Program-made: the position numbers and the translations under genes
In this document: positions 1 through 64,000 of the stretch, piece after piece
Position numbering within the stretch: the stretch's first letter is position 1
Layout: every line of letters begins with the position of its first letter
The notes under the pieces: model-generated
Told to the model about the DNA's origin: nothing
What the model saw: the letters and a program-made list of their open reading frames with translations, nothing else
Database searches by the model: none
Assembly: GCA_045647355.1 (NCBI GenBank)
Contig: JAZRMF010000001.1
Location: forward strand, 350,679 to 414,678
Source of the DNA: Candidatus Enterousia sp.
Lineage (GTDB): Bacteria > Pseudomonadota > Alphaproteobacteria > Rs-D84
Direction of reading: 5' to 3'
Length of the DNA stretch: 64,000 bases

Positions 1-409
1 AGTGATTGTCCCAACAAAGAATTGCGCGAAAAAAGGTCAAATTGCATGTATGTATGATTCAGACTGTGAATGGGACGGTGGCACATGTCGCGCCGTGGGA
101 GGAACGCCAGATGCCGCATTGGCCAACGAATGTGGTGGAAAAAATGTTACCGCATCAACATGTTCAACGGATAAGTGTGTATGGGATGAAACCAATGGTT
201 GTATTCCAAAGGCTACACAGATTGCAATTGGTGCTGGTCTGAAGGGTAGTTTGTTGGCGACTGGAATATTGGGCGGTGGTGGAACGTCGTCGTCGAGTGG
301 TGGTTCGTTATTGGGAACAGATCAAAGGGCTGCTGGAACAAATATCAATTTAAGGGCTGTTACTTCTGGACTAGGAAATTTTGGCTCAGGTATGGGGTTT
401 GGTAAATAA
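1..409 (+). CDS. 3' end (partial) of Cys-rich secreted protein with Gly/Ser-rich tail; related to the 6318..8693 and 10658..13273 proteins
   Basis: ORF open to the window edge. Many Cys residues and a glycine-zipper segment IAIGAGLKGSLLATGILGGGG, similar to the GAGIGA segments in the other family members. Confidence 0.5.
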   Translation, partial: VIVPTKNCAKKGQIACMYDSDCEWDGGTCRAVGGTPDAALANECGGKNVTASTCSTDKCVWDETNGCIPKATQIAIGAGLKGSLLATGILGGGGTSSSSGGSLLGTDQRAAGTNINLRAVTSGLGNFGSGMGFGK

Positions 410-1170
410 TGGTTAAATGTATGGATTTTTTTAGTGTTAAAAATTTAATCCGCGTTGTTGCGGTGGTGGCGATTTGTATGCTGTCATTTGGCGCGCATGC
501 GGCATATTATGATGACGATGATTATGATGAATGTCCGTATTTTACGCCGGCATACGCGCTGTGTACCACACATGCGTATAATGCGGACATGGCGACAAAC
601 CCGTCTGATTCCAGTCAGATTGCCCATATGAACGAAATTATCGCGTTAAAGTCAACCGTTATTGCACAACAAATGAAACAGCAATACGATGTTTTAAACG
701 CAATGGTTAAACGGTTTAAGACGCAATTGGAAAAATCTGTTTTAAAAAGCAAGATAGAGGTTATGACCGGCGGTTCATCTTCTTCATCGTCTTCATCATC
801 GGGTGGGGCATCTAACAATGGTGGTTTGGCGGCGGCCGAAGATTGCGATACCGTTGGACAAAGAAATGTCTATGACTGTCTTACCCGTAATTTAAGTAAA
901 ATCAATCAGGCGGTTGAAAAAGATTTGTCCAATGCCAGAAAGCAATTGGTCATAGATTACAACATTGCAAAAGATTACAAAGTCTGTGGCGAGGGCGCGG
1001 CTGTTGTGTCAACCAAATGTAATAAATGTGAAGACAATTTCAGTGAAGATACGCGTGCAAACAAAAATGATGTTAAAAATTGCATTTCGCAATTACGTCG
1101 TCAGATTGACCAGGCGCGTACGGAATATGAACGTGAAAACGCCCGCAGTCGTTATGACGACCGCCGTTAA
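409..1170 (+). CDS. hypothetical secreted protein (signal peptide, poly-Ser stretch, coiled-coil)
   Basis: N-terminal hydrophobic signal peptide ...VAICMLSFGAHAAYY. The ATG overlaps the upstream stop (TAATG). No recognisable domain. Confidence 0.5.
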   Translation: MVKCMDFFSVKNLIRVVAVVAICMLSFGAHAAYYDDDDYDECPYFTPAYALCTTHAYNADMATNPSDSSQIAHMNEIIALKSTVIAQQMKQQYDVLNAMVKRFKTQLEKSVLKSKIEVMTGGSSSSSSSSSGGASNNGGLAAAEDCDTVGQRNVYDCLTRNLSKINQAVEKDLSNARKQLVIDYNIAKDYKVCGEGAAVVSTKCNKCEDNFSEDTRANKNDVKNCISQLRRQIDQARTEYERENARSRYDDRR

Positions 1171-1197
1171 TTGGTGGTGTTAAAATACTTAAATCCC

Positions 1198-1226
1198 TTG
1201 ACTTTCTGTAAAAAAAGCTATAAAAT
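1198..1226 (+). promoter_or_regulatory. sigma70-like promoter upstream of rpoA (TTGACT-17-TAAAAT)
   Basis: -35 TTGACT at 1198-1203 and -10 TAAAAT at 1221-1226 with a 17-nt spacer, about 70 nt before the rpoA ATG. Confidence 0.35.
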
Positions 1227-1298
1227 GCCCCGGCACGCAAAGGAATTTGTGTGTGGCCGATTGGCGAAAATGATAAACTAAGCTAAAAGGGAACATAA

Positions 1299-2327
1299 AT
1301 GATTGAAAAAAATTGGATGGCTTTGATTAAGCCAAAAAAACTGAATATCATCCCAGATGAACATAATCCTAACCAGGCGACCCTGATTGCCGAACCATTG
1401 GAAAAGGGTTTTGGTTTGACATTGGGTACCGCGTTGCGTCGCGTTCTGTTGTCATCGTTGCAGGGATGCGCACCATTGTATGTTAAAATTGATGGTGTTC
1501 AACACGAATTTTCCAGTATCCAGGGCGTTCACGAAGACGTCGCGGATATTTTGCTGAACCTGAAAGGCGTTTATTTCAAGGCAAACAGCGAAGGTCAGCA
1601 CAAGGCTTCATTGCATGTTTCCGGTCCGGCGGTTGTCAAGGCGGGCATGATTGAAACAACCAGTGCAATCGAAATTATGAACCCAGATGCAGAAATCTGC
1701 ACGTTGGACAAGGGCGCACAATTTGATATGGAAATCACATTGGGCTGTGGCCGTGGGTATGTTCCGGCAACGGCACACGCAGACGGTTTGCCGTTGGGCG
1801 TGATTCCGGTTGATTCTATCTTTTCGCCAATCTTGAACGTGGCCAGCAATGTTTCAGAAACACGTGTTGGTCAATCAACCGACTTTGATAAATTGGAAAT
1901 GGTCGTCAAAACAAACGGCAGTGTCACACCCGAAGATGCAATCGCATTTGCGGCGCGTATCTTGACCGACCAATTGACATTGTTCATCAACTTTGAAGAT
2001 CCGGCACAAATCAGTGCGCCAAGCGAAGAAGAAGCCGCCAAGGATGCATTGCAATTTGATCCGAAATTGTTGAAACGCGTTGATGAATTGGAATTGTCAG
2101 TACGTGCAAACAACTGTTTAAAGAACGACAAAATCAACTGGCTTGGCGAATTGGTTCAAAAGACCGAAGCCGACATGTTGAAGACACCAAACTTTGGCCG
2201 TAAATCGCTTAATGAAATCAAGATTCAACTTGAAGCGATGGGCCTTGGGTTGGGTATGGAAGTCCCAGGTTGGCCACCAGAAAATATTGCAGAGTTGGCC
2301 AAGAAATACGAAGACCCATACAAATAA
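1299..2327 (+). CDS. rpoA: DNA-directed RNA polymerase subunit alpha
   Basis: N-terminal domain matches RpoA (…[25 protein letters not shown]…[14 protein letters not shown]…). The C-terminal domain with flexible linker is present. 342 aa. Confidence 0.95.
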
Positions 2328-2548
2328 AACAATTTATATGGGCTCTGGTTGTGGTTGTTGCCCCTTATGTAGGTTCACTACACTGCGGGGCGCCAACCAC
2401 TGCCCATAACCTCATCTAAATTGTTTTCTTAACAGTGGCAGTTTAAATGAGAAAATGCGTGTTACTGAATGAAAAGTTTGGGACACGAAAACATGGTGAA
2501 ATCCCACTCGTGATAGAGTAGGGCGGAAACAAAATAAAGGAGTAACCG

Positions 2549-3130
2549 ATGAGACACCAAAAAGCAGGTCGCACTTTTAATCGCGATACAAATGCTCGCA
2601 AGGCTTTGTTTATAGGCTTGGCGAAGAATTTAATTGAAAAAGAACAAATCAAAACAACGTTGCCAAAGGCCAAAGATCTGCGCAGTGTCGTAGAAAAATT
2701 GGTTACACGTGCCAAGGTTGATACCGTTGCAAATCGTCGCCTGGTTGCATCTGAATTGGGCAACGCCAGCGGCGCAGCCGTTAAGAAATTGTTCACTGTA
2801 TTGGGACCACGTTATGCAAAACGTCCGGGTGGTTATACTCGCGTTCTGAAAGCGGGTTTCCGTTACGGTGATGCGGCACCAATGGCGATAATCGAATTTA
2901 TTGACCGTGACGTTAACGCCAAGAAACCGGCGGTTAAACCAGAAGTTGCGGCGGCCAAAGCCGAAGAAGCGGTTGCAACCGAAGCAACAGAAGAAAAGAA
3001 AGCGGCCAAGGCGCCAAAGGCCGAAAAGCCGGCGACCACCAAGAAAGCGCCTGCAAAAGAACCAGCGGCACCAAAGGCCACTGCGGCAAAAAAGACCGTT
3101 GCGGTTAAACGTCGTGCCACAGGCAAATAA
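2549..3130 (+). CDS. rplQ: 50S ribosomal protein L17 with ~70-aa Ala/Lys/Pro-rich C-terminal extension
   Basis: The N-terminal ~120 aa match L17 ([44 protein letters not shown]…). The C-terminal [17 protein letters not shown]…[13 protein letters not shown] tail resembles histone H1. Confidence 0.9.
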
Positions 3131-3165
3131 TCATTAGTGTTAGTGGTTAGTGTAAGTGATTAGTA

Positions 3166-3191
3166 AAAACGGTTGCAATCGCAACCGTTTT
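3166..3191. terminator. bidirectional intrinsic terminator between rplQ and the convergent Cys-rich gene
   Basis: Hairpin aacggttgc-aatc-gcaaccgtt followed by a T-run. Plays the same role on the other strand. Confidence 0.6.
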
Positions 3192-3204
3192 TCTTGTGTT
3201 ATCT

Positions 3205-6132
3205 TTACAGTTTTATTTCACGCGTTTCAATTACAGGTTCTGCATATGACGTGCAATATATACCATGGAAGTTTTCTTTGGTTGTGGTGCTCTGGCTGTA
3301 CCCTATGCCAGATACAGATGTATTACCACTTACAGATCCTCCTGTCAAACCAACATCACCGTCGCCATACGCACAAGCAGTTGCAATACCAGCGCCCGAG
3401 CATTTTTCGGTATCTGTGGTAATAATTGTATCTATGTCGGAACACAGTAAAGATGTTGTTGTGACAGTACAAATGTTTGTTGTGGGACTGTATGTTGATG
3501 TCATAGAAATTGATGCCACCATATTCCCATCACCATCGGTTTGAATAAATTCGCCTTTGCCTTTGGACATTGTTTGCAATTTCTTGGTAAGGTCTGCGGA
3601 TTGTAAAACATACTGGGTGCCATTATTCCTTATCCCTGTATCGCCACTGGTGTCATTAAATATAGATTCCAATCCCTTGGTCCCCCATTCCGTACAAATA
3701 TTCGTTTTCTTTTGGGTAAGCGTGCTGGTGACAGTTACTGATTTTGTGCACACTTTCTCACCGCTGTAACTCATCGCGGCACAAAGCGCAGATTTAATAT
3801 CATCGCTTTGGTCTTCCAGGGCGTTACCGACCAATTCATCATATTTTGCCCGATAATTCAAATATGCCTTCTTTAACCCAGAACTAAACAGCATTTTTGA
3901 ATAGGAATCTAACAGATTCGGGAACCGTGCCATTTTGTCTTGTGATTTGTCCTGTTTGCCGGTACGGCTGTAACGCCAATCACCACTGCGGCCGTTAATA
4001 CACATATCAATTGTTGGGTCGGTTTGCAATGTATCCATCTTTTGCGATATACTGTTTTCAACTGTTTGTATGGCTGCTTTGATACGGGTCAATGTGGACT
4101 CGTCTGTTTCATTCCATGCATCTTTGTTGTTAAATTTAAACTGACTCTTGTCTAAACTATATGCGACTTTGCCATCTTTCGTTGTTTCTTTACTTTTCAG
4201 CAATCCGAAATTCATCAAACCATCGATAATTATTTGATCGCCTTTTTTGTATGTAACCAATGAATCTGTACCCATAACGGTATCTTCATCAAACGCATCA
4301 CAATCAGACAAACTGCCGCAGACTTCTAATACCTTGGATTGTACGGCCTTTTGACATGATGACAACAGGTTGTTATCTATCCCCAAGAATATACCTTGGG
4401 CGATACGTGCCAATTCATCATATATTTCTTCGTCGGTTTTAACCTTGGCACTTTTATTTGTACGTGCGGAACCATCAGAACCATCGTCATCATATTGGCA
4501 ACCGACTAACTTTTCTGCCGGACATAAACGAACGATGGTATCTGTATCCAAACCAATACATTGTGTGTAGTCCGCACCGCAACGATCTTCGGATTGCAAA
4601 CATTCTTTGAACTCTTTGGTACATGCATCAACACGCATAGATGCCAAACGTGCACGTACATAGTCCATAATCTTGGGTTCTGCGGCTTCGCACGGATCAA
4701 TTTCTACTTTACAGAACGAACGCAAGGTTTCCGGACGTGTCAAACACATGTCATATGAACCGTCGGGATTATTCGGGTCCATATTTTCTTTACATGCCTT
4801 TTGGAAACAGTCGGAAATCGTTGAAATACAAGAAGTACGCAAATTAGATTCCGCCGCCAATTCCGCAGATTTTACCTGCGGGGCAACTTCGCGCAGAAAT
4901 GTATCCCAAACCTGGTTTTTAACATTGACACATTGTTGCGTGACGGTCATACACAATGGCTTTTTCGATTCCAATGCATCGTATGTCCATGCGGCAATTT
5001 CAATGCTGGTTGATGCACCCTTGATTTTTTTCATTTTCATTTTGCCGCCTTGCAATGTTTCACGTGTTGTTTGTTGTGTTACGCAACCTGTAAAGTCATC
5101 GCCGCATCCGCCGGTTGTTTGCATGCACTTTTTAAATTCAATTGTACATTGTCCCAAATCGTATTTATTCGCGTTACGATATTGTTCTAATGCCGCTTCG
5201 CGCATTGCGCTTTGCGCAGCCGCCAATTTTTGTGCGCTTTGTGTGCGTTGTTGGCGCAGGCTGTTTTCATATGCGCTGCAATCGGAACGGATGCGTTGTT
5301 GATACATCAATTCCATCATTTTATTTTGGTTGCTGCATTCGGGGATTTGCGCGGTGCAAAGTTTTACAGATGCACGATACAGTGCGTCGCCTTTTTTATT
5401 TGCAACTGACACACCATCCGCGGAAAGCGAGAATATATCTTCGACTTCTTCTTCAAAACCGGAATCGCTGTCATTGTTCCATGTAGACAGGTCCAATGCT
5501 CTGCGTTTTGATTTTTCTTTGTCGGCGTCTTTTTCAATACTGGACGTGATTGATTTCGTCTTGGCCATAACGGCGTCGGCATCGTCACCCATTTCAATAC
5601 GTTCAACACCAACCGTTGCCATTTGATATGATTGATTATCCAAGTCTTGGATTTCGGCAAGAATCGAATCGTATTCGGCATTTTTATCACTGCAGATACA
5701 ACGGCCGCCGGTCGCATTATCCAACATGCAAAATGAATCCATGCATCCGCTGAATTTATTCCAACATTCTTCATCGACAACGGTGTTTTGTGTCGCGGTT
5801 GCGACCTTGGTTCCTGAATTAATAACGTTTTGTTTTGTTCCAGCACGTGCTTTGACGGTTGATGTTGTCGGTGTTGTTGCACTGCGTCCACGTGAAACGG
5901 TTGTTTTAGTATTATTGGTTGTGGCGGCGGTTGGTGTTGTTGCGCTGCGGCCGCGTACAGCGGTTGTTTTTGCGGCACGTGCACCAACTATCCCGGCGGA
6001 ATTTCCAGATGTTGAACCCACAGATTGTGATGTGGAACCTGTTGAACCCCGCGCGTTTCCGCGTGATGGCGTTGCTCCATATGCATCAAATCCGCCAATT
6101 AGAAATGCCAATATCAATAATATATTTTTCAA
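3205..6132 (-). CDS. giant Cys-rich secreted protein, family A (motif C.D.FC.LD…GGRC.CS; C-terminal RSFCKV.IDPCE…RVDACT…)
   Basis: TTG start with a GGGGG RBS and signal peptide MKNILLILAFLIGGFDAYGA. Ser/Thr/Arg-rich repeat RGRSATTPT x2. Shares N-terminal and C-terminal Cys motifs with the 54028, 57590 and 59768 proteins. Confidence 0.8.
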   Translation of the reverse strand: MKNILLILAFLIGGFDAYGATPSRGNARGSTGSTSQSVGSTSGNSAGIVGARAAKTTAVRGRSATTPTAATTNNTKTTVSRGRSATTPTTSTVKARAGTKQNVINSGTKVATATQNTVVDEECWNKFSGCMDSFCMLDNATGGRCICSDKNAEYDSILAEIQDLDNQSYQMATVGVERIEMGDDADAVMAKTKSITSSIEKDADKEKSKRRALDLSTWNNDSDSGFEEEVEDIFSLSADGVSVANKKGDALYRASVKLCTAQIPECSNQNKMMELMYQQRIRSDCSAYENSLRQQRTQSAQKLAAAQSAMREAALEQYRNANKYDLGQCTIEFKKCMQTTGGCGDDFTGCVTQQTTRETLQGGKMKMKKIKGASTSIEIAAWTYDALESKKPLCMTVTQQCVNVKNQVWDTFLREVAPQVKSAELAAESNLRTSCISTISDCFQKACKENMDPNNPDGSYDMCLTRPETLRSFCKVEIDPCEAAEPKIMDYVRARLASMRVDACTKEFKECLQSEDRCGADYTQCIGLDTDTIVRLCPAEKLVGCQYDDDGSDGSARTNKSAKVKTDEEIYDELARIAQGIFLGIDNNLLSSCQKAVQSKVLEVCGSLSDCDAFDEDTVMGTDSLVTYKKGDQIIIDGLMNFGLLKSKETTKDGKVAYSLDKSQFKFNNKDAWNETDESTLTRIKAAIQTVENSISQKMDTLQTDPTIDMCINGRSGDWRYSRTGKQDKSQDKMARFPNLLDSYSKMLFSSGLKKAYLNYRAKYDELVGNALEDQSDDIKSALCAAMSYSGEKVCTKSVTVTSTLTQKKTNICTEWGTKGLESIFNDTSGDTGIRNNGTQYVLQSADLTKKLQTMSKGKGEFIQTDGDGNMVASISMTSTYSPTTNICTVTTTSLLCSDIDTIITTDTEKCSGAGIATACAYGDGDVGLTGGSVSGNTSVSGIGYSQSTTTKENFHGIYCTSYAEPVIETREIKL

Positions 6133-6317
6133 TGGAATTCCCCCTATTATCTTTCATATTTTATCATAAAAATGCATGTTCACCAAGAATAAAAATAAAA
6201 AAATAGTAAATATTGGTTGATAAAATTATGCGCATAAGATACTGATTTTCATCTGCATAACGAAATAAAAAACGCCGTCCGAAATGGACGGCGTTGGGAC
6301 ACCATGCGAAACTGTTA

Positions 6318-8693
6318 TTAACGATCATCAGGATGATTTGGATCGACCTGGTCTACCTCTGTGCAGGTTGAGGTATCCAAATACAATTTTGCCTTCTGAT
6401 AGTTTACTTTGCATTTATGGCTTTGTTGGTTATATTGGCACGCGGTTGAAACTTGCATTGATCTCGGTGTGTATATAACCTTGGCAACATTGCATTCTGC
6501 CGGATTCACCAGTGCCGCGCAAGCATCTCGCCATTCATCACATGTCTTGACATTTGGTGTTTGTGACGGGGTTGGCGGTACGTCAGGATTGGTCATGCAT
6601 TCGCCATTTGCCTGGGCCACAGGTATGTTTGCGATACACGCACTGCCCGATACCATGCAGGCATTTTTAACCAATGTTGTACTTGCCAAATTGCCCGGAC
6701 GATAATTGAACTGTGCCGCACGACATTCGTCCAAATCGGTGTACAACGCGCATGTTAAACCCCAATTCTCACAATTTGTTACAACCGCGGTTGGTGCAAC
6801 GTTTTCCGGCAAATTCAATGCCCATTTGACATAGAAGTCACGCAGACGGTCAATGGTGTATGATTTACCAAATCCAACCTTGGACAGGCCATCGGCCACG
6901 CGGCAGTTAATATTGTTGCGTTCAACAAATGCCGTAATTGCTGTCGCTGTACCACCGGCCGCTGCACCAATACCGGCGCCGACCAATGTGGTTTTCAGAC
7001 GATTCGATTCTTGGCCGTTAAGTATTTCCAGTGATGCAAACACCTTTGTTAATGTTGCCAATTCTGCCTGGAAGTCTGCACGGCTGATACATTCGTTGTT
7101 GTGACCTTTGCAATATACACCTGTGCCATCACGACGCGCCAAATTCAACGCACGGAATGTGCAGTATTCAAGAGCGTCTTGGATTTGTGAGGCATATTGT
7201 TGTGCCAATTCACGGAATGGTGCCTGGACCGCGGCCACAATCTGGTCAACCTGGGCATCGGACAGACACGCGCCGCCAGATGAACATTGTGAACGGATAC
7301 TTCTGCTGATAATATCAATGTCGAATTCAGCATTGATTTCAACAATAACCTGATTCTTGCTTTCACAAGTTTTAACGGCATCTTTACCCATTTGCCACAA
7401 ATCATACAGGTCGATGATTTCGTTACACTGTGCCTGGGTCAGGGTTTTGTCGTTCGTTGAAATCTGGGTTTCAAGGAACTGATTAAGTATACCCGTTTTT
7501 TGGTTGTCTTGAATCTGCTTTAACAATTCGTCACGCATAGATTTTATCGAACAATCAAATTTGCGGTCACCATGTCCGGCCAATGCACCGATACCGGCAC
7601 CGACCAGTGTACCACCACCAATACCAACCACAGCGGCGGTTTTGGTCTTGTTCATAAGTGAAAATCCAAACAAATCTTTGTTGCATGTGAATGTTGAGCC
7701 CGCGGCTTGCCATACTTCGGCCGGATCATCGTTTCCAACGATACCAAACAACCAACTGTTTCTAATTGGTGTTTCTTTGTTATAGGCCGCAACACGCAAC
7801 AAGCACTCTGCTTTTTCCGCGTCCCAACGTGCATAGTATCCACGTTTGCCGTCAATGCCGAAATGATTCACTTGCGCGCCAAGTGGATTTGCTTTGTACA
7901 TCGAATCGTTGTGTGCGCTGTTGTATGCGCCGACTGTGTGCAAGTATTCAGAACTTGTACGGTCAGTGGTGGAAACCGCATCAAACGATGCACCGTATGT
8001 ATTGCGGTCAAGCAACAAACACGTGTTTTCGGCCTGGGTCGGTGTCAAACCAGTTTGTGCAAGAACAAATCGATAGTATTCTGGCTGAACCTTGCGGGCG
8101 TTAAAGTCAAGCCATACATCAGATGCAGATGCATAGACATAATGGCAGTCTTTGCGGACGGTTGATATACATTTTTCAACCTGGGTTAGGCAAAGGCTCA
8201 TACCGTTTATGATAGATTCACGTAAATCTTGGTTAAACAATGAATTTATCCCGTTCGGTAACGCACCACCGTTCACGCATGAAAGAATTTCGTCCATACA
8301 GTTGTCGACGGTATATGCAGAATTTCTGACACCCCCATCTGGACATTCCACTGGGGTATCGGGGTCTGGTTCTGGCCCTGGCGGTGGAGGTGGCGGTGGT
8401 GTTGGCCCCGGCCCCGGCTCAGGTTCCGGTTCTGGTTCTGGGGTCTGGTTGTGATTAGTATTCGTGCTGGTTGACTTATTTCCCAATGCACTTATTGGTA
8501 ATACAGGAATAGATGGCATGCGGCCACTGCTGGCGGCGCTACGACCATGAGTTTGTTGCGTTGTTGCCGTCGCACGACCATTGCTGACGGCGGCATTACC
8601 ACGCGGACTGTCGGCACCAAAACACGCACCTGTCATCGCGATAACAGACAAGCAAATTACACTTTTTCCCAATGTTTTCAGCAGTTTTTGCAT
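6318..8693 (-). CDS. giant Cys-rich secreted protein, family B, with (PE)n/(PG)n/poly-Pro linker and two glycine-zipper segments
   Basis: Strong RBS AAGGAGGG and signal peptide MQKLLKTLGKSVICLSVIAMTGA. Linker PEPEPEPEPGPGPTPPPPPPPGPEPDPD. GAGIGALAG and GAGIGAAAG segments. Confidence 0.8.
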   Translation of the reverse strand: MQKLLKTLGKSVICLSVIAMTGACFGADSPRGNAAVSNGRATATTQQTHGRSAASSGRMPSIPVLPISALGNKSTSTNTNHNQTPEPEPEPEPGPGPTPPPPPPPGPEPDPDTPVECPDGGVRNSAYTVDNCMDEILSCVNGGALPNGINSLFNQDLRESIINGMSLCLTQVEKCISTVRKDCHYVYASASDVWLDFNARKVQPEYYRFVLAQTGLTPTQAENTCLLLDRNTYGASFDAVSTTDRTSSEYLHTVGAYNSAHNDSMYKANPLGAQVNHFGIDGKRGYYARWDAEKAECLLRVAAYNKETPIRNSWLFGIVGNDDPAEVWQAAGSTFTCNKDLFGFSLMNKTKTAAVVGIGGGTLVGAGIGALAGHGDRKFDCSIKSMRDELLKQIQDNQKTGILNQFLETQISTNDKTLTQAQCNEIIDLYDLWQMGKDAVKTCESKNQVIVEINAEFDIDIISRSIRSQCSSGGACLSDAQVDQIVAAVQAPFRELAQQYASQIQDALEYCTFRALNLARRDGTGVYCKGHNNECISRADFQAELATLTKVFASLEILNGQESNRLKTTLVGAGIGAAAGGTATAITAFVERNNINCRVADGLSKVGFGKSYTIDRLRDFYVKWALNLPENVAPTAVVTNCENWGLTCALYTDLDECRAAQFNYRPGNLASTTLVKNACMVSGSACIANIPVAQANGECMTNPDVPPTPSQTPNVKTCDEWRDACAALVNPAECNVAKVIYTPRSMQVSTACQYNQQSHKCKVNYQKAKLYLDTSTCTEVDQVDPNHPDDR

Positions 8694-8799
8694 GAAAAAC
8701 CCTCCTTTTCTATCCCTAGTAGTATATCATAAAAAAGGGCTATAAAAAAGTCTTTTTATAAAAAAATCTGAAAAAATGGTAATTATTTTTGGCTTATGG

Positions 8800-8827
8800 T
8801 TGACAGATAATAAAAAATGTCTATAAT
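8800..8827 (+). promoter_or_regulatory. consensus sigma70 promoter TTGACA-16-TATAAT upstream of 8853 gene
   Basis: Perfect -35 TTGACA (8800-8805) and -10 TATAAT (8822-8827) with a 16-nt spacer. Confidence 0.5.
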
Positions 8828-8852
8828 ATTTAGTGATTAATGGTTAGAAAAC

Positions 8853-9902
8853 GTGGCATGCATAAAGGATTTTTTCAAAAAATGGCGGCTCGCGATTGCG
8901 TGGACGGTTGGCTATGCAGTGGTTATGTGGGCCATTTTGCGTGGATTGTTTAGCTTTAATATGTTGCGCTTAGACCATTGGGAAAAGTTATCACATGTTG
9001 AATTACATGGATTCCCAGGTTTTGTATTTGCGATTTTGCTTTTGGCGGCGATACCGCTTTATATTGCCACAGTCATGTTAACGGTTCGCAAGAACGAAGT
9101 TCCAGTAAAGATTCCTGTGCCGAAATGCTTTGTTAAACCACCCAAGGCTGAACCGGCACCACCCAAGCCGATTGTTACACCTGGTGAAGTCCTGGAAGAT
9201 TTACCAGCCGGTGTTCCCGCCGAAATGCGTGAAATATTTGTGCGCGCGCACAAGAACAAAAGCGTACGCCAGATGTCGGTATTTAATCGTCCGTCTAAAT
9301 TTGATGACAGCCCAGTTGCAACCACTGTCAAGGCGGAACCTGCGCCCGCCCCAATGATGACACCGTCGCCGGCCCCGGTGGCACTAGCACCAACGGTGCA
9401 AACACCGCATCCCGTAGAACCTGTTTCGGATGAGGAATCTGATTTCCCAATACCAACCGATTTTGATATACCTGTCAAAAAAGATTACGATGTGCCCGTA
9501 TTTTCGGATATCAAATTTGATGATGATGACGAAGAAGATGAAGAGAAATCAGAAAAAGCAGAATACGCAAACGTGAAAGACATCATATCTGGGGCAGGGC
9601 ACAAGCCGGAAATTGTTGGTAATTTGATTGTGGTGAATGATTGTGCGATTGCAGTTCATGCGGATGATGATTTCTGGGTCGCAGATGAATTGGATTGGTT
9701 CGCATCGGGTCGTCAAAAACCATCGCCAATTGCAGAATTAAATAAAATTGTCACAGAGAAGGGATTGAAACCAATATTATACCTGGGGCAGACCAATATT
9801 ATGAATTTTGATAAAGTATCTGAACAATGGCGCGCAGAAGGTGTACAAATTGTTACCAGTGTAGACGAACTGTTAAAATTGATTCAGACCGACCCAAAGT
9901 AA
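8853..9902 (+). CDS. hypothetical membrane protein (2 N-terminal TM helices, Pro-rich linker, acidic region)
   Basis: GTG start (an in-frame downstream ATG is possible). TM segments AIAWTVGYAVVMWAIL and FVFAILLLAAIPLYIATVML. Pro/Ala-rich region and a DDDDEEDEEK run. Confidence 0.55.
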   Translation: MACIKDFFKKWRLAIAWTVGYAVVMWAILRGLFSFNMLRLDHWEKLSHVELHGFPGFVFAILLLAAIPLYIATVMLTVRKNEVPVKIPVPKCFVKPPKAEPAPPKPIVTPGEVLEDLPAGVPAEMREIFVRAHKNKSVRQMSVFNRPSKFDDSPVATTVKAEPAPAPMMTPSPAPVALAPTVQTPHPVEPVSDEESDFPIPTDFDIPVKKDYDVPVFSDIKFDDDDEEDEEKSEKAEYANVKDIISGAGHKPEIVGNLIVVNDCAIAVHADDDFWVADELDWFASGRQKPSPIAELNKIVTEKGLKPILYLGQTNIMNFDKVSEQWRAEGVQIVTSVDELLKLIQTDPK

Positions 9903-9969
9903 TTTACTGATGCATTGACTTATTTGGTGTCGCGGATATCACAGGATTTATCCTACTTTGCCAATGGGG

Positions 9970-10425
9970 CTATTTCCATGTTGTGGATGTATATTCACAA
10001 TAATATTCAACTTTGCCTTCGGCATTTTTATTGAATTTTGGCCATGCCTTAGTAATTTTAATTTTGCCACTGCCAAACTGTAACGGTTTGTTCAGTTTGG
10101 TTAAATTTGTACATGCTTCTCGCAGTGCTGGTTTACATGCGGCTTGACACGATGCATCAGGTAGTATTTGCCGGCTGCGGTAAATTTTTTCTGGGGTTAA
10201 ATCTAAACCGTCGCAGACAGTTTTGCATTGTGGATTTCGTGCCAGTGCATTTTCGTCTGATTCATCGTCTTGGTCGTCACTGTTTGGTCTGTTGCGTGGG
10301 GTGCTGCTGGTGGACTTAACCGTTTTGATGTCGCATTTATATTGTGTATCATCACCAACGTGTTTTATTGTTAATGTTACATCGGTTGAGTTGGTTTTAA
10401 AACTACCGCACTTTTGTTCTATCAT
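9970..10425 (-). CDS. Cys-rich segment lacking its own signal peptide; in-frame continuation of the upstream 10658..13273 gene after a -1 shift at an A10 tract
   Basis: The same frame is open with no stop from 10657 down to 9970 (…NNDVNPTPANNTPGDATERRTPTNPNPQ…CDTICKNL…MIEQKCGS…). No RBS or signal peptide of its own. Confidence 0.45.
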   Translation of the reverse strand: MIEQKCGSFKTNSTDVTLTIKHVGDDTQYKCDIKTVKSTSSTPRNRPNSDDQDDESDENALARNPQCKTVCDGLDLTPEKIYRSRQILPDASCQAACKPALREACTNLTKLNKPLQFGSGKIKITKAWPKFNKNAEGKVEYYCEYTSTTWK

Positions 10426-10657
10426 TGATCTGCACTTGCCTTGGCATGATTTCTGTGCAGCAGGTAATACTTGTAGTGGATTAGTTTGGGATATTGCGTT
10501 GGCAAGGTTCTTGCATATGGTATCGCATTGATTTGCACTGCCGCCGGAATTTTGTGGTGCGGGGGTGCCGGTGGCATTCTGTGGATTAGGATTGGTGGGG
10601 GTGCGACGTTCGGTTGCATCACCTGGGGTATTATTCGCTGGTGTCGGATTTACATCG

Positions 10658-13273
10658 TTATTTTTTTTTTGAACTGTTTACAACAGGGCCATCTTCGGTT
10701 TTAATCCGGTATGGGGTGATCTTGCTAACACTATATCGTTTCCCGTCGGGGTCTGTATAAGAAATCTTGCAGTTTGCGTTTGCAGAAACTGTAATAGCAG
10801 GGCTTGAAGAACTTTCAAGTGTCTTTGAATCGCATTCGACTTTTGTCATTGTTGCGTTCTTGACCTTGCTTAATATATCCGACCATTTAAGTGTAATGTT
10901 CGAACATGTCAGGTTTATTGGGGTGTTAGCTTTCTGCATATTGTCCAATTCTGCGACAGTCTTCTTATATGGACCACAATAATCTGCTTTGACGGTGCAA
11001 TTAATTGATGCGGGAACATCATAAATGAGAACTTTGTCAGAATATGTATATGGGCTTTTCTTCCCTGCATTATTATCACAGGTTATATTCAAATTTTTCA
11101 GGTTTATGTTCGATGGGCCTTTGACACCCAAATTAAGCTTGATAAGTGCATCACCGCCGGTACATTCGTTGTTTTCCCATTTCCCGAATTTTGCAAGACA
11201 GTCGTCGACCTTTCTACATACCATTGTTACAGATTGCATCGCAGAAAATTCTTTTGCGGTTTTTTTCATAGGACTACACGTTGGGGCGCTTGTCGCTATT
11301 GTACATTCCGCATTTCCTGGAATCTTTTTTAATGATAAAACGCCTTCTTTGGTTGTTTTGGCCTCTTTGTTTTTATTGTTATACTTACATCTTAAATATC
11401 CTTGTACCGGGGTGTTGGCACTGGTCAGTGCCTTTAAATTAATATTTACCTGTGCGGTTTCATCCTGGGGATTTGATTCGCGTGCGCGACGCTCGTCACC
11501 ACTTGGTTCTTCAGTTGGTTTGTCTTGACACTTGTCGTCTTTCCATTCGCATTTATCAAGTTTGTCGCAACCGTCTTTATTGTTATTATACATTTCGCAT
11601 TTTAGCGCACCTAAAACGGTGTTATCTAGTTGCGCAGTTTGGAATGAATATCTTCCATCACCTGTTTTATAATCGCAATAGAAATTTCCATTGTTGAATA
11701 TAAGTTGTGGATTGGTAATAGTTTTCCCTTCTCCAAGATCTTTGCCTTCTAACATTGTACATAAAGTGCCTATTTCTTCGGTACACTTTGCGCGACAACT
11801 TGGTTCACTTAATGGTTCTTGATGTAAATTATCACCTGATTCAAGTGCAGAATTGAGATTTTCAACAATTGTTTTACATATTGGTTCGCAATCAACAGGT
11901 GGTTCCTCTGCCTCTTTGCATGTATCAGTACTTACGTCGTATGTCTTTGTTGAATCAATACATTCTTGTGTGCACGTGCCATTGCTATACACGCGGCCGG
12001 CATTTGTACATTTTTGTTCGGCGTTCTCTTGACCGCCTTCATCGGTTTGATTTTGGTTTTGTGTACATTGACCATCTTCCCATGTGCCACCGGCATTTGT
12101 ACATGCTTTTTCTGGATCTATGTCCGTACATTCACCCTTTTTCCATGTGCCACCAGAATTTTCACATTCTTGTTTTGCGGCTTTTTCGGCCTTTTGTGTT
12201 TCTAGTGCGCGTCCAATTGCACCCGAAGATAGCAAGCCTGCGGCCGTACCAACACCAGCGCCCAACATTGCAGATGATGCCGCCGTTTGTGAACGTGTCA
12301 AACGATATGCGTTTTCTTTGAACGTTGTAACATCTATGCCAAACCAATTTGCATTGCATTGGAAACTGTCCCCGGCATAGAGTTTTTTCGATGCGGTCGG
12401 GGTACTGGTATTATCGCCGGCAAAGAAATTCACAGTATATACGCAATCCAACGTGCGTTCGTCAAACATTGCACCCAAACGATTGCACTGTGTGCGCATC
12501 AAATCACGCAATTCATACAAACGTTTTTCGTCTTTTTCTGCCTGGGCCTGGGCGATGGTTCGCAAATCGCCAAATACGGTCATAATGCGCGATGCCATGC
12601 CACTGTCTTGTTCTTTACATTCCTTGGCAATGGTTCCACATTTCGATATTGCGCGGTCGCCATCAGATTTAGATAAGCATTTTTCTAATGTCGTTCCGCA
12701 TTCTGCAAATACGCACGCGTTGTATCTGTTGCCGCATGAAATCACAGAATTATAATATGTCATGCGTTCATTAAAGTCACGATCAGCCAATATTTCTGGG
12801 GCAAGTAATGAATATTCGTGACCACTGCATTCTGTTTTGCGACGGCAAGAATCCATTTTTTCACCCCAAATGGTGGTGCTGTCTTTTGAACATTTTGTAA
12901 AATCAGCCCCGCATTTTTCGGCCATACATTTACGCAAGTTCGCATCGCATGCGTTTGCGCCTGTGACACCCGAAGATGATTTTCCGCCGTCGGATGGCGC
13001 TTTTCCTTTGTTGTCTAATAAGGCACGTTGACGGCGCACGCGGTCCGCTAAATCGGAACTGGTTGTGTCAGCGGTTTTTGCACCCAGGTCGGAAAATACT
13101 TCGTTAAATTGAGATGTTTTATTATCAACAACAACCGTTTTCGTAGAAGATGTTGTCGATTTAGTTTTTGATTTTGTCGTTTTTGTGGCGGCATATGAAT
13201 CAGCGGTGTACAGTGCACATGCGGCGATTGCCACAACAAAAATCTTTGATAAAATGTTACGTGTCTTTCTCAT
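10658..13273 (-). CDS. giant Cys-rich secreted protein, family B (glycine-zipper, Cys-rich EGF-like C-terminal region, ends SSKKK)
   Basis: Preferred start is MRKTRNILSKIFVVAIAACALYTADSYA at 13273, which overlaps the upstream stop as TAATG. The ORF track gives 13291. Segment SAMLGAGVGTAAGLL. Confidence 0.8.
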   Translation of the reverse strand: MRKTRNILSKIFVVAIAACALYTADSYAATKTTKSKTKSTTSSTKTVVVDNKTSQFNEVFSDLGAKTADTTSSDLADRVRRQRALLDNKGKAPSDGGKSSSGVTGANACDANLRKCMAEKCGADFTKCSKDSTTIWGEKMDSCRRKTECSGHEYSLLAPEILADRDFNERMTYYNSVISCGNRYNACVFAECGTTLEKCLSKSDGDRAISKCGTIAKECKEQDSGMASRIMTVFGDLRTIAQAQAEKDEKRLYELRDLMRTQCNRLGAMFDERTLDCVYTVNFFAGDNTSTPTASKKLYAGDSFQCNANWFGIDVTTFKENAYRLTRSQTAASSAMLGAGVGTAAGLLSSGAIGRALETQKAEKAAKQECENSGGTWKKGECTDIDPEKACTNAGGTWEDGQCTQNQNQTDEGGQENAEQKCTNAGRVYSNGTCTQECIDSTKTYDVSTDTCKEAEEPPVDCEPICKTIVENLNSALESGDNLHQEPLSEPSCRAKCTEEIGTLCTMLEGKDLGEGKTITNPQLIFNNGNFYCDYKTGDGRYSFQTAQLDNTVLGALKCEMYNNNKDGCDKLDKCEWKDDKCQDKPTEEPSGDERRARESNPQDETAQVNINLKALTSANTPVQGYLRCKYNNKNKEAKTTKEGVLSLKKIPGNAECTIATSAPTCSPMKKTAKEFSAMQSVTMVCRKVDDCLAKFGKWENNECTGGDALIKLNLGVKGPSNINLKNLNITCDNNAGKKSPYTYSDKVLIYDVPASINCTVKADYCGPYKKTVAELDNMQKANTPINLTCSNITLKWSDILSKVKNATMTKVECDSKTLESSSSPAITVSANANCKISYTDPDGKRYSVSKITPYRIKTEDGPVVNSSKKK
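10661..10670 (-). repeat. homopolymeric A10 tract (T10 on + strand) at the 3' end of the 877-aa gene, directly before its stop
   Basis: Ten consecutive T on the + strand at 10661-10670. A 1-nt contraction puts the upstream CDS in frame with ORF 9970..10657. Confidence 0.9.
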
Positions 13274-14136
13274 TACTTTAATACCGTACATGCATTTTCA
13301 TAGAATTTGCATAATTGTTTTGCCATTGATTTTTCTTTTGCGTCTTTGCATTTGCCGCGCATGTTATTTGTACAAACATTTTCTATGCAACCGTCCGCGG
13401 CGGTTCCCTTGGTGCAAGCTGTTTTGATGCTTTCAAGTTTAGTTTTGCGTGTTTTTTGATAATTTTCCGCAATCGTTTTAACCAAGGTTTCGCGGTTGTT
13501 TAGCGCGTTTGTTCGGGCGGATGCCGCGGTCTTTTTGAAATCGGCAATGTATTCGTCGCATCCACTGGCCTCGGCACCACATTCGGCGACAATGCGGTCG
13601 AAATCCGCATCTTTTTCGCATGAATCAAACGCGGTTCCGCACTTTTTATCCATACATTCTGTAAAGGTAGTGTTGCAACTGTTTTTCGTTTTTTTGGTAT
13701 TAAGTTTTGTTGCCGCATTTTGAATTTGCATCGTGACACCCGCGGCCTTGCATGATTGTTCAATTAATTTGTCGTATGCGGCGGATGCATCGTCTGGTGT
13801 GCAATCCGGTAATTTTTTGATACATTCCGTGGTTGCCCAAATATAGCGCTTGCCCGGATCAGATGGTGCAGATTTTAAATCTTTTTCGCTAATTGCATAT
13901 TTTGTTGATTGACCTGCGGTAATATTGTTCAATCCCTTTTGCGATGGGGGTTCGCCGGCACCAGATGTTCCGCAATATTGACAACGCGCCGACGGATTCA
14001 TGCTGGCGTTAATTGCACACGCAGAATCAAGACACCGTGTAAGATTTGTTTTTGAACATTTGCTTACTGCGGCATAACCGCCAAACGCAGTGAATCCGCC
14101 AAATACACCAACAAAGAGCAGGATAAAATGCTTCAT
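13273..14136 (-). CDS. Cys-rich secreted protein (287 aa), first gene of an operon with 10658..13273
   Basis: Signal peptide MKHFILLFVGVFGGFTAFGG. 24 Cys. Translationally coupled to the downstream gene. Confidence 0.75.
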   Translation of the reverse strand: MKHFILLFVGVFGGFTAFGGYAAVSKCSKTNLTRCLDSACAINASMNPSARCQYCGTSGAGEPPSQKGLNNITAGQSTKYAISEKDLKSAPSDPGKRYIWATTECIKKLPDCTPDDASAAYDKLIEQSCKAAGVTMQIQNAATKLNTKKTKNSCNTTFTECMDKKCGTAFDSCEKDADFDRIVAECGAEASGCDEYIADFKKTAASARTNALNNRETLVKTIAENYQKTRKTKLESIKTACTKGTAADGCIENVCTNNMRGKCKDAKEKSMAKQLCKFYENACTVLK

Positions 14137-14262
14137 CTCCCCAATCCAGTGTATTGATTATATCAAAAAAACAACCCCGTTGCAAAATATTTTTATTTAC
14201 CTATTGACAACGTAAAAGTTTTGTCTATAATATATATGAAATCAAACCAAAGGAGTTTGGAA

Positions 14263-14931
14263 ATGGAAAAATTGAGAAACTTATTTGTTCGCGGGGCGGT
14301 ATTTGGTACTATCGTTGTAATGGTATCGTCATGTGGACCAAAAGAAGAAAGCTTGATGCCGGGTATGAAGGCATATGGAGAAAATCCAACATTTACGTTA
14401 TGGATGAGTTCAGTTGACGATTCGCATGCAGCTGCAGATACAGCGGATTTCACTGATCATGTGATAGATTCTGTTCCAACGCAACAAAATGACACTGTCC
14501 CATGTGATTGTGACACAGTGGTGGAACCGAAAAAACCATGTGATTGTGATACAGTAGCAGAACAGAGATGTTGCCCAACTATAAACAACAATAACGGCAT
14601 CTTGATTATCGGTAATAACAATACGGTTAACCAAAATCAGACCACGGTAACAACAAATGGTAATAATAATCAAACGACAGTGAACAGCACTGCGGGTGGC
14701 AATACGTCTATTAATAATATTAATACGCGTAGGAATACGGATCGGACTCAACAAACAGTTGTATGCCGTCAAAATCGACAGACAAACCCATGTCCATGTG
14801 AAACTGTTGAATCTCATACACACATACACGTTAGTGTACGTGGCAGCGCGACAGTGACACAACAACCTGCGCAACAGCAACCACAAAGTAATACAACATA
14901 TTACTATTACAGCAACAGCTATAGCAAATAA
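14263..14931 (+). CDS. lipoprotein with Asn/Gln/Thr-rich low-complexity region and repeated PCDCDTV motif
   Basis: Lipobox VMVSSC after MEKLRNLFVRGAVFGTIV (the ORF track start 14221 is an alternative). Repeats PCDCDTVVEP and PCDCDTVAEQ. N/Q/T-rich NNNNGILIIGNNNTVNQNQTT…. Confidence 0.55.
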   Translation: MEKLRNLFVRGAVFGTIVVMVSSCGPKEESLMPGMKAYGENPTFTLWMSSVDDSHAAADTADFTDHVIDSVPTQQNDTVPCDCDTVVEPKKPCDCDTVAEQRCCPTINNNNGILIIGNNNTVNQNQTTVTTNGNNNQTTVNSTAGGNTSINNINTRRNTDRTQQTVVCRQNRQTNPCPCETVESHTHIHVSVRGSATVTQQPAQQQPQSNTTYYYYSNSYSK

Positions 14932-14946
14932 TCAAAAGGGAACGCG

Positions 14947-15273
14947 ATGAAAAATAAAGTAATTGCTTCTTTGAAAGGTTTGACTTTGTTCTCGTTGTTG
15001 TTTGCCGGTGTGGCGACCGCAAATGCGCAAGAACCGGCGCAACCAAAGCGTGTTGTGGATACAACCTTTGTGAGTGCAATGCGTAATCCAGACAATTGGA
15101 AACTGTATAAAGTAGAGCAGGCGGTACAAATTAAATTTGGCCCAAAACCGAAAAACCCGCCTATCTATAAAAGAGACGAAGATGGTTGGATAGAAATTCC
15201 TGCTGATAGTATTCATCCAGCAATTCCGTCACCAATTGTTAATAAAGCGAAAGAGATTTCACAAGGAAAGTAA
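14947..15273 (+). CDS. small secreted protein (108 aa)
   Basis: RBS AAAGGGAA and signal peptide MKNKVIASLKGLTLFSLLFAGVATANA. Confidence 0.55.
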   Translation: MKNKVIASLKGLTLFSLLFAGVATANAQEPAQPKRVVDTTFVSAMRNPDNWKLYKVEQAVQIKFGPKPKNPPIYKRDEDGWIEIPADSIHPAIPSPIVNKAKEISQGK

Positions 15274-15295
15274 TTTCCAATGTGAAAAAATATTC

Positions 15296-15325
15296 GGGGC
15301 ATCGTTTTGCCCCGTTTATTTTTTG
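15296..15325 (+). terminator. intrinsic terminator
   Basis: Hairpin cggggcatcgttttgccccg followed by TTTATTTTTT. Confidence 0.6.
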
Positions 15326-15383
15326 CTAGACACGCATTGGATATCTATGTTAAAATGCAAGACGTTAGAGAGAGTGTATCTGT

Positions 15384-18300
15384 ATGAAGTTTGTTAGACT
15401 TTTGGTTTTTGCTTTATTCTTTGCGCCGTTTGGTGCATTTGCGGCACCAAATGATTTTACGGTTGCAGCGCAGTTGTTGGCCGCGGCAAAAAATGCCGAT
15501 ATTCAACAGGTTCAGATTTTGGTTAATAATGGCGCAAATATAAACTATGTCGATAGTACAGGGTTATCATTGGTTTGTACGGCATTGATGAATAACGATT
15601 TGCGTGCGGCGCAAATTCTGCAAATGTATGGTGCAGATGCATCACAATGCGACCGACAAATTAAGAATTACAAGACACAAAATTCGCCCGGGCGAACGGG
15701 TGGGCTATTCGGTGGACTATCCACCGCCCAGGGATTAACATTGGCGGCGGCGGGTGCCGCCGTTGTTGTAGGTGGACTTTATTTATTAACGGATGTATTT
15801 GATCATGATAATCATAACCATACATCGTCATCCAGTGATGGTAATCACGGTGGGGGCTCTGGCGGCGGCGGTGGTGGTTCTTCGAATAGTGGTACCGTAT
15901 GGTCTGCGGGTGCATTGCCATATGGGCCGGCGATGTTAAATGCAACCCAAGAAACCGCAAATTACACAAATAATTTGGCATTGTATTACACGCAATATGA
16001 TGCCGATAATGAAGAAACGGTTTATTACAAAGATTTTAATTTGATGAACAGTTACGCAGGGAATAATTCCCAGAATTATTTGTTGTTAATGCGTGGCTAT
16101 TCGCCGTTGGCGCGTGGATATTTGGGAATGCGTACATTACGTGATACATCAACAAATACACCACTTGCCTTGTATAATGCCCAGGGGGATTCATTATACA
16201 ATCTTGGAACAAATGAACATGTTATGGGCGGGCGTCCGGTTAATGTTGCGTTAATTACGGCAAATGGTGTTAATGCCGTAGATGGGTCTTCGTTGCAGGA
16301 TAAATTTGTGTTGTGGACACAACATTCTGGACCCACCAGTTTAGTGGCGGCAAGTAATGACAAGATGTCCAGCAAGTATTACAACAATATGATAACATTC
16401 GGTGCAAATGAACTTTCGATTATTGATGATACATCGGTGGAAGATCCTTTGACGTTGGCAGCGTTTGATTTGTCGGGTGCGGGTACCGCAATACATAATG
16501 GTTCTGCAACCGGTGACGATAATCTGTTGGGTAAAATAGTCGGCGGAAATTTTGAAACAGGGTATAACGGCGATTTTGCGGGCTTTATGCCAAATGGTCA
16601 AATGACAATTTATCGCACAGGTGGCGGCAAGAAACTGATTGCTGCGGATAATTCAATTTCAGGCTCGTATAATTTTGCTGGCACAGAGATTGCGGTTAAC
16701 GATACGATGACATTTGATAGTGTTGGTGTAACCGCAAAGGTTGCGGCAATTGGTACGGTTGGTTTGGGCGATGCAACGAAAAGTATAGCATGGTCTTATG
16801 TCGTTGATGGGCAAACGAAATATTTTTATGGGTATTTGTTGGGTAATTTATACTATATAGATTTTGATGGCGATGGAATGCCAGATGCCGCCTATGCCAC
16901 CAGTTCTGGAGATTTAGTTTTGGTTAAACGTGTAACCAGTGAAGGTGTCGATTACTATAATTACACGGCATTGGTAAATGCGGCACTGCGTTCAACCGGG
17001 GATTTAGAAAAGGGGCGTTCGCGGGTTGATATAATTGCAAATGCGGATGTAATCGAACCACTGCACAGCCGTTCGGCATATACGGTGCGCGATATGTTGG
17101 CAAGTGATTTTGATGATTTGTATTTCGCGGCTTTTGTGGAAAGTAGTTACGGTGCAGAATCTACAGATAATGGTTTTATTCCGCGGGTCCAGGCCCAGGC
17201 GTTCTTTAATGGGTTGGGATCGTTGTATAAACCGTTAACTATTTTTTCTACGGGCGCATCCATTCAAAATACCGGGGCATTGTATGCAGATTCACTGCAA
17301 GAAGCCACGTTTGAAAATGCCGCGCCATTGGTGTTTGATAATCTGAATCATTTATTTATGTCGGTTGTTGCGGTCGGGGCCAGTACGTATGGAACAACAA
17401 CAATTGCCGCGAATTCTGATACAAACACGAACAAATATAGTTTGGCACAGTGGGCAAGTAATGTCGATGGTACAACAAACTATTATAAATCACGTATTTG
17501 TGGAATTGCGGGAACTGGAAATGCGGGTGCGATGGATCCATGGTGTTTCGCATCGGTTGGAATTACCGATGAAATGGCGGTCGCATCGGCGGCGGGTGCG
17601 GCGGGTGTGCTGCGTTCGGCATTTTATTACATGACACCCCAAGAAATATTTACACTGCTTGCGTTGACGGCGGATGGTCCATATCTTAATCGTTTGTCGG
17701 CGGGAACCCAGTTAAATCAGACATCTTTGGCGGCGCATTTACGTTCTTTGTATAATATGCCGTCCGAATATCAATACGAGATAACTGATGATGCCAGTTA
17801 TTTAGAGGTGTTTAAACGTGTGTTTGGTTATGGTGTGATAAATCTTGAACGCGCGACAACACCGGGAACAAATCTGTATTATTACACAAATGGTAAAATT
17901 GTTTCCAGTGCGGGTAATGCGTATTGGCGCGCGGCGACAAATACAAATATGCGTATGTCGCCGGCGTTGAATCTGGGACGTGGTGCAATTAACATTGCGG
18001 CGTATGATATACTGGAAAGTGTTGATGGTTCAATGCGGTTACCGCGTATTTGGGAAAGTAATGTTTCTTTTGGTAATGAATCGCGTAGCGCGCTGTATAT
18101 GGGCGATGTGTTGGGTGATTTGCATACACGTGACGTTGCCGATAATACAATGCATATTGGAAATATGTCGTTTGGTTTTGCGCGTTCGGAACGTTTGTAT
18201 AATGACAGTATGGGTGGGTTGGACAATATGCATTTGTCATACGCGCATGACAATTGGAAATTGTCTGCTGATTATCAGCGTTATTTGACGGATGGTGAAT

Positions 18301-19097
18301 CGCGTTTCTATGGAATGGCGAATCCGATTTTATCTTTGGCGTCGCGTGCAACAACCGGTGGTATAGATTACAGTTTTGGTAAATGGTCATTTGGGGCGCG
18401 CGGATTTACCGGTGCAATAACGGACGAAGGTTTATTGGAAAACGACCCAACGATTTCGTCATTGTATGAACCGATGAGTTTGGGAACGATTGCGGGTGCG
18501 CAATCTGAAATAGGGTGGAACAATGAAAAGTTCGGTTTCAAAACATCGGTTGGTTCAATGCACGAAGATAACACCATGCTGGGTGCGTATGCAACGGGGT
18601 TGTTGGAAATTGGTGGTGCCAGTACGAACTATGTCGATGTTGATACGTTTTGGAAAGTGTCAGATATGTTGAAACTGCGCGCGCGTGCGACATTTGCACA
18701 CACCACACCGAACATGGACAGTGGCGCGATTATAGACGTGTCTGGATTGAATTCTAATGCGTTTGCGTTTGGTGCGGATGTTGGAAATATTAATTTGGGT
18801 GTGTCATTACCATTGGCGGTGTTTGATGGTCACATGAGTTATGATTACGCGAACTATGAAATAGTGGATACAGATGATGGTCGTTATGATTTGGCGATAA
18901 CTGATTTCGGTACAAGACGTGTTAGCATGTCGCCGGCGCATCGCGAAGTTCGTCTGAATGCGACATATCGTCATAACTTTGGGCCGTTTACCGATGGTGC
19001 GATTGGGTTTATATACCGTATAAATCCGAACAATACCGATGAATTCGGAAATGAATCTATATTCATGATGAAAATGTCACATATGATTGGCATTTAA
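15384..19097 (+). CDS. large secreted ankyrin-repeat protein (1237 aa) with Gly-rich segment and beta-rich C-terminal region
   Basis: Signal peptide MKFVRLLVFALFFAPFGAFA. Ankyrin repeats (…LLAAAKNADIQQVQILVNNGANINYVDSTGLSLVCTALMNNDLRAAQILQMYGADA…). A GGGSGGGGGGSS run. Alternating-residue beta pattern near the C-terminus. Confidence 0.75.
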   Translation: MKFVRLLVFALFFAPFGAFAAPNDFTVAAQLLAAAKNADIQQVQILVNNGANINYVDSTGLSLVCTALMNNDLRAAQILQMYGADASQCDRQIKNYKTQNSPGRTGGLFGGLSTAQGLTLAAAGAAVVVGGLYLLTDVFDHDNHNHTSSSSDGNHGGGSGGGGGGSSNSGTVWSAGALPYGPAMLNATQETANYTNNLALYYTQYDADNEETVYYKDFNLMNSYAGNNSQNYLLLMRGYSPLARGYLGMRTLRDTSTNTPLALYNAQGDSLYNLGTNEHVMGGRPVNVALITANGVNAVDGSSLQDKFVLWTQHSGPTSLVAASNDKMSSKYYNNMITFGANELSIIDDTSVEDPLTLAAFDLSGAGTAIHNGSATGDDNLLGKIVGGNFETGYNGDFAGFMPNGQMTIYRTGGGKKLIAADNSISGSYNFAGTEIAVNDTMTFDSVGVTAKVAAIGTVGLGDATKSIAWSYVVDGQTKYFYGYLLGNLYYIDFDGDGMPDAAYATSSGDLVLVKRVTSEGVDYYNYTALVNAALRSTGDLEKGRSRVDIIANADVIEPLHSRSAYTVRDMLASDFDDLYFAAFVESSYGAESTDNGFIPRVQAQAFFNGLGSLYKPLTIFSTGASIQNTGALYADSLQEATFENAAPLVFDNLNHLFMSVVAVGASTYGTTTIAANSDTNTNKYSLAQWASNVDGTTNYYKSRICGIAGTGNAGAMDPWCFASVGITDEMAVASAAGAAGVLRSAFYYMTPQEIFTLLALTADGPYLNRLSAGTQLNQTSLAAHLRSLYNMPSEYQYEITDDASYLEVFKRVFGYGVINLERATTPGTNLYYYTNGKIVSSAGNAYWRAATNTNMRMSPALNLGRGAINIAAYDILESVDGSMRLPRIWESNVSFGNESRSALYMGDVLGDLHTRDVADNTMHIGNMSFGFARSERLYNDSMGGLDNMHLSYAHDNWKLSADYQRYLTDGESRFYGMANPILSLASRATTGGIDYSFGKWSFGARGFTGAITDEGLLENDPTISSLYEPMSLGTIAGAQSEIGWNNEKFGFKTSVGSMHEDNTMLGAYATGLLEIGGASTNYVDVDTFWKVSDMLKLRARATFAHTTPNMDSGAIIDVSGLNSNAFAFGADVGNINLGVSLPLAVFDGHMSYDYANYEIVDTDDGRYDLAITDFGTRRVSMSPAHREVRLNATYRHNFGPFTDGAIGFIYRINPNNTDEFGNESIFMMKMSHMIGI

Positions 19098-19160
19098 TAT
19101 CTTGACTTGTAAATATTTCCATGTAAATATACACAGCTGTTGTGCCACAGGAGGCAGTAT

Positions 19161-19562
19161 ATGGGTTATATGAAGTATGTTTTATCAAAAACAGGATGGT
19201 TTCCGAAATTGGAACCTAATGCTGCAGATGTATTAGATGCGGCGGACAAGGTATTTGAAATTAATACCCACGAAAATGGGTACTATTATATCGTACCGTC
19301 GCGGAATAATTTGTCATATTTGCGTAACATGGTCGATTTATTCGCATCAAACGGTGTTATATTGCGACCACACAAAAGTGACCATTACAGTTGTTTTGTA
19401 TTTCGTGTGCCGGCCAATGGGCAACAGTTTATCAGGGATGTTAGGCGTTTAAAGGAAAAACCAAATGATCATGAAGAATTTCGGAAATTCAAAGAAGAAT
19501 ACGACAAGAGAAAACGTACGGTATTATTGCCTGGATTGGTAAACAGAGTAAAAGGAAGTTAA
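19161..19562 (+). CDS. hypothetical protein
   Basis: AGGAGG RBS at 19149-19154 and ATG at 19161 (the ORF track start 19140 lacks an RBS). No recognisable domain. Confidence 0.5.
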   Translation: MGYMKYVLSKTGWFPKLEPNAADVLDAADKVFEINTHENGYYYIVPSRNNLSYLRNMVDLFASNGVILRPHKSDHYSCFVFRVPANGQQFIRDVRRLKEKPNDHEEFRKFKEEYDKRKRTVLLPGLVNRVKGS

Positions 19563-19573
19563 TTTTATGTAAT

Positions 19574-19606
19574 AAAAATCCCCGGTTTTTACCGGGGATT
19601 TTTCTT
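19574..19606. terminator. bidirectional intrinsic terminator
   Basis: aaaaatccccggtttttaccggggattttt: GC hairpin flanked by A-run and T-run, between convergent genes. Confidence 0.6.
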
Positions 19607-19612
19607 TTGTCA

Positions 19613-20851
19613 TTATGACAATTTGTGGATAACCAAACCGCTACGCAGTTTTGGTTCAAACCATGTTGTCTTTGGTGGCATAATATTGCCGGTATCGGCG
19701 ATGTCAATGATTTGGCGCATTGTGACGGGATACAGCGCAAATGCCGCGACCATTTCACCGCTATCAACGCGTTTCTGTAATTCGCCAAGGCCGCGAATAC
19801 CGCCAACAAAATCTATACGTTTGCTGGTACGCAAATCGCCCAGGTTCAATATTTTATCAAATACCAAATTAGACAGAACTGTTACGTCCAAAACACCGAT
19901 TGGATCGTTGTCGTTGTATGTGCCGGGCTTTGCGGTTAATGAATACCATTTGCCACCCAGATACATTCCAAAGTTATGCAATTTTGTTGGTTTGTATATT
20001 TCGGTGCCCATTTCCACAACATCAAACGATTCGGAAAGTTTCGCCAAGAATTCTTCTGGGGTCAAACCGTTCAAATCTTTGACCACGCGGTTATAGTCAA
20101 TAACTTTCAATTGGCTTTCTGGGAATATAACGGCCAAGAAATAGTTATATTCTTCGTTCCCGGTGTGGTTCGGATTTTGTTCGCGTTTTTCTGCACCAAC
20201 ACGTGCCGCGGCGGCGGTTCTGTGGTGACCGTCTGCGACATACATTGCCGGAATGTTTTTGAATATTTCGGTTATACGTGCATTGATTGCATCATCACGA
20301 ATTGCCCAGAACGTGTGGCCAAAGCCATCGGCCGCAACAAAGTCATATTCTGGTTCATGTGTTTTGACAAAGTTTTCAACAATTTCGTTCATTTCGGCAA
20401 CGTCCGGATATGCAAAGAACACCGGTTCGATGTTTGCGTTTTGGATACGGACGTGAATCATACGATCGTCTTCTTTATCTTTACGTGTCAATTCATGCTT
20501 TTTAATTTTGCCGGTCATATAATCATCGACATTTGCCGCCGCAACCAAACCGTACTGTGTACGACCGTCCATTGTTTGGGCATAGATATAATACATTTCC
20601 TTATCGTCTTGGACCAACCAACCGCGATCTTGCCACAGTTTGAAATTTTCAACCGCTTTGTCATATACAGGTTGGCTGTGTTCATCGGCAATTGGGTCAA
20701 AATCTATTTCTGGTTTGATAATATGCAACAGTGATTTTTCACCGGCCTCGGCCTTGGCTTCGACAGAATTCAAAACGTCATATGGACGTGAAGCAACTTC
20801 GGCCGCGATTTCTTTTGGTGGGCGAACACCCGCAAATGGTTTTATTTTCAT
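19613..20851 (-). CDS. DUF1015-family protein
   Basis: N-terminus MKIKPFAGVRPPKEIAAEVASRPYDVL matches the conserved M.I.PF.A.RP…PYDV start of DUF1015 proteins. 412 aa. Confidence 0.7.
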   Translation of the reverse strand: MKIKPFAGVRPPKEIAAEVASRPYDVLNSVEAKAEAGEKSLLHIIKPEIDFDPIADEHSQPVYDKAVENFKLWQDRGWLVQDDKEMYYIYAQTMDGRTQYGLVAAANVDDYMTGKIKKHELTRKDKEDDRMIHVRIQNANIEPVFFAYPDVAEMNEIVENFVKTHEPEYDFVAADGFGHTFWAIRDDAINARITEIFKNIPAMYVADGHHRTAAAARVGAEKREQNPNHTGNEEYNYFLAVIFPESQLKVIDYNRVVKDLNGLTPEEFLAKLSESFDVVEMGTEIYKPTKLHNFGMYLGGKWYSLTAKPGTYNDNDPIGVLDVTVLSNLVFDKILNLGDLRTSKRIDFVGGIRGLGELQKRVDSGEMVAAFALYPVTMRQIIDIADTGNIMPPKTTWFEPKLRSGLVIHKLS

Positions 20852-20945
20852 GATATCTCCTTCATGTTAAGCCAATGGATTATAAACCGATTTTTATAAA
20901 AGGCAACTGTGATATTCTGTATATGTATTTTTTATTTTTTTGCTC

Positions 20946-20975
20946 TTGACCTGATTCGGTGATTTTTGATAAAAT
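20946..20975 (+). promoter_or_regulatory. sigma70-like promoter (TTGACC-17-TG-ATAAAAT, extended -10) flanked by a 7-bp inverted repeat ctgattc/gaatcag
   Basis: -35 at 20946-20951. TG and -10 at 20967-20975. The IR at 20951-57 and 20982-88 brackets the -10 and is a possible operator. Confidence 0.4.
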
Positions 20976-20984
20976 ACCTGTGAA

Positions 20985-21205
20985 TCAGATGGGAATCTGG
21001 TTCGGGACTGTAGCAAGCCCACAAGGTACCGGTGCAACGGCATCGTAATCTGTTTGATTCCATGTTATTGCACCGTATATCGTCCCCGAATTTAATATGT
21101 CGGGGTGTCGTTGGATATACAACAGGGTCACACCGAAGTTCAACGAAGTCATTGTATCTTGTGATTTGCTAACACCCCGACCGCCAGAATCCTTGGCGGT
21201 TTTTG
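20985..21205 (+). ncRNA. candidate structured 5' leader or small RNA (promoter to intrinsic terminator, no ORF) upstream of the DGR-target paralog pair
   Basis: About 220 nt between the promoter and the hairpin ccgccag-aatcct-tggcgg plus TTTTT (21181-21204). No ORF with an RBS. The next gene starts at 21240. Confidence 0.3.
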
Positions 21206-21239
21206 ATAAGGCAAACAAACGAAAATGGGGGGATATTCC

Positions 21240-21788
21240 ATGCAAACAAAAACATTATTCGCATCAGTAATCGCGGCATTGGCGATTGTGCCGGCATTCG
21301 CGGCCGACCCAACACCGGGTGATAAAACGGTGACATCGGTTGGTTATGTGACACGTACACGTCAACCAATAATTGAGGCAAAACAAGGGGATTACGTTGT
21401 TATGTATCCGAACGATGATAACGGCGATGCCGATGGCGAAGTCCAAGAACGTGGCATTATCACGAATGTCTATAATTATGACGAAGGTAATGAATTGGTG
21501 ACGGTCGGCGGTGTGAACACGGCATTGGCGGAAAAGCAAGATGCGATACCGGCGGGCACATCGGGTAATTTGGTGACATATAACGGTCAATCGGGTTCGG
21601 TTGGTTCTGCGGCGGTGTATAATGCGACCGGCACGTACAACAGCCAAACAGGTTCCCTGGTCCAGGCCCAGCATGTAAACACCGCGGCGCAAAATGCGTT
21701 TAATGCGCATGTGACATGTTCTAATCCCCCAGATTGCACATTATGGACAATAAATGAATTGTCGGGGACATATGTACCACATAATTAA
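21240..21788 (+). CDS. secreted protein, N-terminal paralog of the DGR target protein (no VR)
   Basis: GGGGGGA RBS and signal peptide MQTKTLFASVIAALAIVPAFA. TSVGYVTRTRQPIIEAKQGD aligns with TSVSYVTRTTQPMLEAKSGD of the 21814 protein. Confidence 0.65.
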   Translation: MQTKTLFASVIAALAIVPAFAADPTPGDKTVTSVGYVTRTRQPIIEAKQGDYVVMYPNDDNGDADGEVQERGIITNVYNYDEGNELVTVGGVNTALAEKQDAIPAGTSGNLVTYNGQSGSVGSAAVYNATGTYNSQTGSLVQAQHVNTAAQNAFNAHVTCSNPPDCTLWTINELSGTYVPHN

Positions 21789-21813
21789 TAGTTGGTGAAA
21801 GGGGGACAACAAT

Positions 21814-22827
21814 ATGAAACGAATAATATCCATAATTGCAATGACGGTGGCGATACCATGTGTTGCCATTGCGGATAATGAACCGTCACCAACAACGACA
21901 ACATCGGTTAGTTATGTGACGCGAACGACCCAACCAATGTTAGAGGCAAAATCCGGGGATAAAGTTGTGACATACGGCACAACCAATGGTGTGGTTGGCA
22001 CGCGTAATGTATTGGACGATTTGGACGGCACGACGACAACAGACCCGAACCTTGCCACCGCCGAGGCATTAGAGATGGCCATAGGTGAAAAACAGAGTGA
22101 GTTTATAAACCTGTCGAATCGTAATGTTTTGACATATACCGGGTCGCAATATAATGTGACATCTACACCAATATATGACGATACGGTAAATACATTTGCG
22201 AATGGTTTGGTTGATGCGGCGACATTAAATACGGCGGTAACGGATGCGGCAAATGCCGAATTCACCCAGGTTGATGAAAACGGTACCCCCAGTTCAAACG
22301 GTTTATTGTGGCGAATAAATGATGCGCCGGCGGCGACATTGGGTGTGGATGCGAACCTGCCGGCGAATATTGCGGGAACCTCATATTGTTATAAAAGGCA
22401 TAATGGCCAGAATGGCAGTGCAGGTAATTGTGGCAGCACGGTATATAATGCCATGCAAAAGGGTGAATGGGGCACGGTGTTTCCGTATGGCACGGTTACG
22501 GGGATAAGTGTGTGCAGCAATATCGAACCATCGGTACAATATGGTACCGGTGATGATAAATGGTACCAGTATGGTCAGGTATCAACGAATCAAAGCGGTG
22601 TGCAATCGCAATATGACACATGGGTATCGAACGGTCGACCGGCGACGCCCGTGGGTGGATATTGCTATTGCAAGTTAACAAATCCATCAATTTCGGCGGC
22701 GCGTTGGGTGTTCAGGCTCTCGGACTCCGTTTCGAACTGTGCGCTCAACTGTGCGAACTTCTGCGCGAGCCGCGTCCAGCGCGGCTCCGATTTCCGGGGC
22801 GCTGTGTTCGGGGCGGCCGCAAATTGA
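21814..22827 (+). CDS. DGR target protein: secreted protein whose last ~43 codons are the variable region (VR)
   Basis: RBS GAAAGGGGGA and signal peptide MKRIISIIAMTVAIPCVAIA. C-terminus …RWVFRLSDSVSNCALNCANFCASRVQRGSDFRGAVFGAAAN. The VR is 130/130 alignable to the TR with differences only at TR adenines. Confidence 0.85.
   Translation: MKRIISIIAMTVAIPCVAIADNEPSPTTTTSVSYVTRTTQPMLEAKSGDKVVTYGTTNGVVGTRNVLDDLDGTTTTDPNLATAEALEMAIGEKQSEFINLSNRNVLTYTGSQYNVTSTPIYDDTVNTFANGLVDAATLNTAVTDAANAEFTQVDENGTPSSNGLLWRINDAPAATLGVDANLPANIAGTSYCYKRHNGQNGSAGNCGSTVYNAMQKGEWGTVFPYGTVTGISVCSNIEPSVQYGTGDDKWYQYGQVSTNQSGVQSQYDTWVSNGRPATPVGGYCYCKLTNPSISAARWVFRLSDSVSNCALNCANFCASRVQRGSDFRGAVFGAAAN
22691..22820 (+). repeat. 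DGR variable repeat (VR)
   Basis: 130-nt copy of TR 22985..23114 with 15 mismatches, every one at a TR adenine (A to G, C or T). Its 3' 50 nt are identical to the TR. Confidence 0.9.
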
Positions 22828-22887
22828 TGTATCGGTATAGCCAATAAAATGTAGCACATTTTATTGGCGATCGTACGGGTGGGGTTT

Positions 22888-22906
22888 GGGGCGGGTGTCC
22901 CGCCCC
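22888..22906 (+). other. GC-rich hairpin (8-bp stem ggggcggg/cccgcccc, 3-nt loop) downstream of VR; candidate DGR target-recognition hairpin
   Basis: Perfect 8-bp G/C stem 67 nt after the VR end. Comparable to the hairpin beside the VR in characterised DGRs. Confidence 0.45.
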
Positions 22907-22984
22907 AGTAAGAAGATTCCCGATGTAACACGGGAATAGGTTGTATCGCCGTATTCAGTTGCGTGCGTTGAACGTTGGTCGTTC

Positions 22985-23114
22985 TTTCGGCGGCGCGTTG
23001 GGTGTTCAAGAACTCGAACTCCGTTTCGAACTGTGCGAACAACTGTGCGAACAACTGCGCGAACAACGTCCAGAACAACTCCGATTTCCGGGGCGCTGTG
23101 TTCGGGGCGGCCGC
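22985..23114 (+). repeat. DGR template repeat (TR)
   Basis: The invariant copy is AAC-rich (…gcgaacaactgtgcgaacaactgcgcgaacaacgtccagaacaac…). It encodes N at the positions that vary in the VR and lies between the target gene and the RT. Confidence 0.9.
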
Positions 23115-23358
23115 TCCTTTGGGTGTGATTAGTAAAAAGGAAACTTTTTCGCCAACCTGCGGGACAAAGTGCATGGGCACTTTTCAGATGCGTAAAAAAC
23201 ATCTGTTTTAATACCTTGTTACATCAAAAGGTGGGGTGGTACGACCTGTGATGATGATATGGGATTTGTCCCATGTCCGTCCAAATACAAAACGCAGGGG
23301 ATGTTTGGGCCAGTAGTGGGTTCTGTATCGTCGCGAACGCCCGGAACATCCGATTGTA

Positions 23359-23703
23359 ATGGAATATAAAATGACATTGGATGAAATAGAACACCTTAAT
23401 AAAACAACATGTCCACGATTTGCCAATTTTGCACGTGAACAGTTGCCTATGCCGGGTGTAAAAAAATACCTTAATGATATTTTAAATCGGGAAATATTGG
23501 TTACAGATTTTAGAATAACAAAATCTAAACGCCGTGAAGGAACCGAATGTATGCAATTCCAATTCAAATTGGATGATACAATTTGTGTTGCCTTCACCGG
23601 CAGTGCCGTTTTAATGGACCAAATGCAAACCGCACGGGATGGCGGTAATATGCCTTTCGTTGGAACAATAGTCAAAATAGATAAATATTTTTCTTTTTCG
23701 TAA
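23359..23703 (+). CDS. small ORF immediately upstream of the RT, candidate DGR accessory protein
   Basis: 114-aa ORF on the same strand whose stop lies 7 nt before the RT ATG. Its position suggests an accessory gene, but no sequence feature recognisably matches Avd. Confidence 0.35.
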   Translation: MEYKMTLDEIEHLNKTTCPRFANFAREQLPMPGVKKYLNDILNREILVTDFRITKSKRREGTECMQFQFKLDDTICVAFTGSAVLMDQMQTARDGGNMPFVGTIVKIDKYFSFS

Positions 23704-23709
23704 ATCGCC

Positions 23710-24723
23710 ATGAAAACATACAATAACCTGTGGGAACAGTTCATTTCTGTTGAAAATTTTGAATTGGCTGCACGCAAGGCTGTCAAAAGCAAAAAATCAA
23801 AAAAATCGGTGCAAAAATTCCTGCGTAATAAAGATGTGCTGTTGAAAAAACTGCGACAGCAACTGATAGAAGGCAAATTCAAAACATCAGAATACAAGAC
23901 TTTTGTCATACACGAACCAAAAGAACGTGTCATATATAAATTGCCCCTGTATCCCGACCATATATTGCATCACGCGTTGATAAATGTGTTGGGACCGATT
24001 TGGCAAAAAATGTTTATACATGATTCTTATGCGTGCATACCGGGACGGGGATTGCACGCCGCATCAAAACGCACCATGGATTTCGTTCGCAGAAATAAAT
24101 ACGTGTTGCAATGCGATATAAGAAAATTCTATCCAAGTATAAATCATAATAAAATGATGGAAATTATCGCCCGAAAAATAAGCGACAGACGAATACTTAA
24201 AATACTTGATGAAATTGTGCGTTCGGTCGGCGGGGAAACAAACCTGCCGATTGGTAATTTGACAAGTCAATGGTTGGGAAATGTCTATCTTAATGAACTT
24301 GACCATTTTGTTAAAAGTGAACTGCGATGGCGGGATTATATTAGATATTGTGATGATTTTTGCCTGTATGGGAATGATAAAAATACCCTAAAACATATGG
24401 CACAAAAAATTAAAGTTTTTATTACGGATGGTCTAAAACTTGTGTTTTCACGCAGTATCGTGCGCCAGACGGTTTTTGGGGTGGCGTTTGTCGGGTACAG
24501 GCATTTTAAGAATTTTATATTGCTTAAAAAATACGCTGCACGAAAAATAAAACACAGAATTATGAATATAATAAATCATTCGGATATCAGTGAACACGCC
24601 ACCGGGCAAATTGCTGCGTTCTGGGGGTGGGTCCGATGGTCGTGTTCGTATAATTACTGTCGAGGGTTCGTTGGAAAAAAAGGGGAAAATAAAAATCTTT
24701 TACCCTTTTTTAATTGGATTTAA
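23710..24723 (+). CDS. DGR-type reverse transcriptase
   Basis: RT motifs YKLPLYPDHILHHALI and PIGNLTSQWLGNVYLNELD (the DGR-typical I-G-x-x-T-S-Q rather than QG…SP), plus a YCDD catalytic box. ~337 aa with no maturase or endonuclease domains. Confidence 0.9.
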   Translation: MKTYNNLWEQFISVENFELAARKAVKSKKSKKSVQKFLRNKDVLLKKLRQQLIEGKFKTSEYKTFVIHEPKERVIYKLPLYPDHILHHALINVLGPIWQKMFIHDSYACIPGRGLHAASKRTMDFVRRNKYVLQCDIRKFYPSINHNKMMEIIARKISDRRILKILDEIVRSVGGETNLPIGNLTSQWLGNVYLNELDHFVKSELRWRDYIRYCDDFCLYGNDKNTLKHMAQKIKVFITDGLKLVFSRSIVRQTVFGVAFVGYRHFKNFILLKKYAARKIKHRIMNIINHSDISEHATGQIAAFWGWVRWSCSYNYCRGFVGKKGENKNLLPFFNWI

Positions 24724-24726
24724 TTC

Positions 24727-25809
24727 CTATTTCCCAATCCGCACGTCCAGGATTGTTTCGTCGGGTGTTTTGTCCAATGGATGATATTGGAATGGAATAT
24801 TTGTAAAATCAATTTTATTCATGTCAATACGGCGAATTGTGCGGTTGTACATCGTGTGATAGTAAATCTTTTTATTCGTAATATCACTTGCGATGGTCCA
24901 CTGGGTCGCCGATGGCATGTCAAATGTTGCGGTGCCTGTTTTAAACGCGGTGCCAAAAGGAACATCGACATTATTCAGCAAATGAAACGATTGCATTGCG
25001 GTATCAAAACCGGTGCTTTGTGGAATTGCATAGTCTTTGAAAAATGCCATACGAACAAATCGCGATGGTGATGAAAAATCACCGGGCAGGCCCAACAGTC
25101 CCGTTCCGTGGCTAAGCGACCGCAGGGTAATTGGACCGAATTTGACTGGTGATTCTGTGCCAGACCGGACGTTAATATAATTATTCAAATTCGTTAAATG
25201 CCACGGCAATCCCGGCGAGTTTGCGATTACGCCCAACGGGTTTTCATAGAAATGCGGAATACCGTTCACGATTTCCAAAACGACCTGGTGTCCGTTGGGT
25301 TCGGTAATGCGCCAATGAACCGTGGATGCGGTTTTATCGATATTGATTATGTTGATGTTGTCGATGGCCTCTTTGACTTCGGCAATCGTTGAAAATTGCG
25401 ATAGTATCCATGATACAACCTGGAAATCCGCCAATGAATTGGCCTTCATGGCCGGCGAATAGGGTTGATATTTACCATAGTCGGGAAAGTAGAATAGGGC
25501 GGCGGAAAGGCCCGCTTCGTTCGTGCCGTCAACGACAAATTCGGGCTGTTGCATCCCAAGGCCGACAAATCCATATTTTGCGGTGAATCGCGCGCCATCC
25601 ATCGTGCCATTTGGCAAAAGTGATTGTTCGCTATGTCCACGTGGAACGATAACATACATGTTATTCATTTTTGAACCCGCCCAATCAACGGTGCGCGCAA
25701 CAACAATGGAATTATCTTTGGATTTCATGGTGATACCGGTGCATGCATCGGCATTTGGCACCGTTGCAATACACGCAATTAATACGGCAAGAGAGATTTT
25801 TTTATTCAT
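24727..25809 (-). CDS. secreted Ntn-hydrolase, choloylglycine hydrolase / linear amide C-N hydrolase family
   Basis: Signal peptide, then the nucleophile Cys directly after the cleavage site (…NADA/CTGITMKSKDN…), as in bile-salt hydrolase and penicillin V acylase. 360 aa. Confidence 0.75.
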   Translation of the reverse strand: MNKKISLAVLIACIATVPNADACTGITMKSKDNSIVVARTVDWAGSKMNNMYVIVPRGHSEQSLLPNGTMDGARFTAKYGFVGLGMQQPEFVVDGTNEAGLSAALFYFPDYGKYQPYSPAMKANSLADFQVVSWILSQFSTIAEVKEAIDNINIINIDKTASTVHWRITEPNGHQVVLEIVNGIPHFYENPLGVIANSPGLPWHLTNLNNYINVRSGTESPVKFGPITLRSLSHGTGLLGLPGDFSSPSRFVRMAFFKDYAIPQSTGFDTAMQSFHLLNNVDVPFGTAFKTGTATFDMPSATQWTIASDITNKKIYYHTMYNRTIRRIDMNKIDFTNIPFQYHPLDKTPDETILDVRIGK

Positions 25810-25954
25810 TTTGCATCCTTTTGGTTATGAAAAATTATGTTACGCCCGGCCAATTTGATTCAATAGGAACGAATGCGTCCCTTTGTGCCGGTTATATAAA
25901 GCAAAAGATTTTTGGTTCGGGGCGGGTTGATTTTATTGACAAAACAAAATATTC

Positions 25955-27667
25955 GTGTTATATCCAGAGAAAGCAGAAAAATCTATGTTAACGGATGTTG
26001 TTGATTTTTTTCCGGATATTCAAAGCATAAATCCAACCAAGTATACGGGATTTGTGCTGTTTTGTGATACCGATAAAGAGGCCGTGGCCATACAATACCA
26101 ATTGACGCATGATTTTAATATGCCTTCGAGTTTAGATATTGATTATTATGGCGCGCGTTACATTGTGCCGTTGGAAGATGTGGATGCGGATGTTGCATTA
26201 AAATTTATTCGCCGTGGTTGGAGTTGGGATCGTGACCAGCAATTCAACCGGTATTTAATCACACTGTACAGTGAAGATGCCGCAAATAAAATCTATGATA
26301 TAATGATTGCGCATGGATATAACGTGACGTTATCACCCAATAAAATGCAATTGGTTGTAAAGTGCATAGCAGATTCCCCGCGGAATACCGCCATCACAGA
26401 ATTAAAACGTGAATTTGATACCTTTGAAAGAAAGTCGCCAAAATCCATAGACGATTATTTCAACAAAATTTTATTTAATGGCGTAATAGAAAACCCAGAA
26501 TATCGTAAAGTTCGCGAACAAAAATTTTCGCCCGAAACAATTAAACAAAACAAAGATTTAATTATTCGTGAAATCGTGTATAGATATTTTAACATTATAA
26601 TTTACGCCTATTTGACTTGTCCAAAATTCGATGCAAACAAATTAGATGACACAACAATACAAAACATAAATCTTGTGCGCGACTTTTTGTGTTCTGTGGC
26701 GGACAAATATATCGATACACAAATAGATGTCGCAGGCAAGGCATCACAACAACCAACCATTAATTTTGGTTGTCTGACAACGTGCAGGGAATACGATAAT
26801 TTCAACAACGTATTAAACCTTGCCAAGAAGTGGCACCGTGCAGATATAAAGAACGAAAGGGCAGAAAACCGCAATATCCGTATGTCACAACGATGGGCAT
26901 ATAAATTGATGGATTTGAATGATGGCTATTATATCGTTTGTCTGGGGGGGCAAGAAGCATTAGATTATGAAAACCGGACATTAAAACACCCCGTTGAAAT
27001 ATTTTATCAAGATGATATTTACGAAGGAATCGCCAGATATTCTATACGCAAAGGATACACGCCAATTCTGACATTGAAAGTAGATAATGACAAAGTGGTT
27101 AGATGCTATGGCTATGAAAATGTCGTTCCGTGTGATAGTACTCTGCGCGCGGTGGTGCGTACGTTTATGCGGGAACGTGAGTTAACCATCCCCGATAACA
27201 GCTGGAATAAATTAATCGGGTACATAAAGAAAAATGGCAAACTATATGACATAGATAATTTACCCAAAGGTTTTATATTAGATGATATATTGAACTTGGA
27301 AGAAATGGGCCTGAAAAAATTACCTGATATGTCAACGGTAAAGGTAAATGGTCATCTTTTGTTACATGGTAATAATTTACATGACCTGAAAGGGGCGCCA
27401 TACAGGGTTTCGGGAAACCTTGATGCCAGTGGAAATCCGTTAGAATCGCTATACGGATTGCCACGTGAGATTGGTGGACTGATTTTGTTGCCAAAAGATA
27501 AATTAACCGCTGAATCATTTGTGCCATTGTATATCGAAGACAAATTGAAAAAGGGTGATGTTCTGGGCGTGGATGAAACGGTTAGCACCGCGTGGCAAGA
27601 TCAAATCGAACAAAGAAAAATTGGCATTGCAAATATAATTGCATCCTTGCGTGATAGAAACCAATAA
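25955..27667 (+). CDS. hypothetical protein with C-terminal leucine-rich-repeat-like region
   Basis: 570 aa. …LDDILNLEEMGLKKLPDMSTVKVNGHLLLHGNNLHDLKGAPYRVSGNLDASGNPLESLYGLP… resembles LRR units. Confidence 0.5.
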   Translation: MLYPEKAEKSMLTDVVDFFPDIQSINPTKYTGFVLFCDTDKEAVAIQYQLTHDFNMPSSLDIDYYGARYIVPLEDVDADVALKFIRRGWSWDRDQQFNRYLITLYSEDAANKIYDIMIAHGYNVTLSPNKMQLVVKCIADSPRNTAITELKREFDTFERKSPKSIDDYFNKILFNGVIENPEYRKVREQKFSPETIKQNKDLIIREIVYRYFNIIIYAYLTCPKFDANKLDDTTIQNINLVRDFLCSVADKYIDTQIDVAGKASQQPTINFGCLTTCREYDNFNNVLNLAKKWHRADIKNERAENRNIRMSQRWAYKLMDLNDGYYIVCLGGQEALDYENRTLKHPVEIFYQDDIYEGIARYSIRKGYTPILTLKVDNDKVVRCYGYENVVPCDSTLRAVVRTFMRERELTIPDNSWNKLIGYIKKNGKLYDIDNLPKGFILDDILNLEEMGLKKLPDMSTVKVNGHLLLHGNNLHDLKGAPYRVSGNLDASGNPLESLYGLPREIGGLILLPKDKLTAESFVPLYIEDKLKKGDVLGVDETVSTAWQDQIEQRKIGIANIIASLRDRNQ

Positions 27668-27736
27668 CAACGTGTCACGCGCCGGTAATTTTTCATTTGC
27701 AAATGGGAAAGTGTTGGTATATAATGCGCTCTGCCT

Positions 27737-27810
27737 TGGGGCATAGTTTAATGGTAGAACATCGGACTCTGACTCCGCTAGTATTGGTTCGAATCCAGTT
27801 GCCCCAACCA
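27737..27810 (+). tRNA. tRNA-Gln (anticodon CTG)
   Basis: Cloverleaf with a 7-bp acceptor stem tggggca/tgcccca, anticodon loop CTCTGAC, T-loop GGTTCGAATCC, and an encoded CCA. Confidence 0.85.
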
Positions 27811-27902
27811 TAGTTTCAAAACTTACCTGTTTGGGCAAGTTTTTGTTGGGAATATAAGTATTTCAACAAGTTTAAGTCTGAAGTATATCAAAGGTGGTTT
27901 AT

Positions 27903-28538
27903 ATGAAACAGGATTTCTATATATTTAGACATGGTCAAACCGATTACAATGTAGAAAAGAGAGTCCAAAGTTTCTTGGATATACCGCTAAACAGTAATGG
28001 AATTGCACAAGCACAGGTGTTGGCCAAGAATTTATCAAATGTGCAATTTGATTGTATATATAGTTCGACATTATCCAGGGCTTTGGATACTGCAAAAATT
28101 GTTTTGGGTGACAAAAAAGTGCAAATTATAACTGACCCGGGCTTACGCGAAAGAAACCTTGGGATACTGTGTGGCAAGATAATGAATCTTACAGATGCAC
28201 CAGCAGATACATTGGTTGACATGAATAAAGATAAAATAGATATGCCTGCGGCTCTTTTATTTAATGGTGATTATGCGCCGGAAAATGGTGAAAGTGATAA
28301 TATGTTCGTTCAGCGTGTCTGTGATACGATAACAAAAATTGCCAAAAATACAAATGCCAGGACCGTTGGCATCGCAACCCATGCCGGGGTTATTAGTGTT
28401 TTTGTTCGGCGTTTTACCAATTTCAATTTTAGTAGTATGCCAAATGCAGAATACATCAAAATGCAATGGGACGGGGAAAAATTCAGTTTACCAGAACCAC
28501 CAGATTGGTTGCTACAAACACAATCAAACCAGAAATAG
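27903..28538 (+). CDS. histidine phosphatase (phosphoglycerate-mutase-like) family protein
   Basis: RHGQTDYN catalytic motif near the N-terminus. AAGGTGG RBS before the ATG at 27903 (the ORF track starts at a GTG at 27894). Confidence 0.75.
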   Translation: MKQDFYIFRHGQTDYNVEKRVQSFLDIPLNSNGIAQAQVLAKNLSNVQFDCIYSSTLSRALDTAKIVLGDKKVQIITDPGLRERNLGILCGKIMNLTDAPADTLVDMNKDKIDMPAALLFNGDYAPENGESDNMFVQRVCDTITKIAKNTNARTVGIATHAGVISVFVRRFTNFNFSSMPNAEYIKMQWDGEKFSLPEPPDWLLQTQSNQK

Positions 28539-28634
28539 TTTATCTTTCATCTCTTCAATCTTTTGCCCGATTTTGATTATGTCGGTTTGCGAATTGCCCA
28601 GACAAGTGCAACCACAGTTCCCAAACTTGCCCAC
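28524..28634 (-). CDS. small ORF (36 aa, GTG start) embedded in repeat module copy 1: MGKFGNCGCTCLGNSQTDIIKIGQKIEEMKDKLFLV
   Basis: Against copies 2 and 3, substitutions fall at codon positions 1 and 3 with none at position 2, and indels are multiples of 3. Its 3' end overlaps the convergent phosphatase gene. Confidence 0.35.
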   Translation of the reverse strand: MGKFGNCGCTCLGNSQTDIIKIGQKIEEMKDKLFLV

Positions 28635-28745
28635 CGGGGCAAGTTTTTATTTATTTTCCAATACCTACAAAAAGTTCAAAAGTTTAAAACATTGTGATTT
28701 TTCGCCACTTTTGAACCCCAGAAAAAAACGGTTCTTGTAATGGTA
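28539..28745 (+). repeat. intergenic repeat module, copy 1 (conserved core 28539..28625 plus hairpin and T-run 28626..28652)
   Basis: The core tttatctttcatctcttcaatcttttgcccgattttga…tcggtttgcgaatt…caaccacag aligns with 30461.., 31990.. and 32695... The distal part (cgccacttttgaac…ggtactataaat) also recurs after copy 2. Confidence 0.7.
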
Positions 28746-29525
28746 CTATAAATATTTATTTTTATTCTGTAAAAGTTTATCCAGTATATCTATTGGTATG
28801 GGTTTTCGATTATCAATATCGCCATACATCCCAAGTTCCCTGTTTATTTTGCTCGGGCTGTGATAATCACTGCCGCCACTGACCAACAAATCATTTTTTC
28901 GTGCTAAATCTGTAACAAAATCTGTATATTCATCTGTTTGGCCGGACTGATATACCTCTATACCATCGATTCCGTATTGTTTTAGTTCGCAAATAAATTC
29001 TTGCAAATTATTACTATCAATGCCTTTTGTCCTGTTTGGGTGTGCCAATATCGCCAAACCGCCAGAACGATGAATCATATCTATTGCCTCGCCATATCCA
29101 AACGGCGGTTGCAGAAAATGTTCAATAACAAATGTTTTGTCTGAACCCTTGTCGGTATCAATCATCATTTTTATAAAAGCATCCCTGGCACCAATCAGTG
29201 TTTCATATTTTCCCTTGGTATAACCATAGTTTTTTAGCGATTGTTCTATGTATTCCCTGCGTATGGCGGCTTTGTTATTTATCTCGTCAAACCGTTTTAG
29301 AAATAATCCGATAATGTGTGTATTTCTTTCACAAGAAACCTCTATCCCATTTATAAAGTTGATACCGCATTGCTCTGCCGCTTTTGCCGCCGCATGCAAT
29401 CCATCGACATTGTTATGATCTGTTAAAGCAATATATTTTAGTCCCTTTTTGGTGGCCAAATCAACCAATTCACTTGGGGACAACGCCCCATCCGAAGCAT
29501 TACTGTGCGTATGAAAATCTATCAT
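28746..29525 (-). CDS. PHP-domain phosphoesterase
   Basis: MIDFHTHSNASDG… and C-terminal GGSDYHSP metal-binding motifs of the PHP (TrpH/YciV-like) family. Confidence 0.8.
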   Translation of the reverse strand: MIDFHTHSNASDGALSPSELVDLATKKGLKYIALTDHNNVDGLHAAAKAAEQCGINFINGIEVSCERNTHIIGLFLKRFDEINNKAAIRREYIEQSLKNYGYTKGKYETLIGARDAFIKMMIDTDKGSDKTFVIEHFLQPPFGYGEAIDMIHRSGGLAILAHPNRTKGIDSNNLQEFICELKQYGIDGIEVYQSGQTDEYTDFVTDLARKNDLLVSGGSDYHSPSKINRELGMYGDIDNRKPIPIDILDKLLQNKNKYL

Positions 29526-29597
29526 TCTAATCTCTTTTTTTCTTTACATTCATTTGGGGCATTATATCATAGAAACCAACAATGAAAAGGTTTTATT

Positions 29598-30365
29598 ATG
29601 ATAATTGGTATGGTCAGATACGCAATCCCGAACAGTTTTATGAATTCGAATAATTCGCGTTCTTTGGTGCAATTATATGAAGATCCATATTTTTCAGACC
29701 GGTTTAATATCTTTCGCAATATAACACTGCCATCATTTGCACAGCAAACAAACCAGGATTTTACCCTGTGTGTATATCATACGAACTTGATTCCAGATGA
29801 TAAAAAGGTATTGTTTGATAACCTTGCCAAACAATATCCATTCCTAAGAAATGTTTACACAGCCGGCAAAATGGACATTCCGGATGATTTGAAAGAACGG
29901 CAAATGCTGACATTCCGAATAGATAATGATGATGGCATGGCCTTGGATTTTATTGAAAAATTGCAACAAATCAAAGAAATCGTTGGGAATAAAACATCAA
30001 ATTTTGCGATCAGCATTCCACATATGCGAAAAATCGCCAGGATTGATAATTTTTTGTATCAAACATTGGAAACGGATTTTATATCAAATTCTATGGGCTT
30101 AGCGTACCTTGGGAACGATGGGCGCACTGTTATGAACCTGGGTAATCATACCAAGGTTGCTTATTCCACCCCAATGCTGATGGTTGCCGGCAATGGCGGT
30201 CTGCAAGTGATAAATGGTTATAATGTGGCCAATGGTTTTAAGAAAGTATATCAAAACCAATCGGATATGGCTATTTTGAATCAAAAAGATATGCAAGATC
30301 TGCTGGTCAAAGACGGATATGCCAAAATGGATTTATCTTGCCTGCCAATCATAAAATCCAGATAG
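29598..30365 (+). CDS. hypothetical protein (possible GT-A-like fold; DNDDG motif)
   Basis: 255 aa with RBS AAAAGG. No confident family assignment. Confidence 0.5.
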   Translation: MIIGMVRYAIPNSFMNSNNSRSLVQLYEDPYFSDRFNIFRNITLPSFAQQTNQDFTLCVYHTNLIPDDKKVLFDNLAKQYPFLRNVYTAGKMDIPDDLKERQMLTFRIDNDDGMALDFIEKLQQIKEIVGNKTSNFAISIPHMRKIARIDNFLYQTLETDFISNSMGLAYLGNDGRTVMNLGNHTKVAYSTPMLMVAGNGGLQVINGYNVANGFKKVYQNQSDMAILNQKDMQDLLVKDGYAKMDLSCLPIIKSR

Positions 30366-30437
30366 TGTTTGTGTATTTTGCATATTACATATTTTTAACT
30401 TATTGCCCACACAGGCATAATTTATTAATAAAATTAT

Positions 30438-30524
30438 TTAATACAGATTCGGTAAACCTAATTTATCTTTTACTTCATCAATCTCTTGCCCGAATTCTAA
30501 CAACTCGGTTTGCGAATTACACAT
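30438..30524 (-). CDS. small ORF (28 aa from ATG; 36 aa from an upstream TTG) in repeat module copy 2: MCNSQTELLEFGQEIDEVKDKLGLPNLY
   Basis: Paralog of the copy 1 and copy 3 small ORFs. Conserved NSQT…(I/F)GQ(K/E)I.E(M/V)K(D/E)KL. Confidence 0.35.
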   Translation of the reverse strand: MCNSQTELLEFGQEIDEVKDKLGLPNLY

Positions 30525-30662
30525 ATAGCACAACCAAAGATTCAAACACCCGAAAGGGTGTTTTAATTTTTTGTTCGGGTCGAAAGGTTGAAATTAAAAA
30601 GTGGTAAAAAAATCACCATTTTCGAACTTTTTATACTATAAAAAGTTTTATTTTTTAATGAT
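30441..30662 (+). repeat. intergenic repeat module, copy 2 (core 30461..30540, hairpin acacccgaaagggtgt plus T-run)
   Basis: Aligns with copy 1 through tttatcttttacttcatcaatctcttgcccgaattct…tcggtttgcgaattac…cacaaccaaag and the distal part. Confidence 0.7.
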
Positions 30663-31187
30663 TTATTTGTTTTTTAGGTAAAAATCCAGTGCATGATATG
30701 CACTATCAAAAGCCAAAGGTAGATCTGCTAAGTCTTGCGGATTTTCTATGGAATACCATTTTACATCAGATACTTCGTCTCTTTGTAAATTGAATTTCGC
30801 ATCATCATCAATTTTTGCAACAAAAAAAGCATCACACGTTTTGTATTGAAAATTTTTGTATTCGTATGTATTAGGAAAAGTACACAAATATTTCAAAATT
30901 GTTATATTGATACCTAATTCTTCACGACATTCACGAATACACGCCTGTTCGGTACTTTCATCGTGTTCTACAAAACCACCAGGTAAACCAAGTAAGCCAA
31001 ATTTAGGTTCTTTGGCGCGTACTTCAAATAATATTTGACCGTGGGTATTTATAATAATCACGGCGACCGCTGTTGCAGAATTATTGTATAAAACAAACCC
31101 GCAATCAGGACATTCCCATTTACGATTATTTATATTTTTGACATTTTGACCGGCACAAATAGGGCAAAATTTAAAGTCATTTTTCAT
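30663..31187 (-). CDS. NUDIX hydrolase with N-terminal zinc ribbon (NudC-like architecture)
   Basis: CPIC…CPDC zinc ribbon and NUDIX box GGFVEHDESTEQACIRECREELGI. Start taken at MKNDFKFCPICAG (the ORF track extends to 31259). Confidence 0.75.
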   Translation of the reverse strand: MKNDFKFCPICAGQNVKNINNRKWECPDCGFVLYNNSATAVAVIIINTHGQILFEVRAKEPKFGLLGLPGGFVEHDESTEQACIRECREELGINITILKYLCTFPNTYEYKNFQYKTCDAFFVAKIDDDAKFNLQRDEVSDVKWYSIENPQDLADLPLAFDSAYHALDFYLKNK

Positions 31188-31282
31188 ATAAACTGCTTTT
31201 AATAAAATTATTCCAATATAAACTAAGTTGAATAGTACAAAAAATCTATCATTTTTCAAGTTGTTATATTACAATTCAATTT

Positions 31283-31681
31283 ATGAAAGTACTTACTTTA
31301 TATCAACCATATGCGGCTGCGATAGCATTGGGCTTAAAGAAATATGAAACGCGATCTTGGGCAACATCTTATCGCGGGCTTTTGGCGATTCATACATCGG
31401 TAAAAAAACTATCGCCAGAATTAAAGAAATTAGCCGAACATTATCAAATAACAAATCTTGAATATGGAAAGATAATTGTTATTTGCGAATTGCAAGATTG
31501 TATCGAAATGACAGATTGTTTTATACAATCTCAATCAATCACGGAAAGGAATTTTGGAATTTGGACGCCAGGTCGTTTTGCGTGGAAAATAAAAGTATTA
31601 AAAATCTTGAAAGAACCAATTTCTGTTCGTGGTTATCAAAAGCTTTGGAATATAGATTTAACCGAAGAGATTGTAAAATGA
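31283..31681 (+). CDS. ASCH (PUA-like) domain protein
   Basis: MKVLTLYQPYAAAIALGLKKYETRSWATSYRGLLAIHTS matches the ASCH consensus M..L.I.QPWA..I..G.K..E.R.W.T.YRG.L.IHA. Confidence 0.6.
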   Translation: MKVLTLYQPYAAAIALGLKKYETRSWATSYRGLLAIHTSVKKLSPELKKLAEHYQITNLEYGKIIVICELQDCIEMTDCFIQSQSITERNFGIWTPGRFAWKIKVLKILKEPISVRGYQKLWNIDLTEEIVK

Positions 31682-31989
31682 TTATAACAATTTGTGGCAG
31701 TTTGAAATTTCAACAAGAAATGATAACCATAGCACAAAAGATGACTTTCAGGGGGCATTGTGTAATCACACCAATTTTCCAAACCTCTAAAAATCCAAAT
31801 TATACCGAAGAACAAATACAAAAGTTAAAAAATGCACATTTAAAAAAAATAGATATTTCTGATGCGATATTGGTTGTAAATGTAAATAATTATATCGGCG
31901 ATTCTACAAGTTTAGAGATTGAATATGCTGAACAACACAAGAAACAGGTGTTGTATTATACAAACCTTATGCGAGAATTAGAAAAATAA
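31678..31989 (+). CDS. hypothetical small protein (103 aa); possibly nucleoside 2-deoxyribosyltransferase-like fold
   Basis: The ATG overlaps the upstream stop (ATGA). The ORF track's longer form 31483.. overlaps the ASCH gene in another frame, so 31678 is preferred. Confidence 0.45.
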   Translation: MIITICGSLKFQQEMITIAQKMTFRGHCVITPIFQTSKNPNYTEEQIQKLKNAHLKKIDISDAILVVNVNNYIGDSTSLEIEYAEQHKKQVLYYTNLMRELEK

Positions 31990-32094
31990 TTTCTCTTTCA
32001 TCTCATTAATCTCTTGCCCAATCTGAATCAAATCGGCTCGCGTTTTGCTAGCATCCCACAACCAAGATAAAATAAAAATATCCCATCGGGGCAT
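31978..32094 (-). CDS. small ORF (38 aa from MPRW…; ORF track gives a 93-aa form 31978..32259) in repeat module copy 3: MPRWDIFILSWLWDASKTRADLIQIGQEINEMKEKLFF
   Basis: Paralog of the other small ORFs, two codons longer (in-frame indel). Its C-terminus overlaps the convergent 31678..31989 gene by about 12 nt. Confidence 0.35.
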   Translation of the reverse strand: MPRWDIFILSWLWDASKTRADLIQIGQEINEMKEKLFF

Positions 32095-32148
32095 TTTTTT
32101 GCATTTCTGCATTTTTTGTAATACAGTGGAACAAAAGAGGTAATTTCC
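31990..32148 (+). repeat. intergenic repeat module, copy 3 (core 31990..32066)
   Basis: tttctctttcatctcattaatctcttgcccaatctgaatcaaatcggctcgcgttttgc…ccacaaccaag aligns with copies 1 and 2. A T7 run at 32094-32100. Confidence 0.7.
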
Positions 32149-32694
32149 ATGCAAGAATTGTTGAGTTTTCCACAAATCATAAAATCGGCCCGATTGGTGT
32201 TGAGTGTGGTTGCGCCAACCACAGAAAATGCTTCGATGCTTTTGGACATTATCAATCAAGATCGTGATTATTTAATGGCTTGGCAAGGACACTTCGGCGA
32301 ATTAAAAACTGTTGATGATGTGATGGCATACCTGACAAAACGTGCAAACCAAATAAAAACCAACCAAGGTATGTGCTTTTACATTTTTCACAATAATATT
32401 ATTATTGGTCGCATTCAGTTCTTTGGTGTTGAAAATAATGCCTGCGAAATAGGATATTGGTTGATAAAATCTGCAAATGGTAGTGGGTTTATGAGTGAAG
32501 CGCTGCAAGCATTAGAAGTTGAATTATTTAAATTCGGTTTTGAAAAGATTAAATTGGATATAGACAAGGGTAATACACGTTCAGAAAATCTAGCAAAACG
32601 CAATGGTTATAAATTGGAAAAAGTATTGCCTATGGCTTCTTGGGCAAAATGTGTTGGTAAATGTGATTCTTTGATTTACGTGAAAGAAAAATAA
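32149..32694 (+). CDS. GNAT family N-acetyltransferase (RimJ/RimL-like)
   Basis: …ACEIGYWLIKSANGSGFMSEALQALEVELFKFGFEKIKLDIDKGNTRSENLAKRNGYKLEKV… contains the GNAT acetyl-CoA-binding core. Confidence 0.8.
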   Translation: MQELLSFPQIIKSARLVLSVVAPTTENASMLLDIINQDRDYLMAWQGHFGELKTVDDVMAYLTKRANQIKTNQGMCFYIFHNNIIIGRIQFFGVENNACEIGYWLIKSANGSGFMSEALQALEVELFKFGFEKIKLDIDKGNTRSENLAKRNGYKLEKVLPMASWAKCVGKCDSLIYVKEK

Positions 32695-32765
32695 AATTTA
32701 TCTTTCAACTGCTTATGCCCAATAATTCAGTTCGCGGATAGTGCATATTTGCGTTGCGGGCATTT
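32695..32765 (+). repeat. intergenic repeat module, copy 4 (degenerate)
   Basis: tttatctttcaactgcttatgcccaataattcagttcgcggatag… shares the copy 1 start. The antisense ORF is interrupted by TGA, leaving the remnant …IGHKQLKDKF. Confidence 0.5.
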
Positions 32766-32810
32766 TTATTTTTTTTATTTTTATGATATAATTCTCATAG
32801 AGGTGTGTTT

Positions 32811-33104
32811 ATGAAAGTCACGATTGCGCTTGTGTTATTATCCATTTATACCGTGTTGGAATTTATCGCGTATATGCCACAAATAATAAAATTATTAAAA
32901 ACTAAATCAGCCGATGATTTAAGTTTGACATCTTGGTTCACATGGATTACCGCAGATTTGTGCTATTTGGCGTATGTGTTGTTGGAAAGTCCAGAGATTG
33001 GCGTCATATTTATTTGCTCATTGGATTTGGTTTTCTTGTTGGTGGTGTTTTTATTGACGGCATGTTATCAAAAACGTAAAAAACGCAAAAGAATTCGCCG
33101 TTAA
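32811..33104 (+). CDS. PQ-loop repeat protein, SemiSWEET-like 3-TM transporter
   Basis: 98 aa with 3 predicted TM helices. PQ motif in AYMPQIIKLLKTKSADDLS, then a basic KRKKRKRIRR tail. RBS AGAGGTG. Confidence 0.6.
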   Translation: MKVTIALVLLSIYTVLEFIAYMPQIIKLLKTKSADDLSLTSWFTWITADLCYLAYVLLESPEIGVIFICSLDLVFLLVVFLLTACYQKRKKRKRIRR

Positions 33105-34507
33105 TGTGTTTTGATATTGTGGCGTTGTAAAAATTTATTTTGATTTTCAATATATCTTTCTTGGGATAATCGACCGTTATTTGACATTTGCGGCGGTAAA
33201 CTGGCGATATAATTACCGTATGCGGTATTAAAATATTTTTTATCATAATTCTTTTCTTGTGATAATCGAATTCTATCGGCATCCCGTATAGATGCAGAAA
33301 TTAGATCTGGGGCACATATATCGGTTGAATTATGATATTTAATTGCATAAACAATCTTATCTATTGTGCCAGGGAAAAGACGCTCGCTATAATTTTTTTC
33401 TAGGAATATGCGTGCGATTTCCGCACCACGTTGTGCATGTTCTGCGTCGTCATCATAATCGCCGTCATCATGTTCTTTGGGTACGCGTGCAATATCGTGC
33501 AATGCCGCCCCTAACATAATTGGAAATGGGTCGGTTCCCATCGATATGGCGATTTCAATCGCAAATTGAACGACCTGGAACGTATGTGTGTACAGGCCAT
33601 GGTATCCGTATTTTGGTTGCGTGCCGATATTTTCAATTTTGGGTAAAATTTCGTTTATAAACAATTTGGTATAATATTCACGTGCACGAACCGCAGATTT
33701 TATGACCGATGGACGAGACCGCAGATTGTTAATGTTCGACCATATCGTCTGTTTGATATCCATTGAACATGCATGAGAAGATTCTGCTTTACGTAATAAT
33801 ATTTTTTCAAACTCGGCCATTTTGCGACAAGGAAATATTTGGTAATCCGCATGGATTTCCAATGGTTCACGTGGCGTAATTTTTTGGCCCAGATCCATGC
33901 GGGCAATATTTTCTGGGCGAAATACTATGTATGATGTGTGACCACGGTCTTCACGACGGTTGGTATAATTAAATCCGTCGTATCCCAGATGTTCAAAGTA
34001 TTGAATCATACGTTGTTGATATAGATGATATCGGTTTACTTGTTCGGGTGTGTGGCATGCATGTTGTTGTGCCGTGGTATTGTATAAATTATCTGTTTGC
34101 AATTCTTTTTTTACATCTGGTGTTGGTATATGAAATGGTTCTGTAAAAATATAATCATAAAAATAGGGAATATTGTTTAATTTTAGATCATGCACAATGT
34201 GGTATAAAACCACGCATTGAAAATAGTTGATATCTGAGGCTCCACCAAAATCATCAATTTCGTATGTGTTGATCAGATTTAATTGCACTGGAATAATTTT
34301 ATATGTTGAATCGTTTTTGAATGACGGGGGCATTTGTATGGAATATTCGTGTCTTATGTCCAATGTTTCGTCTTTTTGGCATGGACATAATAGTACACAT
34401 TCTTGGGCGGCGGGATAAGAGCCAAAATGCGATAGTGGGCGGAATTTTTCAAATTCTGCCCGGGTGCCATGATAGAAAATATTATTTTGATCCAAAAATA
34501 ATGCCAT
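33101..34507 (-). CDS. HD-domain phosphohydrolase with unknown ~300-aa N-terminal region
   Basis: HTFQVVQFAIEIAISMG…LGAALHDIARV… is the H…HD signature of the HD superfamily. The N-terminal half has no recognisable domain. Confidence 0.65.
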   Translation of the reverse strand: MALFLDQNNIFYHGTRAEFEKFRPLSHFGSYPAAQECVLLCPCQKDETLDIRHEYSIQMPPSFKNDSTYKIIPVQLNLINTYEIDDFGGASDINYFQCVVLYHIVHDLKLNNIPYFYDYIFTEPFHIPTPDVKKELQTDNLYNTTAQQHACHTPEQVNRYHLYQQRMIQYFEHLGYDGFNYTNRREDRGHTSYIVFRPENIARMDLGQKITPREPLEIHADYQIFPCRKMAEFEKILLRKAESSHACSMDIKQTIWSNINNLRSRPSVIKSAVRAREYYTKLFINEILPKIENIGTQPKYGYHGLYTHTFQVVQFAIEIAISMGTDPFPIMLGAALHDIARVPKEHDDGDYDDDAEHAQRGAEIARIFLEKNYSERLFPGTIDKIVYAIKYHNSTDICAPDLISASIRDADRIRLSQEKNYDKKYFNTAYGNYIASLPPQMSNNGRLSQERYIENQNKFLQRHNIKTH

Positions 34508-34557
34508 AGGGTATATGGTATCACTAATTAAGAAAATGTCAATATTGCAAGTCTATA

Positions 34558-35121
34558 TTAAAACTGTATTATTGGCATGATTTCTGGTAATTTTGGTAAC
34601 ACAAAATGTCCGTACCCAGAAAATCGATGAACACGAATATCGGGTATGTTTTTTGTGATTTTATCAAAACTGCTGACTATGTGGGGCATATCATCGTCCG
34701 AGATTAACAGGTCTATGCCGCATTTTGTTTGTGATACAATTTTGTTGTTTAAATTGGCGCCTTTATAGAATTCAAATGGTTGAAAATCTTCGGCGTCTAT
34801 CCATGGTGCAACCAATACGATTTGCTTTACCACCAATTCAGGGTGCGTTGCCATATACTTTAATATGAACCCGCCACCGGCGGAATGTCCAATTAGTATT
34901 GTATCTGTATTTATATCATGGGTATCCATAATTTTTTCCCATTCGGGGTATTTCATAAGCAGTGCATGCGCATGTGGAAAGCGCGGTATTTGCATAACAA
35001 CATCATGTTGGGCTTCGGTCATAAATTGCAACCAATCTTTCCACCCCTTGGCCTCGTTGTAGATTTTATTGTTCCAATCTTCATCTGGTCCCATAACACC
35101 GTGACAGAAAATGATATTCAT
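34558..35121 (-). CDS. alpha/beta serine hydrolase, RBBP9/YdeN-like
   Basis: 187 aa. Nucleophile elbow GHSAGG. IFCHG start and His near the C-terminus, as in the Ser_hydrolase family. Confidence 0.7.
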   Translation of the reverse strand: MNIIFCHGVMGPDEDWNNKIYNEAKGWKDWLQFMTEAQHDVVMQIPRFPHAHALLMKYPEWEKIMDTHDINTDTILIGHSAGGGFILKYMATHPELVVKQIVLVAPWIDAEDFQPFEFYKGANLNNKIVSQTKCGIDLLISDDDMPHIVSSFDKITKNIPDIRVHRFSGYGHFVLPKLPEIMPIIQF

Positions 35122-35248
35122 GCGTGTTATCCTTTTGTTTGTTGAAAGTATCCTAGTATTCGGGTGTGGAAAAATCTAGTCTTTTATCTTGCCATAAGGT
35201 ATTTTTTCCTTTACGATTAAATTAAGAAAAAAATCAAAGGGGTAATGC

Positions 35249-36178
35249 ATGTATAAATACAGCAAGTTTCGTCAGATTTGTGCAACAATTGCCGGATGTT
35301 TCGGTAAAACGCGGTCGGCGCGTCGTCTGCATCGTGACCTGGTACGGTATAAAGGGCTGATTTCTACAGTTGGTCAAACGATGATTCCACGCAAGAAATA
35401 CCCAGTAAAAATTCCAATGGCGTTTTGCTTTGATGCGCGTGGTTGCAAAATGGCGGCGGTAACATTGAAGTCTTTACTTTTGGCATCCAAAGATCGTTGC
35501 GATTATGATGTTTATTGTGTCGTTACCCCCGATGTAGATGAGAGTTTGCGTGACGTTATTCGTGGTGTTTTAAAGGGTACAGATTCAGATGTCCACTTTG
35601 TTTTGGGTAACAATGATTTCGATGAATCTTGGCGTGGCAAATGGCCGGTTGCGATGTGGTATCGGTTGATGTTGCCGAAATTAGTGCCAAACGTTGATAG
35701 AATTATTTATGCGGATATTGATATGATATTCTTCCGCGATTTGATTGATATATATGAACTGGAATTGGGCGATAATGTGATTGCCGCGGTTCCAACACGT
35801 ACGACCAAGTATATCAATTCAGGATTTTTGTTGATGGATTTAGACAAGATTCGTCGTGAAAATATTTATGAAAAATGGGTTACAGAATCCAGAACTCATG
35901 AATACAGCAATCCTGACCAAGACGTGTTGAATTATACTTTGATTGGGCGCATAACATTTTTGCCGTTGCGGTATAATTTTCAACTGTCGCATGGGTCACG
36001 CATATTCAAGATATACCCAGAATCGGAATTGGATGATTTAAAACATAATTTGGTCGTGTTGCATTATTCTGATTATATGAAGCCCTGGTACGAGGTGGGA
36101 CGTCGCCCGGTGTATTCTGAATACTGGTGGAATGTTGCGCGTCAAACCGGATTGTTTGATGAAGGGGCGGGCAAATAA
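35249..36178 (+). CDS. family 8 glycosyltransferase (LPS-core 1,2-glycosyltransferase-like)
   Basis: GT8 motifs DIDMIFFRDL (DxD), NSGFLLMDL, and C-terminal LHYSDYMKPW. A start at MIPRKKY (35381) is also possible. Confidence 0.75.
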   Translation: MYKYSKFRQICATIAGCFGKTRSARRLHRDLVRYKGLISTVGQTMIPRKKYPVKIPMAFCFDARGCKMAAVTLKSLLLASKDRCDYDVYCVVTPDVDESLRDVIRGVLKGTDSDVHFVLGNNDFDESWRGKWPVAMWYRLMLPKLVPNVDRIIYADIDMIFFRDLIDIYELELGDNVIAAVPTRTTKYINSGFLLMDLDKIRRENIYEKWVTESRTHEYSNPDQDVLNYTLIGRITFLPLRYNFQLSHGSRIFKIYPESELDDLKHNLVVLHYSDYMKPWYEVGRRPVYSEYWWNVARQTGLFDEGAGK

Positions 36179-36262
36179 ACTGTCTATGCGGCGGTTTATT
36201 TCCTTTACACGGTTTTGAAAAATATATTATGATGAGTATGGGAAAAAAATCTTAACACAGGA

Positions 36263-37015
36263 TTGAGAGTTATGCGACACGCAATTGTGAATATTATTTG
36301 TATGTTTATTTGGAAAAAATCCCTGCGTGACAAGGTGCGTACCATACTTTATTATCCCCAGGTTCGTGACTATAACCAATTCGTTCGTGATTATGCGCAT
36401 CGCCATAAAATGAAAAATTGCAAGATTAAAACCAAGGTCGGTTGGATATGTTGCAACTGGGTCGTTATATTAAATGATAAACATGTGTTTAAATTTCCTT
36501 TAAAGTCGGATGGCAAGGATGCCGCAATACGTGAACAAAGGTTAACCGATGCGTTGCGTAAAGTGTCACCAATCAAGATTCCGCAAATGGAAACGATTAT
36601 TTATAAAGATATTGCGGTCCGCCGTTATGAATTTGCCCACGGTAAATTGTTTTCTGATTTGTCCCGGGCCGAGGTCGCAAAAAATGCGCAACATTTGTCG
36701 AAACAGATTGCAAATTTCTTGTACGTGTTGGGGCGTGCAGATCCACGCGAAATTGCCGATTTAAAACCAAGTGGCGCGGGCAAACCGGGGTTTTTATATG
36801 GATGGAATCATGGCGATATATGGCAGAATTTTATGGTTAATCCGAAAACGTTTGATATAACGTTCTTTATAGATTGGGAATCGGCAAATTTTGGTTCAAT
36901 GTATCCATGCCTTTATTCTGCGGACTATCATTGGGTACGATTTGGTTTCCGTGGGTTGATAGTCTATATCATGGCGGAATATGCAACAATGTATTTTAAA
37001 AAGAATTCAAAATGA
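36263..37015 (+). CDS. kinase-fold phosphotransferase (APH / Kdo-WaaP LPS-kinase-like), tandem paralog 1
   Basis: Catalytic-loop signature WNHGDIWQNFMVNP…IDWESANFG (HGD…N…IDWE). Paralog of the next gene. Confidence 0.55.
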   Translation: MRVMRHAIVNIICMFIWKKSLRDKVRTILYYPQVRDYNQFVRDYAHRHKMKNCKIKTKVGWICCNWVVILNDKHVFKFPLKSDGKDAAIREQRLTDALRKVSPIKIPQMETIIYKDIAVRRYEFAHGKLFSDLSRAEVAKNAQHLSKQIANFLYVLGRADPREIADLKPSGAGKPGFLYGWNHGDIWQNFMVNPKTFDITFFIDWESANFGSMYPCLYSADYHWVRFGFRGLIVYIMAEYATMYFKKNSK

Positions 37016-37710
37016 AAAAATTATTAGTAAATATTTTGTGTATGTTTGTTCCGGGGCGACATCGGCGGGCGATGTTGCGCGTGCGCCTTAATTATCCGAT
37101 TCGTCGTTGGACACGTTTCGCAAAAAGTTTTAGTCATAAACCCAATCCGTATGTGAAATATACTTATGGTCATCGTTGCATAAATTTTGTTGTGAACATT
37201 GATAATAAATATGTTTTTAAATTTCCATTAAAGACAGACGGTCATGAAATTTCGATTCGGGAAAAGCGTATAACCGATGCGTTGCGTCCGATATCACCGA
37301 TTAAAATTCCGAAAATGGACATAGTGGAATTTGACGGTATGGCGATTCGTAAATATGAATATGTTAATGGTGTTGGGTTTCATGCGCTGGACAGAAAAAC
37401 GCAGGATGCGCATATTGAAAGAATTGCAAAACAATTGGCGAAGTTCTTTTTTGTTGTTGGCATGTCTGACCCGCGCGAGATTCGTGATTTAAAGCCCAAG
37501 AAAAATGATAAGCCATCCATCATGCATGGTTGGAATCAAAACGATTTGTGGGATAATTTCATGCTGAACCCAAAGACGTTTGATGTTGTTGCCATGATAG
37601 ATTGGGAAGAGGCCGGATTTAACGATTTTCATCGTCGGTTTAGTGGTGGTACGGGAAATGGTTTGGCCAAGGCAACGTTGTTGCGCGAATATTTAAAATT
37701 GTTTTCATAA
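37012..37710 (+). CDS. kinase-fold phosphotransferase (APH / Kdo-WaaP LPS-kinase-like), tandem paralog 2
   Basis: WNQNDLWDNFMLNP…IDWEEAGFN. HGD is altered to NQND, so activity may differ. Overlaps the upstream gene by 4 nt. Confidence 0.5.
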   Translation: MKKLLVNILCMFVPGRHRRAMLRVRLNYPIRRWTRFAKSFSHKPNPYVKYTYGHRCINFVVNIDNKYVFKFPLKTDGHEISIREKRITDALRPISPIKIPKMDIVEFDGMAIRKYEYVNGVGFHALDRKTQDAHIERIAKQLAKFFFVVGMSDPREIRDLKPKKNDKPSIMHGWNQNDLWDNFMLNPKTFDVVAMIDWEEAGFNDFHRRFSGGTGNGLAKATLLREYLKLFS

Positions 37711-37768
37711 CGTGCCGATTTTTTTGATGGCGTTCATTTTATATAGAAAAAAATCCTAAATAAAAAAA

Positions 37769-37798
37769 CGCAGATTTCTGCGGGTTCTGTTGTTTTTT
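37769..37798 (+). terminator. putative intrinsic terminator
   Basis: cgcag-attt-ctgcg hairpin followed by ggttctgttgttttttg. Confidence 0.35.
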
Positions 37799-37876
37799 GA
37801 AAATCAAAAAAACACTTGCCAATTCATAATATATGTAGTTAAGTATATAACATTAGGAAAAGAAAGGAGAGCCTTT

Positions 37877-40800
37877 ATGAAACAATCAAAAACCACACTC
37901 AAAGAATTAACTGCCGCATATCGTGCAGTGTTACGTCATGGTATATTGTGCAATGCAATTGCACTTGGCTTAATCGCCGCAACACCGGCGGTGGGTGCAA
38001 CACATAACTATATACCTGATGCGGGAAATTGGGGAACGCAGGAAATTAAAAATGAAATTGCAGCGGATACTTGGGATAGTTCGGTTATATTTATCAATAA
38101 AGCAGGGGTTATTATCGGAGAGAATTCTGTATTTGAAGGAAATAAATCGGGATTGGGTGGTGCCATTAGTATTGCAAAACAAATCGGCGAAGTTTCAATT
38201 GGAGACGGAACGGTATTCAAGAATAACACCTCTATTTATGATGGTGGGGCCATAGGAAATTATGGATCTGCGATTTTGGGTAGCGATATTTCGTTTATCA
38301 ATAATAGGTCAAATATCGCTGTTGATGGTTCCCAAGTTATGAGTGATAGTCAACCCATTGGCGGTGGTGCCATCTCTCTGGGTGTTAATGGCATTTTGAG
38401 TATATACAATTCCGCATTTATTGGAAACGAAACGGGATATAATGGTGGTGCTATTGCAACGCGCAGAACATTGCAAGCATCAGAGGCAACAGAAAGCGGT
38501 TTCGCCAATTTGGGAAATTTGTTGGAAATAGGCAGAGGAACAATATTTGATTCTAATAAAGCATGGGGTTATACAATAGATACCGCGAATGGTTCCAAAG
38601 TAGGCGGTAATGGTGGTGCAATTGCGAATACATTTGCGACGGCGGATATTACAGGTGCCACATTTACCAATAATATCGCACAAACAAATGGTGGCGCAAT
38701 TTATAACACTACATTTATAAATGCGGATGCAACAGGGACAGATTCTGGGAAAGGTGGTGTGATGACAATCACCGATTCTGGGTTCTCTGGGAACAGCGCT
38801 GGTGGTGAAGGCGGGGCAATTTATAATACTGGCGATTTGACCATTGCGGCGATGAATTCTGACGTAAATTTCCATGGCAATACCGCAAATGGCGCGGCAA
38901 ATGATATCTATAATGCCGGTCATTTAACATTGCATGCTTCAGAAGACAGGACTATGAGCTTGGCCGGTGGTATCAGTGGACTTAACGGAACATTAGATGT
39001 CGTTGGTCGTGGCACGGTTGAGATATCTAATTCTTTAAATAACCAAACGGTTACGGTTGGTTCGGGGCAACTGCATCTAACTTCACCTATGGATTTGACA
39101 GGTACGATGATTACTGTTGCAACGGGCGCAAAATTAAATACAGTGGATAATGCCATTAATGATTATTCGGCGCATACCATGTTGGGTAACTATTCTGAGA
39201 TTTTGGTCGATGTTAGTGCAGACGGCATAGATAAATTTAATATCCTGTTTGGAAATACCATTTCTGTGGATGGATTTACACTGTTGTCTGATTTAGAAAC
39301 AGTTGACACGGTAAGAAAGTTGTCTGAATATGGAAATATTACAGATAACCCGACATTTAAGGCCTATACAACCAACAGTATTTACACCTTGACCGGGAAT
39401 AATGCAAATGATGGTACGGTCACAATTCACAAAGGTGGCACCGGTGGTTTGATTAATGCGATTGGTGATACGACAGATGAAAATCACGAAGGCATGTATT
39501 ATTCTCTGACAGGGAATGATACCAGTGTTACGTCCAATGTAGCACTTAGAAATGCCGATGTCGACGTTCATGGTGTTGGCACGGGCGATGGTGACTATGG
39601 TATAACATTGGGGGCGAATATTGGGGTTGGTGATAACTCTTCGTTTGTAACGCACAATGTCAAAATTGATGGTAATGCTAATATAGAAAATTCTGAAGGG
39701 GCACAGATTGGGTTTAACAGTTCCAAGATTGATGTGGGCATTACTAATGATGGTATCATTGGTGTATTTGATACAACATTGGTCGCCGGAAATATGTTTG
39801 AAAACCGTGCAACTGCGACCACGGTGGTGTTTAATTCAACGGTAGATGCAAATGTTTGGAATTTTGGTCGTTGGATTTCTGACCCGTCAACGTACACTGG
39901 TGAATTTGAAAACGAAGGCTACGCATCGTTTGATGCAGATACATTTACATCGACCGCGGTGTTGAATAATGTGGGAACGGTTGATTTAACAAATGGGGTT
40001 ACGTTTGAAAATGGTGCAGAAATCGCCAGCGATGGTATAATCAATTTGGCAAGTGGTACGACACACTTTAATAATACTGCATCTTCAAATACAATCAATT
40101 TGTTAAATGGTGCGGACTTTGATGGTGTGTTAACTGGAACCGGAATCCTGAATATGTCAAACGGTACCATTGATACGGTTACTGGTGGGGTTGCCGGTGG
40201 CGGTTTGATTGTTGATGCAAACCTGAAAGGTGCGGGAACAATTGATACATTAACCGGCGGTACAACAGGTGCCAAAATCAAAACCATCAATGTTTTGAAC
40301 AGCGAATATGGAACAGCAGGTTCTTTAAGTTTGAATATTGGTGGTGCAACGTTGGATGATGATTTGCAGATTAATGGTATGAATTATTATACCAACGTAG
40401 CCGTAGATGGTGAAAATCTTGTATTGAGTGACAAGTTGATGAATACGTCAGGGTTGCATGCTCAATTGGGCAGTTGGAATGGAACCATTATCGGCACGTC
40501 CAGTACATATGATGCAGAAACCAATTCATATACATCCACAGGGACCACGGTTGGCGAAGCTTTGACGGCATTGGAAACCGCGGTCAATGGAAAGGTTGGT
40601 GCGTCTGATATATACACGGCGACAATAACCGACACAGCGGTTGACAATAGCAATAGCAAAGTTGTTTCTGTGACCGCTTTCCAAAACTCAATTGCTAACT
40701 TAAAGAACAGTGCAAATACCTGGGCTGGTGTCCAAGGGTTTACCAATGGCATAACCATTGGCAGTGACTATGGTATTACCGGTGCAGGTGTCGCGACATT

Positions 40801-41929
40801 GGGGGCAACCAGCGTTTCATCTTTGACGATGGGAGGTCAAACGGTTTCTGGTATTGATACATCCGTTGCACAGGGTAGCAGTAATTTGGTTACGTCTGGT
40901 GCGGTTTATTCGGCGGTTACCACTGCTGTGGGACATGCAAGTGATTCAGAGCATGGTGTAGATGCGTCAGGGGTGTACGTTGCTATCGAGGCCAATACAG
41001 CGGCAATTACATCCAATACGGAAGCAATTGAAACATTGACTGGTACTGGTTCAAATTCTGTGTCAGGTCAGATTGCGAGCAATGCAGAAAATGCGACTTA
41101 TACCGCGGGTGGCACTCATGCAGATGGTACAATTGGTGCAGCATTGGATAGTTTGAATATTACGGTTGCAGAGCATACCAATGCGATAAATGATATAAGC
41201 ACTGCATTGGGGCATGCAAGTGACGGAAACAATGCGGCCACAGGTTTATTCGCAACAGTTGAAGAGAATTCTGCGACAATTGCTGCATTGACTGGTAACG
41301 GTTCAGGTTCTATTTCAGGTCAGATTGCAAGTAATGCAGAAAATGCGACATATACCGCAGATGCAGATCATGCGTCTGGAACCATTGGTGCGGCGATAAG
41401 TCAAAATGCATCAGATATTGCTGCAATTGACGGAAAGATCGGTGATATGACCGAATTTGATGGCAATAATTATGCGACCGATACAGCAAGTGTTTCGGCG
41501 AACTTGGTTGCGTTGGATGGTCAATTAAAGACAACATCGGACAAAGTTGATAAATTGAACGCTGATGAAAATACCGACGGTTCTGTGCGCAATATTGCCA
41601 AGAGTTACTTCGACTTGATGGCACAGGATAGCGCATTAACATTGAGTGAAGCAAATGCGTATACCGACAAACGTATCGAAAAGTTAGATCAAGATTTGTC
41701 TGCGGGTATCGCAAGTGCGGTTGCGTTGTCATCGGTTGCGGTGTCTGATGTACGTCGTGGCGAACTGTCGGTCGGTGCGGGTTACGGTTACTTTAACGGT
41801 CAATCCGCCGGTGCGTTCGGTGCCGCGATGGGTATATCGAACAGATGGTCTGTTAATGCCGGTGCTGGTATATCTGGATACGATGTATCGTTCCGCGCAG
41901 GTACAAACTATAAATTCAAAGTATTTTAA
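37877..41929 (+). CDS. trimeric autotransporter adhesin (YadA-like C-terminal anchor) with chlamydial Pmp-type (GGAI / FxxN) passenger repeats
   Basis: RBS AAGGAGA and ATG at 37877 (the ORF track starts at 37790). Multiple GGAI and FxxN motifs (GLGGAISIA, YDGGAIGNY, YNGGAIATR, GNGGAIANTF, TNGGAIYNTTF, GEGGAIYNTG). Repeated ~78-aa stalk units with SGQIASNAENATYTA. C-terminal …GIASAVALSSVAVS…SVGAGYGYFNGQSAGAFGAAMGISNRWSVNAGAGISGYDVSFRAGTNYKFKVF matches the YadA anchor. Confidence 0.8.
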   Translation: MKQSKTTLKELTAAYRAVLRHGILCNAIALGLIAATPAVGATHNYIPDAGNWGTQEIKNEIAADTWDSSVIFINKAGVIIGENSVFEGNKSGLGGAISIAKQIGEVSIGDGTVFKNNTSIYDGGAIGNYGSAILGSDISFINNRSNIAVDGSQVMSDSQPIGGGAISLGVNGILSIYNSAFIGNETGYNGGAIATRRTLQASEATESGFANLGNLLEIGRGTIFDSNKAWGYTIDTANGSKVGGNGGAIANTFATADITGATFTNNIAQTNGGAIYNTTFINADATGTDSGKGGVMTITDSGFSGNSAGGEGGAIYNTGDLTIAAMNSDVNFHGNTANGAANDIYNAGHLTLHASEDRTMSLAGGISGLNGTLDVVGRGTVEISNSLNNQTVTVGSGQLHLTSPMDLTGTMITVATGAKLNTVDNAINDYSAHTMLGNYSEILVDVSADGIDKFNILFGNTISVDGFTLLSDLETVDTVRKLSEYGNITDNPTFKAYTTNSIYTLTGNNANDGTVTIHKGGTGGLINAIGDTTDENHEGMYYSLTGNDTSVTSNVALRNADVDVHGVGTGDGDYGITLGANIGVGDNSSFVTHNVKIDGNANIENSEGAQIGFNSSKIDVGITNDGIIGVFDTTLVAGNMFENRATATTVVFNSTVDANVWNFGRWISDPSTYTGEFENEGYASFDADTFTSTAVLNNVGTVDLTNGVTFENGAEIASDGIINLASGTTHFNNTASSNTINLLNGADFDGVLTGTGILNMSNGTIDTVTGGVAGGGLIVDANLKGAGTIDTLTGGTTGAKIKTINVLNSEYGTAGSLSLNIGGATLDDDLQINGMNYYTNVAVDGENLVLSDKLMNTSGLHAQLGSWNGTIIGTSSTYDAETNSYTSTGTTVGEALTALETAVNGKVGASDIYTATITDTAVDNSNSKVVSVTAFQNSIANLKNSANTWAGVQGFTNGITIGSDYGITGAGVATLGATSVSSLTMGGQTVSGIDTSVAQGSSNLVTSGAVYSAVTTAVGHASDSEHGVDASGVYVAIEANTAAITSNTEAIETLTGTGSNSVSGQIASNAENATYTAGGTHADGTIGAALDSLNITVAEHTNAINDISTALGHASDGNNAATGLFATVEENSATIAALTGNGSGSISGQIASNAENATYTADADHASGTIGAAISQNASDIAAIDGKIGDMTEFDGNNYATDTASVSANLVALDGQLKTTSDKVDKLNADENTDGSVRNIAKSYFDLMAQDSALTLSEANAYTDKRIEKLDQDLSAGIASAVALSSVAVSDVRRGELSVGAGYGYFNGQSAGAFGAAMGISNRWSVNAGAGISGYDVSFRAGTNYKFKVF

Positions 41930-42009
41930 GTTATGGTTTGAATTAAACAAAAATGCCTTGGCGTTGGCCAAGGTGTTTTTGTTTGTTGTGTTGAAATGTT
42001 TCGTAAATA

Positions 42010-43122
42010 TTATGCGGCTTTTTCCATGCCTGCCTTGATATTCCGTACATATTTACGCAATTCGTCAATTGAAACCAATTTGCCATCGCGCTTTTCGGCC
42101 GACCAATAATCCCAACCATTATAACTGGTACAATGTTGGATGCGGGCCGCCATAACATGGATGGATGCCTTGCCATATAAACTGTGCACCAGGTTGCCAT
42201 CAGACGCAATCATGACACGTTCGCCCTTGGGGCTGACCAATGTTTGTCCAGGATAGAGCAGGCCACCATCGATAAGTTCACGAAATGCAACACGCACTTC
42301 GTCACGTTTTGGTTTTGCAACCTCGATATTCGATAAATCAATTGGGGTTACATGTGCAACACGTTCACGTGCCGCCAAAACGTATGATTCTTCGCGATCA
42401 ATGCCGATAAATTGTCTGCCCAATTCGCGTGCCGCGGCGGCGGTGGTTCCAGACCCGACAAATGGATCTAAAATAATATCGCCGGGTTTGGTTGATGCCA
42501 AAATTACGCGGCGCAATAAGTCCATTGGTTTTTGTGTGTTGTGCAAACTTTTGCCAGTTGCATCTTTAAGGCGTTCTTCTCCAAGACAAATGTTCATTTC
42601 CCAATCCGAACGCATTTGTTTTCCACCGTTCAGATTTTTCATCGTTTCATAATTAAATGTATATTTGCCGGTCTTGGTTGGTGTTGCCCATATCAATGTT
42701 TCATGCGCATTGGTAAAACGTGTGCCACGAAAGTTAGGCATAGGATTTGTTTTTACCCATACGATGTCGTTTAAAACCCAAAAACCTTGTTCTTGCAATA
42801 TGGCGCCAATTTGAAAAATATTGTGATATGTTCCAATAACCCACATGGCGCCATCTGGGCGCAGGACACGTTTACATTCAGCAATCCATTTTCGTGAAAA
42901 TTCATTATATTCTGCGGGTGACGCAAAAGAGTCCCAATTATCGCGAACCGCACGTGCGGCTGTTTGATCTTCGGGGCGATAAAGTGTTTTCTGCCCCAGT
43001 TGTAAATTGTATGGAGAATCCGCAAATACTGCATCAACAGAACCGTCGGGAATCCCGCGCATCAGTTCAATGCAATCACCAATTAAAATTTGGTTAAGGT
43101 ATTTTTCCATTCTCTCTGCCAT
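42010..43122 (-). CDS. ccrM: CcrM-like N6-adenine DNA methyltransferase (GANTC-type, beta-class) with C-terminal CcrM extension
   Basis: FADSPYNLQ (DPPY-type motif IV) precedes DPFVGSGTTAAAA (motif I). WVIGTYHNIF and LNDIVWVKTNPMPNFRGTRFTNAHETLIWA are near-identical to Caulobacter CcrM. ~90-aa C-terminal extension. Confidence 0.85.
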   Translation of the reverse strand: MAERMEKYLNQILIGDCIELMRGIPDGSVDAVFADSPYNLQLGQKTLYRPEDQTAARAVRDNWDSFASPAEYNEFSRKWIAECKRVLRPDGAMWVIGTYHNIFQIGAILQEQGFWVLNDIVWVKTNPMPNFRGTRFTNAHETLIWATPTKTGKYTFNYETMKNLNGGKQMRSDWEMNICLGEERLKDATGKSLHNTQKPMDLLRRVILASTKPGDIILDPFVGSGTTAAAARELGRQFIGIDREESYVLAARERVAHVTPIDLSNIEVAKPKRDEVRVAFRELIDGGLLYPGQTLVSPKGERVMIASDGNLVHSLYGKASIHVMAARIQHCTSYNGWDYWSAEKRDGKLVSIDELRKYVRNIKAGMEKAA

Positions 43123-43271
43123 ATCAAGTCAATTATACCACATTTTGAACCTAAAAAATTTGTCATTGGGGCGATATACAATAAAAAAAGGTCTTGATTT
43201 TTTGTAAAAAAGCAATTTTTTAGAAATAAAATCACTTTACACAAGACGAATAGATTGCTAAATTATCGTGT

Positions 43272-43772
43272 ATGAGATGTCCATATTGTAATTATGCCGA
43301 CAGCAGGGTCGCGGATTCGCGCCCTGATATGGAAAGCGGAACTATCCGCCGCCGTCGTGTTTGTAATCAATGCGGGGCGAAATTTACCACTGTGGAACGT
43401 GTGCAAATGCGGGATTTGGTTGTTAAGAAAAACAGTGGTAAAACAGAACCGTTTGATCGCGATAAATTGCGTCGCAGTATAAAATTGGCGTGTCATAGCC
43501 GTGAAGTAGGGGACGAGCAAATTGAACGCCTGGTGGCATCTATTCAACGAAGACTAGAAACAGAAACGGCCGATGATATGGTAACCAGCGCGCAAATTGG
43601 TGAAATGGTTTCCGATTCGTTGCTGAATTTGGATCCGATTGCGTTTGTGCGATTTGTTTCTGTATATCGCAAGTTTTCAAAAGTATCTGACTTTAAAAAA
43701 ATTATCGACACTATCCCAGAGGTTACCGACGAAACCATTGTTTGCAAATTGCCAAAGACCACACTTTTCTAG
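43272..43772 (+). CDS. nrdR: transcriptional repressor NrdR
   Basis: MRCPYCNYADSRVADSRP…RRRRVCNQCGAKFTTVERV zinc ribbon plus an ATP-cone domain. Confidence 0.9.
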   Translation: MRCPYCNYADSRVADSRPDMESGTIRRRRVCNQCGAKFTTVERVQMRDLVVKKNSGKTEPFDRDKLRRSIKLACHSREVGDEQIERLVASIQRRLETETADDMVTSAQIGEMVSDSLLNLDPIAFVRFVSVYRKFSKVSDFKKIIDTIPEVTDETIVCKLPKTTLF

Positions 43773-43778
43773 GGTTTA

Positions 43779-45503
43779 ATGATGAAAAAAATTGTTGCCT
43801 TCATTTTTACCTTGTTTGTGCCGCTTGCATTGTACGCATCGCCGACCATAGACATATTGTCTGATGCCGATGAAAGTTTATATTCGCAAATTTTTATGTT
43901 GCAAGATGCCGAGAAAATTTCTGTGGCGCAAAAATTAGAACATCAATTATCTGACCCAATTTTGATGAACGAGGTTTTGTATCAACGTTATTTTTCAAAA
44001 TCGTATCATACCAAGGGTGCAGAGGTTCAGGCATGGATGAAAAAATATAATGATATGCCCGGCGCGGCGCGTGTTGAAAAGTTGGCCAAATTGAAAAAGG
44101 TTACCGTAAATTCGGCACGTGTCCCCAGTATGTTATCGGGTGGAATGTCAATTGAGACGGCGCAATCTGAAACATGGACAGCAAAGCAATATTCTGGGGC
44201 GGCCGATAAAAATATTACAAAATTTCGTAAGGCGATTCGTTCGGGCAGCACCAAGACTGCGCGCAATATATTGGAAGACAAATCATTTAAACGCAAATTA
44301 ACAGAATCTGATTATGGCCGTTTGGCGGGGCGTTTGGCATATGTTTATTATACAAATGGCGAATATGAACTGGCCAAGAAATGGGGTTTTGTGGCGTCTG
44401 ATGCAGAATCAGAATATGGATTGTGGACGATGGGGTTGTTGTATTTCAAAGAAGAAAAGTATAAAGAAAGCGAAAAATATTTTAGTCGAATTTTGCAATT
44501 AAAACAAATCAACAATGCACGCAAGACCGAGGCAGCATTTTGGGCGGGGCGCGCGGCAAGTATGCGTGACGAAAGGTCCAAGGCGCGTGAATATTGGGAA
44601 ATTGCGGCCGCACATCCGATGGCTTTCTATGGTGCATTGGCGGCAACGATGATGGGTAATGTTCCAGAATACGAATTTTTTGAACAAGAATTTACCGATG
44701 ATGATATTGAAGAACTGCGGCGTGATAAATACGGCAAGATGGCACTTGCGTTATTGCAATTAAATCGTCGTGAACGTGCCGAGGCATATCTTAAATACAT
44801 GATAACGTCCAAGGTTTCTGATAGAAATCTGCATGCGATAAATGCAATCGCAACGGCATATGGTTTATCACGTGTCGCGATTCAAGCATCGGGTGTTATT
44901 CGTGATAGGGGTATTTTAGAAATAGACGATGATGTTATATATACTGCGCAATATCCGTTGCCTGATTGGGAACCAATGGGTGGTTGGTCTATTGATCGCG
45001 CATTGTTGTTGGCGATTATTAAACAAGAAAGTGGTTTTAGAACGGGCGCAAAATCTGGCGCTGGCGCAAATGGGGTTATGCAGATTATGCCGGGAACCGC
45101 AAAGCGTGTTGCGCGTGCAAACAAGGTAAAAATGTCTGATATTGATATGTCGAATCCGGAACATAACATGTTCTTGGGGCAGCAGTATATTGTTGATTTG
45201 TTAATGCACCCGAATATCAATAATAATATTATTAAAATGTTGGCCGCATATAATGCGGGGATGGGGTCATTGGTTAAATTTGAAAAATCGTTCAGTACCA
45301 AAGATCCTTTATTGTATATCGAAAGTTTCCCTGCATACGAAACACGTGGATATATAAAACGTGTTATGGCGAATTTATGGCTGTATCGTGCGCGCCTTAA
45401 TCAGCCACTTACGACGTTGAAAGTTTTGGCGGATTCTGATTGGCCACTTTACAATAGTCAAGATGAATATGTTCGTGCAGAAGAGATTCCTTATTCGATT
45501 TAA
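43779..45503 (+). CDS. soluble lytic murein transglycosylase (Slt family)
   Basis: Signal peptide, superhelical N-terminal region, and catalytic core …LLAIIKQESGFRTGAKSGAGANGVMQIMPGTAKRVA…AYNAGMG. Confidence 0.8.
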   Translation: MMKKIVAFIFTLFVPLALYASPTIDILSDADESLYSQIFMLQDAEKISVAQKLEHQLSDPILMNEVLYQRYFSKSYHTKGAEVQAWMKKYNDMPGAARVEKLAKLKKVTVNSARVPSMLSGGMSIETAQSETWTAKQYSGAADKNITKFRKAIRSGSTKTARNILEDKSFKRKLTESDYGRLAGRLAYVYYTNGEYELAKKWGFVASDAESEYGLWTMGLLYFKEEKYKESEKYFSRILQLKQINNARKTEAAFWAGRAASMRDERSKAREYWEIAAAHPMAFYGALAATMMGNVPEYEFFEQEFTDDDIEELRRDKYGKMALALLQLNRRERAEAYLKYMITSKVSDRNLHAINAIATAYGLSRVAIQASGVIRDRGILEIDDDVIYTAQYPLPDWEPMGGWSIDRALLLAIIKQESGFRTGAKSGAGANGVMQIMPGTAKRVARANKVKMSDIDMSNPEHNMFLGQQYIVDLLMHPNINNNIIKMLAAYNAGMGSLVKFEKSFSTKDPLLYIESFPAYETRGYIKRVMANLWLYRARLNQPLTTLKVLADSDWPLYNSQDEYVRAEEIPYSI

Positions 45504-45515
45504 TGACGGTGTGGT

Positions 45516-46124
45516 ATGATAACGGTTGCGGATTTTTCCATTGAAAACGAAATAGGTTCAAAATTTATTGCCGGTGTGGACGAGGCCGGACGTGGCCCGT
45601 TATGTGGGCCGGTTGTTGCGGCGGCGGTTGTTTTCCCAAATCGTGAAATTGAAATCCCTGTTGTGATACGTGATTCTAAAAAAATGTCGGCACATCAAAG
45701 AGCGATTGCTTATGATTGGATAACGCAGAATACGATTTGGGCGACCGGCCAATGCAGCCCCACAGAAATCGATGAATTAAATATACTGTGGGCATCTATG
45801 CGTGCGATGGAACGCGCGGTGGCGGGGTTGCAGCAAAAACCAGATATGTGTTTGATTGATGGTAATCGGGTTCCAAAGAATTTGACTGGTATGTCGGTGG
45901 TCAAAGGTGATGCAAAATCGATTTCTATTGCGGCGGCATCTATAATTGCCAAAGAAACACGTGATAAGATTATGCACGAATTGGCGGCGCAATTTCCGAT
46001 GTACGGTTGGGAAAAAAATGCGGGATACCCCACCGCAGAACATTTGACGGCAATCGAAAAATATGGTATAACAGAACACCACCGGAAAACATATGGACCG
46101 GTAAAGGAAAGGATAAAGAAATGA
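45516..46124 (+). CDS. rnhB: ribonuclease HII
   Basis: …IAGVDEAGRGPLCGPVVAAAVVF… active-site region. 202 aa. Confidence 0.9.
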   Translation: MITVADFSIENEIGSKFIAGVDEAGRGPLCGPVVAAAVVFPNREIEIPVVIRDSKKMSAHQRAIAYDWITQNTIWATGQCSPTEIDELNILWASMRAMERAVAGLQQKPDMCLIDGNRVPKNLTGMSVVKGDAKSISIAAASIIAKETRDKIMHELAAQFPMYGWEKNAGYPTAEHLTAIEKYGITEHHRKTYGPVKERIKK

Positions 46125-47287
46125 AATTGCGTGATTTAAGTGGGGTGTCATTGCGCGGAAAATATGTGTTGTTGCGCGATGATTTTAATGTACAAATACT
46201 CGAAGGAAAAATTACCGAAGGATTCCGTATTGAACGGAGTATGCCAACGATAGATTTCCTGCGTAATGCAGGTGCGCGTGTTGCGATTGCATCACACCTG
46301 GGGCGGCCAAAGGGTATGCGTGATATGAAATATTCTTTGCGTCCAATTGCGGAATATATGAAATTGCCATTGGTTGAAGATTGTTTGGATAAATCTTTTA
46401 TGGCAAATATGAAAGACGGCGATGTTGTGTTGTTGGAAAACGTGCGTTTTTATCCAGGCGAAGAAGCTAATGATGCCGAATTCGCAGAAACTTTGGCAGA
46501 TGGTTTTGATTTGTTTGTTAATGATGCCTTTGCAGTATCGCATCGTGCGCATGCAAGTACCGTTGGTGTGACCGCATATCTGCCGTCATATGCGGGGATG
46601 CTGTTGCAAAGTGAAATTGATAATATAACACGCGTTATGGAAAATCCGAAACATCCGGTGTTATCTATTGTCGCAGGTTCCAAGGTTTCAACCAAAATTG
46701 GTGTGTTGCGTGCGTTGATAAAACTTTCGGATACGGTGATTGTTGGTGGCGCATTGGGAACAACATTTAATTACGCATTGGGTGAAAAGGTTGGCAATTC
46801 GTTGTATGAACCTGATCAGAAAGATAATGCATTGGATATTATGGAATATGCGCGTGAAAATAATTGCCGTTTCTTGGTGCCGTTAGACAAAGGGGTCGGC
46901 CCAGTGTTTGAACCAGATGCACCACGTACCGATAAAGATATGAATGATATCACTGATACGGATGTTATTATTGACGGCGGTCCAAAAACGGCGGCGCGTG
47001 ATGTTGCCGAAATCGGCAACGCCGCGACAGTAATTTGGAACGGAACGGTTGGTATGGCGGAATGGATGCCGACATGGTCACATGGTTCGTTTGCAATCGC
47101 ACGTGCAATTGCCGGAAATACTCGCGATGGAAAACTGCACAGTATTGTTGGCGGTGGCGATACGGTTGCGGCGTTGGATGCATGTGGTGTTATGGATGAT
47201 ATAACATATGTATCAACCGGTGGCGGCGCATTTTTAGAGTTCATCGAAGGTCGTGAATTGCCAGGAATTAAGGTTTTGGAACAGTAG
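46121..47287 (+). CDS. pgk: phosphoglycerate kinase
   Basis: ATG at 46121 overlaps the rnhB stop (ATGA). MKLRDLSGVSLRGKYVLLRDDFNV…IASHLGRPKG… 388 aa. The ORF track start at 46007 is too long. Confidence 0.9.
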   Translation: MKLRDLSGVSLRGKYVLLRDDFNVQILEGKITEGFRIERSMPTIDFLRNAGARVAIASHLGRPKGMRDMKYSLRPIAEYMKLPLVEDCLDKSFMANMKDGDVVLLENVRFYPGEEANDAEFAETLADGFDLFVNDAFAVSHRAHASTVGVTAYLPSYAGMLLQSEIDNITRVMENPKHPVLSIVAGSKVSTKIGVLRALIKLSDTVIVGGALGTTFNYALGEKVGNSLYEPDQKDNALDIMEYARENNCRFLVPLDKGVGPVFEPDAPRTDKDMNDITDTDVIIDGGPKTAARDVAEIGNAATVIWNGTVGMAEWMPTWSHGSFAIARAIAGNTRDGKLHSIVGGGDTVAALDACGVMDDITYVSTGGGAFLEFIEGRELPGIKVLEQ

Positions 47288-47354
47288 TTTTTATGCTTGC
47301 ATTTGGTATTTGTACAAATTATAATTTTGTTGACATAACAAAAAGGAAGTGAAA

Positions 47355-48794
47355 ATGTCAGATGCAAGAAAAACAGAAAATCCATCCCCGATCACAGTAC
47401 AGCCGATTGCAGCAACAGATAGAGATCCGATCACGTTGGCTTCACATGCGGCGCGCACATGTTATTCCGCGACAGAGGCAAAGCTTGGTGACATTATGAA
47501 TGTTGAAGATCCGTATCGTGCTGGCCATCATACGTTATTTCAAATTCCTCATTATACATTTCATATAGAGGGTATTCCGGTGTCTAGTATGGTGTTCGGC
47601 TTGCATTTAACTGGTGGACATTATACGACCGCTCAACGTTCAGGGCGTTTTTCCAAAATGTATGATAATCCAGATATGGATGAAATTGAAAATATTATAT
47701 ATGCATATTATCCGGAATTGTGGGCGTCGGATGTAAATCGTATAACAGATTTTATTAAATTTGGTTTGGATGTGTATCACGACAGCAAACCACGTATAGA
47801 TGAACTTGCACGTGACGCAATCAAAGCGGAACGTCCGCATGCATCTGATAAATATATTAATCAGAATGCACCAAAATTTGCCCAGGAACAATTGCGTATG
47901 TTTGTATCCATGATTGCGCCAACGGCATTGGATTGGACCGTTAATTTGTCGGCGATTAACGCGTTTTATCGGACGGCATATACACGGCCTATGCGTGATG
48001 TCATGGACCAGATTGTAGAATTGGTTGAACAAGACCAAAAGAATAGGGCAAACCATGATCCGGAAAATGCGGATAAAAATACCAGTGATATTTCATATAT
48101 GTTCAAGGATTCTGTCCGTGGAACAGAAGATTGGTCACCAGATTATCCGGGATACAAAGGTGTTAAAACACATCCAGAATGTGAATTGATTGATTATCGT
48201 TACGATGACGATGCTTTCCAAGAAATTAATCCACATGATATGGTTGATATTTGGCCATTTACACCGAATACAATGGATAATTCGTTAATGTATGTCCACA
48301 GCCGTGTTCATATTGATGCGGGCGCAACAGGTGGTCAGGATCAACGTCACCGCAGTATTAAACGGTCACAACCGAAATTCACCGGATATTTTTATTTGCC
48401 ACCGTTGTTGGACGCGGCACATTTAAGACCGGCGGCGGACGAATTTATGCAACGGTATGATGATTTATATAAAGATCCGAAATTCGCAAAAAGTTTGATG
48501 ACCATGATTGCGCCGTATGGTTTGATGGTGCAATACGACAAACGTGCTGATTTGAATGCCTTTGTTCACGAACAGGGTAAACGCACATGTTGGTGTGCAC
48601 AAGAGGCGATATACCATATTTCTTGTGATTTGCGTGAACAACTTGCGGAAAAGATAGGTGGTGATGCGAAATTGTTGAAATATATGACCCCGCCATGTTT
48701 GTCGATGGGTAAATGCCCCGAAGGTAAACGTTGTTGCGGACGTGATATTATCTCTGCTTTACAATCCGGATATTTCCAAAAACGACGGGTTTAA
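47355..48794 (+). CDS. Thy1 (ThyX)-fold domain protein, divergent: canonical RHR motif absent; long C-terminal extension
   Basis: …AARTCYSATE…GHHTLFQIPHYTFHIEGIPVSSMVFGLHLTGGHYTTAQRSGRF… parallels ThyX …AARxCY…GHxSxxEHxxFTFxIxGxSR…RHRxxSxxQxSQRY, but has TGGHY in place of RHR. 479 aa. RBS AAGGAAG. Confidence 0.4.
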   Translation: MSDARKTENPSPITVQPIAATDRDPITLASHAARTCYSATEAKLGDIMNVEDPYRAGHHTLFQIPHYTFHIEGIPVSSMVFGLHLTGGHYTTAQRSGRFSKMYDNPDMDEIENIIYAYYPELWASDVNRITDFIKFGLDVYHDSKPRIDELARDAIKAERPHASDKYINQNAPKFAQEQLRMFVSMIAPTALDWTVNLSAINAFYRTAYTRPMRDVMDQIVELVEQDQKNRANHDPENADKNTSDISYMFKDSVRGTEDWSPDYPGYKGVKTHPECELIDYRYDDDAFQEINPHDMVDIWPFTPNTMDNSLMYVHSRVHIDAGATGGQDQRHRSIKRSQPKFTGYFYLPPLLDAAHLRPAADEFMQRYDDLYKDPKFAKSLMTMIAPYGLMVQYDKRADLNAFVHEQGKRTCWCAQEAIYHISCDLREQLAEKIGGDAKLLKYMTPPCLSMGKCPEGKRCCGRDIISALQSGYFQKRRV

Positions 48795-49207
48795 TGAAAG
48801 TAAAATCAGCATATTCTTTTCATACTGTTCGCCGGGCATTTATAATGATGCCCGGCGGGACTTTATTGGTTGCGCCTGAAAATACCGATATATCGCATCA
48901 ACAGATGTTCCAAAACCAAGGAATTGCATCAAGTGACATCCCAAAATTTCTTATGACAATTCCGCGCGGGTATTTTATGGATGGCGAACTATGTATCTAC
49001 CAGGGTGCCGATATGACCCCTGGGGCAATTTGGCGGTTGCCTGTGGAAAATTACGATATTGTGCGCACATTTATGCCACAATTGAAACATAATTTCGAAA
49101 TCGACGATGATGCCAATTTATATTTAGGTGTTCGTGTTGGTGAAATAGGCACCGTTTGGGAAAAGCTTTATAAAACCACAATTGGTTCGTTTATGCATCA
49201 AAAATAA
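48794..49207 (+). CDS. hypothetical protein
   Basis: Start is coupled to the upstream stop (TAATG). No recognisable domain. Confidence 0.5.
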   Translation: MKVKSAYSFHTVRRAFIMMPGGTLLVAPENTDISHQQMFQNQGIASSDIPKFLMTIPRGYFMDGELCIYQGADMTPGAIWRLPVENYDIVRTFMPQLKHNFEIDDDANLYLGVRVGEIGTVWEKLYKTTIGSFMHQK

Positions 49208-49208
49208 A

Positions 49209-49232
49209 AACGGGGCATTTGCCCCGTTTAGC
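49209..49232. terminator. bidirectional intrinsic terminator
   Basis: aaacggggcatttgccccgttt hairpin between convergent genes. Confidence 0.6.
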
Positions 49233-49247
49233 AATTATCAATAACAA

Positions 49248-50657
49248 TTATCTTACAAATCTGTTATATGTCTTTTCATTTATTTTGATTGGATATTCGC
49301 GTTCCAAATATGCGTCATAATCGGCACGTATATTTTCAGAGGACATTTTTGCAACCTCGTCCTTTAACGCATCCAATTTTTTATCATCGGCGGTTGGCAA
49401 TTTCTCATCCGTCACATGCATTACGTAAAATGCGTCAGTATCTTCAACAATAGAATTGTCACCGATGTTTTTATGAAATGCGGCGGTCAGCACATTTGGT
49501 GCCGCACCATCGGTACGTGACACAGATACAGTTTTGCCGGTCTTTAATTTTCCGTCTTTGTTCAAATCAACCAATAATTCATTCGCACGAACGTATGCCG
49601 CTTTGCGCTGTTCGGCGCGTGTCCATTCGGTGGCCAAATCTTTTTTGACCGAATCGAATTCCGCATCATGTTCGGCGACAATTTTATCAACGCGGACAAT
49701 GATAAAACCTTCTTTGGTTTCAATCAGTTCGCTTTCTGTGCCTTCATCCATACTGAATACGCGTTTCATCATTGCATCATCAATGTTCTTGTCCTCAGGC
49801 GATTTGTCGGCAGATAGGTTGTTGTGCTGTTTGTATTTTGCATCATGCTTTTTTGCGGCATCAGCCAAGGCATCACCACCGATAATATCGTCTTCTAATT
49901 TCTGGGCGGCTTTTAATCCTTTTTCATATTCATCAGGTTTGTCCATTTCGGCATTAATCATAACATATGAAATGTCACGTGTTTCAGCAATACGATGCGG
50001 ATTTTGTTTATAGAATTCGCGCAATGCTTCGTCGGTTGGTTTTTCAACCTTGAAATCTGCGAATTTAACCGTTGTTAAATCAATCGTGCGTGATGCACCG
50101 CGCGCATTGTATGTTGCCAACATAACAAACCGCGGTGTTTTTAATTCGGTTTCAATCGGTGTTTTTACCATGTTGTTTAATGTCTTCATACGAAAATCGT
50201 TAATTACATCTGATTCGGTCAAACCAGAATTTTGTAAAACGATATCATATGCCGCCGAAGAAAATTTTCCGTTTTCTTGGAATTGCGGAACGGCGCGAAT
50301 ATCATTTGCAATATGGTGGTCAGATACGACATATCCCAAATCGTTTGCGTGATGTTCCAAACGGCGCAGTGTGGCAAGGTCTTTTACAACCTGGTTTTGA
50401 AAGGCGGTCATCGCAACAGGGTCGGTGTAAAGTTTACGCTGTTCTTCACGTGAAAGCTTTGCCAATTCGTTTGACCGCATAGAGTTATATTGATTGATTG
50501 ATATCTTTTCGCCACCAACACGCATAATCGTTGTATCCGAAGATGTTAAACCAAATACCCATTCGGCCACACCCCAACCAACGAATGAAAAGATAAGAAT
50601 CCCCATTAAAATCTTCGCAACAGGTTTATCTGCCGCATTACGTAAATATTCTAGCAT
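49248..50657 (-). CDS. periplasmic chaperone PpiD/SurA-like (N-terminal membrane anchor)
   Basis: MLEYLRNAADKPVAKILMGILIFSFVGWGV aligns with the E. coli PpiD N-terminus MMDSLRTAANSLVLKIIFGIIIVSFILTGV. Start taken at this Met (the ORF track 50780 adds 41 aa). Confidence 0.75.
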   Translation of the reverse strand: MLEYLRNAADKPVAKILMGILIFSFVGWGVAEWVFGLTSSDTTIMRVGGEKISINQYNSMRSNELAKLSREEQRKLYTDPVAMTAFQNQVVKDLATLRRLEHHANDLGYVVSDHHIANDIRAVPQFQENGKFSSAAYDIVLQNSGLTESDVINDFRMKTLNNMVKTPIETELKTPRFVMLATYNARGASRTIDLTTVKFADFKVEKPTDEALREFYKQNPHRIAETRDISYVMINAEMDKPDEYEKGLKAAQKLEDDIIGGDALADAAKKHDAKYKQHNNLSADKSPEDKNIDDAMMKRVFSMDEGTESELIETKEGFIIVRVDKIVAEHDAEFDSVKKDLATEWTRAEQRKAAYVRANELLVDLNKDGKLKTGKTVSVSRTDGAAPNVLTAAFHKNIGDNSIVEDTDAFYVMHVTDEKLPTADDKKLDALKDEVAKMSSENIRADYDAYLEREYPIKINEKTYNRFVR

Positions 50658-50723
50658 TTTATCCCCTTTTGCGATAACATAGCAAAATATCGTGTGAAAA
50701 AGCAACGGAAAAAAGGAAAAAAA

Positions 50724-51431
50724 ATGAAAATAATTGCAGGAAACTGGAAAATGAATGGAACACGTGCGGCCTTGGGGCAAATAATTGGCGAATTGGCCAC
50801 CGTGAAGACAGAAAACAAAGTTATCTTATGTGTACCGTACACTATGTTGGATGTGCCATCAAAGGGCGTTGTACAAATTGGTGCCCAAGATATCAGTAGT
50901 CATGAACGTGGGGCTTATACTGGCGAAGTGTCGGGGGCGATGCTGGCCGAAGTTGGCGTAAAATACGTTATTGTTGGGCACAGTGAACGCCGTATGTATC
51001 ATGATGAGACCAATGATGTTGTGCGTGCCAAGGCGCAAATGGCACTGGAAAACGGCATCACACCAATTATATGTGTTGGCGAAACCATGGAAGAAAAGCG
51101 CGCTGGTAAAACAATGGACGTTATTACCGCAGGGGTTCGGGAATCTGTGCCCGAAGATGTCCATGATGACATAATTGTTGCGTATGAACCACGTTGGGCA
51201 ATTGGGGCCGGAATTACGCCCACTGCGGAAGAAATTGCCGAAGCTCATCGGGTCATTGCCGAAACCTTATCTTATATGGGGCTTGACGGAACACCGATTT
51301 TGTACGGTGCAAGTGTAAATGCAGGCAATGTGGCCGGGATTGTTGCGATTAAAAACGTATCTGGGGTATTGGTTGGTGGTGCGTCCTTGAAACCGGGCGA
51401 ATTTATACCTATAATAGAAAATGCTCAATAA
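50724..51431 (+). CDS. tpiA: triosephosphate isomerase
   Basis: MKIIAGNWKMNG…IGAQD…VIVGHSERR…ICVGET…AYEPRWAIGAGITPT. RBS AAGGAAA. Confidence 0.9.
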   Translation: MKIIAGNWKMNGTRAALGQIIGELATVKTENKVILCVPYTMLDVPSKGVVQIGAQDISSHERGAYTGEVSGAMLAEVGVKYVIVGHSERRMYHDETNDVVRAKAQMALENGITPIICVGETMEEKRAGKTMDVITAGVRESVPEDVHDDIIVAYEPRWAIGAGITPTAEEIAEAHRVIAETLSYMGLDGTPILYGASVNAGNVAGIVAIKNVSGVLVGGASLKPGEFIPIIENAQ

Positions 51432-51990
51432 CCTAAACAGAGATGTTGATATGGAAGACAAAGAAGTAAAAGTTGAATCTGTGTCCGTAAACGATATAAA
51501 AAAACCGGATGCTGGTACCGAAAAATCAGAAAAGGGACCCAAGGTCGAATCGCCAGATGCGGCAAAGATTGCCGAATTAACGGCGGCTTTGGCAGACGTC
51601 CAAGATAAATATCTGCGTACGGCGGCGGAATTAGAAAATACCCGTCGTCGTGCGGCATTGGATGCGGAATCGCGTGCACGGTCACGTGCGATGGCGGTCG
51701 CAGAAAAAATATTGCCTGTCATGGATGCTGTTGATGCGGCATTGAAACATACGCCTGATGACGAGGGGATAATTTCCTTGGCCCAGGCATTAAAATCGTC
51801 ATTTGCAGAAATAGGGGTTACAAAAATAGAATCAGTTGGAAAACCGTTGAATCCGGCGTTGCATAACGCGATTCAGGTGGTCCAGGCCCCCGAAAATACC
51901 GCTCCAAATACCATCGTTGAAGAAATGCAACCTGGGTATATGTTCGGCGATACGGTTCTGCGTAGTGCGATGGTTATTGTCGCAAAATAA
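51421..51990 (+). CDS. grpE: nucleotide exchange factor GrpE
   Basis: …DKYLRTAAELENTRRRAALDAE… GrpE signature. An alternative start at 51451 avoids the 11-nt overlap with tpiA. Confidence 0.85.
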   Translation: MLNNLNRDVDMEDKEVKVESVSVNDIKKPDAGTEKSEKGPKVESPDAAKIAELTAALADVQDKYLRTAAELENTRRRAALDAESRARSRAMAVAEKILPVMDAVDAALKHTPDDEGIISLAQALKSSFAEIGVTKIESVGKPLNPALHNAIQVVQAPENTAPNTIVEEMQPGYMFGDTVLRSAMVIVAK

Positions 51991-52003
51991 AATATCGCAT
52001 ATG

Positions 52004-52032
52004 TTTGCGAACCCACCTTTTGTGTGGTATAA
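52004..52032 (+). promoter_or_regulatory. sigma70-like promoter for clpP-clpX (TTGCGA-17-TATAAT)
   Basis: -35 at 52004-52009 and -10 TATAAT at 52027-52032 with a 17-nt spacer. The clpP ATG is 29 nt downstream. Confidence 0.45.
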
Positions 52033-52060
52033 TTAAAAGTAATCGAATAAGGATGAAGTT

Positions 52061-52642
52061 ATGTCATTGATACCTGTTGTAATAGAAGAATCGCCACGTG
52101 GTGAACGTTCTTTTGATATTTATTCACGTTTATTGCGTGATCGTATTATTATGATAAATGGTGATATTGTACCACAAATGGCCGCGGCTGTGGTGGCACA
52201 ATTATTATTTCTGGAATCAGAAAATCCAAATGCAGATATATCACTTTATATCAGCAGCCCTGGTGGTGATATTGCGTCTGGGTGGGCGATTATGGATACA
52301 ATGCATTACATAAAATCACCAGTTTCCACGATTGGTATGGGTTTGGTTGCGTCTATGGCATCGGTGTTGTTGGCTGCGGGCGAAAAAGGTAAACGGTTTG
52401 CGTTGCCAAATACCGAAATTATGATTCACCAGCCACTTGGTGGGGTACAGGGCCAGGCGACCGATATGGAAATTGAAATCAATCAAATGCAGAAAGTTAA
52501 ATCAACACTTATACATCAAATGGCCACGTTCACAGGTCGCAAAGAAAAAGAATTACAGGCGGCGATGGAACGTAACAATTGGATGGATCCAAATCAGGCC
52601 AAGGACTTTGGCATCATTGACGAGGTTTTAAAAAGAAAATAA
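52061..52642 (+). CDS. clpP: ATP-dependent Clp protease proteolytic subunit
   Basis: …ERSFDIYSRLLRDRII…ISSPGG…GMGLVASMASVLLAAG…IMIHQP… 193 aa. Confidence 0.95.
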   Translation: MSLIPVVIEESPRGERSFDIYSRLLRDRIIMINGDIVPQMAAAVVAQLLFLESENPNADISLYISSPGGDIASGWAIMDTMHYIKSPVSTIGMGLVASMASVLLAAGEKGKRFALPNTEIMIHQPLGGVQGQATDMEIEINQMQKVKSTLIHQMATFTGRKEKELQAAMERNNWMDPNQAKDFGIIDEVLKRK

Positions 52643-52666
52643 TCACAAATCAACGGGTCGTATAAA

Positions 52667-53929
52667 ATGAGCGAAGATAAAAAAACACCGGATTCAAAAG
52701 AGAAATACCAGTTTTGCAGTTTCTGTGGCAAAGCGGTGTACGAAGTAAAAAAATTGGTTAGTGGTCGTAATGTCTGTATTTGCGATGAATGTATCGCATT
52801 GTGTAATGACATTATGGCGGATGATATGCGGACCGAAGTTACACGTGACGCCGAGAAATTGCCGACCCCATCACAAATCTACGATTTTCTTAATGAATAC
52901 ATAATTGGTCAAGATACTGCTAAACGTACGTTGGCGGTTGCGGTGTATAATCACTATAAACGGCATAGTGTTGCGATATCTTCGAATGTTGAAATTCAAA
53001 AATCTAATGTATTACTAATTGGACCAACGGGTACGGGAAAAACTTTGTTCGCGCAAACATTGGCGCGTATATTGGATGTGCCATTTGCAATCGCAGATGC
53101 AACCACATTGACCGAAGCGGGTTATGTCGGTGATGACGTTGAAAGCGTTTTGACGCAATTATTGCATAATGCAAATTTCGATGTTGAAAAGGCGCAACGT
53201 GGGATTGTCTATATTGATGAAATAGACAAGATTGCACGTAAATCTGAAAACCCATCATTGACCCGTGATGTTTCTGGTGAAGGTGTACAACAGGCATTGT
53301 TGAAATTGGTTGAAGGAACTGTTGCAAATGTTTCTGCCAGTGGGGCAGGGCGCAAACACCCAGGCGAAGCGACTGTGCGGTTGGATACATCAAAAATACT
53401 GTTCATTTGTGGCGGGGCATTTGATGGATTAAATCGTATCATTGGAAATCGTAAAAGTGAACGTGCGGGAATCGGATTTGGGGCGACGGTTGTATCCAAG
53501 AAAGATCGTGAATCCAAAAATTATATCACTGATGTGCAACCTGAAGATTTGGTGAAATATGGTATTATACCTGAATTGGTTGGACGTTTGCCTGTGGTTG
53601 CTACATTGACCGAATTGGATGAAGATGCATTGGTTCGTATTTTAACGGAACCCAAAAACGCGATAGTAAAGCAATATGTCGCGATGTTGGAAATGGACAA
53701 TGTAAAATTGAATATTACATCGGACGGGTTGCGCGAAATTGCTAAATTGGCGCTTGCACGGAAAACCGGGGCACGCGGGTTACGCAGTATTTTGGAAAAG
53801 ATACTTTTGGAACCGATGTTCACGGCGCCCGATAAGACAGATTTGGCGGAAATTGTAATCGATAAAAATGTCGTCTTGGGTAAAAAGGCGCCAATGGAAA
53901 TATTACGCGGTGCCAAAAAAGCGGCGTAG
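52667..53929 (+). CDS. clpX: ATP-dependent Clp protease ATP-binding subunit ClpX
   Basis: C4 zinc finger CSFCGK…CICDEC, Walker A GPTGTGKT and IYIDEIDKI. 420 aa. Confidence 0.95.
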
Positions 53930-54027
53930 TTTTTATCACAATTATCGATTGATTCACATTTTACATAAAATTTGCGAAAATGTCCTTGCGGCACGTTTTC
54001 GTTTTTTGCTAGCATACATTATCGGAG

Positions 54028-56400
54028 ATGAAAAAAACAGTAGTTTCTATTGTAATGTGTGCAATTTGCACGTGTTCTGCGTTTGCCGCAACGCGCGGTT
54101 CTGACGCTGTTTTGCGTGGAACAAATAATGTGCAAAATAATCGTAATTCTGGGAATATTTCTTCACGTGTGGCAACAACCACCAATGTGGCACCACGTGC
54201 CGTTTTATCGCGCAATGTCGGCACGCGTACACGTGATGTTGTGGCGGGGACCGCACGCAGTACACAAACACGTACAATAAAAAGTGCACGCACAGCAACA
54301 AGTAATGTTAGTACGCGTGGTGCAATAATTTCAAAGGTAAATTCGGCACGCCCATCGCGCAGCGCGGTAAAAAAATCAACGGCGCGTGCAGGGATGTTGA
54401 ATGTGGATATTTTCAATACCAATAAATCAAACGTAAGTGTTTTTGATGCGGATTATGAAAAATGTCAAACGGCGTATTTTACGTGTATGGATCAATTCTG
54501 TGCGTTGCAAAATGAAAGTTATCGTCGTTGCATTTGTTCATCAAAATTGGAAACAGTTAAATCGCGTGAACGCGCACTGTCCCAGACATCAACACAGTTA
54601 CAAGATTTTAAAGATTTGAATATAGACGCAATACTTAAAACCCCGGCCGAGGTCAAGGCCATGTTATCCGCAACCGAAGGCGAAGTAAAACTTTCGCAAA
54701 GTCGTGATAAATCACAATCTATGAAAAAACTTACCGCGATAAGCAGTGTTTTGGAAAGCACACGTCAAAATGCGATGTCTACGTCGGGCCAATTGGATGT
54801 TGGTGGTGATATAAAACAAATATGGAATACAACTGATTTGATATCAGGTGCAAATATTGCAAACCTTACGGGTGAATCGCTTTATAATGCGGTACATTCA
54901 CAATGCGCAGAATTGGTTAAAGAACAATGTTCTTCGGACAAGGCATTAAGTATGGTTATGTCCGCGTATGGAATGTATATCGAAAATGATTGCGCAACAA
55001 TATTGGCTGCGTTGGATAAACAAGCAAACAATGCGAATACCGCCATACGGCAAACGAATCGTGAAATGATGACGGCGCGGTTAGAAAATTACGATTCGCA
55101 TAATTCGGCGGCGATAAATGAATGTATTGCGGGTGTGCGTGAAAACCTGACGGCGGATACCGCGTGCGGTACAGATTATGTACATTGTTTGGACTTAACG
55201 GGGCGGTTTTTGAATAAAAATACTGGCGAACCGATTTATACGGCTAATTTCTATGAATTAAATAACCAAGTGTCTTTATCGGGTGATGTTTTAACAAATG
55301 CAACAAACGCGAAATTGGTTAACGAACTGAACAGAAAAAAAGAATTTGCAAAAAAGACGCTTGAAACCTGTCGTGATATCGCGGACCAGGTTTGGGAAGA
55401 ATTCTTGCGCCAGGCCATAACCGAGATTTATCAAGGTCAACAATCCAAAATACGTCAGGTTAAAAATGAATGTATGGATATCGTAAATAAATGCTATGAC
55501 GAAACGACCGCGCAGTTGCGCGATTATAGTAATATCGAAGAACAAATGTTGTTGGGCGCACGATTGGAATTGTCTGAAGAAATGTGCGCGGAAAAAATGG
55601 CAACGTGCAGCAATCTTTATGGTGGCGGATCCACAGGGTTGCAATTGTTGATTGAAGAAATGCATAAAATTACTAATCAAAAAATATCACAGAATTGCTT
55701 TGATACATTGAAGGAATACGCCCAGAAATTGTGTCGTGTGGCGGGTTCCGATACATTGCATGGATATCCGTACGGGTGTCGTGTTTATACACCTGGGGAT
55801 ATATTCTATGCAACGCATCCAGAGTGTACCTATATTCACGATCCAACATACAGTGGCGGTGATTTGGAACGTCCAGCTGATGCGAAATTAGAGATTATTG
55901 GTGTTAATACTTCCGGCATGGAAAATCGTATTTGCTGGGATAACAGGATTTATCGTAATTGTAATGATAATTATTTCTTGTGGCGTGGAAAATGTTATAA
56001 CTGTCCAGAAGGTTATGTATGTCGTGATAATATTGCGCGTCCTGTTAGTTGGGCTGGGTGTGGTAATTACATTGGCAGTTTGTATCAAAAAATGGTTATT
56101 TATGCACTGCAATATTGCGTTCGTCCATCAGAAGCCAATGATACTATTCCAAGTGAGGTTTTGGGCGATGTGAATATGTTAATGGATACTGTGCGTTCGG
56201 ATATGGCATCTGTGTTGGCAGAAGATTGCGAGAGATACGGCGGTGAATGGGTTCGGGATTTTGCCAAAGCAAATGAAGAAACCTGCGAACCAGCAGAAGG
56301 TATAGAAAAAAATATGACGTTCTATAACGAAACCAATGCAAACCTATGTTGGGGGTTGTGTAAGAAAAAAGCCACAGAAGAAAATGGCGATGAACCTTGA
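54028..56400 (+). CDS. giant Cys-rich secreted protein, family A
   Basis: Signal peptide MKKTVVSIVMCAICTCSAFA. Arg/Ser/Thr-rich region. N-terminal motif C.TAYFTCMDQFCALQNESYRRCICS, shared with the 3205, 57590 and 59768 proteins. Confidence 0.8.
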   Translation: MKKTVVSIVMCAICTCSAFAATRGSDAVLRGTNNVQNNRNSGNISSRVATTTNVAPRAVLSRNVGTRTRDVVAGTARSTQTRTIKSARTATSNVSTRGAIISKVNSARPSRSAVKKSTARAGMLNVDIFNTNKSNVSVFDADYEKCQTAYFTCMDQFCALQNESYRRCICSSKLETVKSRERALSQTSTQLQDFKDLNIDAILKTPAEVKAMLSATEGEVKLSQSRDKSQSMKKLTAISSVLESTRQNAMSTSGQLDVGGDIKQIWNTTDLISGANIANLTGESLYNAVHSQCAELVKEQCSSDKALSMVMSAYGMYIENDCATILAALDKQANNANTAIRQTNREMMTARLENYDSHNSAAINECIAGVRENLTADTACGTDYVHCLDLTGRFLNKNTGEPIYTANFYELNNQVSLSGDVLTNATNAKLVNELNRKKEFAKKTLETCRDIADQVWEEFLRQAITEIYQGQQSKIRQVKNECMDIVNKCYDETTAQLRDYSNIEEQMLLGARLELSEEMCAEKMATCSNLYGGGSTGLQLLIEEMHKITNQKISQNCFDTLKEYAQKLCRVAGSDTLHGYPYGCRVYTPGDIFYATHPECTYIHDPTYSGGDLERPADAKLEIIGVNTSGMENRICWDNRIYRNCNDNYFLWRGKCYNCPEGYVCRDNIARPVSWAGCGNYIGSLYQKMVIYALQYCVRPSEANDTIPSEVLGDVNMLMDTVRSDMASVLAEDCERYGGEWVRDFAKANEETCEPAEGIEKNMTFYNETNANLCWGLCKKKATEENGDEP

Positions 56401-56469
56401 AATGGTGGTTAATTGCCCCTTGCACATATAATGGAAAAATGATAAAATATGGAAAGTGGGAAGGAATAA

Positions 56470-57171
56470 ATGAAATTACATTTTGCGTCTTTGATTTTGT
56501 TAGGGGTGCTATGTGATACGGCATTTGGTGCGGTGCAGTGGTGGAATATGGATACCGTATGCCAGATTGATAATACGCCGTGTTATACTGGGCTTAGTGC
56601 CGGGATAGATTCTTCATTGGAAACGGGTTGGGATGTTTCGGGTTCGTGTCGTGGTAAAAAATATATATGCGCGGATGCATTAACAAACAGTGACGAAGCC
56701 GTCGCAATGGAACGTGCCGATATTGCACGTGGCACGGGGATAGATTCTGATTTTGATACGACCGTTTTTGTGGCGGACGCAAATTGCTATGGCGCACGCA
56801 AGACACGTGATTCTGGAACTTCGGCACTTGTCAATGGTCGGTATGCACACGTATGGTGTAATGGGGTTTTAAGCAACCCAACCGAACAATTACCAAATGG
56901 TGAAATTACAACAGGTACCGAACCAACGTGCAAACAACTTGCCGCGGATGGTTATGCTGCTGTGTTAAACGGAAAATGTTATGGAAAATATTATAATGTC
57001 GATAAGTATGTTATCGAATGTGATGGTGAAAAGCCAAGTTTGGTTGTATTAAATGGTGCAAATTATTCATCGGGTGGGCATACATCTGTTACGACATCGT
57101 CGGTTAATGCGTTATTCAACACAATGATGACGGCGGCGGCATCGCAACGTGCAAAATATTTTAAGAATTAA
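56470..57171 (+). CDS. small Cys-rich secreted protein (233 aa)
   Basis: Signal peptide MKLHFASLILLGVLCDTAFGA. 12 Cys. RBS GGAAGGAA. Confidence 0.6.
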   Translation: MKLHFASLILLGVLCDTAFGAVQWWNMDTVCQIDNTPCYTGLSAGIDSSLETGWDVSGSCRGKKYICADALTNSDEAVAMERADIARGTGIDSDFDTTVFVADANCYGARKTRDSGTSALVNGRYAHVWCNGVLSNPTEQLPNGEITTGTEPTCKQLAADGYAAVLNGKCYGKYYNVDKYVIECDGEKPSLVVLNGANYSSGGHTSVTTSSVNALFNTMMTAAASQRAKYFKN

Positions 57172-57190
57172 ATTTTATCTATAAACGAAA

Positions 57191-57217
57191 AGGGTTGCGT
57201 GTTTGCAACCCTTTTTA
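57191..57217. terminator. bidirectional intrinsic terminator
   Basis: agggttgc-gtgttt-gcaaccct plus TTTTT between convergent genes. Confidence 0.6.
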
Positions 57218-57222
57218 ATTTG

Positions 57223-57474
57223 TTATTGTTGTTCTGTGGTTTCATTCGGATTGCGTTTGCGTTCGACAAACGTTATGCGCCCCTTGGCCAAATCATATGG
57301 GGTCATTTCAACGCGAACACGTTCGCCAACGTTGACCCAAATGCGTGCCTTGCGCATTTTACCACACACAGTTGCCAAAATTTCATGGCCGTTATCTAAC
57401 TTTACCCGAAACATTGTGTTGGGTAATTTGTCTTCAACGACACCACTAAAAACAACGACATCATCTTTTGCCAT
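57223..57474 (-). CDS. infA: translation initiation factor IF-1 (short C-terminal extension)
   Basis: [42 protein letters not shown]…[20 protein letters not shown] matches the IF-1 S1 fold. Confidence 0.9.
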
Positions 57475-57589
57475 ATTTTATTCCCTTTGGGTTATTTGTC
57501 GTAAATAATATGTTGAATAGTCAAAAAAATCAAGAATTTTTTGTTGCGACACGGCATATGTTCTGATAAAATTATATAGAAAATGTAGG

Positions 57590-59764
57590 ATGGAAAATAT
57601 GAAGATAAAATATTTTGTCTGCCTGTTGGCAATTATTCCTTGTATTGCGTTTGGTGCGGCGCGCGAAGGTGTGCGTACCGGGATTCGTGGTGCGTCCATG
57701 GCATCGGTTGCGTCTGCGAACAAGGTAAAAGGTATGTCCAAGGCAAAATCAAAAGCCAAGGTTCAAGATGTCGTGGTTGAAGAAGAACCTGTGGAAGAGG
57801 TTGAAATAGAAGAAATAGTTGTCGAAGAAGAACCTGTCAAAGAACAGGAAAAGAACGAAGATACAAAGCTGGATGCAGAAGAATGTCGTGATGCATATCG
57901 TGAATGTATGGATGATTTTTGTATGTTGGATGAATCTGAAGGTGGCCGTTGTTCGTGTTCGGATAACATAAAACAGTCAAAAAGTTTAATCCAAGAAATT
58001 CAAAAAATTCAACAGGAAGCCGAAAAATTATACACCGAAGGTGTTGAAAAAGAACGTCTTGGCGCCAAGGCAAAATTTGTTAAGTTTGGTGAAAGTGAAA
58101 AGGCAAAAAAGTCTTCCCGTGTGTCTGGTATAGATTTGGCGGCATGGATAAATGGTTCGGATAGTGAAAGTTTAGAGGCCGATGATGATATCGGCGAAAA
58201 CCTTTATGCAATGGCGGCGGATTCTTGCGAAGAAGTTTTGAAAAAGTGCGATAAAAAACGTGGCGAAATGGAAGCCAAACTTTATCAACGCGAAGTTGTA
58301 AAAGATTGCAAGGCATTTAGCGGATATTTGGCGGAACAGAAAAATGCGGCACAATCTAATAAACGTACGGCCGAGGCCGCGGTTCGTTCTGCAAAATTGG
58401 ATATGTTGGGAACCACAGAAAAGTATAATCGTGGTGAATGTTTGTTGGCATATCGTGCGTGCATTGCTGACAAGGGTGGCTGCGGTGTCAATTTTGAAAA
58501 CTGTCTGGATGCAGATTTGTTGGCGCGTCGTTCGCATGCGTGTGAAAATGTCCTTGATCAATGTATGTCTGTTAAGACGTACGTTTTGCAAGATTGGGAG
58601 GCCGAATCCAAGACGGTTCTTGCCGATGCCGCAATTTATAGCGACAAAAATATGCGCCGCACATGTTTGGCTCAAATTCAGGCGTGTTTGGAAGATGGGT
58701 GCAGTACGTCGACCAATTCTGCGTGTTTAACTAATGTTAAGGTTGCCGCGGGTGTTTGTCCAATTATTACGGATTGTGAGAAAAAGATTCCTGGTATCCA
58801 GGGGGCCATAAATGATAAGTTGGCTGAATTACGTACACGTTTTTGTCAAAACGACGTTGATAAATGTTTGCAGGCAAAATGTGGTGTTAATTATACTGCG
58901 CCGGAATGTGTTGGTAAAAAGACATCAGAAATTGTTGCCATGTGCCCACAGGGTATGTTTGCGTCATGCAAAAATGAAAAATTCTTTAGCGTGATTGTTC
59001 AATCTACACTGTTACAAATGGACTATCAGATGTTGGAAGGTTGCAAAAATTATTACGCGGATGCATTGGGCAAGGTGTGCGGAATGGATATGAATTGCTT
59101 GCCGGGCAGTACGGTGGTTGAAGCATTAGATAAAACACCAAGTGATATCGCAGAAATTGAAGGCGAGGTTCGTGCGGAAAGTAAAAATGCGGTTGATGAA
59201 TTCTTTAAACGTTTTGAAACGGAACAAACAGTTGCGGCATGTAAAAGTTCACAACAACCGTCGGGTTCCAGCCGCAAGAGTTTGAAAGATGCGATGTTCT
59301 TGTTTACAAAACAGGCGGCTGAGATTCAGGCAGAAAACCGCTATCTGACCGATTTCCGTACTAAACTGGCGGAATTATCGCGTAAAGAGGATGTTGCCAA
59401 GGCAGAAAAGAATTGTTATGCACAATACAAGGTTGAAAAGAAACCAGAAGTCAAGGATGACGAATTAGGCTCTTATTCTTATATCCGCAGTGTGTCGTTT
59501 GAACCGTCTTTGCGTAACTGTCACGTATGTCGTATGCAACGCGTGTGCGAAGTTGGTGGCGAATCCAAAGCAACGTCTGCATTAAAGGCGGCGGCGGGTG
59601 GTTTAACTGCTGGGGCATCTGCTGGAACTATGGTTAGTGCCGGTTGGGGAACCGCGATTGGTGCCGTTGTTGGTGGTGTTGGTGCTGGTTTATTGGGTAT
59701 GGCATCTGGTGGCGAGAAGGAATTCTGCCAAGAAATAGAATCTTGTGAAGATATAAACATGTAA
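57590..59764 (+). CDS. giant Cys-rich secreted protein, family A
   Basis: Signal peptide. Acidic (EEEPVEE)n region. Motif CRDAYRECMDDFCMLDESEGGRCSCS. Confidence 0.8.
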   Translation: MENMKIKYFVCLLAIIPCIAFGAAREGVRTGIRGASMASVASANKVKGMSKAKSKAKVQDVVVEEEPVEEVEIEEIVVEEEPVKEQEKNEDTKLDAEECRDAYRECMDDFCMLDESEGGRCSCSDNIKQSKSLIQEIQKIQQEAEKLYTEGVEKERLGAKAKFVKFGESEKAKKSSRVSGIDLAAWINGSDSESLEADDDIGENLYAMAADSCEEVLKKCDKKRGEMEAKLYQREVVKDCKAFSGYLAEQKNAAQSNKRTAEAAVRSAKLDMLGTTEKYNRGECLLAYRACIADKGGCGVNFENCLDADLLARRSHACENVLDQCMSVKTYVLQDWEAESKTVLADAAIYSDKNMRRTCLAQIQACLEDGCSTSTNSACLTNVKVAAGVCPIITDCEKKIPGIQGAINDKLAELRTRFCQNDVDKCLQAKCGVNYTAPECVGKKTSEIVAMCPQGMFASCKNEKFFSVIVQSTLLQMDYQMLEGCKNYYADALGKVCGMDMNCLPGSTVVEALDKTPSDIAEIEGEVRAESKNAVDEFFKRFETEQTVAACKSSQQPSGSSRKSLKDAMFLFTKQAAEIQAENRYLTDFRTKLAELSRKEDVAKAEKNCYAQYKVEKKPEVKDDELGSYSYIRSVSFEPSLRNCHVCRMQRVCEVGGESKATSALKAAAGGLTAGASAGTMVSAGWGTAIGAVVGGVGAGLLGMASGGEKEFCQEIESCEDINM

Positions 59765-59767
59765 GGT

Positions 59768-62221
59768 ATGACGATGAAAATACTAAAATATGGTATGTTG
59801 GCCGTCGCGTTGGGTGTGCCGTGCTTGTTGATTGCGGCGCCGGCGGCGAAGAAGCAGTCTGCAATCCAAGAAGGAACCACCGTTCGGACCAAAACAGCCG
59901 CCAAGGGTGTTTATTCCGAAGAATGTTATGAAGAATACTATGGCTGTATGGATCAGTTTTGTATTTCAGAAAATGAAAACGGGGGCAGTTGTACGTGCAG
60001 TAATAAATATGCCAAATATGAACGCGAATTGTCCGAAATAAATGACACCCTGGCCGAGGCTGAAAGAATCAAAACGGTTGAAGTTGAAAAAGTAAAACTT
60101 GGCGCCAATGCGGATATTGTTTTTAATGGTGAACGCAAATATGATGACAAAGGTAATGTTATCGCCCTGGGCAAGGATTCAAAAACATCCAAGGCATCAA
60201 AAAAGCAAGATTTGTTAAAGATGTTCGAAACAAAACTGGAAGATGATGACGATGAAGACGATGGCGATATCATGAGCAAAAAAGGCGCAGCGTTATTTAC
60301 TGCGGCGGATGCAACATGTACGGAACAGATGGAAGATTCTTGTTCGAAAGATTTGAAAATTCTGCGTCAAATGTATCAACGTCAAATAGAATCTGATTGC
60401 CAAGGGTTTGCAAATAGTATTAAAAAACAGAAAAATGCGGCCAAGAATGCGGTGGCCCAGGCCGAAACAGATGTTCGTACGGCACTTAAAGAAAGTTTTG
60501 ATAGTGCGAATAAATACAACCAGGGTGAATGCATGGTTGAATTTAAAAAGTGCATGCAGGGACCAGACGCGTGCGGCACGGATTGGATAAATTGTGTTTC
60601 AACAATCGCATCAGAAAATATGCAAAACAAGGCGGCCAAAAGCACTGCGGGAACCAAGGCAAAAACAACTGTCACATATGATATAAGCCCATCTGTATTG
60701 GATCGGTTGGATGCAAAACGTACAATATGTGAACGTGTGTTGGATCAATGTATGGCGGTACGTGATACGGTTTGGACCGTGTTCTTGCGCGAAGCGGCAC
60801 CGACACTTAAACTTGCCGAACAACAGGCCGAATCCAAATTCCGCCAGTCTTGTTTAACAGATATCGCAGATTGTATCCAAACGGCATGTCGTGATGATAT
60901 CGCGGGCAAGGGTGTCGCAACAATGGATTCATGTTTGTCACGTCCCGATATGGCGCGTTCTTTCTGCAAGGTTCAAATTGACCCTTGTGAACGTATGGAA
61001 CCATTGATTTGGGGATATGTGACGGATAAACTGGCGGCGATGCGTGTTGATGCCTGTACCCAGGAAGTCAAAGATTGCTTTATGGATGATAATCGTTGCG
61101 GTAAAGACTTTATGAATTGTATTGGTATGGATTATGAATTTATACATGGCCTGTGTCCGTTGGATAAATTGGTGGTATGTAAAAAGAATAATCCGAATTT
61201 CAAAATGGAAGATATTGATTCCATGATTATGGGGTTATATCTGAATATCGATAATACGGCGTTAGAAACTTGCCAGAACATAGTTAATGCCAAGATGACA
61301 GAAATATGCGGTTCTACCACAGATTGCAACAAGTTTGCAACAGATGATGTTATCGGTACGGGCAGTTTACGCAGTGTCAAAGATAAAAACATATATCGTA
61401 TTACTGGGTTGATTTCTTTCGGCGCATTAAAGATGGAAAACGAGGGTGAAAATGTTGGTAAAATTGACATTACTGAATACATGGAAAATGCCCGCAAGAA
61501 TATAGATAATGTGCCAAATGGTGAAGAAATTTTGAAATCTATCGAAATGGAATTGCAAAGTGTGGCCAGCAATATTAATCGGGTCATCGATTTAATTGCG
61601 TCTGATACCAAGATTCAATACTGTGTAACGGGACGTAATTTGGAACAGATTGTTGGCGAAAAGGGTGCGCGTATGACCAAGGCACGTTTCCCAAATCTGT
61701 TGAATCAGTTAAAGATGGAAATATCGATGGCGGCATTGCGCCAGGCCCAAACCAATTATCAGACAAAGTATAATGAATATCTGACCCAGGCAACCAAGGA
61801 TGCATCGGCTGATGTTGCACAATACATGTGTCAAATGTTGCCGTTGTCTAATGGGGCGCCGGTTGGTAGCAAAGATCTTAAAGACGAAAATGTTGGGCTG
61901 AACCCGCCGTACGCAATAAGTTATGATGTTGGTGCCGGGTTTAGTAAGAAAATTCTTGCCCAGGGTGGAAAGTCCACAACAAATTCGGGAACAACCAAGA
62001 TTTCAATGGCCAAGAACCGGAAGATAGATTTGCCGGGTGGGTCGCGTGAAGTGTGGGCAACATTTAATCGTGAAACGCGAGTTTGTCATATGTGTTCTTC
62101 GACGATAACCAAAAATTGTACTTCGGAATATAAGAACGGATTTTGGGGATTGGGACGCAAGAGCAATGTTGATTGCACGGAATCAGAACCAGTTGAAAAG
62201 TGCGAAGATATAGAAATGTAA
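59768..62221 (+). CDS. giant Cys-rich secreted protein, family A (closest paralog of 3205..6132)
   Basis: CYEEYYGCMDQFCISENENGGSCTCS motif. …RSFCKVQIDPCERMEP…RVDACTQEVKDC… and KARFPNLL align with the 3205 protein. Confidence 0.8.
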   Translation: MTMKILKYGMLAVALGVPCLLIAAPAAKKQSAIQEGTTVRTKTAAKGVYSEECYEEYYGCMDQFCISENENGGSCTCSNKYAKYERELSEINDTLAEAERIKTVEVEKVKLGANADIVFNGERKYDDKGNVIALGKDSKTSKASKKQDLLKMFETKLEDDDDEDDGDIMSKKGAALFTAADATCTEQMEDSCSKDLKILRQMYQRQIESDCQGFANSIKKQKNAAKNAVAQAETDVRTALKESFDSANKYNQGECMVEFKKCMQGPDACGTDWINCVSTIASENMQNKAAKSTAGTKAKTTVTYDISPSVLDRLDAKRTICERVLDQCMAVRDTVWTVFLREAAPTLKLAEQQAESKFRQSCLTDIADCIQTACRDDIAGKGVATMDSCLSRPDMARSFCKVQIDPCERMEPLIWGYVTDKLAAMRVDACTQEVKDCFMDDNRCGKDFMNCIGMDYEFIHGLCPLDKLVVCKKNNPNFKMEDIDSMIMGLYLNIDNTALETCQNIVNAKMTEICGSTTDCNKFATDDVIGTGSLRSVKDKNIYRITGLISFGALKMENEGENVGKIDITEYMENARKNIDNVPNGEEILKSIEMELQSVASNINRVIDLIASDTKIQYCVTGRNLEQIVGEKGARMTKARFPNLLNQLKMEISMAALRQAQTNYQTKYNEYLTQATKDASADVAQYMCQMLPLSNGAPVGSKDLKDENVGLNPPYAISYDVGAGFSKKILAQGGKSTTNSGTTKISMAKNRKIDLPGGSREVWATFNRETRVCHMCSSTITKNCTSEYKNGFWGLGRKSNVDCTESEPVEKCEDIEM

Positions 62222-62236
62222 TAAAAGGTAAAAATT

Positions 62237-63133
62237 ATGGAAGCTAATGTAGTAGAAGGTGTTGTTGGTAATGCAGTAGAGGCCGTTCAGGCTGTGCCTG
62301 AAAAAGTGCAGGCCAGTGCCGCTGCGTTAAAAGATATGATTTCATCGTTGACCGGTATGGCGGTTGATTTCGGTTTGAAATTATTGGCGGCGATTATTGT
62401 ATTGGCCGGTGGTATGTGGATTGCAAAACGTATTGCGCGTTCGTTTAAACGCATGTTGGAACGTCGTAATGCCGATGCATCGTTGGTATCGTTTCTGGGG
62501 TCGTTTATAAATATTCTGTTGCGGATATTTGTTGTGATAATATCGTTGGCTACGGTCGGTGTTCAAATGACATCTATCGTTGCCGTTCTTGGTGCGGCGT
62601 CATTGGCGGTTGGTATGGCGCTGTCTGGGACAATGCAGAATTTTGCCGGTGGTATAATCATCATGTTTTTAAAACCGTTCAAGGTTGATGATATAATTGT
62701 AACCGCCGATGGCAAAGCCGGTGTCGTCAAAAAGATTATGATTTTCACAACTGAACTGCATACTTTTGATAACCAGGTTGTGTTGTTGCCTAATGGTCCA
62801 CTTGCCAACAGTCAGATTACAAACCTGTCTGTGAATGACACGCGGCGCATGGACTTTACGGTGGCGATTTCCTATGGCGATAATATTGATACGGCGCGCA
62901 AAGAAATACTTGCGATATTAAAGGCCAATAAAAAGATATTGAAAACGCCGGAACCGGTGGTGTTCGTGTCTGATTTGGCGGACAGTGCGGTTGTGTTGGG
63001 CGTGCGGTATTGGATATCTGCGGCGGATTTCTTGCCAAGTCGTGGTGACATGTTAGAACAGATTTATAACAAATTACCGAAAAAGAAAATACACTTCCCA
63101 TTTCCGCAAATGGATGTGCATGTTAAGAAATAG
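62237..63133 (+). CDS. mscS: small-conductance mechanosensitive channel (MscS family)
   Basis: 3 TM helices then …GTMQNFAGGIIIMFLKPFKVDDIIVTADGKAGVVKKIMIFTTEL…, the MscS pore and beta-domain signature. Confidence 0.85.
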   Translation: MEANVVEGVVGNAVEAVQAVPEKVQASAAALKDMISSLTGMAVDFGLKLLAAIIVLAGGMWIAKRIARSFKRMLERRNADASLVSFLGSFINILLRIFVVIISLATVGVQMTSIVAVLGAASLAVGMALSGTMQNFAGGIIIMFLKPFKVDDIIVTADGKAGVVKKIMIFTTELHTFDNQVVLLPNGPLANSQITNLSVNDTRRMDFTVAISYGDNIDTARKEILAILKANKKILKTPEPVVFVSDLADSAVVLGVRYWISAADFLPSRGDMLEQIYNKLPKKKIHFPFPQMDVHVKK

Positions 63134-63143
63134 CGATTATTAC

Positions 63144-63169
63144 ATGGGGCAAAAGCCCCATGTTTTGTT
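63144..63169 (+). terminator. intrinsic terminator after mscS
   Basis: atggggc-aaaa-gccccat followed by GTTTTGTT. Confidence 0.5.
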
Positions 63170-63214
63170 ACACCACTTGTTTTTTTTGAAAAATAGGTTA
63201 TAATAACCATACGT

Positions 63215-63290
63215 GCGCCCGTAGCACAATGGATAATGCAACAGATTTCTAATCTGTGGATTGCAGGTTCGAGTCCTGCCGGGCGTGCCA
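63215..63290 (+). tRNA. tRNA-Arg (anticodon TCT)
   Basis: Acceptor stem GCGCCCG/CGGGCGT, anticodon stem ACAGA/TCTGT with loop TTTCTAA, T-arm GCAGG-TTCGAGT-CCTGC, and encoded CCA. A T8 run follows. Confidence 0.85.
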
Positions 63291-63387
63291 TTTTTTTTAC
63301 TTGGTAATTTTTTATCCGCTTTTGTTCCTGTGTTATGATTATGGCGGGTGTGGTATAATTTTCCCATATAAACAAAGGGGGAATTAT

Positions 63388-63864
63388 ATGATGAAAAAAT
63401 GTATGTGGTTTGTTATCGCCATGGTGATTTCTTTCATGCCAGGAATATTTGGTGTGTTCTTTACGCCACATGGACATTCAAATATTTGGTATAATAGTTT
63501 GATTAAATCGGGACTGACACCGCCAGGATGGGTGTTTTCTGTTGCGTGGACAGTACTGTATATATTATTGGGTGTTGCGTTGTATTTAATTATTCGCGCC
63601 GCGCGCAAAAATATTAACAAAATACGTGCGTATGTTTTCTTTGGCGCGCAATTGGTGTTAAACGGATTTTGGTCTTATATGTTCTTTGGCGCGCATTTGC
63701 CAGGGTTTGCGTTGGTGACATTATTGGTACTGTTCACAGTTGCGGTATGGATGGCGCGTGTGTTTGGCGAAATTAATCGCCCAGCGGCATATTTGATTAT
63801 TCCATATATCTTGTGGATGATGTTTGCTTTCTATTTGAACGCGTACATTGTTTTGATGAATTAA
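63388..63864 (+). CDS. tspO: TspO/MBR family tryptophan-rich sensory protein
   Basis: RBS AAGGGGGA and start MMKKCMW. 5-TM protein with …LTPPGWVFSVAWTVLYILLGVALYL… The ORF track start 63256 overlaps the tRNA and is rejected. Confidence 0.8.
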   Translation: MMKKCMWFVIAMVISFMPGIFGVFFTPHGHSNIWYNSLIKSGLTPPGWVFSVAWTVLYILLGVALYLIIRAARKNINKIRAYVFFGAQLVLNGFWSYMFFGAHLPGFALVTLLVLFTVAVWMARVFGEINRPAAYLIIPYILWMMFAFYLNAYIVLMN

Positions 63865-64000
63865 ATCTTCAAGACCTTGAATGCAGGGTCGCCAACGTTT
63901 AAGTATTTCAGCCCCAGTTCTTCAACGTAATCGGGGCTGTAATTTTGTAATAATTTTATATGGCGATTCATGGTTTCAAGTTTCAATTGTTCGACCGCAA
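63861..64000 (-). CDS. 3' end (partial) of a minus-strand gene running off the window
   Basis: Open frame …ETMNRHIKLLQNYSPDYVEELGLKYLNVGDPAFKVLKI*, convergent with tspO. Too short in the window to classify. Confidence 0.3.
   Translation of the reverse strand, partial: AVEQLKLETMNRHIKLLQNYSPDYVEELGLKYLNVGDPAFKVLKI

Follow-up and report, generated by a model that had tools for sequence, protein, structure and literature searches.

The question raised by this locus is why four related intergenic modules (m1 to m4) crowd into a single 5-kb stretch just 3' of a tRNA-Gln(CTG) gene, and what to make of the reading frame that they carry on the minus strand. The window, that is, the whole 64-kb stretch of Candidatus Enterousia sp. 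(Rs-D84) DNA that was analysed, holds no further copies. We find that the modules are composite junction repeats of a cassette array, and we think it somewhat probable that this array is a series of small exchangeable gene cassettes docked downstream of the tRNA-Gln gene, with the four repeats as their junctions (Table 1).

Table 1. Layout of the array in the window, with the evidence or detail for each feature
Feature	Coordinates	Strand	Evidence or detail
tRNA-Gln(CTG), array head and putative docking site	27737..27810	+	ARAGORN and Rfam; 3' end ...CCCCAACCA
tRNA flank, hairpin and T-run, homologous to m1 right part	27811..27880	+	nhmmer E 1e-4
Histidine phosphatase, cassette gene	27894..28538	+	Pfam His_Phos_1, E 3.5e-40
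Module m1	28539..28716	+	Profile search, terminator call, sequence reading
m1 left arm	28539-28581
m1 pseudo-tRNA segment	28582-28614		CAACCA at 28609-28614
m1 terminator hairpin	28623-28646		Followed by T-run
m1 inverted repeats	28674; 28708		GTTCAAAAG; CTTTTGAAC
m1 mini-ORF, 36 aa	28524..28634	-	GTG start within hairpin; ...NSQTDIIKIGQKIEEMKDKLFLV
PHP-domain gene, cassette cargo	28746-29525	-	Pfam
Rhamnosyltransferase-like gene, cassette cargo	29598-30365	+	Pfam
Module m2	30461..30627	+
m2 left arm	30461-30504
m2 pseudo-tRNA segment	30505-30536		CAACCA at 30531-30536
m2 terminator	30544-30563		Followed by T-run
m2 inverted repeats	30579; 30619		GTCGAAAGG; TTTTCGAAC
m2 mini-ORF, 35 aa	30438..30545	-	...WLCYMCNSQTELLEFGQEIDEVKDKLGLPNLY
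Cargo block between m2 and m3	30663..31989		Pfam
NUDIX gene	30663-31259	-	Pfam
ASCH-domain gene	31283-31681	+	Pfam
Nucleoside 2-deoxyribosyltransferase-resembling gene	31681-31989	+	Pfam
Module m3	31990..32101	+
m3 left arm	31990-32032
m3 pseudo-tRNA segment	32033-32064		CAACCA at 32059-32064
m3 weak hairpin	32082		CCCATCGGGG, then T-run (read from sequence)
m3 mini-ORF, 38 aa from ATG	31978..32094	-	MPRWDIFILSWLWDASKTRADLIQIGQEINEMKEKLFF
GNAT acetyltransferase, cassette gene	32149..32694	+	Pfam
Module m4, decayed	32695..32791	+	13-nt deletion, in-frame TGA
m4 hairpin, kept	32715; 32758		ATGCCC; GGGCAT, then T-run
m4 extended -10 box ahead of next gene			TGATATAAT (read from sequence)
PQ-loop gene	32805..33104	+	Pfam

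The four related modules reported in an earlier note are recovered by a 3-copy profile, strongly for m1 to m3 (28527-28659, 30451-30576 and 31976-32110, E 1e-32 to 1e-37) and weakly for m4 (32686-32747, E 0.0018), and a degenerate core pattern has 3 matches in the window vs 0 in 100 shuffles. The TGA held responsible for the decay of m4 is present, together with the deletion. Modules are 120-180 nt long and 65-90% identical to each other. The module also proved longer than described earlier, reaching up to ~180 nt with the distal inverted-repeat pair in m1 and m2. Its left arm of ~45-75 nt, together with the next segment, holds a mini-ORF of 26-33 codons on the minus strand. There follows a segment of ~32 nt that looks like a degenerate copy of the T-arm and acceptor end of tRNA-Gln, with a palindromic centre CAATTC-GGYTCGC-GAATTG, and finishes in CAACCA. 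The third part is a Rho-independent terminator serving the gene on the left; the hairpin and T-run noted earlier were called in m1 and m2, are weaker in m3, and persist as a hairpin in m4. Many copies, including m1 and m2 but, on reading the sequence, not m3, further possess a 9-bp inverted-repeat pair, GTTCGAAAG ... CTTTCGAAC, ~41 nt apart, which in the copies read in detail frames a sigma-70-type promoter if the next gene lies on the plus strand and a second terminator if it lies on the minus strand. A simple terminator motif was rejected, as the modules are composites of mini-ORF arm, pseudo-tRNA segment, terminator and inverted repeats. The earlier description had missed the anchoring at the tRNA-Gln 3' end, the pseudo-tRNA segment and what the right part holds by way of terminator, inverted repeats and promoter.

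Over its final 32-44 nt the module aligns to the 3' part of tRNA-Gln better than shuffles do (p <= 0.0015), and the pseudo-tRNA part carries fixed indels (a CG inside the T-loop) and is not a fresh tRNA copy. The flank of the tRNA in the window resembles the m1 right part (repeat D13, 27805-27847 vs 28609-28651, 77% identity), the right parts of modules are interchangeable with tRNA-Gln flanks from other species, and that of m3 matches the tRNA-Gln flank of locus L053. Wherever upstream sequence sufficed, arrays always follow a tRNA gene ending in CAACCA: at least 24 loci have tRNA-Gln upstream in the same orientation, and two have tRNA-fMet, which has the same end. Three loci (L186, L190 and L191) combine a P4-type integrase and an excisionase-like gene beside tRNA-Gln with exact partial tRNA-Gln repeats of 19 nt and 44 nt, and hence we regard tRNA-Gln as a live integrase target in this clade. 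The integrase occurs in these three loci only, and the att repeats there are exact tRNA pieces, not modules.

Comparison of strains bears out the suggestion that copies mark cassette boundaries, as conspecific strains have gained or lost entire gene blocks exactly between modules. The block of PHP and rhamnosyltransferase genes (28746..30365) is found in this strain only: L001 and L003 lack it between their His_Phos and NUDIX genes. L003 carries an additional DUF3841 cassette within m3, bounded by a 10-nt repeat, TCGRCTCGCG. The sister strain L001 shows 96.7% identity to the window through 27810 and then diverges, with an insertion of 1.5 kb at the exact end of the tRNA CCA; identity returns from 27881, the segment 27811..27880 having been replaced. 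Related Rs-D84 and Ca. Enterousia genomes harbor arrays of 0.45-2.2 kb cassettes, 48 of them unique (median 0.87 kb), with modules co-oriented within every locus and cassette genes in both orientations (33 plus, 24 minus). Of ~70 copies, 46 have a plus-strand ORF of at least 80 codons with its end inside or close to the module; the distance from the anchor is 30-85 nt for 39 of these and reaches up to 168 nt for the others. A 78% identical homologue of the GNAT acetyltransferase of the window is found in the array of L058. The module alleles are themselves mosaics, with breakpoints at -72, -66, -47, -45, -20, -18, 0 and +1 relative to the CAACCA end.

These breakpoints, distributed across several conserved module blocks, are as compatible with general homologous recombination as with one crossover site. 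Together with the 65-90% identity of the modules across 120-180 nt and the absence of a recombinase gene among the ORFs scanned in the window and from every cassette, they lend weight to a reading in which the modules are conserved terminator/promoter spacers that merely offer portable homology for RecA-type swaps, deletions and duplications, with neither a dedicated recombinase nor a defined crossover site. We nevertheless consider it unlikely: the start of the arrays coincides exactly with the CCA end of either of two tRNA genes, although Gln, fMet and the modules share little near the junction beyond CAACCA; every module in a locus is co-oriented with the tRNA; one insertion has just the 10-nt flanking repeat; and homology alone leaves unexplained the unrelated genes between modules. 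We hold instead, with moderate confidence, that the modules are attachment-site-like junction repeats of a tandem cassette array without its own integrase, docked at the tRNA-Gln 3' end. Site-specific recombination would bring cassettes in and take them out, the crossovers falling at CAACCA and within the CTCGCG palindrome; the recombinase would be encoded at another genomic locus and would most likely be a tyrosine integrase that targets tRNA genes. Homologous exchange between modules would then give further mosaicism. The module varies most in the bases immediately to the left of CAACCA; this would be strange in a core binding site and counts against a site-specific crossover.

Among known systems, we rate the array as a kind of tRNA-anchored integrative array, integron-like in cassette size and not an integron. 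Tandem arrays of integrative elements anchored at tRNA genes are exemplified by the tycheposons of Prochlorococcus (bioRxiv 10.1101/2020.12.28.424599), and further examples are the ssrA islands of Dehalococcoides (PMC3146451) and cis-mobilizable elements formed by accretion (PMC5704250). The array shares with such systems the docking at a tRNA gene 3' end, repeats with a partial tRNA-like segment between successive units, the displacement of older units farther from the tRNA, the occurrence of integrase-less units, and the setting in a flexible hot spot of a streamlined genome. It differs in that its units are single-gene sized (median 0.87 kb), none with an integrase, and in that its repeat is a composite of 120-180 nt evolving as its own lineage, which bundles terminator, inverted-repeat pair and promoter and encodes a conserved antisense mini-ORF. 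As in integron arrays with their attC sites (e.g. the Vibrio cholerae repeats), the cassettes are numerous, 0.5-1 kb in size and for the most part single-gene, each closes with a ~100-nt repeat that resembles the others of its lineage, and the cargo is rich in GNAT acetyltransferases and small enzymes. In contrast to integrons, no intI was detected beside the array in the window, m2 read on both strands lacks R''/R' core sites (RYYYAAC / GTTRRRY), neither conserved dyad symmetry nor a folded single strand extends across the site, cassette genes face both ways, some junctions have, as read from sequence, their own promoter, and the docking site is a tRNA gene. Single-strand elements of the IS200/IS605 type and their non-autonomous derivatives offer another comparison: a unit would insert on the 3' side of a short target, in this case CAACCA, and recreate it at its own right end, which would yield co-oriented tandem arrays, and a subterminal palindrome lies ~12 nt before the right end. 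However, a Y1 transposase was not found in the window, the left-end hairpin is sequence-variable and looks like a terminator, and a second junction type occurs at CTCGCG.

The mini-ORF poses a question of its own. The three peptides read as the earlier note quoted them; the consensus of the mini-ORF across modules is (WLCxxC)NSR(A/T)(E/D)L(L/I/V)(E/K)IG(Q/R)EI(D/E)E(V/M/F/L)K(D/N)KL. The claim that m1 and m2 never differ at codon position 2 is exact, the total being 15 changes rather than about 12 (8/0/7 at positions 1/2/3 over 21 codons); the corresponding figures are 8/1/8 for m1-m3 and 8/1/9 for m2-m3. The claim that all indels are multiples of three fails: 9-nt in-frame insertion variants occur among copies, but m1 carries a single additional base in the stretch from the conserved NS(Q/R) codons to CAACCA, which places its N-terminal part out of register with m2 and m3. 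Likewise, where three ORFs had been said to meet the stop of the convergent gene, only two intact ones overlap the end of that gene, m1 by 15 nt and m3 by 12 nt, whereas that of m2 ends 72 nt after the rhamnosyltransferase stop. To substitutions falling equally on all codon positions, which had been named as the sign of conservation at the RNA or DNA level only, we can oppose 79 unique metagenome copies, gathered with a pattern that covers only the right module part and leaves the left arm out of the selection. Their left arm retains the minus-strand frame, with entropies of 1.00/0.58/1.27 at codon positions 1/2/3 (permutation p 0.0016), a pN/pS of 0.51 vs 0.81 and 1.40 in the two other frames, and a stop-creating T at 3.6% of relevant first positions vs 30-31% in the other frames, an ~8-fold depletion. 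No consensus RNA structure was found in the left arm. At the level of sequence, this shows the mini-ORF to be under purifying selection; as position 1 is nearly as variable as position 3, the constraint is moderate and mostly keeps the residue class.

Such a codon pattern could also have been inherited, if the left arm were an untranslated remnant of a longer ancestral or master gene, such as an integrase or target gene overlapping the attachment site. There are precedents for attachment sites that lie within or border on coding sequence: phage Mx8, targeting the 3' end of tRNA-Asp, has its attP inside intP, and the site of e14 or phage 21 overlaps coding sequence in icd. The likeness lies in a repeated att segment with codon-like substitutions that is, or once was, part of an ORF, and neither a conserved start codon, a Shine-Dalgarno sequence nor a minus-strand promoter was found for the mini-ORF; a hairpin lying just upstream of it may terminate minus-strand transcripts too. 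Yet in no copy does the ORF run on into a long gene to the left or right of the module. When 1.84e9 representatives were searched exhaustively with HMMER, the homologues measured 30-127 aa, with no longer protein carrying the peptide, and a profile search of 5.8e9 clusters yielded homologues of 34-100 aa; a close relative of the m3 peptide (P0001) is a called 42-aa gene. Moreover, the ORF is fairly constant in length, at 26-33 codons, rather than truncated at random points, and a decaying relic would have lost the stop depletion at the synonymous divergence (pS) of ~0.6 seen between copies. We therefore deem a relic rather improbable, and the mini-ORF is probably translated.

Its product would be a short helical micro-protein with a heptad pattern, and one might guess, very tentatively, at a cassette-borne accessory recombination factor or a regulator acting at TTCGAA-type repeats. 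That it is instead the toxic peptide of a convergent type I toxin-antitoxin-like pair, with the 3' UTR of the plus-strand gene as antisense antitoxin stabilizing each cassette, suits the geometry of a small ORF fully covered by a convergent transcript with a shared terminator, but is very improbable for a peptide that is charged and amphipathic rather than a hydrophobic membrane peptide, has no match in Pfam or among PDB sequences, and lacks a detectable promoter. It is just as hard to credit that the module is a MITE- or REP-like mobile terminator inserting by itself behind ordinary chromosomal genes, as its position directly 3' of plus-strand genes in those 46 copies and its terminator might suggest, for the copies are undispersed and follow tRNA genes, have no terminal inverted repeats or target duplications, and the genes between them are the very part that varies between strains.

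The locus is a flexible hot spot in the reduced genome of a gut alphaproteobacterium. Proteins resembling that of the PQ-loop gene behind m4, as judged by eye and unscored, are module-flanked cassettes in L181 and L143.

Immediately behind a tRNA-Gln(CTG) gene, the window carries a 5-kb run of small accessory genes that is split up by four repeats: the three solid junction modules m1, m2 and m3, and the decayed copy m4. The window as a whole has a G+C content of 42%; besides housekeeping genes (rpoA, L17, pgk, tpiA, clpP, clpX and grpE) it includes numerous ORFs that match nothing in Pfam, and genes for proteins with ankyrin repeats or a YadA anchor. On its left, the array is neighbored by the tRNA-Gln gene, a 570-aa ORF and a gene of the CBAH family. 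DUF1015 and CBAH genes flank tRNA-Gln in two further species too (loci L053 and L098), and a CBAH gene lies near the array in additional loci. The 570-aa ORF, whose C-terminal part looks on reading like a leucine-rich repeat, is present in sister strains and absent from the same position in other species; this absence, together with the want of a Pfam match, led us to reject it as a recombinase.

Positions of tRNA genes upstream of module arrays, P4-type integrases, and genes and elements near the array of the window
Feature	Sequence	Position (nt)	Remark
Gene beside retroelement target	window	21225-21788	75-nt repeat at 21326-21400
Diversity-generating retroelement	window	21814-24723	
Gene with variable repeat	window	21814-22827	75-nt repeat at 21894-21968
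Variable repeat	window	22691-22820	3' end of gene 21814-22827
Template repeat	window	22985-23114	
Reverse transcriptase gene	window	23710-24723	RVT_1
570-aa ORF	window	25955-27667	between CBAH-family gene and tRNA-Gln; no Pfam match
tRNA-Gln(CTG)	window	27737-27810	
Accessory run	window		in order (Pfam): histidine phosphatase, PHP, rhamnosyltransferase-like, NUDIX, ASCH, deoxyribosyltransferase-like, GNAT, PQ-loop
468-aa protein gene	window	33101-34507	HD domain
Tandem paralogous genes	window	36263-37015; 37012-37710	
tRNA-Met(CAT)	L138	659-735	upstream of module array
tRNA-Met(CAT)	L185	749-825	upstream of module array
P4-type integrase region	L186	2417-4120	
P4-type integrase region	L190	5038-6205	
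P4-type integrase region	L191	182-1907	

A profile built from the three best copies recovers m1-m3 at E-values of 1e-32 to 1e-37, matches the fourth copy weakly (E 0.0018), and also matches the 3' end of tRNA-Gln with its flank (E 1e-4). The module, first described as ~80-200 nt long with a partial distal segment, reaches ~180 nt in both m1 and m2. Its final 32-44 nt resemble the T-arm and acceptor end of tRNA-Gln, scoring above shuffled sequence in alignment (p <= 0.0015), with three small indels, including a CG within the T-loop, and with only the CAACCA exact; the left arm has no such resemblance (p 0.43). Hence, we reject the notion that the whole module is a tRNA pseudogene, for which ARAGORN and Rfam were likewise negative. 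By reading, the center of the tRNA-like segment is a palindrome, CAATTC-GGYTCGC-GAATTG; the palindrome of the module is GGTTCGCGAAC. The CAACCA is followed by a hairpin, whose sequence differs between copies while its stem is, by reading, kept, and by a T-run, which occurs in 82 of the 97 unique right parts (the module portion after CAACCA). An inverted-repeat pair, GTTCGAAAG and CTTTCGAAC, ~41 nt apart, is seen in 37 of these. In the copies read in detail, the DNA between and after the inverted repeats bears a TTGTCA-17-TATAAT promoter with an extended -10 when a plus-strand gene comes next, and a second terminator hairpin when a minus-strand gene does; a -10-like box is found in 18/97 right parts. 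For m1, m2 and m3 alike, the right part has a counterpart in the tRNA-Gln flank of another genome, a different one in each case, as would be expected from exchange at CAACCA.

Two RNA readings of the module were rejected, a known RNA family and a structured RNA in the left arm. Rfam, whether run with gathering or with E-value thresholds, detected tRNAs only, and a sub-threshold match of m2 to the Gut-1 family (21.5 bits, E 0.77) is absent from 10 related loci. Neither single-copy folds nor the consensus fold of 66 copies display conserved pairing across the module except for the terminator, and in the left arm the folds gave, beyond that terminator, only a weak G-U-rich hairpin on the minus strand.

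A degenerate-pattern scan of species-representative genomes returned mostly chance matches in GTPase and other genes, along with ten true matches from alphaproteobacterial MAGs of gut or rumen origin, Ca. Enterousia among them. One of these ten, isolate 125_22-69, is listed as an Enterousia MAG of 0.87 Mb from the order Rs-D84, a clade with genomes mostly < 1 Mb (PMC12306168). Scanning metagenome contigs with the pattern restricted to the right part of the module yielded 59 loci. Across all loci there are 125 module matches, at most 5 per locus, and those within any single locus are all co-oriented. They delimit 48 unique inter-module intervals of 457-2195 nt (median 870), most with one ORF; 33 of the cassette ORFs lie on the module strand and 24 on the opposite one. 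The cargo includes GNATs, a methyltransferase, HD proteins, S8 and S41 peptidases, a P-loop kinase-like protein, MYG1 and a xylose-isomerase-like barrel, with no recombinase in the ten cargo families scanned. In at least 24 loci, the array is preceded on its own strand by tRNA-Gln. Two loci (L138 and L185) instead have tRNA-Met(CAT), taken to be the initiator tRNA, which brings the same-strand total to at least 26; its 3' end, ...GCAACCA, carries the same hexamer that ends every module. A phage or plasmid origin of the modules was rejected, as megablast against a phage collection gave no match and viral contigs, scanned twice with a pattern, yielded nothing.

Comparison with related genomes upheld the idea that the copies mark insertion boundaries, in that entire inter-module blocks vary among sister strains. 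These strains are represented by 13 public contigs on which the GNAT protein of the window recurs exactly. The sister-strain loci L001 and L003 both lack the block of the PHP and rhamnosyltransferase genes. L003 has an extra DUF3841 gene within m3, which brings along an m2-type right part and is flanked by TCGGCTCGCG and TCGACTCGCG, with a 10-nt flanking repeat. In L001, 1.5 kb with two more genes begins exactly after the CCA of the tRNA, and 70 nt of the flank are replaced. The module alleles are mosaic, for example with the left half of m1 and the right half of m2, and, counted from the end of CAACCA, their break points lie at -72, -66, -47, -45, -20, -18, 0 and +1, a spread from which we conclude that homologous exchange contributes. 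Cassette inversion was considered for locus L058, which has GNAT genes on both strands; these are only distant homologues, and inversion therefore cannot be inferred.

The minus strand of the left arm carries the mini-ORF, exemplified by the peptide ELLEIGQEIDEVK. The peptides quoted in the earlier note were correct, and its statement that changes avoid codon position 2 held up, with 8/0/7, 8/1/8 and 8/1/9 differences at positions 1/2/3 between copy pairs. Two of its details need amending: the indels are not all multiples of 3, as in m1 the conserved codons are shifted by one base relative to CAACCA, and the ORF of m2, thought to abut the stop of the convergent gene, ends 72 nt beyond the neighboring stop codon. 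For the coding tests on the left arm we used 79 unique copies anchored solely on the right part. At codon positions 1/2/3, the alignment columns of these copies have entropies of 1.00/0.58/1.27 (permutation p 0.0016). The pN/pS ratio is 0.51 in the mini-ORF frame versus 0.81 and 1.40 in the other frames. Likewise, in NAA/NAG/NGA codons a first-base T, which would create a stop, occurs in 3.6% versus 30-31% in the other frames, with G, A and C interchanging freely. Variants with in-frame 9-nt insertions are also found. The minus-strand frame is open for at least 14 codons in 92% of the 79 copies (~10% for other frames), a partly circular comparison given little weight, since both alternative frames already contain stops in the consensus; the coding case rests instead on entropy, pN/pS and stop-base depletion.

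Upstream of the WL codons of the mini-ORF, all three frames are equally open, which limits the coding signal to ~30 codons and speaks against a longer N-terminal extension through the hairpins. The in-register plus-strand frame was rejected as coding because, by reading, a TAA breaks it in m2 and L001, and because the entropy order fits the minus strand. Nor do plus-strand gene tails share one fixed frame in the left arm, as their stop positions occur in all three registers. Against translation stand a hairpin just upstream of the mini-ORF and a codon position 1 nearly as variable as position 3; moreover, neither a conserved start codon nor a Shine-Dalgarno sequence nor a promoter on the minus strand was found for it. 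The peptide is rich in charged residues and has hydrophobic residues at positions 12, 15, 19, 22 and 26, a spacing suggestive of a heptad pattern. Its best matches in Pfam (E 0.067) and PDB (E 0.14) are short chance stretches. A profile search of 5.8e9 clusters and an exhaustive HMMER search of 1.84e9 representatives recovered only short unannotated ORFs (34-100 and 30-127 aa, respectively), which indicates that the segment is not a terminal piece of some longer known gene; a master gene bearing the peptide, be it an integrase or a target gene, was found in neither. The resulting family of ~65 representatives, all unannotated, is currently missed by annotation and offers a concrete micro-protein candidate. 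It is unusual for a recombination-site repeat to contain a conserved antisense mini-ORF, and both this mini-ORF and the composite junction are, as far as our searches go, undescribed.

None of the window ORFs scanned encodes a recombinase. Screening 312 ORFs, drawn from the window and every locus, for motifs turned up one tyrosine integrase, a P4-type enzyme with an arm-binding domain that adjoins tRNA-Gln in L186; by reading, the ORF preceding it is probably an AlpA-like excisionase. Among the loci, such integrases lie beside tRNA-Gln only in L186, L190, where the copy is truncated, and L191, where a 63% identical homologue occupies the same position and is preceded by an HTH_17 gene. From these genes and the exact partial tRNA-Gln repeats of 19 nt in L190 and 44 nt in L186, we conclude that integrases actively target tRNA-Gln in this clade. 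As regards the modules, the enzyme is a candidate only. The integrase is situated on the 5' side of tRNA-Gln and transcribed away from it, which is unusual for the integrase of a tRNA-targeting island; L191 additionally has an inverted partial tRNA-Gln.

We favor a scenario in which cassettes would enter site-specifically and would later be shuffled homologously. Site-specific entry is favored by junctions that coincide exactly with the CCA of two distinct tRNAs, by the 10-nt repeat flanking the DUF3841 insertion, and by the strict co-orientation of modules. Of the known kinds of system, tRNA-anchored tandem arrays formed by integrative elements, and by derivatives of these that lack an integrase, come closest (tycheposon preprint, bioRxiv 10.1101/2020.12.28.424599). 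The array also shares with tRNA-targeting islands and satellites its location at a tRNA 3' end, the strain difference starting exactly after CCA. Integrons, whose cassettes resemble those of this array in size and cargo, are characterized by intI and attI beside the array and by mostly co-oriented, promoterless cassette genes; their attC sites combine inverted core sites (RYYYAAC/GTTRRRY) with an imperfect single-strand hairpin over the whole site. Here, however, no adjacent intI/attI is seen, with no Phage_integrase match among the window ORFs scanned; m2, read on both strands, has no such core pair, and there is no site-wide conserved pairing; and the ORFs are divided between the strands (33 plus, 24 minus), with some right parts bearing a readable promoter. 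With none of these three defining features observed, the array appears not to be an integron. A dispersed repeat of the MITE or REP type, which would have many copies across the genome with terminal inverted repeats or target duplications, fits poorly, as all window copies fall within 28.5-32.8 kb and no terminal inverted repeats were seen. A type I toxin-antitoxin system, which pairs a small hydrophobic membrane peptide with an antisense RNA, fits poorly as well, the mini-ORF peptide being rich in charged residues.

To our knowledge, no well-understood system other than the integron stockpiles single-gene cassettes. We tentatively posit, as a reading that is possible but somewhat improbable in its entirety, that Rs-D84 gut Alphaproteobacteria possess a non-integron platform, wherein single-gene cassettes dock site-specifically at CAACCA-ending tRNAs. 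Each cassette would bring a self-contained junction of a terminator, an operator-like inverted repeat, a promoter and a translated ~30-aa micro-protein, the last of which might be part of the mobility or maintenance machinery. If true, this would constitute a second, mechanistically different cassette array and would show that such a solution evolved more than once. This array is docked at a tRNA gene, supplies each cassette with a terminator and in many cases a promoter, and belongs to a clade whose genomes are < 1 Mb and hold few other mobile elements. The maintenance of a flexible gene pool by these partner-dependent, streamlined gut bacteria would then be accounted for as well.

Beyond the modules, the 468-aa HD protein has a sub-threshold match to ART-PolyVal (ADP-ribosyltransferase) and homologues within the arrays of other species (L058 and L014). 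Homologues of the tandem paralogous genes, whose products are ~44% identical, lie directly after the last module of L040, which suggests that the 32.8-36.2 kb segment of the window (PQ-loop, HD/ART-PolyVal, hydrolase and GT8 genes) is likewise accessory. The window also harbors a diversity-generating retroelement, in which 15/15 mismatches between the variable and template repeats fall at template adenines. The gene with the variable repeat and its neighbor have in their 5' parts a common 75-nt repeat (76% identity), and the two may be paralogues adjoining the retroelement target.
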